Origin: an uncultured Nitrososphaerota archaeon
GTDB taxonomy: Archaea > Thermoproteota > Nitrososphaeria > Nitrososphaerales > CADDZS01
Direction: 5' to 3'
Assembly (NCBI GenBank): GCA_963799845.1
Contig: CAWCYI010000004.1
Location: forward strand, 672,001 to 736,000
DNA length: 64,000 nucleotides
Part shown: one piece after another, positions 1 to 64,000 of the stretch
Numbering within the stretch: position 1 is the first letter of the stretch
Layout of the letters: the number at the start of each line of letters is the position of its first letter
The notes under the pieces: model-generated
The model's database searches: none
The model's input: the letters and a program-made list of their open reading frames with translations, nothing else
What the model was told of the DNA's origin: nothing
Made by a program: the position numbers and the translations under genes

Positions 1-609
1 ACCAACCGTCACTGATGAAACCTCGACTTCCTTCAGGCTCCTGAATAGGCTGTCAAGATCAGTCAGTATTAACTTTGGAATTAGCGGAGCCATCGAAACC
101 CAGGTTGTTATGCCAAAGTCACGTAGCTCTGCCAAAGCTTCCAGTCTTTTTTCAAGCGATGGAACTCCCGGTTCGTAAAACTTTGTAGGAACGGTGGAAA
201 TGGAGAAACCCACCCGAATCCAATCAAATTCTCTGAGGATATCAATATCCCTTAGAACGAGTGGAGACCTCGTTAGGAGGAGTACGGGAAATCTGTGCTT
301 TGAAAGCACTTTGAGAACCTTTCTTGTAATCTTGAATCTAGCTTCCACCGGCTGGTACGGATCAGACGCGCTTGAGACAAAGACTACCTGCTTTCTCGCT
401 CTCGCGAGCTCCCCGTCAAGAACGCTCGGTGCATTGATCTTCGCATCAACGTAATCTCCCCACCTTCTTTCATCGTGAATCAATGAAGGCGCGTAACAAT
501 ACACACACCCATGCGTACATCCTCTGTAAAGGTTGATAGTGTACTCGGTGGATGATCCAAAATTCATTTCATGTAGGAGCGAGGAGCATCTGATTTCGCG
601 TACTTCCAC
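1..609 (-). CDS. SPL/SplB-like radical SAM protein (DNA-repair associated), runs off the window edge
   Basis: Not in the ORF track. Manual translation from GTG at 609 gives VEVREIRCSSLLHEM...INLYRGCTHGCVYCYA (CxxxCxxC)...SSASDPYQPVE...TRSPLVLRDID...YEPGVPS, the typical motif order for this family. Confidence 0.88.
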   Translation of the reverse strand, partial: MEVREIRCSSLLHEMNFGSSTEYTINLYRGCTHGCVYCYAPSLIHDERRWGDYVDAKINAPSVLDGELARARKQVVFVSSASDPYQPVEARFKITRKVLKVLSKHRFPVLLLTRSPLVLRDIDILREFDWIRVGFSISTVPTKFYEPGVPSLEKRLEALAELRDFGITTWVSMAPLIPKLILTDLDSLFRSLKEVEVSSVTVG

Positions 610-723
610 TCTTGAATTTTTTGAACGTGCCGTCGAATGATCAAGAGAATTCTCTAGTGAGAAAAAAGAATTCAATGAAGCTGAAGACAATTCGCGAAAA
701 GTCTTATGTCATTTATTATAAAG

Positions 724-747
724 TGTTACTGTAATCTTACTGTAACA
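724..747. promoter_or_regulatory. Tandem TTACTGTAA operator-like site next to a TATA-like element, between divergent genes
   Basis: TGTTACTGTAA-TC-TTACTGTAACA: two copies 11 bp apart, nearly palindromic overall, right after TTTATTATAAA (712-722). Confidence 0.45.
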
Positions 748-853
748 TTTCAGAGATTTCCTGTCTGTAGTGTCAGTACGGCCTAGAAATCTTGTAAACA
801 TTTAATATTAAAGATCAGGTATAGATCTCTTCCGGCAACGAAGCGAAACGAAG

Positions 854-1923
854 TTGGAATACCAACCCATTCCCGAGCCCAAAAAGAGAGGATGGGCTGG
901 CGTAATCGGGGCTATTGTTGCGGTGATCTTGGTTGTCATCGTCGCACTTCTCGTTTTGCCCAGCATATTTTCAATTAGCAGCTTCTCTCGAGCAATGATT
1001 CGACCTCGACTTTTGTCGTAAGCCCCGCCAACTCGAACTCGTCCGTCCCAAGTTCCACGGTTGAGATAACTTATCCCGCAGATTATGATCAGCTGGTAAA
1101 TTACTCCCTGACGATCATTAACGAAAACAGGACCAGTTCCGGGCTGTCCCCCGTGACGCTCAGTCCTGAGCCCTCGGGACAGCAACATGCTGATTCCATG
1201 CTCGCGAATAATTATTTCAGCCACTGGGACACGCAGGGTGAAAAACCCTACATTCGTTACACCACTCTGAACGGCACTGGATTCGTCGAAGAAAATGTTG
1301 CCTACGAATACACTAGTCTGCCCACGTTTACATCAACGGCCCAGGTCGAGAGGGCAATTGGATCTCTCGAATGGCAGATGATGAATAACGACTCTGAGTG
1401 TTGCGGCAACGGTCACAGGGACAACATACTGAATTCGTTTCACAACAGGGTGTCGATCGGCGTGTCCTACGATGCTACGCATGTTTATTTCGTGGAAGAT
1501 TTCGAGACCTTCCTGACCAGTCTTGTCACCCCCATCTCTCAGGGGAACTCAGTAACACTTACCGGAAACACATCTGGGACAATCAATCCGAATTCAGTAT
1601 TGATCTTTTACGATCCACTTCCGACATCGCTCAGCAGCGACGCGCTCAATTCGCAGTATGCTGGATCTTACGACCAGGGTACTTTTCTAGGAGGGATAGT
1701 ACCTCCCTGCAGCAATCTCTTGGGCCGTTGCCTGGAATTTGCTCAGGGCATCACCGAGCAAGCTTCAACCTGGCAGGTTGGTGGAAATACGATCAATATC
1801 CAATTCTCTCTTTCAAACTTCATTCAAAAGAACGGAGATGGAGTCTATACTATTTATCTGGTGCAGGGATCACAAGACAATCCCGAGTTTCTCACGAGCA
1901 TCTCCGTGTTTATCTCGGGTTGA
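854..1923 (+). CDS. Membrane-anchored CAP (SCP/PR-1) domain protein, one frameshift near 988
   Basis: TTG at 854 gives MEYQPIPEPKKRGWAGVIGAIVAVILVVIVALLVLP (TM helix). After a 1-base shift it joins the 1153 frame with CAP motifs IINENR, QQHADSM...YFSH, ENVA, GHRDNILN, VSIGV. Confidence 0.8.
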
Positions 1924-2047
1924 ACCCCCTGAATCCTTGATCTTGTGGGACACTAGCAACATGCCCGAACATACTGACCTGGAACAGATAAATCCGGCTT
2001 CATACCCTAATTGACCTAAGTGCGTGTAGATTTCGGAGGCGGAACAA

Positions 2048-2905
2048 TTGGATGACCAGTTTATCTCGAAGATAGAAGAGCTGAAGGATCTCAATCTCGC
2101 AATTGCAACTATCACAAAGACCTTCGGATCAACCCTCGGCAAGCCGGGGTTCAAAATGATTATCTCAGAAGGTGGCGAGATAGTCTACGGGACTCTGGGT
2201 GGCGGCTGTCCTGAAGGACCAATCGTTAGAGTGGGCCTCGACGTGATGAAAGCGCAGCTCCCAAGAGTTGTGAAGGTCTATCTCGAGGATGCCAAAACCG
2301 CTCTTGGAAAAATATCGATTTCAGACGACGGTGACGAAATCCACGTGGAGACTAACTGCGGCGGTAACATGGAAATTCTCGTTGAACCATATTCGCCCAG
2401 ACCCATTTTGATGGTCTTCGGTGATACTTTCAACAGCCCCTTAGAGCGGACGATTGTCAATGTTGGAAAGGAAATTGGATTCAAGACGATCGAGCATAAT
2501 CCGCTCGGCGCTTGCGGTCAACCGGACCTTGCAAGTACAACTCTTGACATCGATTCCATAAAAATACCTGAAGGCGCGTACGTAGTCCTAGTCACTCGAG
2601 GTGTCAACGACGCTCCCCTCCTGAAGCATCTCTCCGAGTTCAAATTAAGCTACGTTGGAATGGTCGCCAGCGAGAATAGATGGAGGGCCACCAGAGACGA
2701 ACTGATCGAGCTGGGTGTCAGCAAAGAGTTTGTGGGGAAGGTCCACTCTCCCGCCGGGCTTGACATCAATTCAGTTCTGCTCGAGGAGATCGCAGTTTCA
2801 ATACTAGCCGAAATAATCGAATACCGAAGGACAGATCAGAAGGAAAAGCAAGTTGGAACAGCAAGAATGGTTCCGAAATCTCTCTCCCAGACTTTCGGCC
2901 GCTAA
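2048..2905 (+). CDS. xdhC: XdhC/CoxI family molybdenum-hydroxylase maturation protein
   Basis: GTLGGGCPE, CGGNMEILVEP, YVGMVAS, HSPAGLDI...EEIAVSILAEI motifs. Confidence 0.88.
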   Translation: MDDQFISKIEELKDLNLAIATITKTFGSTLGKPGFKMIISEGGEIVYGTLGGGCPEGPIVRVGLDVMKAQLPRVVKVYLEDAKTALGKISISDDGDEIHVETNCGGNMEILVEPYSPRPILMVFGDTFNSPLERTIVNVGKEIGFKTIEHNPLGACGQPDLASTTLDIDSIKIPEGAYVVLVTRGVNDAPLLKHLSEFKLSYVGMVASENRWRATRDELIELGVSKEFVGKVHSPAGLDINSVLLEEIAVSILAEIIEYRRTDQKEKQVGTARMVPKSLSQTFGR

Positions 2906-2930
2906 TCTGGTCTAGTCTTTGAACATATTC

Positions 2931-3860
2931 TCACTTATCATGAACTATCTGAACTGGTTCGGGCTTTATCGTTATTCGCCCTAACGAGACGATCTCCTGT
3001 CGCATCATCTTCGCAACTTCCTGGGTAATCGCGTCTGCCTTGAACAGCGATATATTTCCATCGACCTTCAGGTGCATCTCAACTGTAAGGAATGGTCCGT
3101 TCCTCCTCACTCGCAGATCGTCGATTGCATAAACTCCCGGAACGGCTGACGCGATGTTCTTGATCGTCTCGATCATTTCTGGATTACCATAGGCATCCGC
3201 CAATACCAGAGAGCTCTCTTTCACCGCAAAATAACCAGCTACCATAACAAAGACTCCGATTACGAGAGCAGAGAGGGAATCGAATTCATAGAGTCCAATT
3301 GAGCTCAAACCTATGCCAATAAAGGCGATTAAAGAAGCTGAAGCGTCTTTTATGGAGTTGTAAGCATCCGTCCGGAGAGACACAAGACCACTAGATTTCG
3401 CGTAGGTCTGCTTCGCTTTGGCAAGAATGACGGCTGTAACAATCGAGATAAAAGCTATCAGGAGCGGATAAAAAAACGACGACTGGTGGTGCGAGGCAGG
3501 TTTGAGATATACTTGCACTCCCGTATAGCTGATGACTAAGCCTGATGCCACCATGATCATCGCGGCAAATAGTGAAAATATCGCGTCGAATTTGTAATAA
3601 CCATAATGGAATTTACCGTCTGCCTTTTTTTGTGAATATCTTATCCCAAACCAGACTGTAAGAGAGACAATGGCGTCCACGAACGAGTGGATGCCGTCCG
3701 CAGAAAGAGCGAGGCTGCCGAAAATTGTACCGACACCGAGTTCCAGAACTCCAATAGCAAGATTCACGAAGAAGGAGATGATCGCAATTCGCTGACCTTT
3801 TGATACCCTTTGGCTCATCTGGGCGCGGATAGTTTCCCGCGCGGGATCAGCGTGAAACAT
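2931..3860 (-). CDS. Cation diffusion facilitator (FieF-like)
   Basis: SLALSADGIHSFVD, FHYGYYK, six TM segments, C-terminal DLRVRRNGP...EMHL dimerisation domain. Confidence 0.9.
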   Translation of the reverse strand: MFHADPARETIRAQMSQRVSKGQRIAIISFFVNLAIGVLELGVGTIFGSLALSADGIHSFVDAIVSLTVWFGIRYSQKKADGKFHYGYYKFDAIFSLFAAMIMVASGLVISYTGVQVYLKPASHHQSSFFYPLLIAFISIVTAVILAKAKQTYAKSSGLVSLRTDAYNSIKDASASLIAFIGIGLSSIGLYEFDSLSALVIGVFVMVAGYFAVKESSLVLADAYGNPEMIETIKNIASAVPGVYAIDDLRVRRNGPFLTVEMHLKVDGNISLFKADAITQEVAKMMRQEIVSLGRITIKPEPVQIVHDK

Positions 3861-3902
3861 GTATCTTGTGCTGAACTAGTCTGGTTGTTACTAAAAAGTG
3901 TG

Positions 3903-5162
3903 TTATCGTGCCTTCTTGGTTAGAAGGGGAAAAGCGAAAACAAATACGATGAACCCGATTGGTGGAACAAGGAACGGAATGGCCAGGGATGTCCCGGAAA
4001 TCGACCCTCCAATTATCGGCCCCAAGCATGCTCCCACTCCGATGGAAGACTCGAACAGACCCGCGTTACGGCCTAACTTGCCCGGACTCGACTCTGCAAT
4101 CATGCCGGTTTGCGCGATTGCGTAGACAATTGATATCCCGATTCCGACTATCGCGTAGGCTACCAGGTAAGCGATCCCAGAGGGGTCTCTCACAAAGATC
4201 AGGAGGCTCGAAACGGATGTCATTGCAAGAGCCAAGAACATGTTTCGGGCTCTCTTGTCGGAACGGAGAAGAGCGTACCGAACTCGCTGATTTACCGTCA
4301 AAACATAGAAAAGAAATCGTCCAAACCCGAAGACGAAAGTGATTACCCCAACCAGTAGTATGGAGATTCCCATCGACCTCGCGTAGGGGGCAAAGAATGT
4401 GAATAAGACTCCGGAAGAAGCCGCCGCGAGCGCACACGTCACCATGTAGAACTTCATATCGAGCTTCTTGGTTATCTTCGGAGCAATCTCCAGGTCATTA
4501 GTTTCTGAAATTGGGACCTGATTAAATTGTGGGGCTTTCTGAGGCTCTCCGCGATGAAATAGAGAAGGATACAAATTCACCGCGAGAGTCAAGACCATGA
4601 TGAAAAATGTCAGTAGAAATGCGTCCCGGATCGAAGTTAGGAAAATTAGAGCAGAACCCATTAGCGGGCCTACGGCAGCGGCACTAGACCACGAAACATT
4701 GTAAATACTAAAGGCCTTCTTTGCATCCATCGAAGTCACGTCCTTACTTATCGCAGCATCCATGGCGGGCCAAAGCATCGCCCACCCTATTCCCTCGAAG
4801 ACTCGAGCTATGATGAGAGAAACTGGATTAGATATGAGGACGTAGGCTATTGAGACTACTGAAAGCACGGTAAACGAGGAGATGATGAAAATTCTCCGCG
4901 AGCCTCTTCGGTCGGAAAAATGCCCCATAACGAACGGCATGAAAGAATAAACGACGTTCGACGCGCCTCCCACCAAGCCTATCTCAAACAGGCTCGCGCC
5001 CAGTCTTGAAGCGAGGAGCGGAACGAATAATGCGTAAATCGGAAGAGCCAGATTTCCCGCAAATGCCGAAAAAAGATATCTTTGGAAATCTCCCGAGAGA
5101 TTTTTTGGGAATGAGAAAAATCCTCTTTCGACATTAGGTTCTCTAAGATTGCGATTGGACAA
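3903..5162 (-). CDS. MFS transporter
   Basis: About 12 TM segments, motif A GHFSDRRGSRR, ARVFEGIG. Confidence 0.9.
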   Translation of the reverse strand: MSNRNLREPNVERGFFSFPKNLSGDFQRYLFSAFAGNLALPIYALFVPLLASRLGASLFEIGLVGGASNVVYSFMPFVMGHFSDRRGSRRIFIISSFTVLSVVSIAYVLISNPVSLIIARVFEGIGWAMLWPAMDAAISKDVTSMDAKKAFSIYNVSWSSAAAVGPLMGSALIFLTSIRDAFLLTFFIMVLTLAVNLYPSLFHRGEPQKAPQFNQVPISETNDLEIAPKITKKLDMKFYMVTCALAAASSGVLFTFFAPYARSMGISILLVGVITFVFGFGRFLFYVLTVNQRVRYALLRSDKRARNMFLALAMTSVSSLLIFVRDPSGIAYLVAYAIVGIGISIVYAIAQTGMIAESSPGKLGRNAGLFESSIGVGACLGPIIGGSISGTSLAIPFLVPPIGFIVFVFAFPLLTKKAR

Positions 5163-5294
5163 TTTTTCTCGTCATCCTGGCTGCACAAGCGTTGTTGAAC
5201 AATTGGCTTGCGAATCAGAAAATTCTTCTTCTAAAATGAAAACCCAGAAATTATGGTATTAAGCCTTCACGTGAACAAATGTTAAACCCGGGAT

Positions 5295-5426
5295 TCATGA
5301 ATCTTTGTACAGGATTGAAACTGCGGATCCGCACTCCTTGCAGAGTTTGAGATCCACGTCTGGCTTTCTAACATAGATCACTTCATTCTCTTTATTGCAA
5401 ACGGGACAGAACTTGCGCTCGGCCAT
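5295..5426 (-). CDS. Small zinc-ribbon protein (43 aa)
   Basis: MAERKFCPVC...LKLCKECG (two CxxC), directly downstream of thrC. Confidence 0.65.
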   Translation of the reverse strand: MAERKFCPVCNKENEVIYVRKPDVDLKLCKECGSAVSILYKDS

Positions 5427-5451
5427 TTCAGTTTCCTGGATTAGATGCTGC

Positions 5452-6744
5452 TCACGCGAGAATTTTCTCCAGAGACTTTGCATCTGTGGAAATTGTTTGA
5501 ATTTGATCTGGCTTGACGCCTTCCAGCAGGGCGTTTGGATCTTTTAGTCCGTTGCCTGTGCAAATGCACACGATCGTTTCATGCTTCATCTGATCAAATT
5601 CATCCGATCCTGCGCTCGCGATTTTAGCAAGGTAAGCGATCGGCGTTGCAGAAGCAGGTTCAACGAAAAGTCCTTCTTTCGATGCCAGCAGTTTTTGCGC
5701 GGAGAAAATTTCTTCATCAGACACAGAATCTGCACGACCGCCAGAATCGTAGATCGCCGCTAGCGCCTTCATCCAGCTTACCGGCGATCCTATGTTAATG
5801 GCCGATGCCTCAGTTTGAGGGTTCAATACAGGCTCGATGGAATCCTTTCTTCCCTTCTTGAACGCGTGGGCAATCGGAGCCGCCCCCTCGGCTTGCACGC
5901 CGATCATTTTCGGCGGATTTTTCCCTAGGTGGTTTCCAAACAATCCTCCAAGCCCGTCCTCAAATATCTCGGAAAATCCCTTCCAAGCGGCCGATATGTT
6001 GCCGCCGTTCCCAACTGGAAGAACTAGAAAATCAGGAAAAGTTCCTCCAAGCTGCTCAACTATCTCAAACGAGACGGTCTTCTGTCCTTCAATTCTAAAC
6101 GGATTCAGGGAATTTAAGAGGAGAATCTTGTTGTCTCTTTCGCAGATCTCGCTTGCGACTCTCAGCGAGTCGTCGAAGTTGCCGTCCACCTGGTAGATTT
6201 CGGCACCGTAAGCGATCGCCTGCGCCATCTTACCCATGGCTATCTTCCCCTTTGGTACTAGAACGATACACCTCATCTGAGCTCTTGCAGCGTAGGCTGC
6301 GAGTGAAGCCGACGTGTTCCCAGTGGACGCGCACATTGCTATCTTGTAACCGAGCTCCTTTGCTTTCGAAACTCCCACGGTCATCCCGCGATCTTTGAAC
6401 GAGCCCGTCGGGTTCAGGCCTTCAAATTTTACAAGTAGAGACTTTACTCCGAAGAATGCAGCGAGATTACGACATTCGATGAGGGCCGTTCCACCCTCTG
6501 AAAGTGAAACAATGTTACTCCTGTTCCATAACGGAAGCAAGTCGAAGTAATTCCAGACGCCAAATGAAGCGACGGAACGTGGAGATTTTGAACTGGATAA
6601 ACTGGCAATTCGTCTAACTTCCAGAAGATTGCCGCACTGCGAACAACGGTAAAACTTGCCATAATCATCAATACTAAACTCCGTCTTACACGCAAAACAA
6701 CGAAGAATGTATTGCTCTCTTTTCTGCTGAATTTCGGCAGTCAT
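5452..6744 (-). CDS. thrC: Threonine synthase
   Basis: NPTGSFKDRG PLP lysine, ASTGNTSAS, PVGNGGN, N-terminal CxxC Zn ribbon; downstream of asd. Confidence 0.95.
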   Translation of the reverse strand: MTAEIQQKREQYILRCFACKTEFSIDDYGKFYRCSQCGNLLEVRRIASLSSSKSPRSVASFGVWNYFDLLPLWNRSNIVSLSEGGTALIECRNLAAFFGVKSLLVKFEGLNPTGSFKDRGMTVGVSKAKELGYKIAMCASTGNTSASLAAYAARAQMRCIVLVPKGKIAMGKMAQAIAYGAEIYQVDGNFDDSLRVASEICERDNKILLLNSLNPFRIEGQKTVSFEIVEQLGGTFPDFLVLPVGNGGNISAAWKGFSEIFEDGLGGLFGNHLGKNPPKMIGVQAEGAAPIAHAFKKGRKDSIEPVLNPQTEASAINIGSPVSWMKALAAIYDSGGRADSVSDEEIFSAQKLLASKEGLFVEPASATPIAYLAKIASAGSDEFDQMKHETIVCICTGNGLKDPNALLEGVKPDQIQTISTDAKSLEKILA

Positions 6745-6808
6745 ACAAGAAACCTACCAGAGGAATCTACTTAATTGTCTTGAGAAATTGGGAAAGAGTT
6801 TTCCTTGA

Positions 6809-7828
6809 TCAAATATCGTATTGTTTGACAAGTAATTCCGCAGTTAGTAAAGCGCCACCGGCCGCACCCCGAATTGTATTGTGAGTCAGGAGGTGGTATT
6901 GCAGAGTCCTTTGGCCCGAACGCCTAACTCTACCGACGACGGTCGACATTCCCTTCCCTTCCATACGATCCAGCCTCGGCTGCGGACGATCTTGTTCTTT
7001 TCTCAAAACAATCGGTCTTTTTGGGGCGGAAGGAAGTTTGAGCTTTTGCGGCAATCCGGTGAATGATTCGAAAACACCTTCAGGATCTCTGATCGCATCT
7101 GCGCTCTCGAGGTAAACAGATTCCAGATGACCATCGATCACAGCTACCCGATTGCATGAACAGAAAATGTTGATTGAATTAGGGCTAATGGAATTCTTGG
7201 AAACATTACCGAGAAGTTTGTTAGTCTCAGCGGGCACCTTTTCTTCTTCCCCAGGAATATAGGGAATCACGTTGTCCTCGATATCGAGAGAAGGGACTCC
7301 AGGATAACCTGCGCCCGAAAGCGCCTGGAAAGAGGTCATAACGACCTTTTTTACCGAGAATGCGTCGTTGAGCGGTTTGAGGCTTATCGCGAGACCAATC
7401 GTAGTACAATTGGGCGTCGCGAGGATAAATCCAAGGTTTTTCTTCAGACGTCCTTCAACCAGTTTCAAATGGTCCGGATTTATCTCTGGAATCAGAAGCG
7501 GGACGTCCGGATCCATTCGATGTGGGGACGCGTCAGTTATTACTTTGAAACCGCTCTCAGCGAATTTCGATTCGGTCTCCCTTGCAACCGCGGTGGGGAG
7601 TGGAGAGAACACAAGGTCTGCCTCGATCTTCGAGGGATCAGAATCTTTGATCTCAATTGATCGCATGCTTGTTGGAAGATCAGGCGACACATCACCAAGT
7701 TTCATTCCCACTTTGCTGTTTCCAGTCGCCTCTGTAACTCGAAACCAAGGATGATCCTTCAGCATCTCCAAGTATTCTAGTCCGACCTTGCCTGTGGCTC
7801 CAAGCACTGCTACATCGATTCTTCTCAT
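6809..7828 (-). CDS. asd: Aspartate-semialdehyde dehydrogenase (archaeal type)
   Basis: GATGKVG, PNCTT catalytic Cys, QALSGAG, HNTIRGAAG. Confidence 0.96.
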   Translation of the reverse strand: MRRIDVAVLGATGKVGLEYLEMLKDHPWFRVTEATGNSKVGMKLGDVSPDLPTSMRSIEIKDSDPSKIEADLVFSPLPTAVARETESKFAESGFKVITDASPHRMDPDVPLLIPEINPDHLKLVEGRLKKNLGFILATPNCTTIGLAISLKPLNDAFSVKKVVMTSFQALSGAGYPGVPSLDIEDNVIPYIPGEEEKVPAETNKLLGNVSKNSISPNSINIFCSCNRVAVIDGHLESVYLESADAIRDPEGVFESFTGLPQKLKLPSAPKRPIVLRKEQDRPQPRLDRMEGKGMSTVVGRVRRSGQRTLQYHLLTHNTIRGAAGGALLTAELLVKQYDI

Positions 7829-7988
7829 TGCATTCAGCTACCCTTTCTGATCATAATCGCTTTGGCTATCGAGGAATCCACTTTAGCGAAAATTCATTGT
7901 AAAGCTTTTCCTACTCAATTTAGGCAAGATCAAAGTTTTGTTGGAAAATCGAAATGGTTAATAGGAAATATGCGATCTGAGAACAGCC

Positions 7989-8561
7989 TTGCAATCTTCG
8001 ATCTCAAAAAGCGTGCCTGATCTGATCTTCGGGGGAATCGAGCGCGTACGAGAGATGAATCCTGATTTTCAGGAAGCCTATGACACGTACCTGCAACAGT
8101 ATGGTCGTGGAAAAATCGCTCTCAGCGAACCAGTGGATTTGACCAATTCGATTGATCCCGTCGTCCTCATTCTCGGACGAAACTGCGCCATAACGTTCAG
8201 CGATTCTACGAAGCATCTGAAAGGGAGTCAGGGTGGTCTGAGCTTTTTACTAAATGAAATCTACGTCGTCGGCAGGAGAGAACCTCAAGATTCCAAGTTA
8301 GTCGTCTGGAGTTCGAGAGGTGGAATTGAACTTGAGGAATACAACTCGATGGTGGATACAATACCATCGAGGGTCCATGGTGTCTTCGCTAACCTAGCAG
8401 ATGGTAGGACCCTGTATGCCGACTTGGGAAGCTCGGCCGGCTCCATAATTGTAGGTCAATCACGCGAACTTGGAGGAGCTTTCGTCAGGATATACGATCC
8501 GGGTTCGAAGGAATCGCCGACAATTAGGTCGGACCGGATATTCACTTCCAGAAGAACCTAA
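7989..8561 (+). CDS. Divergent FHA-domain protein
   Basis: FHA motif order VGRR...PSRVHG...DLGSSAGS; the usual Asn of the NGT motif is absent. Confidence 0.6.
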   Translation: MQSSISKSVPDLIFGGIERVREMNPDFQEAYDTYLQQYGRGKIALSEPVDLTNSIDPVVLILGRNCAITFSDSTKHLKGSQGGLSFLLNEIYVVGRREPQDSKLVVWSSRGGIELEEYNSMVDTIPSRVHGVFANLADGRTLYADLGSSAGSIIVGQSRELGGAFVRIYDPGSKESPTIRSDRIFTSRRT

Positions 8562-8580
8562 GCAGAGTAAGAAACTACAC

Positions 8581-9765
8581 TCACGAAGCGTCAAGTGCGT
8601 CTTTGAATTCTGCTTCTGTCGAATCGTAAGGTTCGATTCCGACCGATACTCTGATCATCGCATCCGTAATTCCCGATCCTCGTTTTTGTTCCTGCGTTAG
8701 ACTACGATGTGAAGTCTTGCCGGGGTGGGAAATTGCCGTGTGTACCCCGCCGAGAGAAGGGGTCAGGGTTACGGTTTTCAACGACTTGACGAATCTGCTT
8801 GCACTTATAAGCCCCCCAATCAAATCAAAGGACAGCATTCCTCCGAAAATTCCATCCTCGAAAATTCTCCTCGCCAGTTCGTGCTGCGGGTGAGAACGTA
8901 GTCCCGGATAGTACACCTTCGAGATCTTATCCGATCTCGATTCTAGATAATTCGCAAGCCTGATTGCGTTATTGCTAGACTGTCTCACTCTAACTTCCCA
9001 TGTCGAAGCACTTCGAGTTGCGAGCCAGCAGTCAAATGGCCCTGCGATAACTCCCGATCTCGTGCAAAATTGCGAAGCCCGCGACATCAAATTAGACGTG
9101 CCGCACAAGATTCCGATAGTAAGATCATCATGACCTCCCAAATATTTAGTTCCGCTGTGCATTACGATGTCGGCTCCAAACTGCGAAGGTCTGACGACAA
9201 ATGGAGTGGCGAATGTGTTATCGACAAGAAGGACCGATCCCGCTTTGCGTGAAATCTCGGCGATTCTCGGAATATCGCACACCTTCATTGTTGGATTGGA
9301 AATTGTTTCTACAAGCACCATCTTCGTGTTCGTTTCGATAGCTTGCTCCAGTTCTTCAATCGACGTAGAATCTACAAATGAGCTCTTTATTCCAAGCCTT
9401 GGAAATTCATCTTTCAGAAGCGAGGATGTCCCGCCGTACAAATCCTTCGAAGCAACAACACGGTCACCCACTCCTAATGATGAGAGAATTGCAACAGCCA
9501 GAGCGCCCATCCCGGAGGAACAGACAACTCCTGCATCTGTTCTCTCGTAATCAGCTACGAGCTGCCCGAGCTCTTTGGAGTTCGGAAGTCCGTTTCTGGA
9601 GTAGAGGAATCCATCGGGAATCCTGCCTTCGTAAAAATCATCGAGCGATTCCAGATCTGGGTAATCGTAAACTGAAGTCTGAAAGATCGGTGTGGAATGT
9701 GGCTTTACGTTATCCCAGATTTTTCTTTCTTTCTTTGATTTCTCCTTACTTCGGATCGCCGGCAT
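8581..9765 (-). CDS. Cys/Met metabolism PLP enzyme (cystathionine gamma-synthase/lyase family)
   Basis: PIFQTS, YSR..PN, SSGMGA, DNTFATP, HSGTKYLGGH, SLGG, IRVSVGIE. Confidence 0.93.
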   Translation of the reverse strand: MPAIRSKEKSKKERKIWDNVKPHSTPIFQTSVYDYPDLESLDDFYEGRIPDGFLYSRNGLPNSKELGQLVADYERTDAGVVCSSGMGALAVAILSSLGVGDRVVASKDLYGGTSSLLKDEFPRLGIKSSFVDSTSIEELEQAIETNTKMVLVETISNPTMKVCDIPRIAEISRKAGSVLLVDNTFATPFVVRPSQFGADIVMHSGTKYLGGHDDLTIGILCGTSNLMSRASQFCTRSGVIAGPFDCWLATRSASTWEVRVRQSSNNAIRLANYLESRSDKISKVYYPGLRSHPQHELARRIFEDGIFGGMLSFDLIGGLISASRFVKSLKTVTLTPSLGGVHTAISHPGKTSHRSLTQEQKRGSGITDAMIRVSVGIEPYDSTEAEFKDALDAS

Positions 9766-9986
9766 TGTCTATAGGTTTGAAAACATCCAGCATAGCTTGA
9801 TAAAGTTCTATCTAGTTATCGGCAGTTCATCAGCATAAACCCGGCTCAAGCTGGCAGAGACTGATCAAATTGTTATTCCTTTCGTGGATTTTGCTGTTTT
9901 GATGCGAGCGTCGCAGTAAAGTCAAGAACACTGGTGCGAGTTATGCTCGCACACATCAACTTCTTCCAGATTATAGCGCCATAAGA

Positions 9987-10634
9987 TCAGAAGTTTCTGA
10001 TGATACTAATTTCGCCTTTTTCATACACTGTCTTCATCTGAAATTTCTTTCGTAACTCTTCGGACAGTTTCTTGTTATGTACTTCGATTACTGAGTGCTT
10101 GTCAATAGAGGTCAAATTCAAAAGCTGTTCCTCGCAACCCTCACAATCCATCTTGAGAAAATCGTAACTGTAAGAAATTCTTGCGAGAGAAAAGTATTCA
10201 TTCAAGAGCTCTACGTTCCAGCCGTTGACCCTAGAATTTTCGCTGAGAATTTCGAAGGCTTTCTTATCGGGCTCGATAGAGATAACTTTACTGGCTCCGT
10301 TCTTGAGGAAAAAATAAGCAGTTTCGCCGCAGCCTGCTCCTACATCTAGAACAACTTGACCTTTGATTCCCTTCCTATGGTCGGGAGGCAGATACCATTT
10401 CTTCCATTTCGTGTACTCGGAAAGAAACATCTGGCGGTATCCAGAAAGTAGCTTGATCTTCGACCCGTTGATCTTCAGCACGCTTAGTTCGTCGCTATCC
10501 TCAAGCAACTTCCAGCTTCTTGCCGTCCACAACAGCCCAACAAACTCGTGGGGCCAGAATTCTGCCTCGTGAATTACTATAAACGGAATATGTCTGCGTT
10601 TAGACAGTCTAATTGATACTCCTCTCGGAATCAA
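9987..10634 (-). CDS. FkbM-like SAM-dependent methyltransferase
   Basis: VLDVGAGCG, ISIEP, FLKMDCEGCE. Confidence 0.85.
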   Translation of the reverse strand: MIPRGVSIRLSKRRHIPFIVIHEAEFWPHEFVGLLWTARSWKLLEDSDELSVLKINGSKIKLLSGYRQMFLSEYTKWKKWYLPPDHRKGIKGQVVLDVGAGCGETAYFFLKNGASKVISIEPDKKAFEILSENSRVNGWNVELLNEYFSLARISYSYDFLKMDCEGCEEQLLNLTSIDKHSVIEVHNKKLSEELRKKFQMKTVYEKGEISIIRNF

Positions 10635-10641
10635 AGTTGGG

Positions 10642-11070
10642 TCAGTGTTCTCGGTATGACATTATGTCGATTGACTTGATCGGCTTCACTTTGATGAGTA
10701 TCCGAGGGAATCGCATCAACGAATCATACTGGTCTTTGACGCTTTCCTTGTCGACATATTTTCTAACAATTTGCAGCGTTATCCCTTTGATATTTTGCTT
10801 CGTAAGGACCGCTTCTCCCTCGACGATAACACCTTCGTAGGGTAAATTGTCAGAGTCGATCACTAGGGCTACATTTGGATTTTTCTTGATTGCTCTAACC
10901 TTCAATCTGTCCTCCGCCGTCGAAATCCAGAAATGATTTCTTGACCACAGATACCAGACAGAAGAGATGTGCGGCTTTCCATCCAGAACAACAGCAAGTC
11001 TCAGCAGCTTGGGAGGGTCACGGATAAGAAAATCCTCCGTTGCCTTATCCTTCAGATTTACCTTGACCAA
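10642..11070 (-). CDS. Pyridoxamine 5'-phosphate oxidase-like split-barrel flavin/F420-binding protein
   Basis: LAVVLDGKPHISSVWY, KVRAIKKNPNVALVID, GVIVEGEA. Confidence 0.88.
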   Translation of the reverse strand: MVKVNLKDKATEDFLIRDPPKLLRLAVVLDGKPHISSVWYLWSRNHFWISTAEDRLKVRAIKKNPNVALVIDSDNLPYEGVIVEGEAVLTKQNIKGITLQIVRKYVDKESVKDQYDSLMRFPRILIKVKPIKSIDIMSYREH

Positions 11071-11158
11071 TTTTATTCCGTCGCTTGCCGTCGGCCTTGC
11101 TTGCCGATTTCATGCATTCAATAACCATTGTAGCCGAAACTGGGGGAACTTTCTTCAT

Positions 11159-11398
11159 CTATTCCTTCTTGGACTGATCTTTGGGTTTTGAACCAATTCT
11201 TGTCATAATGACGCTAACCTGATATCGCTCGCCATTATCAAGCGGAATTTTATCACTCCCATAGAATCCATCGCTGCCGGATGAGAACTTCTTAAACGAT
11301 AACGGTATTTCCCTTAAAATTCTCTTCTCGCTGTTTGCGTCCTCCTCAAATACAACACGTATTCTTCTTTTCTTGCCTTGTTTGTCTTCTTCTGACAT
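11159..11398 (-). CDS. Small conserved-type hypothetical protein
   Basis: 79 aa from ATG 11398, with KKFSSGSDGFYGSDKI...YQVSVIMTRIGSK. Confidence 0.6.
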   Translation of the reverse strand: MSEEDKQGKKRRIRVVFEEDANSEKRILREIPLSFKKFSSGSDGFYGSDKIPLDNGERYQVSVIMTRIGSKPKDQSKKE

Positions 11399-11779
11399 TG
11401 TTGATTTTTTACACACCCGATACGAATTATTTTCAACAGGAACCTAACGGGGACTAAAAATCTTTCATTTTGTTTGTTCTCTGATCCAGATGGCACGAAG
11501 AAAAAGTTTTGATCTTAAAGCAGAGTTTGACTATTCAAATGTGGATTACATTATCCGATTGAAGAATCTCGAGGTCTTGGAATGCTCAAAGATGATTCCA
11601 TCCACTCTGCAGTTCGGGGCGGTCCTATTTTCTCAAAATGCCTTGAATGTAGGCATCGGACCAAATGCCCGATTCATTTAGACACCCATCTTTGAACAGA
11701 TTTCTCTCAGTGATTTCAGGAAAAGAACATTAACCAACAAAGATTTTGGTAGTGGCTTGACAGCAGTTCCTTTCGCTTT

Positions 11780-12649
11780 TTGAATGTGTGGATCTTTGTG
11801 ATTTCAGATTACTGGTGCTGCATCGTAACCAGAGATGGAGCAGAAACCATCGGGGCCACAATCGACTCGATTATCTCTCAAACCGCATCCCCCAGATACA
11901 TAGTGGTCGTAAACGACGGTTCTACCGACAACACCGAAAAAATCTTAGTTGCAAAATCGAGCGTATTTCCTGGTATCCACACGGTTAACACTGGATCTAG
12001 AACGAGGGACATCCGAAGGGTTCCAAGGCTCTTGAATCTTGGATTAGATTTTTCAAAGAATAGAGAATTGCCAAGAACTCGCTATATGATGGTCTCAGGG
12101 GACGACAACAAGCTTTCAGTGAATTACTCCGAAAAAATGATGGAAAGAATGGACGAAGACCCGAAGCTCGTTGTTGCTTCAGGCGACTGGCTGTCATCGC
12201 GTGGAAGAAGGGGAGATCAGATGCCACACGGCGGGGGAAGGTTCGTCAAGACATCCTACATTGAGAGAATAGGGGGTAGGTATCCAGTCGCATACGGGTG
12301 GGAGACATGGCTGCTTTACAAGGCAATGCAGCTAGGCTATAGGGTGAAACTCTTCCCCGATCTCAGATATGAGCACCTGCGTCCCTTTCGCCCCAAAAAC
12401 CTCCTGGGCTGGGGCAGGGCTATGTACAGCCTGGGCTTCCCAACCTACTTTGTACTTTTGAGGTTCCTGATCAACTTCTTCTACTCAGGCAGGGGAACTC
12501 AGACAAGGGAGGCCGCCGTAACAATGCTCGCCGGGTTTATGTCGGCAAAAATAAACCCCGAAGCTCTCAGCGACATGTTAATCGAAGACAAGGGACTCAA
12601 AACCTTTGTAAGGTACTTTTGCACGTCGAGGCTGACCAGACTCATTTGA
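11780..12649 (+). CDS. GT2 glycosyltransferase
   Basis: VVVNDGSTDNT, SGDD DxD-like motif, GWET. Confidence 0.9.
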   Translation: MNVWIFVISDYWCCIVTRDGAETIGATIDSIISQTASPRYIVVVNDGSTDNTEKILVAKSSVFPGIHTVNTGSRTRDIRRVPRLLNLGLDFSKNRELPRTRYMMVSGDDNKLSVNYSEKMMERMDEDPKLVVASGDWLSSRGRRGDQMPHGGGRFVKTSYIERIGGRYPVAYGWETWLLYKAMQLGYRVKLFPDLRYEHLRPFRPKNLLGWGRAMYSLGFPTYFVLLRFLINFFYSGRGTQTREAAVTMLAGFMSAKINPEALSDMLIEDKGLKTFVRYFCTSRLTRLI

Positions 12650-13284
12650 TAAACTACAAACGCTTCCTCATGCTCGCTCCCCATACGGACGACGTGGAGC
12701 TCGGATGCGGCGGTACAATTGCCAGATTCTTGGAAGATAATTCAGACATTTACGTGGTGGTTTTTTCAACCGCAGAAAAATCGGTCCCAAAGGGTTTCCC
12801 GACAACCGCGATCAAGGACGAATTCTATCGTGCAATGTCGATTCTGGGTGTCAAAGAAGAGAATCTGATCGTTTTCAATTACGAAGTCAGGACTCTTTCC
12901 TACCATCGCCAGGAAGTGCTCGACGAGCTGATATCGCTCCGAAAAACAATCAAGCCAGACATGGTTTTTCTTCCATCCGGAGAAGATCTCCACCAGGACC
13001 ACCAGACGGTTTTCCACGAAGGCTTGCGTGCCTTCAAAGAAATAACTCTCTGGGGATACGAGCTCCCCTGGAACACTATAACTTTCCCTACGAGAGGGTT
13101 TGTCACTCTTGAGGAAAGGCACATCATGAAAAAGTGGAAGGCGCTTCAAGCCTACAGAACCCAGTTTGCCGCAAAGAGGCCGTATTTCACGCTCGACTAT
13201 GTCAAAGGTCTCGCCAAGGTGCGAGGTATCCAGGTGAAGGCGAAATACGCTGAAGCCTTCGATACAATAAGGACGAAGTGGTGA
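12619..13284 (+). CDS. PIG-L/LmbE family N-deacetylase (true start probably near 12646)
   Basis: APHTDDVELGCGG, HQDH, LAKVRG, AEAF. Confidence 0.92.
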   Translation: MHVEADQTHLINYKRFLMLAPHTDDVELGCGGTIARFLEDNSDIYVVVFSTAEKSVPKGFPTTAIKDEFYRAMSILGVKEENLIVFNYEVRTLSYHRQEVLDELISLRKTIKPDMVFLPSGEDLHQDHQTVFHEGLRAFKEITLWGYELPWNTITFPTRGFVTLEERHIMKKWKALQAYRTQFAAKRPYFTLDYVKGLAKVRGIQVKAKYAEAFDTIRTKW

Positions 13285-13289
13285 AATTC

Positions 13290-14366
13290 AAATTTCTCTC
13301 CCTAACGTCCTAAATGTTCTCCTGACCGGAATTGGCGCGCCCGGAACTAGAGGTACTCTCTACGCTCTGAGACAAAACGTCGATGGCATGAAAATCAAAG
13401 TAACAGGAGTAGATTTGAAGCATGATGTAATCGGAAAGTACTGGGTCGACAAGTTTCGCGTCGTCCCAGCCCCAGAGGATGATGATTACGTAGACAGAAT
13501 TAACGAGATCTGCTCAAATGACGACATCGACGTTGTAATTGCCCAGACAACTCGTGAAACGGCGAAACTTTCCAAGACCTCCGAGGAGATCGATGCCGAA
13601 GTGGTCGTCTCAAGCGCGTCTGCGGTTGAACGAGCGAACAACAAGTACCGAGCTTTTGAAAGTATGCAAGGAACTAGACGTTCCAATACCGGAATCTCAT
13701 CTAATTAGATCCAATGAAGGCTTGATCCAAGCCGCAAGAGAGTTAGGTTACCCTTCGAAAGCGGTGGTCGTAAAACCACCGGTGAGCTTTGGGAGCCGAG
13801 GGTTTAGAGTACTTCGAGAGGGTACTTCTTGGACTACCAAGAAGTTTCTAACTGAAAAACCGAACGCAACCGATATCACTCTTGATGATCTGATTGAGAT
13901 CTTGTCGCGAGACGATCAGAGTGGTTTTCCCGAACTGATGGTCTCGGAGTATCTCCCCGGAAGCGAATATTCGGTCGACGCTTTCATGGGCAAGAAAGTG
14001 GCGGTAGCGATTCCAAGGCTGAGGAAGGAAGTAGTGAACGGGATCAGTTTCAGGACTTCTCTGGATTACAGAAAAGACATCATGGAAAACACGCTAAAGA
14101 CGGCAAGAGAGCTTGGTCTCAGTTATGCTTTCGGTTTCCAGTTCAAGCTGGACGAAGAGGGCGTGCCAAAAGTGCTTGAATGCAACCCACGTGTGCAAGG
14201 CACGATGGTGGCCAGTCTTTTCAGCGGGGTGAATGTAATCTGGATGTCCGTGAGAGAGGCGATTCATCAACCAATAGACAGCATCCCAAAGACACTCCAA
14301 AAGTCAGAGTTCTACAGGTACTGGGGAGGGGTCTCTGTTACAGATTCAGAAACGCGGGAAATATGA
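13290..14366 (+). CDS. ATP-grasp protein (CarB-like sugar-modifying ligase), one frameshift near 13649; start approximate
   Basis: Frame upstream of 13388 reads NVLLTGIGAPG. An extra C in AACAAGTACCGAG shifts it into the frame with VVKP..SFGSRGF, EYLPGSEYSVD, LECNPR. Confidence 0.85.
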
Positions 14367-14474
14367 CGCTGCCATCGACATAATTTATCCTCCTTCCTGC
14401 TTGGCAGCTTTCACTACAGAAGGTTCGAATAAACCAATATACTCGCAATTGAAGTAGCTGACTACGGTTCGAAG

Positions 14475-16072
14475 TTGGAGGGAATGAGGCGTTTCTGGCT
14501 CCGCTGGTTCCGAAGTCGCTAGGCAATCAGTCAAATCAAGTGTGATTCTGCTTGCTGGATCATTCATTTCCAATCTTCTGCTACTGCTAAACGTTCTAAT
14601 CGTCGCCCGTCTTCTGGGTCATGATCTATACGGGGAGTACACCCTTTCCATCTCTCCAGCAACAATTTTTATTCTCTTTTCAGGCCTGGGCGTCAACACT
14701 GCCATAACTAGATTCGCGGCGTACCACCTCTCTCGCGGAGAAGTAGAAGAAGCAAAGAGAAAAACAACCAACGGAATAAGGTTCCTATTGCTTTTGGGCG
14801 CAGCACTTACCGCCGCTTGTTATCTCTCTGCCCCGTTCATTGCTAACACAATTTTCCACAGACCCTTGCTAGAACCAGACATTCGTCTCTCCTCGCTTGC
14901 GGTGATCGGCCAAATAGCATTGCAGTGCGGAATTGCATCTTTGGTGGGCTGGTCCCTACCGAAACAAGCCGGAGCAACCTACATAATCCAAGGAGCGGTC
15001 AAGGTCGGCCTGGCTCCTGCCCTAATTTTGTTGGGGTTTGGGATCTTCGGAGCAGTTTCGGCTCAGGTATCAAGTCTATTGGCCGCGGCTTGCTATGCGA
15101 TAGTTGGATTATATTTTGTCAAGCTCGGTGGCGTAAAGCAAGCAGCTGGATTCAGAAATTTCCTATTAGATGTGAAGGGTTTAATCAGGTACGGTTTACC
15201 TTCAGAGATAGGGCAGTACTTTTCGAATTTCGCGAGTCAGAACTTCGTAACTATTGTACTGGGTGTGTTTACTTCAAATGCTACCGTTGGATACTTTCAA
15301 GCTGCTACAGGAGTCACTGCCATCATCTCCATAATCTCAACTTCCCTCAGCTCTTTCCCTGTTCGCTGGATTTTCCAGCCTTCACGGCCAGAATAAGGAT
15401 ACCGGACTCGCATTTGTTTATGCAGTGAAGTACGTTGCATATGTAGGGGCACCCTTCGTTTTCTTTCTCATTGCCGCGGCAGGTCCAATCATCCGAGTAG
15501 TGTTCGGAACCGGTTACGTCTCGGCTGCTCCTCTGCTTGCTCTTATTTCCTTCTCGAACATCCCGATGATAATTGGGCAATCAGTTTTCGTGCCGTACTT
15601 TAACGGAATCGGAAAAACGAGATTTACCATGTATGCGCTTATAGCCGATGGCTTGGCAGCGCTTGTCCTCGCACCGATACTGGGAATGTATTATGGAGCC
15701 TACGGAGTAACATTTGCACTCCTTGGATCAAATCTCGCTTCAGGAGTTGTAGCTTTATACCTCGCAAAGAAATATCTTAACACAAAGATAGATTATAGAT
15801 CGAGTTTTCTCGCTCTCAGTGCTTCAATAATATGTGCTGGGATCGCCTACGCTTCGGGCCTTCTGAATTCATCCAGTTCGCTAATTCCCAGTTTGATAAT
15901 TCTGGTCATCCAATTTATCGTATTCTTTGGACTTTACCTTTTGCTCGCTCCGCTATTTTCAGTAGTTAAGAAGGATGATATTGTCAGACTGAGCGCGGCA
16001 ACAAAAGGGATGGGCATTTTTAGCAAATTGTTTCGGATCTTGCTACAGATTGAGGATAAGCTCGCAAGATGA
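14475..16072 (+). CDS. Wzx-type flippase (MOP family), frameshifts near 14485 and 15350
   Basis: EVARQSVKSSVILL...IVARLLGHDLYGEY...VGYFQAA continues into the 15425 frame (FGTGYVSAAPLL, GIGKT); about 14 TM segments in total. Confidence 0.85.
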
Positions 16073-16284
16073 TTCTTCACTTTCGTCATATACGTTTTCG
16101 AGATTTGAGGATGATTCTCTTCGGCATGTTTGTAAGAAATCCCGCAGATATTCTCGGATTCGAACAAGGGCTGTTAACCTTCTCGGACTATCTCAATCTA
16201 AATTTCTTCCGAAGGCAGTAACGCCTGCCCTCAAGTCTGCTACAAACTTGAAATAGGCGAAATTCGATTTAGGTAAAATATCCA

Positions 16285-17232
16285 TTGCCCACAAAAGTGC
16301 TCTTGACCGGTACCACTGGCTTTATTGGCTCCCATCTGGCTCCTCGACTACAGGAACTAAACTATGATGTTTACTCGCTCGAGAGGTACGTGACTGGAAG
16401 ACCGAGTTCAAATCACGGCTTCAAAACGGTCTTCGCTGATCTCCGTGATTACTTTCAAGTGCAACGAGCCGTCAAAGAAACCTCAGCGGAAATCATCATC
16501 CACCTCGCGTCTATATCTCCAGTGAGCTACAGCTACGAGAATCCGTTTGAAGTGCAGGAGACAAATTATATGGGTTCGGTTTTTCTTGCCGAAGCTGCGC
16601 TGCGCAATCTGCCGCTGCTCAAGCAGTTCATATTCGCCTCAACTTCTGAGACTTACGGAAATACTCAGACTCCGATGAGTGAAGAAAAAGTGCAGTTCCC
16701 CAATTCTCCATACTCGGTCTCAAAGGTCGCGGCGGAAAAGTACCTGTTCTATCTCAATCATGCTTACAAATTCCCGGCTACGATCCTGAGGCCGTTCAAC
16801 ACTTACGGCAGAAAGAAGGATACGCACTTTTTTATCGAGAAGACAATCACGCAGATGCTTCAATCTGACGTGGTTAAACTGGGCAATCCTGATGCAGTTC
16901 GAGACTTTTTGTATATTGATGACCACATTCAGGGTTACCTCGCAGCTCTTGAAAATCAGGATTCAATCGGTGAGGCGATCAACCTGTGTACTGGAAAGCC
17001 GTACAGCTTAGCGGACGTGATAAAACTTGCAAAGGAAATTACGGGGTTCAACGGAAAAATTCAATGGAGAACGATTCCAGAGAGGCCGCTTGACATCAAG
17101 GAGCTCTGGGGAACAAATGCGAAGGCGAAACGAATCCTCAACTGGTCACCCAGTGTAACTCTTGAGCAAGGGCTGAAACTAACCGCGGAATATTGGAAAA
17201 AGGCCGTGGTCTCAGAGGTCGCCAAGTCTTGA
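16285..17232 (+). CDS. NAD-dependent sugar-nucleotide epimerase/dehydratase
   Basis: TGTTGFIG, STSETYG, YSVSK, RPFNTYG, RDFLYIDD. Confidence 0.93.
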   Translation: MPTKVLLTGTTGFIGSHLAPRLQELNYDVYSLERYVTGRPSSNHGFKTVFADLRDYFQVQRAVKETSAEIIIHLASISPVSYSYENPFEVQETNYMGSVFLAEAALRNLPLLKQFIFASTSETYGNTQTPMSEEKVQFPNSPYSVSKVAAEKYLFYLNHAYKFPATILRPFNTYGRKKDTHFFIEKTITQMLQSDVVKLGNPDAVRDFLYIDDHIQGYLAALENQDSIGEAINLCTGKPYSLADVIKLAKEITGFNGKIQWRTIPERPLDIKELWGTNAKAKRILNWSPSVTLEQGLKLTAEYWKKAVVSEVAKS

Positions 17233-17972
17233 CCGAGCGAAAGCTCGATGTGCTGATAGTAACAAAGAATCCGGAGTTATCCGAGAAATTTCATTCGATG
17301 ATCAACGAGTCGGAGATCCCCACAAATCGGATCATCGTCGAGACCTCGAAGCCTCTGGGACCGGCAAGAGATCGAGCAATCCAGAAGGTTACAACGGAGC
17401 GATTCGTATGGCTTGATGATGATGTCTGGCTGCCCAAAGGCTGGTACTCTAGTCTGATGAAATATTGGACTTCCGAAAAGATCGGTTGGCTGGAGGGCCT
17501 CGCATTGCCGAGCTCGCCAAAATGGTACGCTGATTGGTCCAATTACACTTTCGAAAAGAACCAGCGCACCGTTCAAAAACTGGGCTACAACGAGCGAAGC
17601 TTTAACTGCTGCGCGGTTGTGGTGACTGAGGCCCTGAGCGACTGGCATTATCCTCAAGGCCCCTATCTCGGTTTCGGTTCAGAAGATTTACTGATGAGTA
17701 ATCACGTTACGCGGAAGGGTTACGAAAGATGGAGAGTTCCGTTGAGGGCAGAACACAGGTTAAACTACACTGGTTCGATTTGGAATCACATTTCAAGCGG
17801 ATCGAAGGGACTAGGTAGTCTCAAGGAAAACCATAAGCTGAGCATCGGGATGAAATACGCCGTAACGTGCCTCGGCTCCGGGTGTCTAGCAGCGGTCCAC
17901 ACGAAAAATCCTGAGATTATCCCAAACGCTCTTCACTGGTCGTGGTGCTGGTTCAGAGATCTGGCTTTGTGA
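17229..17972 (+). CDS. GT2 glycosyltransferase
   Basis: TTG overlapping the upstream stop; LGPARDRAI, WLDDDV, SED. Confidence 0.85.
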   Translation: MTERKLDVLIVTKNPELSEKFHSMINESEIPTNRIIVETSKPLGPARDRAIQKVTTERFVWLDDDVWLPKGWYSSLMKYWTSEKIGWLEGLALPSSPKWYADWSNYTFEKNQRTVQKLGYNERSFNCCAVVVTEALSDWHYPQGPYLGFGSEDLLMSNHVTRKGYERWRVPLRAEHRLNYTGSIWNHISSGSKGLGSLKENHKLSIGMKYAVTCLGSGCLAAVHTKNPEIIPNALHWSWCWFRDLAL

Positions 17973-18005
17973 GTTTCAAAGCAATTCTTTCTGTTAGATT
18001 ACACT

Positions 18006-18986
18006 TTAGTCTGGATAGTCTGGATTAGTTATTTTTCTCAGCACTTCTGCCGAAATATTTCCACCCGAGACGATCGCAACCGATTTTTGAGCCCTTTCAC
18101 TGACATTCTCCTTTTTTGATTTCATCAGACCTGCAAACGCCGCGGCTCCCGACGGCTCAGCCAACACGTGCTCCTGCTTGATCAGCTGCCTTGTCGTATC
18201 CAAAATTTCTTCGTCGCTCACGAGAACTATCCTGTCCACATACCTTTTCACGAATTCAAAAGTGATGTCGCCCGGTCGTCTGACCGATAGTCCATCTGCG
18301 ATAGTTTTGCTTTCTTTGATGGTTGCAATCTCGTGTTTTTGAAATGATTCAAACATCGAGGGAGAACCCTCGGGCTGGACTCCAATCACCTTTACTCGGC
18401 CCGACGGTCTTTCAAGTTTAGCGGCAAGAGACACACCGGATATGAGACCGCCTCCGCCAATAGGCACGAAAATATTTTCAACGTCAGGGACATCCTCGAT
18501 GAGCTCCAGCCCGCATGTCCCCTGACCCGTGATTATCTCAAGGTCATTGAAAGGTTGGATGAATTCGTATCCCTCTGACTGTTGAATCTCGTTAGCCTTC
18601 CGTTGTCTCTCATCCTGTTGCTTACCGAAAAGCACGACCTTTGCCCCCAGCGCTTTGATCCAGGCGAGTTTTTCGGGAACTACGTTTTCAGGAAGAACTA
18701 TGGTTGCGTCTATCCCAAGTTTGTTCGCAACATAAGCCACTGCCAATCCATGATTGCCTGAGGAGGCAGTCATGACTCCCTTTCCCAGTCTGTCCTCGGG
18801 CAACGATAGGATCTTGTTTGCAGCCCCGCGTATTTTGAAGGAACGTGTAGGTTGAAAACATTCAAGTTTCAACCAAGCGGAGTCTTCAGAGTAGGACTTG
18901 TAAGTCGGAGTCCTGTATGCATACCCATGTATCCTGGCAGTCGCCCTGGAAATATCCGAGAGCGAAATAGAAAGTTCGAGACTCAT
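18006..18986 (-). CDS. Threonine/serine dehydratase (no ACT domain)
   Basis: SFKIRGA, ASSGNHG, PIGGGGLISG, AEPSGA, SGGN. Confidence 0.93.
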   Translation of the reverse strand: MSLELSISLSDISRATARIHGYAYRTPTYKSYSEDSAWLKLECFQPTRSFKIRGAANKILSLPEDRLGKGVMTASSGNHGLAVAYVANKLGIDATIVLPENVVPEKLAWIKALGAKVVLFGKQQDERQRKANEIQQSEGYEFIQPFNDLEIITGQGTCGLELIEDVPDVENIFVPIGGGGLISGVSLAAKLERPSGRVKVIGVQPEGSPSMFESFQKHEIATIKESKTIADGLSVRRPGDITFEFVKRYVDRIVLVSDEEILDTTRQLIKQEHVLAEPSGAAAFAGLMKSKKENVSERAQKSVAIVSGGNISAEVLRKITNPDYPD

Positions 18987-19000
18987 TTTTTTCTCTCCAG

Positions 19001-19348
19001 TTAACGCCTGAACTTGGTTCCAAATTTCTTGAAAGCAGCGTCGCAGATCGAATCTGGCATTACCTCAAGCGGCACGGCGAACATTACAGTTTGACCAGCC
19101 AACGGCATTGTAACCATTCTGTACTTGTCGCTGACCACGACTGTAAATCTAATGTTTCCCAACTCCTTTGGAAGCGCGTCGGACAATCCCTGGATAACGA
19201 GAGCTTTAATCGTTACTAGAGAATTCACTGGAAGTTTAGCTTCCTTTCCTCTTTCGGATTCTGCGTAACTTACGACCCTTCCAGCGTCGTCGAGGACCGC
19301 ACACCGCAGAATGTCCGGGCTCAGTGCGAGAAATTCGTTCGCATCCAA
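19001..19348 (-). CDS. Roadblock/profilin-fold-like hypothetical protein of the type common in Nitrososphaerota
   Basis: ILRCAVLDDAG...ELGNIRFTVVVSDKYRMVTMPL pattern; the fold is inferred. Confidence 0.55.
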   Translation of the reverse strand: MDANEFLALSPDILRCAVLDDAGRVVSYAESERGKEAKLPVNSLVTIKALVIQGLSDALPKELGNIRFTVVVSDKYRMVTMPLAGQTVMFAVPLEVMPDSICDAAFKKFGTKFRR

Positions 19349-19501
19349 GTTCGTTACTGGAACCCGATTTCCTTGCCACTATTAATCCTTGACTTGATAG
19401 AAGCTCAAATCGCTTCGAGCAAATAAGGTCAAAAACAACAACGGAATAAAGTCAAAATCACGTTTTGAAAGGAGGGCGACAAAAGCAAAATCGAATGCGC
19501 C

Positions 19502-19627
19502 CTATAGATATCCTTCGTCTTCGTTTAGAAAAGGCAAAAGCTTCTTCAGTCTTTCATGGTTAGCAAGGCCCTCGTTCCATCTTTCCGGTACCGAAGTCTT
19601 GCCATGCTTATCAACAGTCTTAGCCAA
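19502..19627 (-). CDS. Possible 41-aa protein
   Basis: TTG-MAKTVDKHGKTSVPERWNEGLANHERLKKLLPFLNEDEGYL, with GAGGTGA upstream. Confidence 0.3.
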   Translation of the reverse strand: MAKTVDKHGKTSVPERWNEGLANHERLKKLLPFLNEDEGYL

Positions 19628-19731
19628 TTGTTTCGCTATACTCAAATCACCTCTCTCCTGCGTAGTTAGTTAGGCCAAAAATAACCATAAGCCTTTATTA
19701 TTGAGTCTATAGAAAGAATAATAGAATATAT

Positions 19732-19758
19732 TGTCTATATACGTTGTCAATATAGACA
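19732..19758. promoter_or_regulatory. Perfect 9-9-9 inverted repeat upstream of the PhoU regulator
   Basis: TGTCTATAT-acgttgtca-ATATAGACA, plus a related GTCTATAG at 19705. Confidence 0.5.
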
Positions 19759-19820
19759 CACCGAATATATGCTTGGACACCAAATCCGAATAGAGTATTG
19801 AGGAAGTAGATAATTCTCCT

Positions 19821-20936
19821 ATGAATCATCCCCAACAGCAGCAGCAAGAGGAAGAGGAAAGAGTGGAAGAGTCACAGGATGTTGATATTGCGCAACCAGG
19901 GGCCCAATCAAAATCAAACCGTGGAGAAACGCGAAGAGTTCAGCTCACCGGCGGCTCGACATTGGTTGTTTCTTTGCCAAGTGACTGGGCAAAGGGTGTG
20001 GGACTAAAAGCCAAGGACGAAGTGTTCATGGTTCCTCAGACGGACATGTCCCTGCTAGTTATCCCAGGTACAAGGGTTGAGAAAACACCAGAAAGGGTAA
20101 TAGAGATCACGCAGAAAGAGGATGAGGACGAGATTCTTAGGGCATTCATAGCTTATTACGTTTCAGGATTTGACGTTGTCCGTCTAAAGTTCAAGACGCC
20201 CCAGCCGGAATTAAGATCAAAACTGAAGGCTCATATTCGACACAAGCTGATTGGGGTAGAGATTGTAGAGGAGACAACAGATAACATTCTCGCCCAGTGT
20301 CTTCACGGGAACGTTGACCTGCCTCTCAAGAAGGCGCTCAGTAGGATGGCCATCATAACGAGTTCCATGCAGTTTGACGCCGTAAAATCCCTTACAAACA
20401 GCGATACTGCTCTGGCTGCTGAAATCATTGATCGCGACGATGAGGTTGATCGGTTTGCTCATTTCATATCAAGACAGCTCAACCTAGCGGTACACAACAG
20501 GGTTATGATTCAAGAGATCGGTCTTGCAACGGCTCAGGATTGCATGAATTATAGAATGATCGTCAAGAGTATTGAGAGAATCGCGGATCATGCTGCCCAG
20601 GTCGCAGGCTCCGAAATACTATTGGATCGCAGGAAAATATCTCCGTCGTTGAACGAACACATCATGAAGCTCAGCAAGCTTTCAAGCGAAGTTTACGATA
20701 ATGCCCTAAGAGCTGTTCACAGTGGTAGCAGCAAAATGGCGAACGATGCCATATTGAAGCTGAAGCAGGTCGCCAAAGAAGAGGAGCTAGCAACCGAGGA
20801 ATTGATATCTTCGAGGCTGGACAACAAGGCGGTCATATCCCTGCGGCTTGCTCTGGAAAGTCTGAGAAGAATAGCCGAGTACTCTTCTGATATATGTGAA
20901 ATTGTGGTTAATATGATGGTGGGCTCTCCGCTATAG
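19821..20936 (+). CDS. phoU: Phosphate uptake regulator, AbrB domain plus two PhoU domains (archaeal type)
   Basis: ETRRVQLTGGSTLVVSLPSDW (AbrB), DDEVDR, ERIADHA, RRIAEYSSDICE. Confidence 0.93.
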   Translation: MNHPQQQQQEEEERVEESQDVDIAQPGAQSKSNRGETRRVQLTGGSTLVVSLPSDWAKGVGLKAKDEVFMVPQTDMSLLVIPGTRVEKTPERVIEITQKEDEDEILRAFIAYYVSGFDVVRLKFKTPQPELRSKLKAHIRHKLIGVEIVEETTDNILAQCLHGNVDLPLKKALSRMAIITSSMQFDAVKSLTNSDTALAAEIIDRDDEVDRFAHFISRQLNLAVHNRVMIQEIGLATAQDCMNYRMIVKSIERIADHAAQVAGSEILLDRRKISPSLNEHIMKLSKLSSEVYDNALRAVHSGSSKMANDAILKLKQVAKEEELATEELISSRLDNKAVISLRLALESLRRIAEYSSDICEIVVNMMVGSPL

Positions 20937-20941
20937 AGAGT

Positions 20942-21124
20942 CTACTGTTTGGACATTTCCTTTTTCTCGGAAGCCAGATATACTTTGAAGCACTCCGGAT
21001 TGTCGTAGACGTGATCCAGATATTCGTCCGGAGTGAACTCTTTGTTGCACGCCTTACACAGCCGTAAACCAGTCGTGACTGGCTTCGTTGTACGCTCGCT
21101 TCCGCTAGACACTAGATTCACCAA
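20942..21124 (-). CDS. Small C2HC-type zinc-finger protein
   Basis: CKAC...YLDHVYDNPEC. Confidence 0.55.
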   Translation of the reverse strand: MVNLVSSGSERTTKPVTTGLRLCKACNKEFTPDEYLDHVYDNPECFKVYLASEKKEMSKQ

Positions 21125-21317
21125 TTCTATGAATGGAAAGGTAAAATGGGGTTCGGCTTCTTTAGAGTTGCTGTAGAATTTTCAATAATAGTGTGCCATT
21201 AATAAAATATCTATACCTTTCAGCTGTCTTTGGGAATTTTGACGAGAACCATAGTTCGAGTTACTGCATAATAGTGAGCTTATTGGTCATTAAACCAGTG
21301 ATTGAAGATGGTAAAGT

Positions 21318-21572
21318 ATGCTACAGGGAATATGGATAATCATTGATGCTGCTTTTTCATTTTTACTCATTGGTCTATTTGTCTCACTGACAGCATATCT
21401 CTCTGATCCAAAAAGAACTTTAATGTGTAATATTAGTCACAAGAAAGGCGATGTATTTCTTGGCAATTCGATCAATAATTTCGATGATCGTTTGATGATC
21501 TATGATGACTATGAAACCAAGTGTCTTCGATGCGGAATTAACTTTGGATTTAAAAGCGTGAGAGTGAATTAG
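21318..21572 (+). CDS. AT-rich virus-like small protein (TM helix plus C..H..CxxC)
   Basis: Hydrophobic N-terminus, LMCNISHKK...KCLRCG. Confidence 0.5.
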   Translation: MLQGIWIIIDAAFSFLLIGLFVSLTAYLSDPKRTLMCNISHKKGDVFLGNSINNFDDRLMIYDDYETKCLRCGINFGFKSVRVN

Positions 21573-21620
21573 TTGCTGGTCAAGGTATATGTTTGAGTCT
21601 CTACGAATCATTAGGGTGCC

Positions 21621-21845
21621 TTGGATAGAATGACCGTTACTGTGGTTTCATACGAGCTTGAGTTTCCTGCACGATCAGGAACGACGTTTCATTTTATCCG
21701 ATCAGTTATATGGATTCTTTTGAAGGCCAAATGGGATTTTCTTTGGCACAAAAGAGCACACCCTTATGTCAAATCTGAGTCTAAAACAAGTTTCAATAAC
21801 AGAAGGTGGGATGCATATCTTTTCCTATCAAACGACATTCGATGA
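21621..21845 (+). CDS. AT-rich hypothetical protein
   Basis: 74-aa ORF co-oriented with the preceding one; no motif recognised. Confidence 0.35.
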   Translation: MDRMTVTVVSYELEFPARSGTTFHFIRSVIWILLKAKWDFLWHKRAHPYVKSESKTSFNNRRWDAYLFLSNDIR

Positions 21846-22088
21846 GTCTATGGCAGACTATGAGCCTGATCCATACGATATGGCTATGGAGACAACAGTC
21901 TGAATTTCATCTACCATGTCCCATCAATAGAAAAGCTCAGAATTCGTAGACATGCTTACGAAATTAGACCCAAAGATGCCTTTTGGAGGAGTAAAAAAAG
22001 TCGGGTATTGGTTGGGAGCCGTCGAGCTTTGGACTGCAAGAATTCGTTAACGCAAAGTCGGTGAACATTTACGGAATCGGTCAGAAGA

Positions 22089-23096
22089 CTAGCATCGGTT
22101 TGGATAGGTCTCATTCAGCAGATCCTGGAGTAGAGTGTACGCGATATTTCCTCCGCTTATCACGAGTCCAATCTTCTCTCCAGATTTAGGCTTGTAGGCC
22201 CCGCTGAGCAGCGCGGCTACCGGGGCAGCCCCCGATGGTTCTGCTAGAATATGCGAGTCAAAGAGGAGAGACTTTACCGCAGCCTTCATTGATTCATCAG
22301 AGACCAGCACAACGTCGCTCACGTATTTCTTGCAAATCTCAAAGTTCGTTGTTCCGATTGTCTGACCCAATAGTCCATCGGCGATAGTTCGTGGTTCCTT
22401 TACAGTAAAGAGCTCCTTCCTCCTGATTGATTCGTAAAGAGATGGCACACCAGTCGCCTCTACTCCAATCACTTTGCAATTAGGCAAAGACTCCTTGATT
22501 GCGATAGATATCCCCGAAATCAAACCGCCTCCACCCACAGGTACTATGACTGTATCGAGATCTCCTCTCTCCTCCAACATCTCAAGGCCACAGGTCCCCT
22601 GACCGGCGATTATCGAGGGATCGTCAAACGGATGTATGAAAAATCTTCCAGATTCTCTAGACACTTCTCTGGCTTTCGATATGATCGAATCCGATGTAGG
22701 GCCGTCTTCGAAAACTTTTGCCCCGTAAAGTTTGATCATTTTCACCTTGTCCGGATTGGCACCTTTCGTCACTACTACCAGACAATCCACACCCAATATT
22801 TTTGAGGAGTAAGCGACCGACAGCCCGTGATTGCCAGATGAAGCTGTTACAACTCCACTCTTTTGGATGGAAGAAAGGTTCTCCAGCTCTATGTTGAAAG
22901 CTCCTCTGATTTTAAATACGCCAGTAGGTTGGTAACACTCCAGCTTCAGAAAAACATCTGCCCCAAACAGTTGGCTGAGATACAAATTGGGATAGAATGG
23001 AGTCCTGAAAATGTGATTCTTAATTCGGTCGCGAGCTTTTTCCACGTCGGCAAGTGAAATGGTTGAACTCAGTGAATTTTCGGATCTTACTGACAA
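22089..23096 (-). CDS. Threonine/serine dehydratase, second paralogue
   Basis: VFKIRGA, ASSGNHG, PVGGGGLISG, AEPSGA, SGGN. Confidence 0.93.
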   Translation of the reverse strand: MSVRSENSLSSTISLADVEKARDRIKNHIFRTPFYPNLYLSQLFGADVFLKLECYQPTGVFKIRGAFNIELENLSSIQKSGVVTASSGNHGLSVAYSSKILGVDCLVVVTKGANPDKVKMIKLYGAKVFEDGPTSDSIISKAREVSRESGRFFIHPFDDPSIIAGQGTCGLEMLEERGDLDTVIVPVGGGGLISGISIAIKESLPNCKVIGVEATGVPSLYESIRRKELFTVKEPRTIADGLLGQTIGTTNFEICKKYVSDVVLVSDESMKAAVKSLLFDSHILAEPSGAAPVAALLSGAYKPKSGEKIGLVISGGNIAYTLLQDLLNETYPNRC

Positions 23097-23227
23097 GAAA
23101 TGAAGTCTCTCGAATCTATCAGGAATCTTCGAACACTGTATTTATTGATTCGCGGGAGCTTATGAAATTTGGAAATTGATTAGAGGCCCGCGTCAATTTT
23201 TTGATCTGGGCTATCCTAGAATCGTCT

Positions 23228-26200
23228 TCATTTCTTGCGCATTTTGGTCGGCCACCAGTTCAGTCTCTGAGCCAGTCCCATCAGAGACGGAACGAAAAAC
23301 AGTATGACGATAAGAACATCAATCATAATCGCCGACGCTACTGCAAGACTAATCTCCTGAAATACCGCAATTCCCGTGATGAGCAGCGAACCGAATACTG
23401 TCGAGAGGACCAAGCCTAGGCCGAGGATTGTTACCCACACCCTGTCGACTGCGGTGACGATGGCTTCGTTATCGGTTTTACCTTTGAGCACTTCTTCGCG
23501 AATCCTGGTGACGAAAAATATGTCGTAATCTATACCCACGCCAAGCATTGTGACCACCACGAACAGCGGGGCGAAGTCGAGGATTGGAAGATTCAACAAG
23601 TGATAGAATACGATCGAAATAATTGTGAGCGAGAAAACCACGCTGCAGAGAACCGTGAATATCAGTCGGAGAGGAGTGAATGCCGATCTCAGCTGAGCGA
23701 ACAATATGACGTAAACTGCCGCAGCCAGGATCAGAATTACTTCAGGTAGTAGACCGTTAAGGAATGACTCGCTATCGTATGTGCTTTGCGTGTCGCCGCC
23801 AAAGTAAAGTGCTTCTCCTTTCGAGGATGGAACGTTCTCCACATTTTTCTCAATTTGTTGCAGAGTGGAAATTGCAGCCGCACTTTCTGATGGGCTAGAA
23901 ATTCCAACAATAATCAGGGCTGTCTTGTTGTCCTTACCAATCTGTGAGATCATTCCGCCGAGATATTGCGCTCTAAGCGCCGCAGAGAAATTGTTCACCC
24001 CAGAATAGTTGAAAGGATCACCGAAGGGTCGTGTGGGACCGACAAGATTGGTCACTCCACTCGTGTTTGCGGCTGCGCTTGAAATCTGCTCGATTTGATT
24101 TAGGATTGTTTGATTGAATTGGTTATCGCTGTACGTAATGGGAGTCGGAGTGGTCAAGATAATTGTCATCGGGGCGATGGTCCCGCTGCCGAGACTGTTA
24201 GTGATGACCGTAAGCGCTTGATTGCTGGGAAAGTTTGGAATGAGTTTGAGAAAATCTGCTCCGACCGGAGTGGTATACGTAGTATACAAAGCCCCCAGAG
24301 CTATCACACTTATGACAGACGCGATTATGATTTTTCTATGGAGGGTTCCTCGCGCCAATTTATCAAGCCTGCTTGGGCCACTGCTCTTTTTCATATGCCT
24401 TGCCAATCCGGGCCAGAAGATCCTGTCCTTGAGCGAAAGCTCAATTGCTGGAAGAAGAGTCAGAGAAGCGGCGAGGAGAATTGAAACGCCTAATGCTATT
24501 GCGGTGCCGACATCGCTGAATATAGGGACGTTTGCAACGGCCATCACTACGTATGCTACGATCACGGTGATTCCCGCCGTAAGAACAGCCTGGCCTGCCC
24601 ACTTTACAGAAATGGCAACGCTATCTTCGGTCGATTTGCCATTGAGTCGCTCTTCTCTGGTCCTCCTCATCTGGAGAACGGCGTAGTCGACCGCGAGACC
24701 GAGGACTAGGAGTATCGTGAGCGTCGGAGTCAGGAACGAAATATTTCCGTTTCCGATCTTTATGATTGCGAGATAGATAACAGAGAGCGCAATTGAAATC
24801 GAGATGCCGCCCATCAGAATTGGGATTAACGCGGCGACGGGCGAAAGAAATAGCAAGGCAACAATTAGAATCGATATTGCAATTCCGGGGCCTATAGTGA
24901 TAGAGAGAGCTGGAGTAAAGGCGTTCTGAAGATCCAGAGAAACTACTGACGAACCCGTGACGTAGGTCGTCCCCAGTCCGTGAAGATCAGATTTTTGAAC
25001 GTCGGATTTGATCTGCTGAATCGCAGCCGGGCTCGGCTGGTATGAGAAATTGAAAATTATGATCATAGTGGAATTGTCCTTGCTGACCAAGCTCTGAGTA
25101 ATTGCTCGAGTGGGAACGTATGGATAATCCAAGTATGCTTGATTCGATATTTCGTTGTTGATTGCTTCATGAATTTCAGTTGTCGAAGCGTTAGCGGAAA
25201 GACCTGCCAGTAAGTTCCCCAGAGACGTACCGTTTACCTTGAACAACGGCGAATTGAATAATACGACTTGAGTAGCATTTCCTGTGAATGAGGATGCAAG
25301 TTTCCATAGCGCGCTCGAGGTGAAAGAGCTCCCAAGATTGTAAGCTGCAATCACGAGCTGCGAAGGGGTGAAGCCGATCCCAGAACTTGTACTTGTGTTT
25401 TTTGACAGACTTGCTTCGAACAACGAAATGGTGTAGTTTGAAAGTACCGACGCTGAGGGCGATGGGCCGAATTGATAAATGTTCGAGACCAGTTGTTTAG
25501 GCATTATGCCCAGTGAGGATGATAGTTGGGGCGGGATGCCAGAAGCAATTGTCGAGATGGTCAAGTTTGAAATTGAACTTGTCATGTTCCAGTTCGAATC
25601 ATTCAAGCCCGTTGAAACTAGACCGATGATCTGGGCAGTTTGTGAGTTAATGCCTGGACTACTCGAGAGTACTGAAACGGCACTCTGAATTGCCTTAGAC
25701 TCGCGGGCAAGGGGGGTCGTTGAATTTGGTAGAGTCTGGAACGTTGCGTTCCAAGCCCTGAAAAAGACCGCGTAATATACGATAGATTCCGCACTACCGC
25801 CAAAGTTAGCTGTCTCTTTGTAAATCGTAGAATTCGCGATAGAGTTTGCTGCGAAGGGATTTGTGATCCCTTGAGCTTGAGCACCCATCCAGATCTGAAC
25901 GAAACTCGATGGGATTCCGTAGATCAATTCAGCGCTCTGGTTTATGCCATTCTGAAGCTGAAACAAATCCGTGCTTAACGAAGATAGGTTTGACTGAACA
26001 GAGTACATTCCCTTGTTCAGGCTGGCAATGTTGGATTCTAGACTGCCAACCTGTAGAAGCAGACTTGGCAGGGATGAATTCAGTATTCCGTATTCGGTCG
26101 AATAGACGCTGTCCATGCCGGTGTAGTTGCCAATGTTCTTGTCACCGGCAATAGTGGTGTTGAGGGCGAATACACTATTTTTGACCGAGTTGGAAAAAAC

Positions 26201-26461
26201 GTTACTCCCCTGAAACACTACTAGAATACTTGTTGTACTCCCATTACTAGAGCCGGGGAATTCTGTGCTCAGAATGTTTGCCGCTTTCACCGATTCAGAG
26301 TTGGTTGGACCACTGCCGCCGGTGATATTGTACGAAACTGACGAAAAAAGTCTCGGAATGAATACTAGGGAAATCCCGAGAGCTACGACCCATGCCAGAA
26401 TGATCCAGCGACGTCTTCGTCTGATGAAGGTATTGAGAGCGTCAAAGCGGGAAACTGACAA
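23228..26461 (-). CDS. MMPL family (RND) transporter with a long Ser/Asn-rich extracellular insertion
   Basis: GLAVDYA...RTREE and GVGIDYDIFFVTRIREE motifs, about 12 TM segments. Confidence 0.92.
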   Translation of the reverse strand: MSVSRFDALNTFIRRRRRWIILAWVVALGISLVFIPRLFSSVSYNITGGSGPTNSESVKAANILSTEFPGSSNGSTTSILVVFQGSNVFSNSVKNSVFALNTTIAGDKNIGNYTGMDSVYSTEYGILNSSLPSLLLQVGSLESNIASLNKGMYSVQSNLSSLSTDLFQLQNGINQSAELIYGIPSSFVQIWMGAQAQGITNPFAANSIANSTIYKETANFGGSAESIVYYAVFFRAWNATFQTLPNSTTPLARESKAIQSAVSVLSSSPGINSQTAQIIGLVSTGLNDSNWNMTSSISNLTISTIASGIPPQLSSSLGIMPKQLVSNIYQFGPSPSASVLSNYTISLFEASLSKNTSTSSGIGFTPSQLVIAAYNLGSSFTSSALWKLASSFTGNATQVVLFNSPLFKVNGTSLGNLLAGLSANASTTEIHEAINNEISNQAYLDYPYVPTRAITQSLVSKDNSTMIIIFNFSYQPSPAAIQQIKSDVQKSDLHGLGTTYVTGSSVVSLDLQNAFTPALSITIGPGIAISILIVALLFLSPVAALIPILMGGISISIALSVIYLAIIKIGNGNISFLTPTLTILLVLGLAVDYAVLQMRRTREERLNGKSTEDSVAISVKWAGQAVLTAGITVIVAYVVMAVANVPIFSDVGTAIALGVSILLAASLTLLPAIELSLKDRIFWPGLARHMKKSSGPSRLDKLARGTLHRKIIIASVISVIALGALYTTYTTPVGADFLKLIPNFPSNQALTVITNSLGSGTIAPMTIILTTPTPITYSDNQFNQTILNQIEQISSAAANTSGVTNLVGPTRPFGDPFNYSGVNNFSAALRAQYLGGMISQIGKDNKTALIIVGISSPSESAAAISTLQQIEKNVENVPSSKGEALYFGGDTQSTYDSESFLNGLLPEVILILAAAVYVILFAQLRSAFTPLRLIFTVLCSVVFSLTIISIVFYHLLNLPILDFAPLFVVVTMLGVGIDYDIFFVTRIREEVLKGKTDNEAIVTAVDRVWVTILGLGLVLSTVFGSLLITGIAVFQEISLAVASAIMIDVLIVILFFVPSLMGLAQRLNWWPTKMRKK

Positions 26462-26583
26462 GGGAAAAAGTTCACTCTGTACTTTTTCGCTTTTTTACAT
26501 AATATATACTAGACTGATGGCATTTGCTTTCCTACGAGCTTCAGGAAAAGGTCTTTCGATGGTTGCCAGAATCTCGAATTGTT

Positions 26584-26778
26584 TCAGATCCCGGACTCAG
26601 ATTCGGTCCCTTTTGAACGAGCAATTGTTCTAGCCGATCGAGCTTTCCAAGTATAGTATACTATAACCCCGACGAGAAGTATTAGTCCGAGGAGTATCGA
26701 TACAAAGAGAGTTATCAAAATAGATACGATGATAAGGATGTAAAAGGTTAGGCGGCCCGGAGGTCTTGGATTTTGCAA
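26584..26778 (-). CDS. Small membrane protein
   Basis: Long hydrophobic stretch with a basic tail. Confidence 0.55.
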   Translation of the reverse strand: MQNPRPPGRLTFYILIIVSILITLFVSILLGLILLVGVIVYYTWKARSARTIARSKGTESESGI

Positions 26779-26966
26779 TTTGATCTATTCAGATACAACG
26801 GCTTTACAATCGTCGTGTCGATAATAACATATCTATGTTGGCCAGATTCATGTAACTTGTGTCTCTAGCTAGTTGACTAAATACCTGATTTTCTTTGGAG
26901 AAAAACCTTTCCCGTCAGGGTGAGAGGTCAATCGTCAGGATGCGAAGGACGGGATCTTCTTGGATG

Positions 26967-27128
26967 TTATCTGAGGTCTCCGTACTTTATTCGGCCTAGA
27001 ATCTCCCGGCAGATGTGACAGCCGCAATTTGCGAGGGCTGATTTGAAACCTATCTTCGCAATGTTCCCAAGGGAATCGAATATGATCATTGCTTGATCTA
27101 CTCGCTCATCGGGTAACTCTAACTCCAT
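26967..27128 (-). CDS. Possible 53-aa protein with a CxCxxC motif
   Basis: MELELPDERVDQAMIIFDSLGNIAKIGFKSALANCGCHICREILGRIKYGDLR; below the ORF-track cutoff. Confidence 0.45.
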   Translation of the reverse strand: MELELPDERVDQAMIIFDSLGNIAKIGFKSALANCGCHICREILGRIKYGDLR

Positions 27129-27254
27129 CAATTGGGCAATGTTTAGGCCTTCAATTCTTAAGGCGGTTATGAGCGTCGCCTCTTAATTATGAAGCAGTAA
27201 TATGGATCTGTACCTTGCTTAAAGCGTTGAGAGTGCCCATTGGCTTTAGAATAT

Positions 27255-28193
27255 TCATCTGTTATTCTGCTGAAGAATATAATATCCAGGATTGTTTTCG
27301 AAGGTCGTCTTGCAGCTCTCGCTGCAAAAATACGCTTTCTGACCGCCTAAGGAGGAAAAATATTCAGAGGATTCATCTACGGTCATTCCACAGACCGGAT
27401 CGACGAACACGGCTTTTCGGGTCTCTGAACTATTTACGACGTCTGTTTGGGGGACCGAAGTTGGATTCATCGTTCTCGAAATTTCGACTATCTCAGCCAT
27501 TATGCTTAGAGCTATTTCTTCCGCAGTTATTGATCTGATATAGATACCCGCAGGAGCCTTTATTCGGGACAGCGCGTCCACGGATAGTCCGGAAGACCTG
27601 AGGTAGGCGAGAACTTCAGTGGCCCGTTTCTTTCCCGCCACGATTCCAATGTAATGGACATCTAGTTCCGCAAGTTTTTCGGCATACTCCTGATCTCTTT
27701 CACCCATCGTTGCAATGACTGCAAATGTGTTTCTAGAATTGAAGCTCTTCTCCAAATCCTCCATCGATTTCAGAATAACATCCGCGTCCGGGAATCTTTC
27801 TTTCGTGGCCGTCCTGTCAATGATCGTCACGTTGAAATTAAGGGATTTTGCAAGTCCAGAGAGAGCGCTCGCGATCGGAACGTGCCCAAAAATCAATAGC
27901 TTCCTCTTTGGAAGATAAGGCTCCAGATAAACAGCCATGGTGCCCCCTTGGCACGTTGTCAAATCCAAAGTTCGGGAAGTACCTTCCTTGAGACATTCTA
28001 TAGCATTCGTTACGATTTCATTTTCAGTACAGTGACCTCCAACCCATCCCTCAATTGAGCCGTCTGAAAGGATGATTGCCTTATTCCCGGCTTTGATTGC
28101 AGTGGGACCGTTCGTCCTCAAGACCCCGACAACGACGAACGGAATGTCTTCAGAACCGAGCTCAAGCTGCCTGAGCAACAAGTCGTGCGTCAT
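27255..28193 (-). CDS. coxF: CoxF/XdhC family protein with a C-terminal YHS domain
   Basis: GWVGGHC, CQGGTMAVYLEP, PAGI...AEEIALSIMAEIV; tail DPVCGMTVD...YFCSESCK. Confidence 0.88.
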   Translation of the reverse strand: MTHDLLLRQLELGSEDIPFVVVGVLRTNGPTAIKAGNKAIILSDGSIEGWVGGHCTENEIVTNAIECLKEGTSRTLDLTTCQGGTMAVYLEPYLPKRKLLIFGHVPIASALSGLAKSLNFNVTIIDRTATKERFPDADVILKSMEDLEKSFNSRNTFAVIATMGERDQEYAEKLAELDVHYIGIVAGKKRATEVLAYLRSSGLSVDALSRIKAPAGIYIRSITAEEIALSIMAEIVEISRTMNPTSVPQTDVVNSSETRKAVFVDPVCGMTVDESSEYFSSLGGQKAYFCSESCKTTFENNPGYYILQQNNR

Positions 28194-28231
28194 CGGAAAT
28201 CTTCCAGAAATTAGGTTCGTTGAAGTATAAA

Positions 28232-29485
28232 TCAGTTGTCGATTGCCGGCCTCGTTTGGATCATTGATTTACGAGCTCCATCTTGTCTAGAGGCAGTTCC
28301 GAAAACGCTCCTGAACTTGTTTCTGTCGAAGAATATGTCTATGCCGGCGAAAACGTCGACGAGGGGGAGGGCAATTTTCATTCCTTCAGCTAAAGGCCGA
28401 TAATCGGGACTATCAGCCTGCGGATTCAGCCAGACCACTCTCCTTACCTGACGACCTATTCCCCGCAACCCATTCCTGAAAGTGTCGAGATCGCCCAATT
28501 CCCAACCGTCGCTTATTATGACGAAGACAGTGGAGGATCGAAGAACCCCCGAATATTTCAAAAGAAGTTCCATGAAAGCAGATCCGATTCGCGTCCCGCT
28601 GCTCCAGCTATCGACGTTCCTTGAAATGAGATCTGAAGATTCCCTCAGAGACTTTCCCTGCAGATATCTGTTCAGAGGTACTACTCTAGTACTGAATCCG
28701 AAGATGGTTGACCCGCGGATCGTATTGCTCATATGGTACACGATCTTGAGAATCTGGTTGCTGTAAATATCCATAGAACCGCTAATATCGCACAGGACGA
28801 CGATTCTAGATTTTGAGATCTTTTTCGATCTGAGTTCGATCTCAATTTCTCGGCCGCCTGTTTTCAAACTAGTTCTGAGCGTCCGTCGGAAATCAAGCTC
28901 ACGACCTTCGTACATTCCATAGCGCCGCCCCGGCAAAGTCGCGGTTACTCTTGCAAAACTTCTCAATCCGCGTTTTAGACGGAGTCTGTCCTTCGCTTCG
29001 TTCAGCTCGGCGAAACTTTTGCGGCTCTGCGTTTCAAGTGGGCTGTAAACTGCAAGAATTTTGTTATCCAGGTCGGCGCCCGGAGCTGCTGACTGGAACA
29101 TGCTTCCGGCGGTGACTCTTCCCCTGCCTATCCGGTTGGAATTTGGAGATTTTAGTGATCTCTCAATTTTTTCTCGTGGTAGACTAACCCTACCTAGAGG
29201 ATTTCTTCTTCCGGCTTTTGGATCAAGCCAGAACGTTCTGAAGAGAGTCTCAAACCGTTCGTAATCTTCAGACCTCTTCACAAGGGTTGTTCGGAGTACC
29301 GTGCGAAAGTCTTCCAATTTCGAAAGATCGGTTATCGGGATCGCTTCAGCCATATCTAGAGTCTCCGACGGAGTCACTTCGAACGATTCCATGCGAAGAA
29401 GCTGACTGAATCGAACGAGCCGATTCAAAAAAGGCACTTCTTGTTCGACCTTTGAATTAACTTCGTCAGAAAGATCAGCGGTCAT
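28232..29485 (-). CDS. coxE: CoxE VWA-domain protein
   Basis: LCDISGSM MIDAS motif, FSTR, WSSGTRIG, ISDGWE, WLNP. Confidence 0.93.
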   Translation of the reverse strand: MTADLSDEVNSKVEQEVPFLNRLVRFSQLLRMESFEVTPSETLDMAEAIPITDLSKLEDFRTVLRTTLVKRSEDYERFETLFRTFWLDPKAGRRNPLGRVSLPREKIERSLKSPNSNRIGRGRVTAGSMFQSAAPGADLDNKILAVYSPLETQSRKSFAELNEAKDRLRLKRGLRSFARVTATLPGRRYGMYEGRELDFRRTLRTSLKTGGREIEIELRSKKISKSRIVVLCDISGSMDIYSNQILKIVYHMSNTIRGSTIFGFSTRVVPLNRYLQGKSLRESSDLISRNVDSWSSGTRIGSAFMELLLKYSGVLRSSTVFVIISDGWELGDLDTFRNGLRGIGRQVRRVVWLNPQADSPDYRPLAEGMKIALPLVDVFAGIDIFFDRNKFRSVFGTASRQDGARKSMIQTRPAIDN

Positions 29486-30408
29486 TTCGGAGACTCTTCA
29501 AGGATGTTTCTGAGTCTTTCCTCGTCGAAAAGAGCGAATTCATCCGAATTTTTCAGTATGCAACTGAGAGTCTGTCTCGCCACAACGGGAGTTAGTCGAT
29601 TTTCTCCCAGGACTTGTAAAGCGGAAGCCCAGTCCAGTGTCTCGGAAGTTCCCGGCTTACGAATCACATCTTCGGACGAGCGTATTTTTTCTACGGCCGC
29701 AACGACATCCTGAGCAAGTTTTTCTTCGATCCCTGGAACTTTCAATTTCACTATTGCCAGCTCCTTCTCGAAAGATGGATATGACAGATATAGGTAGAGA
29801 CAGCGGCGTCTCAGGCCGTCGCCGAGCTCGCGAGTGTGGTTGGAAGTGATGATAATTATTGGGCGATGTTTTGTCTTAAATGTCCCAAGCTCTGGAACAG
29901 TCACTTGAAACTCGGCAAGGAGCTCGAGTAGAAATCCCTCGAATTCTTCGTCTGCCCTATCTATTTCGTCGATGAGTAAGACCGGCGGAAGGCTACCCTC
30001 GTCGAGTACGGCGTCAAGAAGTGGGCGCTTCAATAGAAATCTTTCGCCGAAAATCTCTTGCTCTAACTTATCGGGAGATGACTTCTGCTCTTCGATCCTT
30101 ATGTGCAGAAGCTGTCTCAAGTAATCCCATTCATAGATCGTTGAATTCGCGTCCAAGCCTTCGTAGCACTGCAAACGAATGAGCCTGGTACCCAGTCCCT
30201 CGCTAAGAACCTTCGCAATCTCAGTCTTTCCACATCCAGGATCTCCTTCGATCAACAATGGCTTGCGCAGTTTCAAGGAGAGAAAAACAGCCATTGCTAT
30301 CTGGGGGTCTGCGACATACTTAGCTTTCTCGAAAAGTCGCGTCAGATCTTCAATGGTTTCAATCCCGATAGTTTGATCGGGCCTATTCACAGGACTCCCT
30401 ACTTGCAA
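29482..30408 (-). CDS. coxD: CoxD MoxR-type AAA+ ATPase
   Basis: EGDPGCGKT, RLQCYEGLD, LLIDEIDRADEEFE, LRRRC. Confidence 0.94.
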   Translation of the reverse strand: MQVGSPVNRPDQTIGIETIEDLTRLFEKAKYVADPQIAMAVFLSLKLRKPLLIEGDPGCGKTEIAKVLSEGLGTRLIRLQCYEGLDANSTIYEWDYLRQLLHIRIEEQKSSPDKLEQEIFGERFLLKRPLLDAVLDEGSLPPVLLIDEIDRADEEFEGFLLELLAEFQVTVPELGTFKTKHRPIIIITSNHTRELGDGLRRRCLYLYLSYPSFEKELAIVKLKVPGIEEKLAQDVVAAVEKIRSSEDVIRKPGTSETLDWASALQVLGENRLTPVVARQTLSCILKNSDEFALFDEERLRNILEESPK

Positions 30409-30639
30409 TCTTCCAACCTATCCCTCCTCGAGCCATACCAATAGTATCATTCACGTTGTTCTAGAAAAATCTTCTATTTCAGTGGGACATGACTTTATCG
30501 GTTCTCCTTCAGCTCGAGCCCTCCATAGGGTTAGCATGTAGACGCAGTCAAAAACTTGTGAATGCTCGTCACGATAGTTTTATTCGCCTGTAGCCAATCG
30601 AACAGGCTTCGCTGACAAACGGGACGCCGCCAGCAATTT

Positions 30640-31005
30640 TGACCATAACAGCATGTTCAAGTCTACTTATCGGTTATTGAGTAGCGGCATTGTTAACTTG
30701 GTGCAAACATCATTGTTAACTTGAATGAAACATTGCGTGCTCGTTCTGTCTGCTCTTTGCAGATGTGCTCGATTCGTTCGTGATCTGAGTATCTTCGTTT
30801 TCGGATGTCAAACTGATGTCGTAACCATGTTGCGGGTGACAATGATTTAATGTTTAGTGAACGTTCACAATGATGTCAACCGGATAATATCGCCAAGTTG
30901 TTTCAATAACAACATGGAGTATTGTCATGTTGTCAATGATGTTGATTATGATGTTGTCAAGCATGTTAATTGGCATGAACGTGGACAACACTGGTATGTT
31001 GACGC
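30640..31005. repeat. Non-coding array of ATGTT/ATGTC-type motifs
   Basis: CATTGTTAACTTG at 30688 and 30711; palindrome GTGAACGTTCAC at 30857-30868; ATGTT at 30927, 30939, 30951 and 30963 (12-bp period). Confidence 0.7.
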
Positions 31006-31073
31006 TGTCTTGTCTTTCTAGTGCGTCATCGCACTGACGGACGTCGCGCCGGTTGGTTTACCAGCCATACGTG

Positions 31074-32527
31074 TTAGATACTTTTGAATGTCGCTCCAGG
31101 ATTTGCCGGCGATCGGAATGCGCTTTTCTCTCTGCCTTTGGAATCAAACCAGATGGCGGTTGGTGTTCGGGTGACTTTGTATTTGTCAGCGAGACTGCCA
31201 CAGGCGTCCATTTCGATTGGTGCTTTTAGTATTGGAATTTTATCGCCGATTGCTTCATTTGCTGCTTTTAGGAAAGGCGGGCAATTGTGCGTGAGATGCC
31301 CAAGTGAGCATATCAAGTCACCATCAACAGTTACGTCAAACACGTCCCCTTTGTAGAAAGTTCGTTTTATTGATTCCAAATTCATGAAATAATAATCTTC
31401 ATCGAGCCACGACATTACTCTTATTTGATTGACAAATGGGGTGAAGGTGTTGCGATATTCTTGTTTGACATTCACACGACGCCCCATTATCACGTCTTCA
31501 CCAGCAGGTGTACCGAGTTGTAACGAACTCAGATAGCCAAGCTTGATTCCCGGAAATTGAAGTCCATGCGCAAGCTCTTTACTAACAGTTGATGATCTGT
31601 GGCCATGAATTTCCGGAGTTCCATCGCCTTCCAGATAGTTTTTCAGCAGTATTGATCCCATTCTGTTTGGAAGCGCCAGTTCCCGCCCGGCAAACGTTTT
31701 CCGATTGCACCTCTTCCAAAATGATGTGCTAAAAAACGCCCCAGCTTCATCGAATACACAAACAACCTAACACCGTCCTTCGTTGATTTAATGCTGTTTG
31801 ACACTTTCAGTCGTTTAAAATGCTGGGATAATTACAAGGCGCCCTCATATTCCAAATTGCTTTTTCCTAGACTGAATAGTACATCCGTCTTTTTTGGCAC
31901 AAATGTACCTTCTGCGAGATACCTTCCCGCAACAGCCAACATATCATCATTAAGCGGGATCCGCTGGACACGTCTGATGCATCTAACTCTGATTCCATCC
32001 CAGTAATGCTGTCTTTGTGAATATTCATGCGTTGTTTCGATAAATACTAGCGCTACCATTTCGGGCCGTGGTCTTGGAAGACAGAGGAATGCGCTCTCTG
32101 GAATATCAGCTGCTCTCGACCACATCTGACTCAGTTGAGAACCATTCCGCACAGGGATGGCAGCCATGTATTCATGGTCGGGCGTGGTGTTGGTAACTGC
32201 ATACGAACCATGTGTCTTACACCAATTATCTCGCCAGCGAACTCGTGTTTATTGATTGATTTCACGGAGCGAATATGCCATCTTCGGTTAGAACGAGGTC
32301 GCCAACCACCAAAGTTTCCACTGTTTTGATTCTAGAGGCAGTCATGATTTCCTCGCCTCTTGGAAAGCAAAGGGGGCACCCTCCTGCTGCGTCAATACTA
32401 GCAATTCGACACAAGGCAATTTGATCTTCAGAATTGATGTTCCCGAGTTTGCAATAAAGAATGCCTCGGATTGAGGTTCGGATGATACAGGAGCGGGACT
32501 TGATTTCCTTCCTTCCTCATCTGCCAT
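31074..32527 (-). pseudogene. Thioredoxin/glutaredoxin-fold gene interrupted by an intein (4 frameshifts, 1 in-frame stop)
   Basis: Reconstructed spliced product: ...ELLVLTQQEG-CPL|CPPFLKAANEAIGDKIPILKAPIEMDACGSLADKYKVTRTPTAIWFDSKGRE, with CxxC and the LA.KY.V...PT cis-Pro motif. Confidence 0.8.
31284..32369 (-). mobile_element. Intein with LAGLIDADG homing endonuclease (~360 aa, decayed)
   Basis: Block A CFPRGEEIMTASRIKTVETLVVGDLVLTEDG; block B TTPDH; block C VAGRYLAEG; block D FGRGAIGKRLP; block E LKNYLEGDG; block H STVSKELAHGLQ; blocks F/G GDVFDVTVDGDLICSLGHLTHN followed by Cys+1. Confidence 0.92.
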
Positions 32528-32724
32528 AACATACGAGAAAGACTCTCCGTTAAGAACAAGAAGGGCGACCGGCTCAGAGTTTATCTCAGAGCCTCTTGCA
32601 GGCATTAAGAGACGCTTAACTCGTCTAACCTGTCCCGGATAAACTCTGGAGCCTCCCTTGGTGGAATTCCTTTGGAAGCGTCGTGAGTCTGCCCTATCCC
32701 TTCCTTAGGTGTGTCAGGATAGCC

Positions 32725-32982
32725 TCAGGCTCTTTTTGAATTGGAATCCAGAGCTTTGTATCCATACCACTGCTGTGCAACTACCTTCCAGTCGGCGATC
32801 GGTCGACCTTCATTGCTGATTCTACGCCGCATCAAGAGCCTCTTTTTCATTCTATCGACTGCGTCCTGCGAAGAAAGCTCGTCCGTGTTGAACTTTCTTG
32901 CAAACCCATCTAATATTCTCGCGGAAGTAATTTTTACTTTTTTGCCAAGTTTGTACTGCACACTCGGAGGGAAAGACGTCAT
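32725..32982 (-). CDS. Basic hypothetical protein in the island
   Basis: 85-aa ATG ORF, co-oriented upstream of the thioredoxin pseudogene. Confidence 0.5.
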   Translation of the reverse strand: MTSFPPSVQYKLGKKVKITSARILDGFARKFNTDELSSQDAVDRMKKRLLMRRRISNEGRPIADWKVVAQQWYGYKALDSNSKRA

Positions 32983-33075
32983 ATATTAATGACTAACCTG
33001 TGTCAGAATTCCGTCGTAGAAAATTCGCTAAAAGCATAATAGTGTCAGGTAGAGCCAACGTCTTCGGTTCATAGC

Positions 33076-33957
33076 ATGATACCGTCTTCGTTTGAGTACT
33101 ATTCGCCTACTACTCTTCCGGAAGCACTTTCTTTGCTCCAGAAATCTGGAGAGAACGCCAAGATCCTGGCCGGGGGGCAAAGCCTGATTCCTGTAATGAA
33201 ATTGAGACTGGGTTCACCGTCTCATCTCATTGATATCAATCGAGTTCAGGGATTGAATTACATCCGGGAATCTAATGGTGTTTTGCAGATAGGCGCAATG
33301 ACGAGAATGGCAGATCTTGAATCTTCCGATCTTCTCCGGTCGAAGTATGGTATTCTCCACGATGCGGCTATGAATATTGCAGATCCCTTGGTTCGTAACA
33401 GGGGCACTGCTGGTGGAAACATCAGCCACGCCGACCCAGCGAATGATCTTCCTGCAACAATGCTTGCTCTAGATGCAGAATTTCACGCCATCGGACCAAA
33501 TGGATCAAAGAAATTTAAGGCACAGGACTTTTTCGTTGATACGTTCACTACATCGCTGTCTCACGATGATATTCTGACAGAAATCCAAGTTCCCGCCCAC
33601 ACTCCCGGAAGTGGAGGAGCTTACTTGAAACTGGAAAAGAGAGTTGGAGATTTCGCAATTGTCGGAGTGGGTGTTCAAATCTCCTTGGATAGTAGGGGAA
33701 CATGTTTGAAAGCCGGAATCGGATTGACGGCCGTTGGGCCTACTGCGATAAAAGCGACGAATTCTGAAGAATATTTGGTAGGAAAAAATCTCGCGGACGT
33801 GAGTGTCCTTTCAAGAGCTGGAGTATTGGCATCGGAACAATCGAGTCCGACAACAGACCTGAGGGGCCCCCTGGAATACAAGAAAGAGATGGTAAAGATC
33901 TTCGTTATTCGTTCGCTGAAGGTAGCCCATAAGCGGACTGTTGGAGGGGGAATGTAA
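33076..33957 (+). CDS. coxM: CO dehydrogenase medium (FAD) subunit
   Basis: [40 protein letters not shown]. Confidence 0.95.
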
Positions 33958-33970
33958 GACGGTGAACAAG

Positions 33971-34459
33971 ATGAATATTTCCGTGAATGTAAACGGCCAG
34001 GATCGAAAGGCGGAAGTCGAACCCCGTTTACTTTTGGTCCATCTCTTGAGGGAAAAACTGAATCTCACGGGAACGCATATCGGTTGCGACACCTCAAATT
34101 GTGGAGCCTGTACTGTTCTGCTTGATGACAAAGCGGTAAAATCATGCACTGTCTTTGCGGTTCAGGCGAATGGTTCTAGGGTAACTACCGTGGAAGGCCT
34201 AGCGCAGGGAAGCAAGCTGCATCCAATTCAAGAAGGATTCTGGGAAAAACATGGGCTCCAGTGTGGCTTTTGCACTCCTGGTATGATGCTAGCCTCAGTT
34301 GAGTTACTTCGAAAGAATCCCAATCCGAGTGAAGAAGAGATCAGAAGAGGGATCTCGGGTAATCTTTGTAGATGCACTGGATACGTCAAGATAGTGGAAG
34401 CTGTTCAATACGCCGCTGAAAAGATGCGGCAGCAGCAGATTGAGGTGCCCGCGAGGTAA
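33971..34459 (+). CDS. coxS: CO dehydrogenase small (2Fe-2S) subunit
   Basis: [29 protein letters not shown]. Confidence 0.96.
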
Positions 34460-34478
34460 TCCAAGAGGGTAATCGAAA

Positions 34479-36836
34479 TTGGCAACAATCACAGAAACAC
34501 CAGTAATTAACGGACTAGGCCATCCGATTAAGCGGAAAGAGGACCCTTCACTGATACGCGGCAGAGGTCACTACGTCGACGATGTCAAGCTGGAGGGGAT
34601 GCTATTCCTCGACTTCGTCAGAAGTCCATACGCCCATGCTAAGATCAAGAGCATCAACGCAGAGAAGGCGAAAGCCCTTCCAGGAGTCGTGGCCGTCATC
34701 ACTGGAAATGACCTCAAGGGACTGGGTCTTGACTGGATTCCTACTCTCGCCTATGACAAAATGATGGTTTTGCCCACTGAGAAGGTGGTCTTTCAGATGC
34801 AGGAGGTGGTAGGTGTCGTGGCGGAGGACAGATACATTGCCGCAGACGCCGTTGCCCTAATTGACGTCGAATATGAGGCTCTTCCTGTAGTCTCAGATCC
34901 TTTCAAGGCACTTGAGAAGGATTCTCCGATAGTCCGACCCGACAAAGGGACAAACCACATTTTCCACTGGGAGGTTGGAGATCGAGCTACAACGGACAAG
35001 GCGATCGCCGATGCTGATGTAGTCGTAAAGCAGGATATGTACTATCCCAGGATCCATGTTTCTTACATGGAGACCTGCGGTTGCGTTGCGGATTTTGATC
35101 CGGTCGAAGGTCATCTGACTTTATGGATGACATCCCAAGCGCCTCATGCTGTAAGGACCGTAGCAGCGATGGTCACAAAAATTCCTGAGAACAAGATCCG
35201 GATAATCTCTCCCGATATTGGAGGAGGATTCGGTGGCAAAGTGTACGTCTATCCAGGGTATATTGTGGCAGCAGTTGGCTCGATAATAACCGGTCATCCA
35301 GTAAAGTGGATCAACGATCGCTCTGACGACCAGCCATCGACGGCCTTTGGAAGGGACTTCCACATGTCGGGCGAAATAGCGGCGAAAAAAGACGGAACGA
35401 TCACGGCAGTTAAGATAAAGACAATCAGCGATCATGGGGCTTTCCACGGAGATGCTAACCCGACTAAGTTTCCAGTTGGACTGTTCAGTATCGTCACCGG
35501 CTCGTACGATATGAAAAATGCTTTCTGCGAAGTCGATGCTGCATACACAAACAAGCCCCTCGGCGGGATCACCTATCGCTGTTCGTTCAGAGTTACCGAA
35601 GCCGTTTACATCATCGAAAGAATGGTTGACATCCTCGCCCACAAAATCGGGATGGACCCCGCGGAATTGAGAATGAAGAATTTCATTCCCAAGGAAAAGT
35701 TTCCGTACAAATCAGTCCTCGGCTGGACTTATGATAGCGGAGACTACGCTCCCGCATTGAAAAAGGCGATGGACAGGATCGGGTACGACGATCTACGAAG
35801 GGAGCAGGAGGAGAAAAGGAAGAAGGGTGAATTGATGGGGATTGGTATCAGTAGCTTCACCGAAATCGTTGGCGCTGGGCCGTCGCACGATTTCGACATT
35901 CTTGGGTTGAAGATGTTCGACAGCGCTGAAATCAGGATCCATCCAACCGGCAAAGTGATCGCGAGATTTGGAACGAAGTCACAGGGTCAAGGACATCAGA
36001 CGACATATGCCCAGATTATCGCTGAGGAGCTGGGAATCCCGACTGATGACATTGTCGTCGAAGAGGGCGACACTGATACCGCTCCTTATGGTCTCGGGAC
36101 ATACGCTAGCAGAAGTACTCCTACGGCGGGTGCTGCGGCATCAATGGCTTCACGAAAGATTCGCGACAAGGCAAAGAAAATTGCAGCGTACCTGCTTGAA
36201 GCCAGAGAGGAAGATCTCGTCTGGGAAAGGGGCAGGTTCTACGTGAAAGGCTCTCCTGACCGCGGTAAGACTATCCAAGAGATCGCTTTTGCCGCGTACA
36301 CGAATAATCCTCCCGGCGTGGAGGCGGGCCTCGAAGCCGTTGACTATTACGATCCTCCCAACATGACGTTTCCATTCGGGAGTTACATCTGCGTGGTCGA
36401 TATCGATAGGGGAACCGGCGAAGCAAAAGTTAGGCGTTTCATCGCTGTCGACGACTGCGGCAACATCATAAACCCGCTAATCGTTGACGGACAGATTCAG
36501 GGAGCCCTGACCATGGGGTTCGGAACGTCCTTCCTCGAAGAGATCAAGTACGATGAAGACGGTAACGTCTATGGAGGGAACTTTATGGACTACCTGATTC
36601 CTACAGCCGTAGAAACTCCAAAGTGGGAGACCGACAAGACAGTGACGCCATCACCTCATCACCCGCTCGGCCTGAAAGGAGTTGGAGAATCTGCCACGGT
36701 TGGTTCCCCAGCGGCTTTCGTCAATGCAGTCGTTGACGCCCTAGCCCACGTTGGAATAACTCAAATCGAAATGCCCCTGAATCCTTGGAAGATCCGGAAA
36801 GCCCTAGAAGAGAAAGGACTTGCGTTAGAAAGTTAG
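34479..36836 (+). CDS. coxL: Form I aerobic Mo-Cu CO dehydrogenase large subunit
   Basis: GGGFGGK, active-site ITYRCSFRVTEA (form I AYXCSFR variant, Cu-ligand Cys kept), QGQGHQTT, GTYASRS, KGVGE; MSL gene order. Confidence 0.93.
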   Translation: MATITETPVINGLGHPIKRKEDPSLIRGRGHYVDDVKLEGMLFLDFVRSPYAHAKIKSINAEKAKALPGVVAVITGNDLKGLGLDWIPTLAYDKMMVLPTEKVVFQMQEVVGVVAEDRYIAADAVALIDVEYEALPVVSDPFKALEKDSPIVRPDKGTNHIFHWEVGDRATTDKAIADADVVVKQDMYYPRIHVSYMETCGCVADFDPVEGHLTLWMTSQAPHAVRTVAAMVTKIPENKIRIISPDIGGGFGGKVYVYPGYIVAAVGSIITGHPVKWINDRSDDQPSTAFGRDFHMSGEIAAKKDGTITAVKIKTISDHGAFHGDANPTKFPVGLFSIVTGSYDMKNAFCEVDAAYTNKPLGGITYRCSFRVTEAVYIIERMVDILAHKIGMDPAELRMKNFIPKEKFPYKSVLGWTYDSGDYAPALKKAMDRIGYDDLRREQEEKRKKGELMGIGISSFTEIVGAGPSHDFDILGLKMFDSAEIRIHPTGKVIARFGTKSQGQGHQTTYAQIIAEELGIPTDDIVVEEGDTDTAPYGLGTYASRSTPTAGAAASMASRKIRDKAKKIAAYLLEAREEDLVWERGRFYVKGSPDRGKTIQEIAFAAYTNNPPGVEAGLEAVDYYDPPNMTFPFGSYICVVDIDRGTGEAKVRRFIAVDDCGNIINPLIVDGQIQGALTMGFGTSFLEEIKYDEDGNVYGGNFMDYLIPTAVETPKWETDKTVTPSPHHPLGLKGVGESATVGSPAAFVNAVVDALAHVGITQIEMPLNPWKIRKALEEKGLALES

Positions 36837-36856
36837 CAAGAAACAAACCCACGGAG

Positions 36857-37090
36857 GTGGCTTTCACGAGCTACAACGAGAAAGGGCTGCCTCTCGTGGC
36901 GACTCTGACTATGTTCGCGATGCTCGCGGGATTCTTGCTCGTATTCCTGCTTCCGTACAGTCAGGTTTTCGGATGGGCTGTATTTCTAACAGTGGAGGTA
37001 ACAATCTGCGCATTAATAGTAAAGAAACTTCTTGAGGCGAGAAGACGAATTTCTGCCGCTAAATTATCTAAGGATTCAAAGTTGCATTGA
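36857..37090 (+). CDS. Two-TM membrane protein directly after coxL
   Basis: GTG start 20 bp after the coxL stop; two hydrophobic helices and a basic tail. Confidence 0.6.
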   Translation: MAFTSYNEKGLPLVATLTMFAMLAGFLLVFLLPYSQVFGWAVFLTVEVTICALIVKKLLEARRRISAAKLSKDSKLH

Positions 37091-37305
37091 TTTGTGATAC
37101 ATATAATTAGGGCATTTAAGCCCGCAATTTGGGCCGCCGTTGACAGTACAGGCTATTATTTGCGTGACTTTCAATTATCAATATAGTATCGGGAACCGCT
37201 ACAATCTCAACTCATGAAGAGGATTTGCAGGAGTTACTAGCAAGTTCGACAGCCGGTAACACAATCTCGATATTCGATCCCGTCATTCTGAAAATAAGGT
37301 AAGTT

Positions 37306-38301
37306 ATGTCCCAGACTCCAGCCGAGAAATTCTTCTGGCGGAAAGATCCGACCAGCGAGGAACCGCGGGAGGCCACGACTACGTCGAAACAACCGACTCC
37401 CGCCAAAATCGAGACGATTGAGAATAAGGCTAAACTGAAGTCAACAGTTCTGATCGGAATACCATGTCACAATTCTGAGGGAACCATCGCGAAGGCAATT
37501 GTCCGCCTATTACCTCTTGGAGCAGATATTGTCGTTTGTGATGACGGATCGTCAGATTCGACTGAGGAAATTTCCAGAAAGATGGGATGCCTAATTATCA
37601 AGCATCCGAGAGAGCTCGGAAGATCAGACGCTGTAACCTCCCTTTTCCTGGCTGCAAAAAAACTCCAAGCCGAGGCCCTCCTTACAGTGGCCGTAGATTC
37701 CAATTTCAATCTGATGGACGCGACGAAATTAATCGATGCCGTGGAAAAAGGTGAGGTCGATATCGCAATTGGATCACGGTTGGATCGTGATTCCATAGAT
37801 CGGGCTCACAACGAGGGCCAGATTGCCGACAAAGGTTCTATCTTCCGTTCTTATGGAAAGAAAGCCCTAACATTGATTTCTCCTCCAGGAACTGGAAGCG
37901 TCGTGGTCGAGAAGGAAGTACTCGAGTTTGCAGAGCAGCAGGGCCTTAAGGTGAGAGAGTTTCCTATCACTCAGGCAGCCATTATTCCAGTTGCGGAGAC
38001 AAAACAAGCCCAATTCGACTTCGATTCAAGATTCATGAATTATGCCGCGATCAAACATCCGCTGGTATTTCTGGGAATACCGTCTCTTGGGTTTCTCTAT
38101 GTGTCCGTGCTTAAGACAGCGCTGGGAACTGATTTCGCCAACTTCTCACTGGCGACTTTGCAGAAATTTGCTCTGTCTCTTGCAAGCTCTCCTCTTTTTA
38201 TTGCATCGATAGCACTCTCAATCGGATCAGCTGTTCTCTATTCTCAGAAACAGATATTCGCAAAGCTAGACGTGATTAATCGAAAAGAAGAACGGCTCTG
38301 A
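37306..38301 (+). CDS. GT2 (Dpm1-like) glycosyltransferase with C-terminal TM helices, degenerate
   Basis: IPCHN.EGTI, CDDGSSDST, HPRELG; the DxD position reads AVD. Confidence 0.75.
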   Translation: MSQTPAEKFFWRKDPTSEEPREATTTSKQPTPAKIETIENKAKLKSTVLIGIPCHNSEGTIAKAIVRLLPLGADIVVCDDGSSDSTEEISRKMGCLIIKHPRELGRSDAVTSLFLAAKKLQAEALLTVAVDSNFNLMDATKLIDAVEKGEVDIAIGSRLDRDSIDRAHNEGQIADKGSIFRSYGKKALTLISPPGTGSVVVEKEVLEFAEQQGLKVREFPITQAAIIPVAETKQAQFDFDSRFMNYAAIKHPLVFLGIPSLGFLYVSVLKTALGTDFANFSLATLQKFALSLASSPLFIASIALSIGSAVLYSQKQIFAKLDVINRKEERL

Positions 38302-38439
38302 CCCTAAAATTCTGGGATCACTGAGACGGAATCCATTTCTTCTATTTTCGGAATAAATAGAAGCAATATTCAACCGAATCTACTTGGCTAGCACGTATAT
38401 AGCACAGTCATTCATCATGAGAAGACATTCGAGATTAGC

Positions 38440-38652
38440 TTGGTCGAGAGAAGTTCTGTTGAGCATTCAATCAGCAGGCTAAACCTTTTCCTAACCGGGG
38501 GCGGATTATTTTTCTTCATCATTGGAAGCTACATGTCGCTTTCTTTCAGCTCTCAAACAGGTTTGCTTTATCCGGGTCAATACTTTTTCATTTTTGGAAT
38601 GGTCCTTTCTTTCATAGGAATAATCTCAATATTCCTGAAAACCGATTTCTAG
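38440..38652 (+). CDS. Small two-TM membrane protein
   Basis: Two hydrophobic segments. Confidence 0.55.
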   Translation: MVERSSVEHSISRLNLFLTGGGLFFFIIGSYMSLSFSSQTGLLYPGQYFFIFGMVLSFIGIISIFLKTDF

Positions 38653-38865
38653 TTCTCGGCGGCACTTCGCTGACTTCAACGTGAGAAAGGCATTCTTTTC
38701 TGCGCGAGCTCCACTTTCAAAAAGCAAGCTTACACAAAATAGTCGTTACTTAAAATCCAGAAGCTTGCGATGATTTATTCCTAATCGTTCTTTAAATTCT
38801 AGCTCTCATTGATTCATAAAGAAAAAAATTTTCTGCGTTCGCACAAGGGGAGCTGTTTTCTGAGT

Positions 38866-38936
38866 GAAGAGCTCGAAACGAGCTTTGTAAGCTCAGAAGA
38901 GCTTGAAACGAGCTGAACGGAGTCTAGAGAGCTCGA
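38866..38936. repeat. Three 30-bp-period repeats with palindromic core AGCTCG-AAA-CGAGCT
   Basis: GAAGAGCTCGAAACGAGCT at 38866, GAAGAGCTTGAAACGAGCT at 38896, partial AGAGCTCGA at 38928. Confidence 0.7.
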
Positions 38937-39035
38937 TTCTCATTGAACGTGCTTGCATTGTCCCTCCTCATTGAGACGAAAGACATTTTCTTGAGCTGAG
39001 AAAAACGGTGCAAACAGAGAATTAGGTCCTGAAAG

Positions 39036-40733
39036 TTACCGGACCGACCTTCTGACTAGAGCTGCAATTATCCCTAATTCGCCTGCTGAAATGCACGTCA
39101 TTACCAATATTGAAAGTTCGTGGTCGAGACTGAGCAAGAACGTTATTGCGTAGCCAATGACGGGAGTCAACAAGATCGTCGTGGAGATTGCAAATGATTC
39201 CATGAGGCGCTTAATGTCAGAACCTGCCATTATGCTGAATCCCTCCTGACTGATTCCGTCCCCGGCTGCTCCATCTCTCCTTCGAGGCTTGACAAAAAAA
39301 GCAATTTCGAAGATGCAAGCAGCAATCACGGAGAGAGCCTCGACAAAGGGGATCAGAAGAGTGTACTCTGAACTTATGTGCTTTGAGAGGCCGATTGCGA
39401 GCAATGTAATAGGAACGGGTGCGTAGGTTAGACTTGCAATTATCGTCTTGGCGTTGATGATTGTCCTTCCCCGAAGGGGAAGTGAAAGAGTGTATTCAAG
39501 ACCAGAGCCCTCCGTGTTCAGAAGGGTAGAACAAATCATGATTGTGAAAAAACATCCCAACACTGTCGCAATTATCATCGACGTCGCTTTCATCACCGGA
39601 AATTGTGACGTTACAACGGCTAGGGTTATCACTTCGAAGAGGGGAGTGGCGTAGAAGAATGCGAGAGAAGGATTCTTTGACGCAAGCCGGAGATCCTTCA
39701 AAACATAGGCAGTGAGAGGCTTCTGCAATCTAAGGGAGAAATCTGTAACCCGCTTATTCACCGAGGTCAACCCGTACCCCCGAGTTATTGCTGAAACTGA
39801 CCGAAACGTCCGCTGACCGGCGAAAAATGAGAGAATGAAATAACCAAAGGTTGCGAAGTACGAAAGCAACGGAGGAACGTATCTCGGCACGAGGAGAATG
39901 ACTCTTGGTGGGAGAGGAGACGAGTAAAGTCCTGGATAGACCACATTCGTGATTGCCAGGCCAATGGAAAATGGATGCAACACGGAGAGAACCAGACCAA
40001 CCGGCTGGGTAATGCTCCCTAAAATCGCACTAGCAAAAAAGGGAAGTGCGTAACTTACGAAGTTGAACAGGAATGCGATGCTCATTGCAGCAATCCCCCA
40101 CGTTATCAGAAACAGAGTTCGTCCTATTTTGGCGGTAAGAGATCGTCCTCCTCGAGTCACGTTTCTGTAGAAAATTCCCGAAAACCAGAGCGCGATTGCC
40201 ATCGCGAATACAATATTCGCAAGCGATCCAGCCGTCATCATTACCGTGGCAATCAATGAGTGAGTCAGCAGTGCAACGGCGCAGATCTGGACTAGAGTCG
40301 TTGTGACGGCAATGTAATCGAAGGTTCTAATGAAAGAAAGCAAAGCGATCAGGGAAAAATCTTGCTCGTTCAGTGGCAAAGAGCGGAGAAGATAGTAGGA
40401 TTCACCGCTCGAAAATGATGGTAGGATCTGAAGAGAGAAAAATACTATGTAAGCGAGACTGATGGCGAGACTGAGAGAAATTCCGCTGACGAGAGCTTCT
40501 GGCGTTGGAGCCACGATGTATTCCAGGAACGGAAAAAATGCCCCGATGGTCCCCAAGACGGCAAATGCGACCTTGCTGGTCCTAGCACTGCCGATCGTCC
40601 TGTCGAACCTTTTCCGCAGATCCTGACCATGTAACCCGTAACCCGAGGTCGAACCGCGACTGTTTTCAATCGAACGATAGGCGACTTCACGGTATGGATA
40701 GCGACTTAGCTTCCAAGCTTCTCGAAGTCTCAT
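39036..40733 (-). CDS. ABC exporter permease (archaeal ABC-2-like)
   Basis: More than 12 TM segments, LRSLPL / LSLPL motifs, KDLRLASKNP; downstream of an ABC ATPase. Confidence 0.85.
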   Translation of the reverse strand: MRLREAWKLSRYPYREVAYRSIENSRGSTSGYGLHGQDLRKRFDRTIGSARTSKVAFAVLGTIGAFFPFLEYIVAPTPEALVSGISLSLAISLAYIVFFSLQILPSFSSGESYYLLRSLPLNEQDFSLIALLSFIRTFDYIAVTTTLVQICAVALLTHSLIATVMMTAGSLANIVFAMAIALWFSGIFYRNVTRGGRSLTAKIGRTLFLITWGIAAMSIAFLFNFVSYALPFFASAILGSITQPVGLVLSVLHPFSIGLAITNVVYPGLYSSPLPPRVILLVPRYVPPLLSYFATFGYFILSFFAGQRTFRSVSAITRGYGLTSVNKRVTDFSLRLQKPLTAYVLKDLRLASKNPSLAFFYATPLFEVITLAVVTSQFPVMKATSMIIATVLGCFFTIMICSTLLNTEGSGLEYTLSLPLRGRTIINAKTIIASLTYAPVPITLLAIGLSKHISSEYTLLIPFVEALSVIAACIFEIAFFVKPRRRDGAAGDGISQEGFSIMAGSDIKRLMESFAISTTILLTPVIGYAITFLLSLDHELSILVMTCISAGELGIIAALVRRSVR

Positions 40734-40742
40734 CCGCTACAA

Positions 40743-41597
40743 TCATTTCCCGACGAAGAAAGCTTCTCTCAACGTTCGGATAGTTTCCTGGATCTCTTCT
40801 TCCTCGTGAGTTAGTTTGAGAAACACATCTTCGAGAGTTGCTGGTGCGACATTCTCTCCAAAAGCCACATGATTGTTTCCTGAGGTAACGGCTACCGCCT
40901 TAGCTTTTCCCCGAAGTTCGTCCAGTGAGCCTTCAGCAACAATCTCGCCCTGGTAAATTATCCCGATACGATCACAGACGTGCTCCGCGACCTCCATGAT
41001 GTGGGTCGAGAAGAGGACAGCTCCTCCAGTTTTCTTCGCATGGAGCGTGATGATATCCTTGACTATGCGACTGCTCCTAGCATCCAACCCGTTAAGAGGC
41101 TCATCCAGAAGTAACAATGGAGGTTCATGAATCAGTGCGGCGATGAGTGAAATTTTTTGCTTCGTGCCCATTGAAAGAGTCGCGATTGGTGAATCGTAAT
41201 ACTGATCCAATCCAAAGACTGGAGCAAGAGCTTTGATCCTTTCCGAGGCAAGTTTCGGATTTGTTTTCCGAATGGAAGAAATGAATTCGAAAAAGTCTCG
41301 TGGGGTCAACGAATCGTAGAGAGTGGAGCTTTCAGAGACATATCCAATTTTTGACTTTACTCCTAACGGATCCGTAGAAGGATCCTGTCCCATTACGCGA
41401 ATTGAGCCCGAGGTCGGAGCGACCAATCCGGCGATTATTTTGATCATTGTACTTTTTCCGGCACCGTTTGGTCCCAGGAGTCCATAGATTTCCCCTGGCA
41501 TCACGTTTAGGTCCAGATTTGAAAGGGCCCTGACGTCACCGTATTCTTTCGAAATCGACTTTGCTTCAACAATAGGGGCATACTTCAAAGTAGACAA
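40743..41597 (-). CDS. ABC exporter ATP-binding protein
   Basis: GPNGAGKS, LSMGTKQK, LLLDEP, STH. Confidence 0.95.
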   Translation of the reverse strand: MSTLKYAPIVEAKSISKEYGDVRALSNLDLNVMPGEIYGLLGPNGAGKSTMIKIIAGLVAPTSGSIRVMGQDPSTDPLGVKSKIGYVSESSTLYDSLTPRDFFEFISSIRKTNPKLASERIKALAPVFGLDQYYDSPIATLSMGTKQKISLIAALIHEPPLLLLDEPLNGLDARSSRIVKDIITLHAKKTGGAVLFSTHIMEVAEHVCDRIGIIYQGEIVAEGSLDELRGKAKAVAVTSGNNHVAFGENVAPATLEDVFLKLTHEEEEIQETIRTLREAFFVGK

Positions 41598-41782
41598 AGA
41601 ATTTCCGTCTTGAGAGAACTATCTCATCCAGATATTCAATTAACCTTGAGATTTACAGATCTGGAGTCGGAATACTTGCAGAAACAGATCTGAAAAATGG
41701 CCGGTAGTTATGGCAACAGTTGTAACCTGTTGCCAACAGACCTGTCTTACGCGAAGAGTCTTGTCGGAACCAGGTTCTGAGA

Positions 41783-42461
41783 TTAAGGTCCCGAAGTCGT
41801 GTAGGTCGATGTGATAGTCTCTGTGATCGTTGTAGCATTCTGAGATTCCGTATAAGTCTCAGGGATAAAGAAAGTAGTCCCCGTTATTGTGTAAGTCGTT
41901 CCGTTAAGCGAGAATGTGGTTGCGGGGTATACCATGCAGTCATAGGTTCCACCTGAAAATGCGAAAGTAGTTCCCGTTATAACTCCCGTCGTTCCAGTTA
42001 TTACGATGGAAGAAGCAGTATAAACTGAAGTGTATCCAGTAAGCGTCTCAGTTGTCGTGTACGTAGTAGTAACGTTGTAACATCCAGATACCGTGGCCAG
42101 GGTGGTCTGGGGACCCGAGGAGTTTGCTACGGTGCTCATCGTCGTACTATTCGAGGACGCTGCCATACTGGTACTAGTATTAACGATCTCAGTGGAACTT
42201 GTCATCGGTGAAGATGTGGAGTTAGTAACCATACTTGCGCTGGTCGAAGGAGTACTCGAAGACGAGCTGAGTCTGGGGAGGCACTGAAGATGTAGTCAGA
42301 GGAGTTGTCGTGACCTGGGCCACGCTCGAAGTGGAACTCGATTTTGATGAACCGAGCGCGAGATATGCACCAACTCCGACGGCAGCAATTATCACAATTA
42401 TCACAACAACTATCGCAGCAGCTGCGATTCCGCTATTTTCCCGATTAAGGCCTTGTCTCAT
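41783..42461 (-). CDS. Ser/Thr-rich surface protein with a class III-like signal peptide, frameshift near 42270
   Basis: MRQGLNRENSG|IAAAAIVVVIIVIIAAVG; joins the 41783..42232 ORF after a 1-base shift. Confidence 0.7.
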
Positions 42462-42678
42462 ACGAAAAGCAGAATTGGTATTGAAGGGCGGTATTTATAC
42501 TGTTAGTGTGGTTCGTGCTTGATCTTTGATTTCTAAGATTTCCTCTTTTTTTTGCAAACTTTTCGAGAAAACGTACAAGTTTCTAGCCTCAATCCGACAC
42601 ACAGGTGACTCGTCTTGAGATTGATTGCTAGTGGCTCAAAAATAAGGTCTAGTTGAATCGAAAAATGAGATGAACGAG

Positions 42679-42708
42679 AAAAAAGAGAGAGGCCTCCGAA
42701 GAGGTCTC
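42679..42708 (-). terminator. Hairpin with C(UUCG)G loop followed by a U-tract
   Basis: Minus strand GAGACCTC-TTCG-GAGGCCTC-TCTC-TTTTTT at the stop of the coiled-coil gene. Confidence 0.6.
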
Positions 42709-43312
42709 AGTTTGCGGTTATCTGTACGGTTTGTGGAGTTGGGATGTGAGAGATTTCTTCCATTCCGGAGTGCGTGACCATCGGCGCCGTCTTTGTCAGC
42801 GAGTCGATCTGTTGGGATAGGTCTTCGAATTCGGTCTTCGGCATGGAGTTTGCAAGAACGTTCTCAAGTTCGGCTATTCTGGATTCCGCGCGGTTGTATT
42901 GCTCTTTTGGAACTGTCTGCTCGTGGATTGTGTGAATCTCCTGATCCTTTCTGGAGACGACCTGCTCCAGCTCTGAAATCTTGGCCATTGCTTGCTGGAA
43001 CACTTGGTTCGGTACCGTTACTTCGGACAGTTTTACCGTCGCTTCCTTGATGGTGTCGCCTGAAACTGTGACCTGTTTGCTCAGTAGAGCCAGTCCCTGT
43101 CCAATGGTCTGGGTTTCCTCCAACTGAGACTTTGTCCGTCTGAGTTCCGCTGACATTCCGTCAATGGTTCCTTGCATCCTTGCGATGACTTCTTCATGGG
43201 TTTTCTTTGGTATCGATTGATCTAACTGCGCCTGAAGGCTTCTCGCCGTCAAAACCAATCTCCGTACTTCGCTGGTTATTTGTTCGGTTCTGCTGCTCAA
43301 CTGTTTGAACAC
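42707..43312 (-). CDS. Coiled-coil protein with repeated [ST][IVM]P[KN]xx[YFH] motifs
   Basis: SIPKKTH, TVPNQVF, TVPKEQY, SMPKTEF, each followed by heptads. Confidence 0.7.
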   Translation of the reverse strand: MFKQLSSRTEQITSEVRRLVLTARSLQAQLDQSIPKKTHEEVIARMQGTIDGMSAELRRTKSQLEETQTIGQGLALLSKQVTVSGDTIKEATVKLSEVTVPNQVFQQAMAKISELEQVVSRKDQEIHTIHEQTVPKEQYNRAESRIAELENVLANSMPKTEFEDLSQQIDSLTKTAPMVTHSGMEEISHIPTPQTVQITAN

Positions 43313-43589
43313 ACACGCTCTTTATGTGAGATCTGGGAGTCTGAACCATATCTAATGAACCTAGTCAACATATTTTGATAGCTTAGTTTCTTACTTTGCT
43401 CTCCAGTTAGTTGAAACAAACCGGAATCAAAAATTCACTTACGAAGAATGAGTATCTTCGTTTCTCGGAAATGTTCGTGTAAGGGTATGAGACAAGACAC
43501 CATAATAGGGCGATCTTTAGGAAAAGCGTCTTACTCACTCAATTGGCAAAAATTGATTACCTAGGTTTTGGGCAAATCGGTCCAACAAT

Positions 43590-43784
43590 ATGAAAATCAG
43601 GTTTGGTCTGATCTACCTGGCATTCGTGTTGGTCGGTGCGCTTTACGAGGCTGAAATGAATCATTTTTCAGGAATCGCCGTTGTAAACTACTTGCTGACA
43701 GGATTTCTCTATTCGTCAGTCTTTTTCATCGTTTTCTACATCGTCGTCCGGATAGCAGTTTTTGTTTTTGGGAGATTCAAGTAG
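43590..43784 (+). CDS. Small two-TM membrane protein
   Basis: ATG start, two hydrophobic helices. Confidence 0.55.
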   Translation: MKIRFGLIYLAFVLVGALYEAEMNHFSGIAVVNYLLTGFLYSSVFFIVFYIVVRIAVFVFGRFK

Positions 43785-43867
43785 GTAATCCGTACAGAGC
43801 TTGAAGTGGGATTTTGAAACAGTATCTAGAGCTCTCAACTGATTTATAACAAATTTCCCTTTTCTGT

Positions 43868-44266
43868 TTGAGCCCGCATTTGAAGCTGTTTTCTCACAAG
43901 TCCGGTTCAACTGGATTGATAGTTACCGTAATCGGAGGGATCATGCTTGCGGTCACATTCGTGATCGCTTTCGACGTTTACCAAGTTTACTTTGGTCTGG
44001 CTCAAAGCGACTTGAACTCATCCGCGGCTGATTTCATGCCAAGCCTGAACTCTCTTTTACAGGCTGCCATTGTAGTAATGTTTCTCGGGATAATGGGTTG
44101 GGTTGGATCCGCCTTCCTTTTGAGGGGCGTTGATTTCATGAAAGTGGACAGGGGAGTGGGCGTCGTAACCTTCAAAGTCGACAAGGGCGTCGGAATGGTC
44201 TCGGGAGTTGAAGTGACTGGTAAGCAGAACCAGACCCAAGTCCTTGAAGTTCCCGCCGACAACTAG
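43868..44266 (+). CDS. Membrane protein of unknown function
   Basis: Two TM helices; C-terminal duplicated KVDRGVG/KVDKGVG. Confidence 0.65.
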   Translation: MSPHLKLFSHKSGSTGLIVTVIGGIMLAVTFVIAFDVYQVYFGLAQSDLNSSAADFMPSLNSLLQAAIVVMFLGIMGWVGSAFLLRGVDFMKVDRGVGVVTFKVDKGVGMVSGVEVTGKQNQTQVLEVPADN

Positions 44267-44293
44267 AATTCACTTTCTGGCTGTGCTTCTCCT

Positions 44294-45151
44294 ATGGCCA
44301 GGGAAGCTCCGTTCATCTCAAAGGCGCTAAAACTCGTTTCATTGGCGATTACGGTCGCAATCGTCGCGATTGCGGCCACCGCGGCTTATTCCGGCTATGA
44401 AGAGTATGGCGCACTCGTTTCAGTCGGAAGTGCATCTTCGAGCCAGCTCAATGCAGTCCTCAACAGTTCGACTCTGACCATCTCCGGACTCAATGTGCCG
44501 AATAGGATGATCTACCCCCTTACTTTGGAACTCCTGGGAAACGTATCTATCGATGATACGCGCGTCGGAAATTTTGACACTGGCGCATATGTCATTCAGC
44601 CCGGCTATTCGCAGAGCATTAACGTATCGATTCCTCTAAATTACGATGCCCTCTTGAACAATACAAAAGCCCTGCAACAGGCCATCTCGAATTCGAGCAT
44701 CCTAACGATCAACACAACAGTAGCGGCGAATATGGTCCCACTCTTGGGCATCAACATAACGAAATCTGCTAACATGACGATCGGTCCGATAATTGGTGAT
44801 CTTTCTGCAAATCTCAATACTTCTGCTACACACATATCGGCAGACCACGAGTCGATGATGATTCCAGTCATATTGAGCTGGAATAATTTGTCGCCGATTT
44901 CAACAGGGTCGTTTTGGCTGAACGCGAATCTGACAAGTCTCCCGGGCAGACAGAGCGGAAGTTACGGAACGGCGTCGGGCGTCCTAAATTTTGTGCTGGG
45001 CAAAAACACGCAGATTTTTGATCTGAAGCTGCCAATCAAAGATTTTGAAGGAGGTAGCGTTTCCTCCGGAACTTACTCCATCCTTCTTTCATTCAGCCAG
45101 AGGGAATCTTCGGTACCGTTCATGCAAACAACGAGATTGATGGGTGTCTAA
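44294..45151 (+). CDS. Membrane-anchored beta-sandwich (LEA2/WHy-like) protein
   Basis: N-terminal TM helix, VPNRMIYPL...IQPG.SQSINVSIPL, many N-x-S/T sequons. Confidence 0.65.
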   Translation: MAREAPFISKALKLVSLAITVAIVAIAATAAYSGYEEYGALVSVGSASSSQLNAVLNSSTLTISGLNVPNRMIYPLTLELLGNVSIDDTRVGNFDTGAYVIQPGYSQSINVSIPLNYDALLNNTKALQQAISNSSILTINTTVAANMVPLLGINITKSANMTIGPIIGDLSANLNTSATHISADHESMMIPVILSWNNLSPISTGSFWLNANLTSLPGRQSGSYGTASGVLNFVLGKNTQIFDLKLPIKDFEGGSVSSGTYSILLSFSQRESSVPFMQTTRLMGV

Positions 45152-45156
45152 TTGAA

Positions 45157-45633
45157 ATGACAAGAAAAATATTTGGCATCGATTTGGGCGTATTTTTTTC
45201 AAGAACGGGATACGCAGTTGGTTATGGCCTCCTGACGATAGTAGTTTTTTACGAACTACCAGATCTTTTGTTGAAAAATATCAATGGGAGTGTTGCTAAC
45301 TTGCCGTTGGACAACGGAACCCTTTTCATCTCGTACGCCATCCTGATCACTATTCTAAGCTGCGTTCAGATTATTTTTCAGGATCACTTCGTCGGCGACG
45401 TTGCCGCAATATCAAACGGGATAGCACAGATTTTCTACATTTACATCTTTGCAAATGGTGGACTGATTACCGAGAACCTGTCAAGCTCTGGGATAACACT
45501 GTCGCTTGATTTTAGAACAGTCATTTACTTGATGCTTATTCCGTCCTCCCTTTCGATCATTTCGGCCGTTGTCTCTGCCAGCTCGCGATCGTCAATCGCT
45601 CGGTCGGAAATGGTGGAAGTTCCGCTCAACTAG
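45157..45633 (+). CDS. Four-TM membrane protein
   Basis: Starts 5 bp after the previous gene; hydrophobic. Confidence 0.65.
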   Translation: MTRKIFGIDLGVFFSRTGYAVGYGLLTIVVFYELPDLLLKNINGSVANLPLDNGTLFISYAILITILSCVQIIFQDHFVGDVAAISNGIAQIFYIYIFANGGLITENLSSSGITLSLDFRTVIYLMLIPSSLSIISAVVSASSRSSIARSEMVEVPLN

Positions 45634-45738
45634 ATTTGCAAAAACTCGCAAATGAATCCTAGAGACAACTATCAGTTCACTACCCTGTAAGGAGAATCTT
45701 CTATTGCAGGCTGTTACAGGGAAAATCTGAACCAAGAA

Positions 45739-45909
45739 TTACATTGGTTTGCTTTCGTTGCTAAAGTCGGAAAACAGGTAAAACGTGAAGAACATGCAAC
45801 AGAATATGGCGGCAAATCCCATGGCGGGCCTCGCCACAAAAAACACAATGGACAGCAAGACGGCCCAAAGAAAAACTGACAGCAAATCTTTACTGAAGGG
45901 GGATTTCAT
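45739..45909 (-). CDS. Possible 56-aa two-TM protein
   Basis: MKSPFSKDLLSVFLWAVLLSIVFFVARPAMGFAAIFCCMFFTFYLFSDFSNESKPM. Confidence 0.45.
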   Translation of the reverse strand: MKSPFSKDLLSVFLWAVLLSIVFFVARPAMGFAAIFCCMFFTFYLFSDFSNESKPM

Positions 45910-46062
45910 TGAATCAAGACATAATTGAAGACCTAGTTATTTGTCTTGACACAGTTCACAAAAAACATGATTGATTCTTTTTGGAAAATGCCAAGGAATA
46001 GATTACAAGTAATCTTCTTGCCAATCTATTCCAATCAAGAGGAATTTGCGATGTGAACTGTC

Positions 46063-46221
46063 TTACGCGTCTTCTACCAGCACGTCTCTGACGCTCGCCG
46101 ATTGAATACCATACAACCTGAGGAACTCTTTTGCGGCTTCACTTTCGTTCTTTGCATGGATGTCGGCATCGAGAATGCACCAGAATCTTTTCTGACTACT
46201 TTTCTTAGAAGATTTCTTCAT
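46063..46221 (-). CDS. Possible 52-aa protein
   Basis: MKKSSKKSSQKRFWCILDADIHAKNESEAAKEFLRLYGIQSASVRDVLVEDA. Confidence 0.45.
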   Translation of the reverse strand: MKKSSKKSSQKRFWCILDADIHAKNESEAAKEFLRLYGIQSASVRDVLVEDA

Positions 46222-46325
46222 GCTGACCCTTTGGTGAGAGAGATATATTCAGACTTGTGAATGCAAAATATAGATTGCAAATCAGCTGGAGTTAGAGTCG
46301 CCAAGAACGAACGTGCAGGCTCGCT

Positions 46326-48263
46326 TTACGAATTCAATGTATCCACAATAATTTTCGCAAGCTTCTCGCTTATCTTACCAACTTGTGAAATTTCTTCGAC
46401 CCCTGACCTCCTCATTGCTTCGACCGAACCAAAATGCGCCAGCAGGTTGCGTTTTCTCTTTTCTCCTATTCCTGCAATTTCGTCAAGTTCTGACTTGGTG
46501 ACGTGCCTTGATCGCAATTTTCTGTGATAAGTGATGCCAAATCGATGCGCCTGGTCCCGAATATGCTGCATGATATGCAATGCCTCGGAATCCTTTGACA
46601 ACTTGATTGGGCGAACTCTTGTGGGAGTAAAGATGAGCTCCTCTTTCTTCGCCAGCGCGACTGTTGGTATCCCAAAAATTCCGTCGGTGTGCATCTGGTT
46701 TATAGCCGCATTCAGGTGCCCCTTGCCTCCATCAATTACGACCAGATCGGGAGGATCCTTCGCCCATCGTCGCCCTTCGGCGTTGGTCTCAGACAATCTC
46801 TTGAACCTACGGCTGATCATCTCTGCCATCATCGCGTAATCGTCAATTCCCTCGACCGTCTTGATTTTGAATTTCCTGTACTGGTTCTTTTCTGGGAATC
46901 CGTCTACGAAGACCGTCATCGCCCCCACGGCTTCATCCCCGTGAATGTTGGAAATATCGAAGCATTCGATCCTCCTCGGTAGGTGATCGAGATCAAGCTT
47001 CTCCTTGATATCCTTGAGGGCACGCAATCTTTCCCTCTTTTTCACGTCTTCTTTGGATTCTTGTTCTTTCAGAACCAATAGTGCATTGTCCTGCGCCAGC
47101 TTCATGAGCCTGCGATTTTCTTCACCCGAAGAAGCGGAGATGAGCTTCACCGTCTTTATCGGCTCTTCTGCGTCCCTATTCATTTCGGTCCGAGCGACAC
47201 CCTGAATGAGCGCTTCAATTTCTGCTGAATCCGGCAGTTCGATTGGGACAACTATCTCACTCGGAAATTGATGCCCAACCATTGCCTCTGTGGAAGAATA
47301 ATGCTGTTTTATGAACGCCGAAAGAATTTCCAAATCTTCAACTTTCGCGCTTACCACATCCAGAATATATTTTTCGCGCCCCACCACATTTCCTTCCCTT
47401 ACCTGAAACACAATAGCCGCGGCTGTATTACTCTCCGTATTCTCTTCCGCATGGGTCTCTCTCGCGATTGTCACTACATCCTTATCACGGTCCTTCTGGC
47501 TGGGAAAAGCTATTCTTTGCTTCAAGGCCGTCGCCTCGAGCGATCTAATTTCATTTCGAATTTTGGAGGCTCTTTCGTAGTCCTGCGACTCAGAAGCTTT
47601 CCACATGTCGTCATACATCAGCTTTGAAAGTTTGACGAGCTTGCCCCCCAGGAATAGCTCGAATTTCTTTACGTCGCTGAAATACTCTTTCTGAGTAACG
47701 GCGAAAATGCAGGGAGCTTTGCAGAGACCGATATTGTAGTCAATGCAAGCTTTGAATTTTTTTTCCCAATTTAGTGGAAGTGTGCAACCTCGGATGGGGA
47801 ATATCCTCCTAAGGTACTTTACTGTTCTCCTGGCAGCTCGTGCGTTTCCATAGGGCCCAAAGTAATGAGATCCGTCATCTTCTACCCGCCTAGTAACAAG
47901 GACGCGCGGCACTGCATCTGAAGTGATTTTGATGTATGGATAGCTCTTGTCATCCTTCAACCTTATGTTGTATTTCGGCTTGTACCTCTTGATCAATACG
48001 TTTTCGAGAATGAGCGCTTCGAGAGGTGACTGGTTGAAAATATAATCTGCGCTTTTGATCTGAACTTTGAGGCTCTGTCCTATCGGATCGTCGAATTTCG
48101 GGCGAAGATGCGCGAGTACTCTTCCTTTGATGCTGGTTGCTTTTCCAACGTAGACAGGACTTCCCTCCTCATTTCTAAGGATGTAGACTCCCGGCCTTTC
48201 AGGAAGCTTGTCAAAATTATCCAGTGGAGTTGAGATCGCTTCTTGCAGTGATAGGTTCAACAA
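46326..48263 (-). CDS. uvrC: Excinuclease ABC subunit C
   Basis: GIY-YIG (PGVY...YVGKA), [23 protein letters not shown], HhH. Confidence 0.97.
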
Positions 48264-51239
48264 GATCTTCTTCTACCTTCGGCATGGTTTGCGGTTGTTC
48301 AAACCGGCGTCCAAGCATTTTCTTCAGGAATTGTCCGGTGTAAGATTGGTCTACCGTTGCAACTTCCTCGGGTGTTCCCTCCGCCACCACCAAACCACCG
48401 CGCTCTCCGCCCTCCGGCCCAGATCTATGATCCAGTCGGCAGTTTTGATAACATCTAGATTGTGTTCAATTACGATTACGCTGTTTCCCGCATCGGTCAG
48501 TCTTTGAAGCACGATAAGCAATTTCTTGATGTCTTCGAAATGCAGTCCCGTCGTCGGTTCGTCCAGCAGATAAAGTGTCTTGCCGGTGGGTCTCTTGGAT
48601 AGCTCCGAGGCAAGCTTTACTCTCTGAGCTTCGCCACCGGAAAGTGTCGTCGCGGATTGACCCAGTTGAACGTAACCCAGCCCCACGTCGTTTAGCGTTT
48701 CGAGTTTTCTCCTGACTCTTGGAATGTTCTCGAAGAATTGCAGCCCCTCTTCTACCGTCATTTCAAGTACTTCGGAAATGTTCTTGCCCTTGTATCTAAT
48801 TTCGAGCGTTTCCCTGTTGTACCTCTTCCCCTTGCAAACCTCACACGGGACATAAACATCAGGCAGGAAGTGCATCTCGAGGCGGATTATCCCGTCTCCC
48901 TCGCACGCCTCACACCTGCCCCCTTTGACGTTGAAGCTGAATCTGCCGGGTTTGTACCCGCGGGCTATCGAATCTGGAAGCTTCGTGAAAAGATCCCTGA
49001 CATCGGTGAAGAGCCCAACGTATGTTGCCGGGTTTGATCTCGGAGTTCTTCCAATCGGTGATTGATCTATGATGATTGCCTTGTCGATGTGCTCCGTTCC
49101 CAGTATCTTGTCATGCAAACCGGGTTTATCCCTAGAGGAGTACAGCTGTTGCGCCAAAGACCTGTACAGAATGTCGTTAACCAATGAACTTTTTCCGGAG
49201 CCCGAGACACCCGTGATGCAAGTGAAAATGCCGAGCGGAAACGTGACATCGATGTTTTGTAGATTATTCTCCTTTGCTCCCTTTATGACTAGATAACGGG
49301 AGGAGTGGGTTCTCCTCCTATCTGGAACTGGAATTGTCCTCGCTCCGGAAAGGTACTGACCGGTAATCGATTCCGGATTTTTTGCGATTTCATCTGGCGT
49401 GCCGGTCGCTACAACAAATCCCCCGTGAACTCCGGCACCAGGGCCGAGGTCCACGACAAAGTCAGACTCCAGAATTGTTTCCTCATCATGTTCAACAACA
49501 AGCACGGTGTTGCCAATGTCTCTCAGTGCTTTCAAAGTAGCGATCAACTTCTTGTTATCACGCTGGTGTAGACCGATCGATGGTTCATCCAGAATGTATA
49601 GGACCCCGACGAGGCTTGATCCGATCTGGGTTGCAAGCTGAATACGCTGGGCCTCCCCGCCAGAAAGACTGGCCGCTGGTCGGTCGAGAGTCAAATAATC
49701 CAGGCCGACGTTCATGAGGAAGGTAAGACGGGCCCTAATTTCCTTCAAGATTTGGGCCGAAATTATTTTCTCTTTTTCATTGAGTTCCAGATTCGTGAAG
49801 AACTGGATCGCTTGTCGAACAGAAAGTCTTGACACCTCAGAGATGGATTTCTCGTTCACAGTCACGGCCAAGATCTCCGGTTTGAATCTCTCGCCGTTGC
49901 ACGATGGACACTTCTGGTTACTCATGTATCGCGAATACCAGTCCTTCATATATTCGGATTCGGTTTCCATGTACCTCCTTTCGAGTTGGGGCAGTATTCC
50001 CTCCCATTCGTAGCCGTGGTACCATCCATGAAATCTGGACGGCTTGGGTCGCGGAATGTTCTCTTCAGGATTGGAACCGTAAAGCAGGATTCTCAACTCC
50101 TCTTTCCGAAGCCTATTGATTGGAGTGTTCAGCCTGAACCCGTAGCGTCTGCCCACCGATTCCAGATGCTGCATCGACCAGCTGTCCGTGCTTCCCATCG
50201 TAACGATCGCGCCGTCTAGAACCGACAGTGACTTGTCTGGAATCACAAGGTCAGGATCCATGTTCAGCAGATATCCGAGGCCGAGGCATTGCTTGCAAGC
50301 TCCGAATGGGCTGTTGAAGGAGAACATTCGAGGAGACAGTTCTTCAAGAGAAAAGCCGCAGGTAGGGCAGGCCATGGCTTCGCTCAGGACTACCTCCTTT
50401 GTCTTATCCTCGTTCACGTCAAAGACAATCGTCCCCTTCGACAGGCTGAGGGATGTCTGGATCGAGTCCGCGAGCCTCTTTTCGATTCCCGGCTTAACTA
50501 CGAGCCGATCTATAACGACTTCAATCGTGTGTTTTTTGTTTTTCTCGGGCGCAAGTTTGTCTTCCGGATCATCCAGGCCGTGAATCTTTCCGTCTACTCT
50601 TACTCTCGAGTACCCCTGCTTGCTCAGGTTCTTGAAAACGTCTTTGTGCTCTCCCTTCTGCGCCTTGATGACAGGGGCCAGCACCTGAATCTTAGTGCCC
50701 TCCTTCAGCTTCATTATCTGATCGACCATCTGCTCGACCGTCTGCTTCGCGATTATCTTGTGACAATTGGGGCAATGCGGAATGCCGATCCTCGCAAACA
50801 TGAGCCGGAGATAGTCGTGGATCTCAGTAACGGTTGCAACAGTGGATCGAGGATTTTTCGCCGCAGTCCTCTGTTCAATTGAAATTGCGGGAGACAGACC
50901 CTCTATGTAATCCACGTCCGGCTTGTCCATCTGCCCGAGGAATTGCCTCGCATAAGCGGAAAGGGATTCGATGTACCTCCGCTGTCCTTCAGCGTAAATA
51001 GTGTCGAAGGCAAGCGAGGATTTGCCAGAGCCTGACAGGCCAGTCAGGACAACGAACCGATCCCGAGGTATGTCCAGGTTGATGTTCTTCAGATTGTGCT
51101 GGCGTGCACCACGGATCACAATTTTATCTTTTGATCTCTTTACATTGAATTCGTCGCCGGGAATTTCGTTTTGCAAAAAAAGCTCATCTCCAATCGAAAA
51201 TTGTCCTGAAGAGTCAAAGACGAAGCTTTCACAGCTCAA
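48217..51239 (-). CDS. uvrA: Excinuclease ABC subunit A (frameshift near 48415; start may be TTG 51176)
   Basis: [27 protein letters not shown] twice. Restoring one base gives [11 protein letters not shown]...SYTGQFLKK and a stop at 48217. Confidence 0.96.
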
Positions 51240-51310
51240 TTAACTGTTTCCATGAAGATTTCTTGACGGGTCTAGAACACCCTAGAAAAAACATCCATAC
51301 CCGAATCCTG

Positions 51311-52204
51311 TCAGATGGTAATATGAAATACCGACTGTATGAGCAAGCCGAACAAGAACAGTGCTGCGCTCGCTCCCAACATGATGCCCGCGAGTTCGCC
51401 AAAGTCCCGGAGAAAGCGACCTTGGGATACAATGGAGTTGTAATAGGTGATAAACGCGATTATGAAAATCGCCAAGACAATCGATATGCTGATTGCGATT
51501 ATCTGAGTCTTGGTGAAAAAATATGGGGCTGCGAGGATTATCGCGCTGACAAAGTACGAAACACCTGTGAAAATTGCAGAGATCGTTGCAGAGCCCTGAA
51601 ACCCCTGCTTAGCCTGTGCGTATGCGGCCGAGGCCATTGCAATCGATGCAGACGCTCCCGCGACGATTCCGGCAAGACCAGTGATCTCGGTGGAATGATA
51701 AATCCCCAGGGAGCCAGCGTGAATGCCGGAGATTTCGACGATGGCGTCCGCCAGTCCCAGGATAATGAAAGAAATGTACTTCAGATACCGCCCTTGCAAT
51801 TGCTCCATGAAGGCATTCTCGTGTTCTTCCTCGTCCCTGACCATCTCGTCAAAGTCTCTCTGGTCGGCCTCTGGGATCGAACTCTTGACCGACTTGTATC
51901 TCTTGATGACCGTGGTCTCGTGTTTTTCGAGGTACTTGATCGCAAACGTGTTACCGAAAATTAATCTAAGGCATAGAGTCAAGTAGAGCGTCCATTTGCT
52001 CACCGAAACCTTGGTATCGGGAGAGTATTTTTTCCAAAATTCGTAATGTTTGTATTCCGTTTTCGAAAGGGTGGTCAATATTTCCTTCAGCTTAGGATCT
52101 TTCGTTCTTGGGCTCTCCGAAAGGCGCTTGTAGACCATGTAGTCGGTGTACTCGTCATCGGCGCTTTCTCTGGCTACTTCTGAAAGACTAATCGAGGAGG
52201 CCAA
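51311..52204 (-). CDS. VIT1/CCC1 iron transporter with an N-terminal ferritin/rubrerythrin-like domain
   Basis: E..H diiron motifs (EYKH, EEEHE), ILGLADAIVE, SIAMASAAY. Confidence 0.88.
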   Translation of the reverse strand: MASSISLSEVARESADDEYTDYMVYKRLSESPRTKDPKLKEILTTLSKTEYKHYEFWKKYSPDTKVSVSKWTLYLTLCLRLIFGNTFAIKYLEKHETTVIKRYKSVKSSIPEADQRDFDEMVRDEEEHENAFMEQLQGRYLKYISFIILGLADAIVEISGIHAGSLGIYHSTEITGLAGIVAGASASIAMASAAYAQAKQGFQGSATISAIFTGVSYFVSAIILAAPYFFTKTQIIAISISIVLAIFIIAFITYYNSIVSQGRFLRDFGELAGIMLGASAALFLFGLLIQSVFHITI

Positions 52205-52305
52205 GTTTTGATCTGCTTCCGAAGATAGTATTCTATCTCATGCCGTTGTTTATCTGTTTTGTCTCGATTTAATCAATAGAGGATTCGAGTTTCCGTTGAA
52301 GATGA

Positions 52306-54303
52306 CTATGCTTTTTCGCCCTTCAGAAGCGCCCTGATCCTGTCCCTGATCCGCGCTGCAACTTCGAACTCGAGATTGTTAGCGGCCATTTTCATCTGTT
52401 CTTCGAGCTCCGAAATCATCCTGGGAAATTCGGGAGACTCTTTGGTAATTCGCGAGCTCGAGAGTTCTTCCTCGATCTCTTCGGCCTCGGCAAGGAGTGC
52501 GCGTATCTCTTTCCTAACCGTTTCGGGAGTTATGTTGTTCGCTTTATTGTACTGGACTTGAATGGCTCTTCTCCTGTCCGTCTCGTCAATTGCGCGCTTC
52601 ATCGAGTCGGTGATCTTGTCGCCGTACATTATTACCTGACCGGCTGCGTTCCTCGCCGCCCTCCCGATCGTCTGGATCAGAGCAACATCAGACCGAAGAT
52701 AACCCTCCTTGTCCGCATCGAGAATCGCGACAAGGCTGACCTCAGGCAGGTCCAGTCCCTCTCTCAGAAGGTTGATTCCTACGAGCACGTCGTATTTGCC
52801 CAGCCTGAGATCGCGCAAGAGTTCTATTCGCTTCAGAGTTTCCACCTCGGAATGAATGTACCTCACGCTAATTTTCAGGTCTTCCAAGTATTCGGCAAGA
52901 TCTTCGGCCATGCGCTTCGTCAGCGTTGTGACCAGCACCCTTTCCTTTTTCTCAACACGCTTTCTAATTTCTTTGATCAGATCGTCGATCTGGTTCTGCG
53001 CGGGTCTGACAATGATTTCCGGGTCAATCAGGCCGGTTGGTCTGATTATCTGTTCCACGACCTGTTCTGCCCTTGACATCTCGTAAGGCCCGGGAGTAGC
53101 CGAAGTGTAAATTATCTGGTTCATCTTTAGGGCGAACTCTGAAAAGTAAAGCGGGCGGTTATCGAAAGCAGAAGGAAGCCTGAACCCGTAATCCACCAAA
53201 TTTTCTTTTCGCGAACGATCTCCCTCGTACATTCCCCTGACCTGAGGAATCGCCATGTGGCTTTCATCTATGAACGTGATATAGTCGTCCGGAAAGTAGT
53301 CAATTAGGCAATATGGAGTATCTCCGGGTTGCCTTCCAGTAAAGTAGCGCGAATAGTTCTCCACCCCGGTGCAGTATCCTGTTTCTCGCAGCATCTCCAT
53401 GTCAAATTTCGTTCTCTGCTCTAATCGCTGCGCTTCGACCAGTTTTCCCGCGCCTCTCAGTTCCTGGAGTCGAGAGTCGAGCTCACTTTCGATTTCCCGG
53501 ATCGTCCCATCCAGACGGTCTCCAACTACGGTGTACTCCGTGGCGGGATAGATTATTGCCTCATTTCTCTTTCTGATAGCTTTTCCGGTTAGAGCGTCGA
53601 TCTCTATTATCTTCTCGACCTCCTCTCCAAAGAAATCGACCTTGATGATGTTCTCGCTCGCCGTTGCAATTTCCAGTGTGTCTCCCTTTACACGGAATTT
53701 ACCTCGCGAAAGCTGGAAATCGTTTCTCTGATACCTAATTGCAACGAGCTTTCTCAGTAAGACATCCCGGTCGATAGATTGCCCCGGAAAAATTCCAATT
53801 ACATTATCTCTAAAGTCGTCAGGCGCTCCCAAACCATAGATGCAACTCACACTCGCGACCACGATTACATCTCGCCTGGATACCAGCGCCTGCATTGCCC
53901 GTTGTCTCAGGGTCTGAAGGTCTTCGTTGATCGATGTGTCTTTCTCGATGTAAAGATCCTGCTGAGGAACGTAGGCTTCCGGTTGGTAGTAGTCATAGTA
54001 ACTTACGAAATACTCGACAGCGTTATGGGGAAAGAATGCTCTAAATTCACTCGTGAGTTGTGCGGCGAGAGTCTTGTTGGGTGACATTACAAGCGCCGGC
54101 CTTTGAAGCCTCTGTATAACATGCGCCATCGTAAGTGTCTTTCCAGTACCAGTCGCTCCGAGGAGAACCTGATGTTTTAGCCCTCTGAGTACGCCGTCGG
54201 TCAGTTTGTCGATAGCCTGCGGCTGATCGCCCTTGGGAGTATATTCGTTGCTGATTTCAAACCTTCCGGCTTTTTTGGATTGAACGTTCAGCGTCGAGGT
54301 CAA
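52306..54303 (-). CDS. uvrB: Excinuclease ABC subunit B
   Basis: GATGTGKT, YYDYYQPEAY, DESH, NLLREGLDLPEV, UVR domain. Confidence 0.98.
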   Translation of the reverse strand: MTSTLNVQSKKAGRFEISNEYTPKGDQPQAIDKLTDGVLRGLKHQVLLGATGTGKTLTMAHVIQRLQRPALVMSPNKTLAAQLTSEFRAFFPHNAVEYFVSYYDYYQPEAYVPQQDLYIEKDTSINEDLQTLRQRAMQALVSRRDVIVVASVSCIYGLGAPDDFRDNVIGIFPGQSIDRDVLLRKLVAIRYQRNDFQLSRGKFRVKGDTLEIATASENIIKVDFFGEEVEKIIEIDALTGKAIRKRNEAIIYPATEYTVVGDRLDGTIREIESELDSRLQELRGAGKLVEAQRLEQRTKFDMEMLRETGYCTGVENYSRYFTGRQPGDTPYCLIDYFPDDYITFIDESHMAIPQVRGMYEGDRSRKENLVDYGFRLPSAFDNRPLYFSEFALKMNQIIYTSATPGPYEMSRAEQVVEQIIRPTGLIDPEIIVRPAQNQIDDLIKEIRKRVEKKERVLVTTLTKRMAEDLAEYLEDLKISVRYIHSEVETLKRIELLRDLRLGKYDVLVGINLLREGLDLPEVSLVAILDADKEGYLRSDVALIQTIGRAARNAAGQVIMYGDKITDSMKRAIDETDRRRAIQVQYNKANNITPETVRKEIRALLAEAEEIEEELSSSRITKESPEFPRMISELEEQMKMAANNLEFEVAARIRDRIRALLKGEKA

Positions 54304-54309
54304 ACTATA

Positions 54310-54774
54310 TCAACTCGCGCTCTGTTTCTTCGGTTCTTCCGGATACTTTATGGGGCGGCCCTCCGAAACGTCTTTGATTCTTTGGAGTGCGTCCCTTGTT
54401 CCTTTCCTAACGTGGCGCTGAATGAAGGGGGTTGCAAACCAGTAGATTCCGGTAAAGTGGACGTTCCACATGGCCACAAGTTTCTGTCGATTCTCGCCAA
54501 GAGTTTCCAATCTCAGAAATTTCACTCCCTCGGTCAGACCGTTGAGGTACTGAATCTCAATTTCAGTTCTCGGTCGCAGGATGATCTTCTGTTTTATGGC
54601 GTGTTTGCGAAAATTCTGGTAGATTTCGCGGTCAATGATGTTTCCCTCTTTAGAGAGATTCCTAACCTCCCTCGTGCCCCACCAGTACTCCGGTTCGTTG
54701 TCGAGATCAGAAATGACATCCCAAACTCTATCACTGGGAGCATCAATTTCGATCGATTCTTCGATTTTCGGCAC
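54310..54774 (-). CDS. SRPBCC/START-like protein
   Basis: IEESIEIDAPSDRVWDVISD...PEYW...ALQRIK. Confidence 0.85.
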   Translation of the reverse strand: MPKIEESIEIDAPSDRVWDVISDLDNEPEYWWGTREVRNLSKEGNIIDREIYQNFRKHAIKQKIILRPRTEIEIQYLNGLTEGVKFLRLETLGENRQKLVAMWNVHFTGIYWFATPFIQRHVRKGTRDALQRIKDVSEGRPIKYPEEPKKQSAS

Positions 54775-54875
54775 TTTCCTCGTCGATCAAGGTCTGGAAA
54801 CAATCAGAAAAACCCTTTGCTTGTCAAAAGTCATGGCTGAAAATCGACTACTGATTTTAAAGGCCACATCGAAAA

Positions 54876-55388
54876 GTGTGTGAGGGAATATTGAACTCGA
54901 CTAGTAAGGGAAGTTCTTCGGCGGAAGGCCATTCACGTGAACGTTCTCGCATGTCCGTGCCTGTAGTAGACATTGTAGTCAGGAAAGGTGGCAAGATACT
55001 GCTGGAGCAAAGGGGAAAACCTCCGTTCGAAGAGATGCGTTGTCTCCCGGGCGGCCATGTCGAATATGGTGAGACCGTCGAGGAGACCGCGCTGCGGGAA
55101 TTGAAGGAAGAGACCTCTATTGATGCTAAACTAGTCGGAATTTTAGGAGTATTCAGCGATCCGAACAGAGATCCTAGAGGGCAAAGGATTAGCACCGTCT
55201 TTGTAGCCGACTGGACGAGTGGTAAACCGATCGGAGCCGATGATGCAAAAAGTGCAGAGTGGTTCGACGAATCAGATTTACGAAACCCTTCGTTCCAGCT
55301 AGCCTTTGACCACGCACTCATTCTCCGGGATTACTTCAAGTGGAAAGATTCGCAATCGGAAACTTTCTGGTCTTCGAAAAAAGACTAG
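54876..55388 (+). CDS. NUDIX hydrolase (start may be ATG 54951)
   Basis: PGGHVEYGETVEETALRELKEET, RDPRG, LAFDH. Confidence 0.93.
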   Translation: MCEGILNSTSKGSSSAEGHSRERSRMSVPVVDIVVRKGGKILLEQRGKPPFEEMRCLPGGHVEYGETVEETALRELKEETSIDAKLVGILGVFSDPNRDPRGQRISTVFVADWTSGKPIGADDAKSAEWFDESDLRNPSFQLAFDHALILRDYFKWKDSQSETFWSSKKD

Positions 55389-56209
55389 ATCCTTTCCGCG
55401 GAAACCCACATTTCCTCGATTGAACCTTTAGTCGATCTTGCAAACGAAGTATTTCTCACCCAAATGGCTATTGCGTGATTGAGTTCTTCGGAAAGGGGAT
55501 CGGGAACTCCGATTATAACATCGTCAAGGTCCGTAATCATCATGTCAAACATTATGTTGTCAGATTTACGGATCTCCACGTTTGCTCTTTTCGCTTCCTG
55601 AAGATCCTCTTTCGTTATCTTGACGCTTTTTGGGGCGATTATCCTGATTCGCTTGTTGCCGGACTCCTTGTTTGCAAATTCGAGCAAGATTGGGATGAAG
55701 AACTCCCTTGCTTCCACGGCTCTCTTTGCAACCAGAATGACATCGTGGGAATCCTCCAAGAGCTCTGCGAATTTGTTTGCGATCGTGTTGAAGCCTTTCA
55801 GCACAGAAATCTCTGACGAGCCAGTTTCTTCGCTCTGTGCGGGGGTATTCTCCAGAATCGTAATCAAACGTTCTTCCGCTTCCCTCCGTCTCTTTTGTTC
55901 GTCCGAAAATTGGACTTCGAATTGTCTTGCCCTGCCGTTAAGCGCCTGTCTTGGCGGAAGAGCCAGAAAATTCTCGTCCTGCTTTATTATGAAGCCCTTT
56001 GACATCAAACTCTCGATTGTGTCGTAAACTCGCGGAAGAGGAACATTCGCGCTGGATGCGAGTTGCTTTGAGTTTTGCCTTCCCAGCCTCAGGAGTGAGA
56101 TATATGCTCTCGCTTCATAGCCGGAAAGTTTGAAGTTCTCCTTCAGAGAGCTTTCAATTTCTTGGAGTGACTGTGATTCTCTGCTCAATCGAAGATTTCT
56201 ACCCGGCAA
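55385..56209 (-). CDS. TrmB family transcriptional regulator
   Basis: LSGYEARAYISLL...NVPLPRVYDTIESL..KG winged HTH plus a C-terminal sensing domain. Confidence 0.9.
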   Translation of the reverse strand: MPGRNLRLSRESQSLQEIESSLKENFKLSGYEARAYISLLRLGRQNSKQLASSANVPLPRVYDTIESLMSKGFIIKQDENFLALPPRQALNGRARQFEVQFSDEQKRRREAEERLITILENTPAQSEETGSSEISVLKGFNTIANKFAELLEDSHDVILVAKRAVEAREFFIPILLEFANKESGNKRIRIIAPKSVKITKEDLQEAKRANVEIRKSDNIMFDMMITDLDDVIIGVPDPLSEELNHAIAIWVRNTSFARSTKGSIEEMWVSAERI

Positions 56210-57503
56210 TTTTTGCAGTTGGTAAGCGGAGATCTCTATCCTCCACGGGGCCGGCAGCTACAACCGACAACTTATCAGGACTAATGAATTTCTGAAAGCT
56301 GTGGAGGATCTCCTCGCCGGATATCCGCGCGAGAATTCCCGGATACCTTTCCAAATAATCTAGACCCAGATTGTCGTACTCGATGTCGTGAATTATCCCA
56401 ACCCTTTCTGAGGAAGTATCAAGCGATATGGAAAGCGAGCCGATGGAGTTTCTCTTCGCGGTTTCAAGTTCTTTTTCGGAAATCGGTTGGGTCGTGATTT
56501 TCGTAACTTCTTCGGTTATCCCTTCCACTGCCTTCTCCAGGTTTGCAGGGTTAACGCCCGCAAAGATCCCGAAGAACCCGGAGAATAACTTCCCCTGCAA
56601 CGCGCTGAAACTGTAGTACGCCAAGCCCCTTTCCTCTCGAATGTTTTTCCCCAATCGTCCATAAAGACCCAATCTGCCCAGGATGAGGTTTCCGAGGTTC
56701 AGGGAATAGTAGTACTGCGAAGATCTCGGGACTGCCTTGGTCCCAATCGCAAGATCGACCTGACTCTTGTGTTTCAGATCAACAACCGATACTTTTGGAT
56801 TATTAGGCGCCGTTTCTTGATACGAGATCTTCGACTTTTTATCTCCATTCCAGCTTGAGAATATTTTTCCGAGCTTTTCTTTGACGCGATCGTAATCGTA
56901 ACCACCCGTTATTGCGAAGATGACGCGGTCTGGAAAATAATTCTCTTCATGAAAGTGAACCAGATCCTCTCTCGTCAGCCTGTTCAAATCGTCTGGGATT
57001 CCCAGAGAATCGCGCCCATAAGGCTCGGCGCGTCCAAAAATTAGTTCGAGCAGCCTTCTGTAAGCAGAAGACCTTGTGTCATCACTCTGCGCCTTGATTT
57101 CCGAAAGAATCTCGTTTCGAGAGAGTGCTATCTCAGTCTGGGGAAACGAAGGCTGCATCAGACAATCTCCCAGAATTTCCAGAACATTGTCCAAGACTCC
57201 GTAGTAGCATCTCGAAGAAAAATAGACCGACTCGTCCCTGTTATCGAAGCTGAGAGTTGCGCCGGACTCCTCGATTTTCTGAGATATCTCGGCACCGGTA
57301 CGCGTTTTTGTTCCCCTCATGAGCGATCTTGAGACCAGTTCTGCCGTCCCGAAACGACCTTTTTCGTCGCAGATTGCGCCTGATTTTATGCTACCCGAAA
57401 TCGCGACCGTTTCGCTGTCGCTAATTTCATTGCTCAGCAGGACGAATCCGTTCTCGAAAACTTCCCGTTTCAGTTCCAGGTTGTTGAGTCTCTTCTCGGA
57501 CAA
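56199..57503 (-). CDS. M16 peptidase, non-catalytic subunit
   Basis: GTAELVSRSLMRGT (no HxxEH), IREERGLAY. Confidence 0.9.
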   Translation of the reverse strand: MSEKRLNNLELKREVFENGFVLLSNEISDSETVAISGSIKSGAICDEKGRFGTAELVSRSLMRGTKTRTGAEISQKIEESGATLSFDNRDESVYFSSRCYYGVLDNVLEILGDCLMQPSFPQTEIALSRNEILSEIKAQSDDTRSSAYRRLLELIFGRAEPYGRDSLGIPDDLNRLTREDLVHFHEENYFPDRVIFAITGGYDYDRVKEKLGKIFSSWNGDKKSKISYQETAPNNPKVSVVDLKHKSQVDLAIGTKAVPRSSQYYYSLNLGNLILGRLGLYGRLGKNIREERGLAYYSFSALQGKLFSGFFGIFAGVNPANLEKAVEGITEEVTKITTQPISEKELETAKRNSIGSLSISLDTSSERVGIIHDIEYDNLGLDYLERYPGILARISGEEILHSFQKFISPDKLSVVAAGPVEDRDLRLPTAKIAG

Positions 57504-57506
57504 TTT

Positions 57507-58826
57507 TTACGCGCCCTGCTTTGATTCGTATTCCCCTACGACGCGGTTTGACTCGGTAAGATACTTTTTTGCGACTATCCTGACATCCTCGGCGCTTACT
57601 TTGAGGGACCGTTCTACCAACGTGTCAGATAAGCTCCGGTCTTTGATCCTTTCCATGAAACCTATCGAAAGAGCTTGCAGGCTGATGCCATCGTTTTCGT
57701 AAGCATGCCACGACCTGATCTGGTTGAAAGCTACTTTCATTTCGTCTTCGTTTGGCGGCACGTCGCGCGCCCGATCGATTTCGGAGAAGAATTCTTCTTT
57801 GGCCGTCCCCAACTTTACACCCGGATTGAGAGTTACGTCAAAGTAGAGCAGCGAGGGATCAACATTGACAGGGAAGTACGTGTTGACTTCGCTCGCTATG
57901 TTTCCTTGAACAAGTCTCTTGTAGAGTCGGTTTGTCTTTGGCACGAATCGATCGCCGAAAAAACCTATGAGCCCGCGCCATCCGCCCAGAACCGCAGAAA
58001 GTACAATCAACCCCGGGGCGTCTTCGTGAGTGATTTCAGGAATGTGATAAGCTAAGCCCAAATAATTTAGCATCCCGGGCTGGGCTACTTTCGTCGTTCG
58101 CTCACCTTTCTGCGGCAGTTCCTCGAAAGGAATTTTGTCCGGGATTTTCTCTCCGGCGGGGATTCTTGAGAAGAAACTCTTAACCTTGATAGCAGTTTCG
58201 CCGGCATCAAAATTTCCGCAGACCACGAGAATAGCGTTGCTTGGATGGTAATACTTCCTGTAGTGATCATACAGGTCGTCGCGGGTCATGTTTCTCAAGT
58301 CATTCTTCCAGCCCACAACGGGCCACATGTACGGATGCATGTGATATGCGGTCGCGTAGACCTCTTCCCTGACCAGATATTGGGGAAAATTCTCGCTTCC
58401 CTCCCTCTCGGAAATTATTACCTGTCTCTCGCTTTCTACTTCCTTCGGTTCAAAAGCAGCGTTCGCCATTCTTTCCGACTCGATGAAAAGACCCATGTCC
58501 AGCTTGTCTTTAGGCAGAACCTCGAAGTAGGCGGTGACGTCGTGATCGGTGAAGGCATTATTTCGACCGCCTTCACCACTGACGAGAGTGTGGACATCGC
58601 CCTTGCCGAGCTTTCCGCCACCCTTGAACAGCATGTGTTCGCACCAGTGTGAAGCACCCGTTATCCCTAGTCGCTCGTTTCTAGAACCTACCTCGTAGAA
58701 AATCCATGTCGTCACGGCACTAGAAATCGGCACCGGTTTCAGAAGAACCTGTAATCCATTTTCCAGCTTAAATTCCTGGATGCCGTCGGACAAGTTGAAC
58801 TTGCTCTGTAATTCTGTTGTCTCCAC
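57507..58826 (-). CDS. M16 zinc peptidase, catalytic subunit (probable GTG start 58826)
   Basis: LENGL, GASHWCEHMLFKG, NAFT, YHPSNA. Confidence 0.93.
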   Translation of the reverse strand: METTELQSKFNLSDGIQEFKLENGLQVLLKPVPISSAVTTWIFYEVGSRNERLGITGASHWCEHMLFKGGGKLGKGDVHTLVSGEGGRNNAFTDHDVTAYFEVLPKDKLDMGLFIESERMANAAFEPKEVESERQVIISEREGSENFPQYLVREEVYATAYHMHPYMWPVVGWKNDLRNMTRDDLYDHYRKYYHPSNAILVVCGNFDAGETAIKVKSFFSRIPAGEKIPDKIPFEELPQKGERTTKVAQPGMLNYLGLAYHIPEITHEDAPGLIVLSAVLGGWRGLIGFFGDRFVPKTNRLYKRLVQGNIASEVNTYFPVNVDPSLLYFDVTLNPGVKLGTAKEEFFSEIDRARDVPPNEDEMKVAFNQIRSWHAYENDGISLQALSIGFMERIKDRSLSDTLVERSLKVSAEDVRIVAKKYLTESNRVVGEYESKQGA

Positions 58827-58965
58827 TTGCCTTCCAATGAAATACCAAATTGGCAGGTATAATTCTGTTTCAGAGATTAACTGATGGAATAATCTCCATT
58901 CAATTGGTCTCGGCACAACTCTAAAAAGCTGGATTAGAATCGAGTGGCTCTGTCAAACCCAAGAA

Positions 58966-59517
58966 ATGCCGACTCTCGTTCCAAAGAAAATCTTCCTTAC
59001 CAAAGGTGTGGGCAGGCACAAAGAGCGGCTCGCCAGTTTCGAACTTGCATTGCGTGATGCCGGAATTGAAGCCTACAATCTCGTCACTGTGTCGAGTATA
59101 TTTCCTCCAAGGTGCAAGGTCATTCCCAAGAAGGAGGGAATCGCCGAACTCTCACCGGGTCAGATTCTATTCCTAGTACTCAGCAGGATTGCGACCAATG
59201 AGCCAAACAGGTTGATTGCGGCGTCGGTCGGACTGGCGATTCCCCAGGATCGCAACACATACGGGTACCTTTCAGAGCATGAAGATTACGGGGAGACGGA
59301 GGAAAAAGCGGGCGACTACGCCGAAGATCTTGCAGCCACGATGCTCGCTTCAACTCTCGGAATACCTTTCAATCCAGATCAGAGCTACGACGAGAAAAAA
59401 CAGAACTGGAAAATCTCCGGCAAGATCGTGAAGACGACTCACATAACACAATCTGCCGAGGGCGACAAGAACGGACTCTGGACTACTGTTATCGCAGCAG
59501 CAGTCTTGTTGACCTAA
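58966..59517 (+). CDS. pdaD: Pyruvoyl-dependent arginine decarboxylase
   Basis: [21 protein letters not shown] cleavage site, [15 protein letters not shown]. Confidence 0.95.
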
Positions 59518-59651
59518 ATTCTCAAGACTTGCGCGGGTTGATAATAGTCCCGCTCGTTAACCGATCATGTGGGAAATATGCGAGCTGTAATGTGTGTCCT
59601 TCCCGAAAAGATGCAAAATGGCCGGAATTCGTGTCTGAAAAAAGACTGCCT

Positions 59652-59798
59652 TTACTTTTCCATCCCATGTGAAACGGTGAGATGCATTTCGTAGTTCCTG
59701 ATTTCGGCGACATTGAAACTCTCAACCCTTCTCTTTGCAACGAGGCACGCTGGACACGGCATCGCAACGGACTCGAAGTGCGTATTAGAGAATGTCAA
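59652..59798 (-). CDS. Small C2H2-like zinc-finger protein (48 aa)
   Basis: TTG-MTFSNTHFESVAMPCPAC...YEMHLTVSHGMEK; likely the real 3' part of the 59652..60221 ORF. Confidence 0.5.
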   Translation of the reverse strand: MTFSNTHFESVAMPCPACLVAKRRVESFNVAEIRNYEMHLTVSHGMEK

Positions 59799-59914
59799 AC
59801 CTGATCTGGTCGTACAGATCTCGGATCCTGTCCTAATTAAACAGGCTATGAGCGTTTCCGCTATATTCTTGATCAGATGTGTTGCTTGATATATCCTAGA
59901 GTCTTGCCGAAAAA

Positions 59915-60862
59915 TTACACTTCGTTTTCTACGTAAAGAGATCTGATTTCGGAGGCAATCTTCTCGATTGCGTCTCGACCCTCTTGAAAATACCCCGGTA
60001 GTTGAACGAATCCATGGACCGTTCCGGGATAGTCGAGGAGTTTGGTCTTGACCCCCGAATGCTCTAATTTTTTCGCGTATTCGAGATCTTGGTCTCTCAA
60101 CGGATCGCATTCGGCGGTTACTACGATGGCAGAAGGCAATCCGTGCAGGTCTCCGTATTGAGGAGATACAAGAGGATCCTTCATCTCGAAATCGTGTTTC
60201 AGGTAATTTCGGCCGAACCACTCCATAGCCTCTTTGGAAAGGCCGAATTTGTACTTTGAGTACTCTGACAAGTCACTGGTGAGGTCAGTAATGGGATAGA
60301 TCAGTACCTGAGCCGCAATCTGAGGGCCGTTCTTTTCTTTCGCCATCAGTGAGACCGCAGCAGCCAGATTCCCTCCCGCGCTGTCTCCTCCTACGATGAT
60401 CGTGTCTTTATCTCCCTCAAGAAATTCAGCGTTGTCAGCAGCCCACTTTGTCACCGAGTAACAATCATGCAATCCGGCTGGAAACTTGTTAACGGGAGCC
60501 AGTCGATAGTTCACAGAAATCACGATCGACTCCGAGCGGTTCGCGAGCATCGAGCATAGTTCGTCATAGAGATCGAGTTTCCCGACGACCCAACCACCTC
60601 CGTGGAAGTAGACGATAATTGGAAACATGTCTTGCTCGTCTCCCGAAGACTTGGGCCAGTAGACCCTAACCGGTATTTCCGAAAGACCTTCATGAATCGT
60701 GTGGTTTTCTATCTTCTCGACAGTCTCCGGTTTCGTCAAGAATGGTAGGGTGATTCGTTCTTCCTCTTTCCTTGCGTCCTCAGCCGTAAGTTCAGAAATA
60801 TCCCGCGCGCCAATTGAATTCAACTTGTCTGCCCACTCAAGGGCTTTGGGGCTCGCCGTCAT
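59915..60862 (-). CDS. HSL-family alpha/beta hydrolase (esterase)
   Basis: HGGGW, YRLAP, GDSAGGNL, DPLRD, HGF. Confidence 0.95.
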   Translation of the reverse strand: MTASPKALEWADKLNSIGARDISELTAEDARKEEERITLPFLTKPETVEKIENHTIHEGLSEIPVRVYWPKSSGDEQDMFPIIVYFHGGGWVVGKLDLYDELCSMLANRSESIVISVNYRLAPVNKFPAGLHDCYSVTKWAADNAEFLEGDKDTIIVGGDSAGGNLAAAVSLMAKEKNGPQIAAQVLIYPITDLTSDLSEYSKYKFGLSKEAMEWFGRNYLKHDFEMKDPLVSPQYGDLHGLPSAIVVTAECDPLRDQDLEYAKKLEHSGVKTKLLDYPGTVHGFVQLPGYFQEGRDAIEKIASEIRSLYVENEV

Positions 60863-60929
60863 TTCATTCGCGGATTCAGCCCGTTTGATTATTATTACTA
60901 TTGGGAGATCCTAGAAAAGTCGAGACATT

Positions 60930-61934
60930 TCATACAGTTTTGCGGAATAACTTCATCTCAATTTCGCCGTGAAGTTTCTCACCTGCTTTCAGCACGACCG
61001 CGGTTCCATCGCGGATCTGATTTTGAAGGCCCGTCGTGTTTGTGGTCGTCGTCGGTTCAAGCGCGAGCGTGTGGGCTCTACCAAAGTATGGGTAGTCCAG
61101 GATTCCCCAGTTCAGCCAGTACCAGAGGTACGGAAATGCGCTGTTCCACGAAAGTTCTACGCCAAGGTCGAGAGAGGGATTGTACAAAGTGTATGATGGT
61201 GAGCGGAGTTCGGTGATGGGGAAATCTTCCTGGACTCGCAGGCTCTTGTCGGGGATTTTGGTGAGGTCTACCTTCCTGCCGTCGAGACCCGGAGCCATTG
61301 GCCAGTCGAAGGGGACGTTCCTCTTGATCCTTTCATGTGACATTTCGTATCCGTGCGTTACTGCCCTAACTGCCGAGATGTCGATTTGGAGATCTGATGA
61401 GATGAACGGCTCCCCGTAGGCGATGTGTTGCGCCCACGAGAGCTCGATTCCCTGTTCTGCGGTGTTGATGATGTCCTCTGAAACTGTGAGTTTTGATCCT
61501 TCCAAGCTCAGAGTCTTTTCTGCCCGCAGGGGATAACGGAGGCAATTCAACGACAAGTGGGAAGTTACTTTGCCGTCGGTGACTTGAAATCCTGTGCATG
61601 ACCAAGGCAGGAGCGCGCTCTCTCCGTGCGATCCGAATTTCGTTCCCCTGTTGGACGAAGCGAAACCATAGTTGGGAAAGACGTCGTTCCACCCGCCGCC
61701 GTAATTGTCGGAAAATGCGCTGTCCTGATTCGATATTCTCTCGATATGAGTTTTTGGATCCTTGTAACCGTTGGGCGAATGCCAGATCACGTCGATGTCG
61801 AGCGGCTTGTAGATCACCTGGAATATGTCCGATCCCTTGTCGAGTAAAACCGAAATTTTCGCGACGTCGGTCTCGAGGATCAGCGTCTTCATTCCTTTGT
61901 AAGTCCAGTCAAGCGAACCGAAAGCTTCGCCCAT
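60930..61934 (-). CDS. Aldose 1-epimerase-like (DUF4432-type) protein
   Basis: GSDIFQ, YGGGWNDVFPN, HGESALLPW, WAQH, LALEP. Confidence 0.82.
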   Translation of the reverse strand: MGEAFGSLDWTYKGMKTLILETDVAKISVLLDKGSDIFQVIYKPLDIDVIWHSPNGYKDPKTHIERISNQDSAFSDNYGGGWNDVFPNYGFASSNRGTKFGSHGESALLPWSCTGFQVTDGKVTSHLSLNCLRYPLRAEKTLSLEGSKLTVSEDIINTAEQGIELSWAQHIAYGEPFISSDLQIDISAVRAVTHGYEMSHERIKRNVPFDWPMAPGLDGRKVDLTKIPDKSLRVQEDFPITELRSPSYTLYNPSLDLGVELSWNSAFPYLWYWLNWGILDYPYFGRAHTLALEPTTTTNTTGLQNQIRDGTAVVLKAGEKLHGEIEMKLFRKTV

Positions 61935-62024
61935 GTGCGCAGCTGGTCTGAAGAATGGGTTAAACCCTTTCTCTGGCGTCCTAGACAGACTTAAATAAAC
62001 AGCCGGGTTCGTGAATGAATCGAA

Positions 62025-62402
62025 ATGCCCAAGCAGGTCATTAAATCGGACAATGCTCCAAAGCCGGGAGGCCCCTATTCACAAGGAATACTCGCGGAAA
62101 AGTTTCTTTTCGTCGCAGGACAGACAGGGACCGATCCAAAGTCGGGAAAGTTGCCAGATGGTGTCGAAGCCCAGACGAGGCAGACGCTTGAAAATATAAA
62201 GGCGGTCGTCGAAGCCGCAGGTGCCACGCTTGACAACGTTGTTAGGGTCGGAGTCTATCTTACCGATATCAAGAATTTCGGCGCGATGAACGAGGTTTAC
62301 AAGACATATTTCACGCAAAATCAGCCGGCCCGGTCAACAATACAGGCCGCGCTCGTGGGGCAGTACCTCGTAGAGATCGACTGTATCGTTTTAAAGCCCT
62401 GA
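62025..62402 (+). CDS. ridA: RidA/YjgF family imine deaminase
   Basis: GPYSQ, VAGQ, QTLENI, MNEVY, PARS, VEIDCI. Confidence 0.93.
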   Translation: MPKQVIKSDNAPKPGGPYSQGILAEKFLFVAGQTGTDPKSGKLPDGVEAQTRQTLENIKAVVEAAGATLDNVVRVGVYLTDIKNFGAMNEVYKTYFTQNQPARSTIQAALVGQYLVEIDCIVLKP

Positions 62403-62593
62403 TTTCCAGAAAGTCGATCGATTACGATCTCGAATAGAGACTTTCAGACCCAAATGTGTTCGCGCTTCGAATACCTGGGCTAGCTCGCTTTCCCTATTCG
62501 TAACAGGGCCCCCAAAACGAGCTGAATTAGCTTTAGGCCTTTAGAGGAAAAGCGCTAAAGCGCCCACGGGCAATCTCAGTTATCAAAGCACTC

Positions 62594-63178
62594 ATGGAAG
62601 GGGATGATAGCACTGCATTATTGCAGACACATAACCTCTCGGTCACTTACGAGTCGGTCGGCGGAGATGTTAGGGCGCTTAGTGACGTTTCGTTCAAAGT
62701 AGGCCAAAAAGAATTCGTCGCCATCGTCGGTGAGTCTGGCGCCGGAAAGAGCACTCTCGCTCTAGCAATCATAGGACTGCTGGGTAATACTACTATAAAG
62801 GGCGACATTATTTACAGAGGAAAGGATCTGTCTACACTTTCGAGGAAGGAGTGGAATAAGTACCGAGGAACGGAAATCGGAATGATTTTCCAAGAACCCC
62901 TGAGCTCCCTCAACCCGATCGAAAAAATTGGAAATCAAATTGACGAGGCTATTAAAATTGGCAAATCTCGAGAGGGCCTTAAGAAAGAACTCAGGGTGCA
63001 TAATTATTCGCCAACAGGATTGGTCTCCTCAATGCCCCAACAAGAATACTCTCACCTCGTAAACGTCCCCGGCCTGTCAAGAGCCTCTTCATCCTTGAAA
63101 CCTGAGGCGAAAGAAGAAGTCCTTCAGTGGTTTAGAAAAGTCAGAATTCCCGATCCGGAAAACGCAGAAATGCTATGA
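62594..63178 (+). pseudogene. Truncated OppD/DppD-type ABC ATPase
   Basis: Walker A GESGAGKS and IFQEPLSSLNP are present. It stops after RIPDPE, before the signature and Walker B motifs, and I found no continuation in other frames. Confidence 0.8.
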
Positions 63179-63225
63179 TGCCCTAAGTGAAAAGGTTTGC
63201 GAGGTACGGGATTCTGACACGAGTA

Positions 63226-63278
63226 TACTAGTAAATCCCGAGTGTGGAATGTGGGACCCCCGCACGAATTTACTAGTA
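63226..63278. repeat. 11-bp perfect inverted repeat / stem-loop just after the truncation
   Basis: TACTAGTAAAT...ATTTACTAGTA, with inner GTGTGG/CCGCAC pairing. Confidence 0.6.
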
Positions 63279-63617
63279 AAAAATTGCCAAATTAGGATGG
63301 GATTCCAACCTAACTTGGTTCAATTCTAACTCCCGGGACCTCTGTTCGTATCTCGGCTCTGATTGCAGAGTACCTCATGTTAATACGAGCGACAAACTGT
63401 CGCTAGCCAAAATGATGAGATTTTTTCACATCCGTCAGGGGGACTTGAAGCCGCTAACGGAGCTATCCAAGTCAGAATCTCAAACTTTGGATTATTAGAA
63501 ACTCATCGTGCTGCATTGATCATCCGTCTCAAATGACTACTACGCGACGAGGGTATCAGTGTTCAAGTCTCTAACCCCGAAGAAGGTCGACGCAACATCT
63601 CTCCTGCTATGTTGTAT

Positions 63618-64000
63618 CTAGCCGAATGTTACAGTGTTGATGAGGGGCATCGTACTCATTCCACCCCAGACAGGGTCGAGGTAAAAGCTATTGATTACGC
63701 CCTTTTGCCACACTATTGAACCGGAAACATCGAAGAGCTTGTCCCAGCCAAGCCAAGCGTAAGGCGCGTCGTTATAGATTTGGCCCTGGGCTATCTGGCA
63801 AAGGCCTTGTATGTCCGAAAGATTGCCATTAGAGACCATCGCATCCACGCAGGCCTGAACCTTCGGATTGTTATATCCGGCAAAGTTTCCCCAAGCCGAC
63901 ACATTACTCACGAACGAAACCCAGTCATCGACTGGAGTTTGTGCAGACGGTGCCCAATCCTCTCCGCCCAAGAGGCTGAGTTGCCCCTCCTGTTGTGCGT
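63618..64000 (-). CDS. C-terminus of a family 5 (OppA/DppA-like) substrate-binding protein; start lies outside the window
   Basis: DWAP...NFAGYNNPKV...AQGQIYNDAPYAWL. Confidence 0.8.
   Translation of the reverse strand, partial: AQQEGQLSLLGGEDWAPSAQTPVDDWVSFVSNVSAWGNFAGYNNPKVQACVDAMVSNGNLSDIQGLCQIAQGQIYNDAPYAWLGWDKLFDVSGSIVWQKGVINSFYLDPVWGGMSTMPLINTVTFG

What the first reader, a model, noticed from the sequence alone, without database searches (positions are those of the whole stretch)
31074..32527. Intein inserted inside the CxxC active site of a thioredoxin-fold protein: a candidate natural redox-trap intein
Seen: stitching four minus-strand frames gives N-extein ...LLVLTQQEG-C-P-L (Cys at 32376-78). 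An intein follows, from CFPRGEEIMT (Cys1 at 32367-69) through TTPDH and two LAGLIDADG-like motifs to ...LGHLTHN (Asn at 31284-86). The C-extein is CPPFLKAANEA...LADKYKVTRTPTAIWFD. Splicing would join CPL and C into a CPLC active site. Before splicing, the precursor also reads CPLC, using the intein's own nucleophile Cys1. Established: a Cys(-3)-Cys1 disulfide blocks splicing until it is reduced, as shown for the engineered CPGC trap on a DnaE intein and for the Pyrococcus abyssi MoaA intein. Most inteins sit in replication/repair ATPases and nucleotide-metabolism enzymes. Inference: the intact ancestor would be an oxidoreductase whose maturation is gated by the redox state of its own active-site motif. 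I do not recall thioredoxin as a catalogued intein host, but that needs a search. This copy is broken.
Basis: partly seen in the sequence, partly recalled or inferred. Interest (0 to 1): 0.92.

Follow-up and report, generated by a model that had tools for sequence, protein, structure and literature searches.

The report
Dead intein inside a thioredoxin active site
A decayed self-splicing protein element (an intein) sits exactly inside the two-cysteine active site of a small thioredoxin-like gene that is itself a pseudogene, and an intact version found in a metagenome could be used to test whether such an enzyme's maturation is switched by redox state.

Summary
On the minus strand at 31018-32527 lies a small thioredoxin-fold gene. 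A 1,086-nt LAGLIDADG-type class-1 intein (32369-31284) interrupts its CPxC motif between Leu(-1) and the second Cys: ...VLTQQEG-CPL|CFPRGEE...TTPDH...GHLTHN|CPPFLKAANEA...

The copy is dead, with six lesions. There is one frameshift in the N-extein, three frameshifts plus one in-frame TAA in the intein, and one frameshift in the C-extein. Contigs from three other runs of the same study show the same sequence. Neighbouring cox genes are intact.

A congener carries an intein-free allele (EG-CTHC-PSFLKAANEAIGDK). The extra DNA in the window corresponds to the intein.

Intein-free relatives pass Pfam thioredoxin thresholds and model as a thioredoxin fold. One intact precursor with the same insertion point exists in a public metagenome protein set (P0002, 521 aa, ...GCPG|C...VVHN|C...).

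Cys(-3) is common among this intein's relatives (34 of 265). The redox-trap idea is chemically plausible but untested, and it is irrelevant in this genome.

I found no paper describing a natural thioredoxin intein. I class this as a new host for a known kind of element, of moderate interest.

The parts
32381..32527 (-). N-extein, first frame: ATG at 32525-32527 through ...KLPCVELLVLTQQE
   Evidence: It aligns to the strand before the CPxC motif of intein-free relatives.
32379..32380 (-). Lesion 1: the Gly codon is reduced to two bases (-1 frameshift), one codon before the active site
   Evidence: Read. Relatives read QE[GS]-CPxC.
32370..32378 (-). Cys(-3)-Pro-Leu, the last three N-extein codons (first half of CPxC)
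31284..32369 (-). Intein, 1,086 nt. It runs from Cys1 (CFPRGEEIMT), through block B TTPDH and LAGLIDADG motifs LAVAGRYLAEG and LLKNYLEGDG, to ...GHLTHN. It is broken by frameshifts near 32272, 32218 and 31680-31688 and by an in-frame TAA at 31832-31834.
   Evidence: tblastn to intact inteins P0002, P0151 and P0018; phmmer; ORF table.
31125..31283 (-). C-extein, first part: Cys+1 (31281-31283) then PPFLKAANEAIGDKIPILKAPIEMDACGSLADKYKVTRTPTAIWFDSKGREK
   Evidence: 75% identical to P0003 and 51% to P0038. Homology with the intein-free alleles starts at or within two bases of the Cys+1 codon: 31283 with L003 and 31285 with L044.
31123..31124 (-).
   Evidence: Relatives read GKEK[KM]R[VI]PIAGKSW in one frame.
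31018..31122 (-). C-extein, last part: RIPIAGKSWSDIQKYLTRMAGK... and the TAG stop at 31018-31020
32530..32982 (-). Conserved upstream stretch, also broken into three frames. In a congener (L009) it is one 206-aa ORF running into the Trx N-terminus. Whether it belongs to the same gene is open.
   Evidence: No Pfam or NCBIfam match.

Best explanation
This is the wreck of a mobile class-1 intein (Hint splicing domain plus LAGLIDADG homing endonuclease). It homed into the DNA encoding the CPxC active site of a small, roughly 115-130-aa thioredoxin-fold protein in a Nitrososphaerales archaeon. It lies between the third and fourth residues of the motif. Shown: the insertion point, the intein motifs, the intein-free allele, the Trx-fold nature of the host family, and that the whole gene is now a pseudogene with six lesions. 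Inferred from the textbook intein mechanism: in an intact allele such as P0002, Cys1 would form the thioester and Cys+1 would take over the N-extein. The terminal Asn would then cyclise, and the spliced product would regain a CPxC site (CPLC here). Also inferred: before splicing, extein Cys(-3) and intein Cys1 form a CPxC of their own. This could close into a disulfide and hold the precursor unspliced until it is reduced. I put about 0.35 on that gating being real and used in intact alleles. In this genome the element does nothing.
For: Motifs and coordinates were read directly. The junction-spanning fragment hits intact precursor P0002 at E 5.8e-20, with the alignment crossing HN|C into a homologous C-extein. 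tblastn of P0002, P0151 and P0018 covers Cys1 to Asn across three frames. P0002 passes Pfam Intein_splicing (36.9 bits, cutoff 35.8) and LAGLIDADG_3 (27.4 bits, cutoff 22.5). Its model has a confident intein, and its best matches are TliVMA, PI-SceI and PI-PfuI inteins. For the host family, P0038 scores Thioredoxin_2 31.9 bits (cutoff 27) and P0140 scores Thioredoxin 34.8 bits (cutoff 23.5). The family profile hits solved Trx-fold proteins, best 1j08 at 1.1e-7. The P0038 model matches E. coli thioredoxin at TM 0.75/0.82, with CPYC between strand 25-30 and helix 37-51. The joined window exteins score 125.3 bits contiguously, against at most 8.0 for 200 shuffles. The intein-free allele L044 has 83% DNA identity over 2,996 nt of flank. 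It bridges in 32 nt what takes 1,116 nt in the window and reads EG-CTHC-PSF. On pseudogene status, contigs of runs X2, X3 and X4 cover five lesion sites with 0 differences and 0 gaps. Eight neighbouring ORFs are open with full-length Pfam matches.
Against: Taken alone, each window fragment fails Pfam's curated cut-offs: Hint_2 21.6 bits (cutoff 28.4), Intein_splicing 13.6 (cutoff 35.8), Thioredoxin 14.6 (cutoff 23.5). The runs that reproduce the lesions come from one study, and X1 may be the assembly's source. X4 reaches the Gly-codon lesion only within 3 nt of its contig end. Every copy of the host gene found in this genus is broken (G000, two loci of G003, L044, L045). I therefore cannot show that the intein ever sat in a working gene of this lineage. 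Against redox gating: Cys(-3) occurs in 34 of 265 mapped relatives, mostly in metal-binding CxxC motifs. It may simply mark conserved motifs that are good homing sites.
Confidence: 0.9

Rival explanations
1. Adaptive redox trap. In intact alleles the Cys(-3)-Cys1 disulfide is a selected switch, so the oxidoreductase matures only under reducing conditions.
For: Cys(-3) and Cys1 are three residues apart in the window and in P0002. P0002 reads CPG|C, the very motif used for the engineered trap. P. abyssi MoaA is a natural precedent. The intein lies at the N-terminus of the active-site helix of a Trx fold.
Against: No experiment exists and no tool can test it. The same CxxC precursor geometry recurs in zinc fingers, radical-SAM, Mrp-type and oxoacid oxidoreductase hosts, so it is not specific to a redox enzyme. 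Only one clear intact allele was found, which gives no sign of selection. The P0002 model is unreliable in the exteins, with pLDDT below 60.
Confidence: 0.35
2. Incidental geometry. The homing endonuclease targets DNA that encodes conserved CxxC motifs, and Cys(-3) comes along without regulatory use.
For: Cys occurs at -3 in 34 of 265 relatives, against 1-9 at positions -1, -2, -4, -5 and -6, across unrelated hosts. The same genome holds an intact intein in a C2H2 zinc finger reading CPH|C. The closest intein to the window's is P0151, in a non-Trx host reading ACKY|C.
Against: Even an incidental CxxC can form a disulfide in vitro, as in MoaA. Enrichment could equally reflect selection for traps. 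The 305 proteins are a biased sample, being hits to two queries.
Confidence: 0.55
3. Assembly artefact. The gene is intact and the frameshifts are consensus errors.
For: Two of the shifts are single-base losses next to short homopolymers. The genome is a 9-contig MAG.
Against: Contigs of three other runs agree base for base over five lesion sites. One lesion is a TAA substitution, not an indel. Neighbouring genes are open. Relatives are broken at different places.
Confidence: 0.03
4. Not an intein, but a bacterial-intein-like or other Hint domain fused to a Trx-like protein.
For: The fragments alone do not reach Pfam cut-offs.
Against: TxxH, HN|C, two LAGLIDADG motifs, an intein-free allele and contiguous exteins are all present.
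Confidence: 0.01

Closest known systems
Pyrococcus abyssi MoaA intein (natural extein-Cys to Cys1 disulfide trap)
   Same: A class-1 archaeal intein with a Cys in the N-extein that can bond Cys1 and block step 1 until reduced (review PMC10663303, passages read). Radical-SAM hosts with CX3CX2|C are among this intein's relatives.
   Different: In MoaA the host motif is an Fe-S-binding radical-SAM motif. Here it is the catalytic dithiol of a Trx-fold oxidoreductase. Here nothing has been tested, and the window copy is dead.
Engineered CPGC redox trap on the Ssp DnaE intein (Callahan et al. 2011)
   Same: The precursor motif is Cys(-3)-x-x-Cys1. P0002 carries exactly CPG|C. The review states that Pro-Gly was chosen after a thioredoxin motif (PMC11766414, passages read).
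   Different: That trap was engineered and this one is natural. The original paper (PMC3087850) is not held, so its details come second hand.
Pab PolII intein Cys1-Cys+1 disulfide
   Same: Both have Cys1 and Cys+1, so a second possible disulfide exists here as well (PMC5874633, passages read).
   Different: The cysteine pair and the host are different.
Homing-endonuclease-bearing archaeal inteins (TliVMA, PI-PfuI, PI-SceI)
   Same: Hint plus LAGLIDADG architecture. The P0002 model matches 7qsu at E 7.5e-20 and 1dq3 at 2.7e-11.
   Different: Sequence identity is 11-15%. The hosts are ATPases and ribonucleotide reductase rather than Trx.
Archaeal glutaredoxin-like protein / protein disulfide oxidoreductase (1j08, 1a8l) and thioredoxins
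   Same: The extein family profile hits them at 1.1e-7 and 1.3e-6. The P0038 model is a Trx fold.
   Different: Scores are far below NCBIfam equivalog cut-offs. The family has its own signature (PxExxxC...KYKVxRTPT...PIAGKSW) and no assigned function.

Membership tests
Intein (class 1, with LAGLIDADG homing endonuclease) | Nucleophile Cys/Ser/Thr at intein position 1 | tested here: met
   Cys at 32367-32369, aligned to Cys1 of P0002, P0151 and P0018.
Intein (class 1, with LAGLIDADG homing endonuclease) | Block B TxxH | tested here: met
   TTPDH aligned to TTLDH (P0002) and ATPEH (P0151). The role of the motif is taken from PMC10663303.
Intein (class 1, with LAGLIDADG homing endonuclease) | C-terminal His-Asn followed by Cys/Ser/Thr at +1 | tested here: met
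   GHLTHN|C at 31281-31298, aligned to VVHN|C.
Intein (class 1, with LAGLIDADG homing endonuclease) | Two LAGLIDADG motifs between the splicing halves | tested here: met
   LAVAGRYLAEG and LLKNYLEGDG align to VIGYYLAEG and LFEAYINGDG of P0002. P0002 passes LAGLIDADG_3.
Intein (class 1, with LAGLIDADG homing endonuclease) | Exteins are colinear with an uninterrupted homologue (intein-free allele) | tested here: met
   L044 reads EGCTHCPSF. The window's 1,084 extra nt match the intein. The joined exteins score 125.3 bits contiguously.
Intein (class 1, with LAGLIDADG homing endonuclease) | Curated profile score (Pfam Hint_2 / Intein_splicing) | tested here: not met
   The window fragments score 21.6 bits (cutoff 28.4) and 13.6 bits (cutoff 35.8). 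These are pieces of a broken gene. The intact relative P0002 passes Intein_splicing.
Intein (class 1, with LAGLIDADG homing endonuclease) | One open frame with the host gene, and protein splicing | tested here: not met
   There are six lesions. This is a pseudogene remnant of an intein, not a working member. Splicing itself is not testable here.
Thioredoxin-fold CxxC oxidoreductase | Profile match to thioredoxin families | tested here: inconclusive
   The window C-extein alone scores 14.6 bits (cutoff 23.5). Relatives P0038 and P0140 pass. The joined exteins score 125.3 bits against the profile of those relatives.
Thioredoxin-fold CxxC oxidoreductase | Trx fold with CxxC at the N-terminus of the helix following a central strand | tested here: met
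   Tested on the relative P0038, not on the window's protein. pLDDT is 74 and TM to E. coli Trx is 0.75/0.82, with CPYC at 34-37 between E25-30 and H37-51.
Thioredoxin-fold CxxC oxidoreductase | Both active-site cysteines present after splicing | tested here: met
   CPL + C gives CPLC, and relatives read CPYC, CPHC and CTHC. Oxidoreductase activity is not testable.
Redox-trap (disulfide-gated) intein | Cys at -3 and Cys at 1 | tested here: met
Redox-trap (disulfide-gated) intein | Disulfide forms in the precursor and splicing depends on reduction | not testable with these tools
   The extein parts of the P0002 model are low confidence, and no coordinates are returned.

The most novel reading that the evidence does not exclude
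Intact alleles such as P0002 (CPG|C...HN|C) are natural self-gated oxidoreductases. The precursor's own CPxC, built from extein Cys(-3) and intein Cys1, behaves as a thioredoxin-like redox pair. Splicing, and hence birth of the real active site, happens only when the cell is reducing. More broadly, a clade of archaeal LAGLIDADG inteins specialises on the x2|C position of CxxC motifs, and splicing in this clade is generally controlled by thiol redox state or metal binding. The hosts are Trx, zinc fingers, radical SAM, Mrp-type and oxoacid oxidoreductase proteins.
Probability: 0.3. Interest if true: 0.75.

Novelty: new member of a known kind. Interest (0 to 1): 0.55.

Why it matters
Disulfide-gated splicing is known from an engineered CPGC trap and a few natural cases. 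A thioredoxin-fold enzyme whose catalytic CPxC is split by an intein, so that the precursor carries a look-alike CPxC using the intein's nucleophile, would be a very direct natural test case. The window's copy cannot be used because it is dead. It did, however, lead to an intact 521-aa allele (P0002) that can be synthesised and assayed. It also points to a wider, countable pattern: Cys(-3) occurs in 34 of 265 relatives. This bears on whether inteins are only parasites of conserved motifs or are also redox or metal sensors.

Tried and rejected
1. I first thought G003's 'EG-RIH-CPPF' was a scar of imprecise intein loss. I rejected this because L044 reads EG-CTH-C, so RIH is CTH with a Cys-to-Arg change.

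2. A search for longer proteins with the intein-free family alignment A1 found none. The tool itself calls this weak evidence.

3. The search for related loci with P0002 found no relative in genome contigs or metagenome contigs, so the genomic context of the intact allele is unknown.

4. Six-frame search of A1 in 401 genomes of the class gave matches in 52 genomes, counting G000. Apart from G000's two matches, they were uninterrupted thioredoxin-like matches of 25-34 bits. G000's two were the C-extein match in the window and a second one on C6 with an in-frame TGA. No match other than the window's began at the second Cys. 'Not found in those searched' is all this shows.

5. I considered P0268 (...AILVVAEG-CPY|C...VVHN|C-EEMKKRL...) as a second intact Trx-type host at the same site. 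Its spliced exteins score 8.3 bits, the same as the best shuffle, and Pfam finds no Trx domain. It remains a candidate by motif only.

6. The P0002 precursor model has extein pLDDT of 31-59, so it says nothing about a pre-formed Trx fold or Cys-Cys distance.

7. No RNA holder was listed for the stretch.

8. The upstream 206-aa ORF of L009 had no Pfam or NCBIfam match and no usable Atlas hit. The Atlas structure search did not complete.

9. The literature searches found no natural thioredoxin or glutaredoxin intein. They cover only the held CC-licensed PMC papers and bioRxiv. Supplements were closed and not consulted, and intein census tables in supplements could list such a host. Callahan et al. 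2011 is not held.

Full report
WHAT IS THERE

On the minus strand the window reads as follows. The N-extein is ...KIKLPCVELLVLTQQE, followed by a Gly codon that has lost one base (32379-32380). Then come Cys-Pro-Leu (32378-32370) and CFPRGEEIMT... from Cys1 (32369-32367). Further on are TTPDH, two LAGLIDADG motifs and ...GHLTHN (Asn 31286-31284). The C-extein starts at Cys+1 (31283-31281) and reads PPFLKAANEAIGDKIPILKAPIEMDACGSLADKYKVTRTPTAIWFDSKGREK.

Two points of the description need correction. The C-extein has a further -1 frameshift near 31123-31124. After it the protein continues as RIPIAGKSWSDIQKYLTRMAGK... to a TAG at 31018-31020, as relatives show. The intein itself is broken by three frameshifts (near 32272, 32218 and 31680-31688) and one in-frame TAA (31832-31834). 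That makes six lesions in about 1.5 kb.

IS IT MORE THAN CHANCE?

Each fragment on its own scores below Pfam's cut-offs: Hint_2 21.6 bits, Intein_splicing 13.6 bits, Thioredoxin 14.6 bits. The 230-aa fragment that spans the C-terminal junction was scored against 1.84 billion representative proteins. It gave 194 hits at E <= 0.001.

After the window's own product, the best hit is P0002 (521 aa, E 5.8e-20). Its alignment runs from the endonuclease domain through HN|C into a homologous C-extein. P0002 is an intact precursor reading ...VLAYVSHVG-CPG|CLPTGQEII...TTLDH...VVHN|C-ELMGAELEKKVAGKVPIVELPVENRSCDGLLDHLKVDSTP....

tblastn of P0002, P0151 and P0018 against the region tiles the intein from Cys1 to Asn over the three frames. 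P0002 passes Pfam Intein_splicing and LAGLIDADG_3. Its AlphaFold model has a confident intein, and its best structural matches are TliVMA, PI-SceI and PI-PfuI.

THE HOST PROTEIN

Short hits are intein-free relatives. P0038 reads ...VFTQES-CPYC-PPGLKAAKES..., P0140 has CPHC and P0024 has CPYC. P0038 and P0140 pass Pfam's thioredoxin thresholds.

A profile of five such proteins (A1) hits 90 solved chains at E <= 0.01. The best are the archaeal glutaredoxin-like protein 1j08 and the disulfide oxidoreductase 1a8l, followed by thioredoxins.

The P0038 model has pLDDT 74 and superposes on E. coli thioredoxin at TM 0.75/0.82. Its CPYC lies between a strand and the following helix.

The window's exteins were joined in a script with X at the two breaks. 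They align to A1 as one stretch across the junction at 125.3 bits, while the best of 200 shuffles scores 8.0. P0002 with its intein removed scores 54.5 bits.

INTEIN-FREE ALLELES AND DECAY

A metagenome contig, L044, shares the flanking cox gene and 83% DNA identity over 2,996 nt with the window. It reads ...EG-CTHC-PSFLKAANEAIGDK... with no intein. It bridges in 32 nt what takes 1,116 nt in the window, and the difference matches the 1,086-nt intein.

A same-genus genome, G003, has the syntenic gene as ...EG-RIHC-PPF..., that is CTHC with the first Cys lost. A record whose sequence is identical to G003's over this gene is titled Nitrososphaerales archaeon. G003 also holds a second, broken copy (L009).

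L044 has a stop and a frameshift just upstream of the motif. So the host gene is decaying in every member of the genus that I could see, with or without the intein.

The lesions in the window are not an artefact of one assembly. Contigs of three further runs (same study) cover the C-extein shift, the shift near 31685, the TAA and the two shifts near 32218 and 32272, with no difference and no gap. The Gly-codon lesion is reached only at the very end of one contig.

The neighbours are all open with full-length matches. They are coxF/E/D-like genes on the minus strand and coxM/S/L-like genes on the plus strand.

HOW RARE IS IT?

P0002 is a singleton cluster. The other proteins found with it carry related inteins in other hosts. 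One is P0002. The other is P0106 (475 aa), a thioredoxin at Pfam 60.2 bits whose intein sits one position earlier, W|C...HN|CYPC. P0106 is also a near-singleton.

P0268 reads CPY|C in what looks like a minimal glutaredoxin-like protein, but no score supports that. The search for longer proteins and the two contig scans with P0002 found nothing. Among 401 genomes of the class, the only match starting at the second Cys was the window itself.

MECHANISM AND THE REDOX-TRAP IDEA

All catalytic motifs of a class-1 intein are recognisable, so an intact allele should splice by the standard four steps and regenerate CPxC. This follows from established intein chemistry as summarised in PMC10663303 (passages read).

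The precursor does read Cys(-3)-x-x-Cys1. In P0002 the motif is literally CPGC, the motif that Callahan et al. engineered after a thioredoxin motif (PMC11766414, passages read). P. abyssi MoaA is a natural case of an N-extein Cys trapping Cys1. A disulfide trap is therefore chemically plausible.

There is a caveat. I could map the N-junction in 265 of the fetched proteins. Among these, 34 have Cys at -3, against 1 to 9 at each of the other five positions examined. These are mostly metal-binding motifs: radical-SAM CX3CX2|C, Mrp-type CPH|C, zinc ribbons, and seven clusters of oxoacid:ferredoxin oxidoreductase beta reading WCPG|C. The same genome holds an intact intein in a C2H2 zinc finger reading CPH|C.

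The CxxC geometry is thus a habit of this intein clade, not a speciality of the thioredoxin host. It may reflect homing into conserved motifs rather than selection for a switch. I give the adaptive trap about 0.35. The sample is biased, being hits to two queries, so the ratio is descriptive only.

NOVELTY

Eight literature searches found no natural thioredoxin or glutaredoxin intein. They covered the held CC-licensed PMC papers and bioRxiv. Supplements were closed and the key 2011 paper is not held.

I class the element as a new host for a known kind of element. The window's copy is a pseudogene of no present function. Its value is as a pointer to P0002, which makes the trap hypothesis testable at the bench.

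Noticed in passing
L002 1441-3009 (minus), = G000 contig C6: The same genome holds an intact 522-aa ORF with an intein inside the CxxC of a C2H2-type zinc finger...GVFECPH|CVLPDTLI...NAIVHN|CGRRFPTDIQLSMHTKLH. It occupies the same x2|C position as the thioredoxin pseudogene. It is only 28% identical to the window's intein over 111 aa.
   Followed up: partly
proteins P0287-P0293 and others: Cys at -3 occurs in 34 of 265 mapped relatives of this intein. These include seven clusters of 2-oxoacid:ferredoxin oxidoreductase beta subunit reading WCPG|C, radical-SAM CX3CX2|C hosts and an Mrp-type CPH|C host.
   Followed up: partly
P0106 (475 aa, metagenome protein): A bona fide thioredoxin (Pfam 60.2 bits) with an intein one position before the active site: DFYAKW|C...VHN|CYPCKVLEP. 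This is a second, different insertion site in a Trx-fold host. Its cluster has 2 members on 1 contig.
   Followed up: partly
window 32530-32982 (minus); L009 710-1330: The stretch upstream of the Trx gene is conserved (73% DNA identity to a congener). It is broken into three frames in the window, but in L009 it is one 206-aa ORF that runs into the Trx N-terminus. It has no Pfam or NCBIfam match and no usable Atlas hit.
   Followed up: partly
window 27255-30408 (minus) and 33076-36836 (plus): The pseudogene lies in the divergent gap of an intact molybdenum-hydroxylase cluster. XdhC/CoxF-like (with a YHS domain), VWA CoxE-like and AAA CoxD-like genes face coxM, coxS and coxL-like genes. The same coxM neighbour is kept in G003 and L044.
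   Followed up: partly
P0003 (119 aa, metagenome protein): A close relative (75% identical to the window's C-extein) in which both active-site cysteines are replaced (ALPALPAFLKA...). This suggests loss of the redox site in another lineage, or another pseudogene.
   Followed up: no
G000:C6:171420-171653 (minus): A second thioredoxin-like match in the same genome, with an in-frame TGA inside a 93-aa open frame.
   Followed up: no
L044 4311-6144 against window 30482-30483: The congener contig carries about 1.8 kb between two blocks that are adjacent in the window, so there is an insertion or deletion difference downstream of the Trx gene.
   Followed up: no
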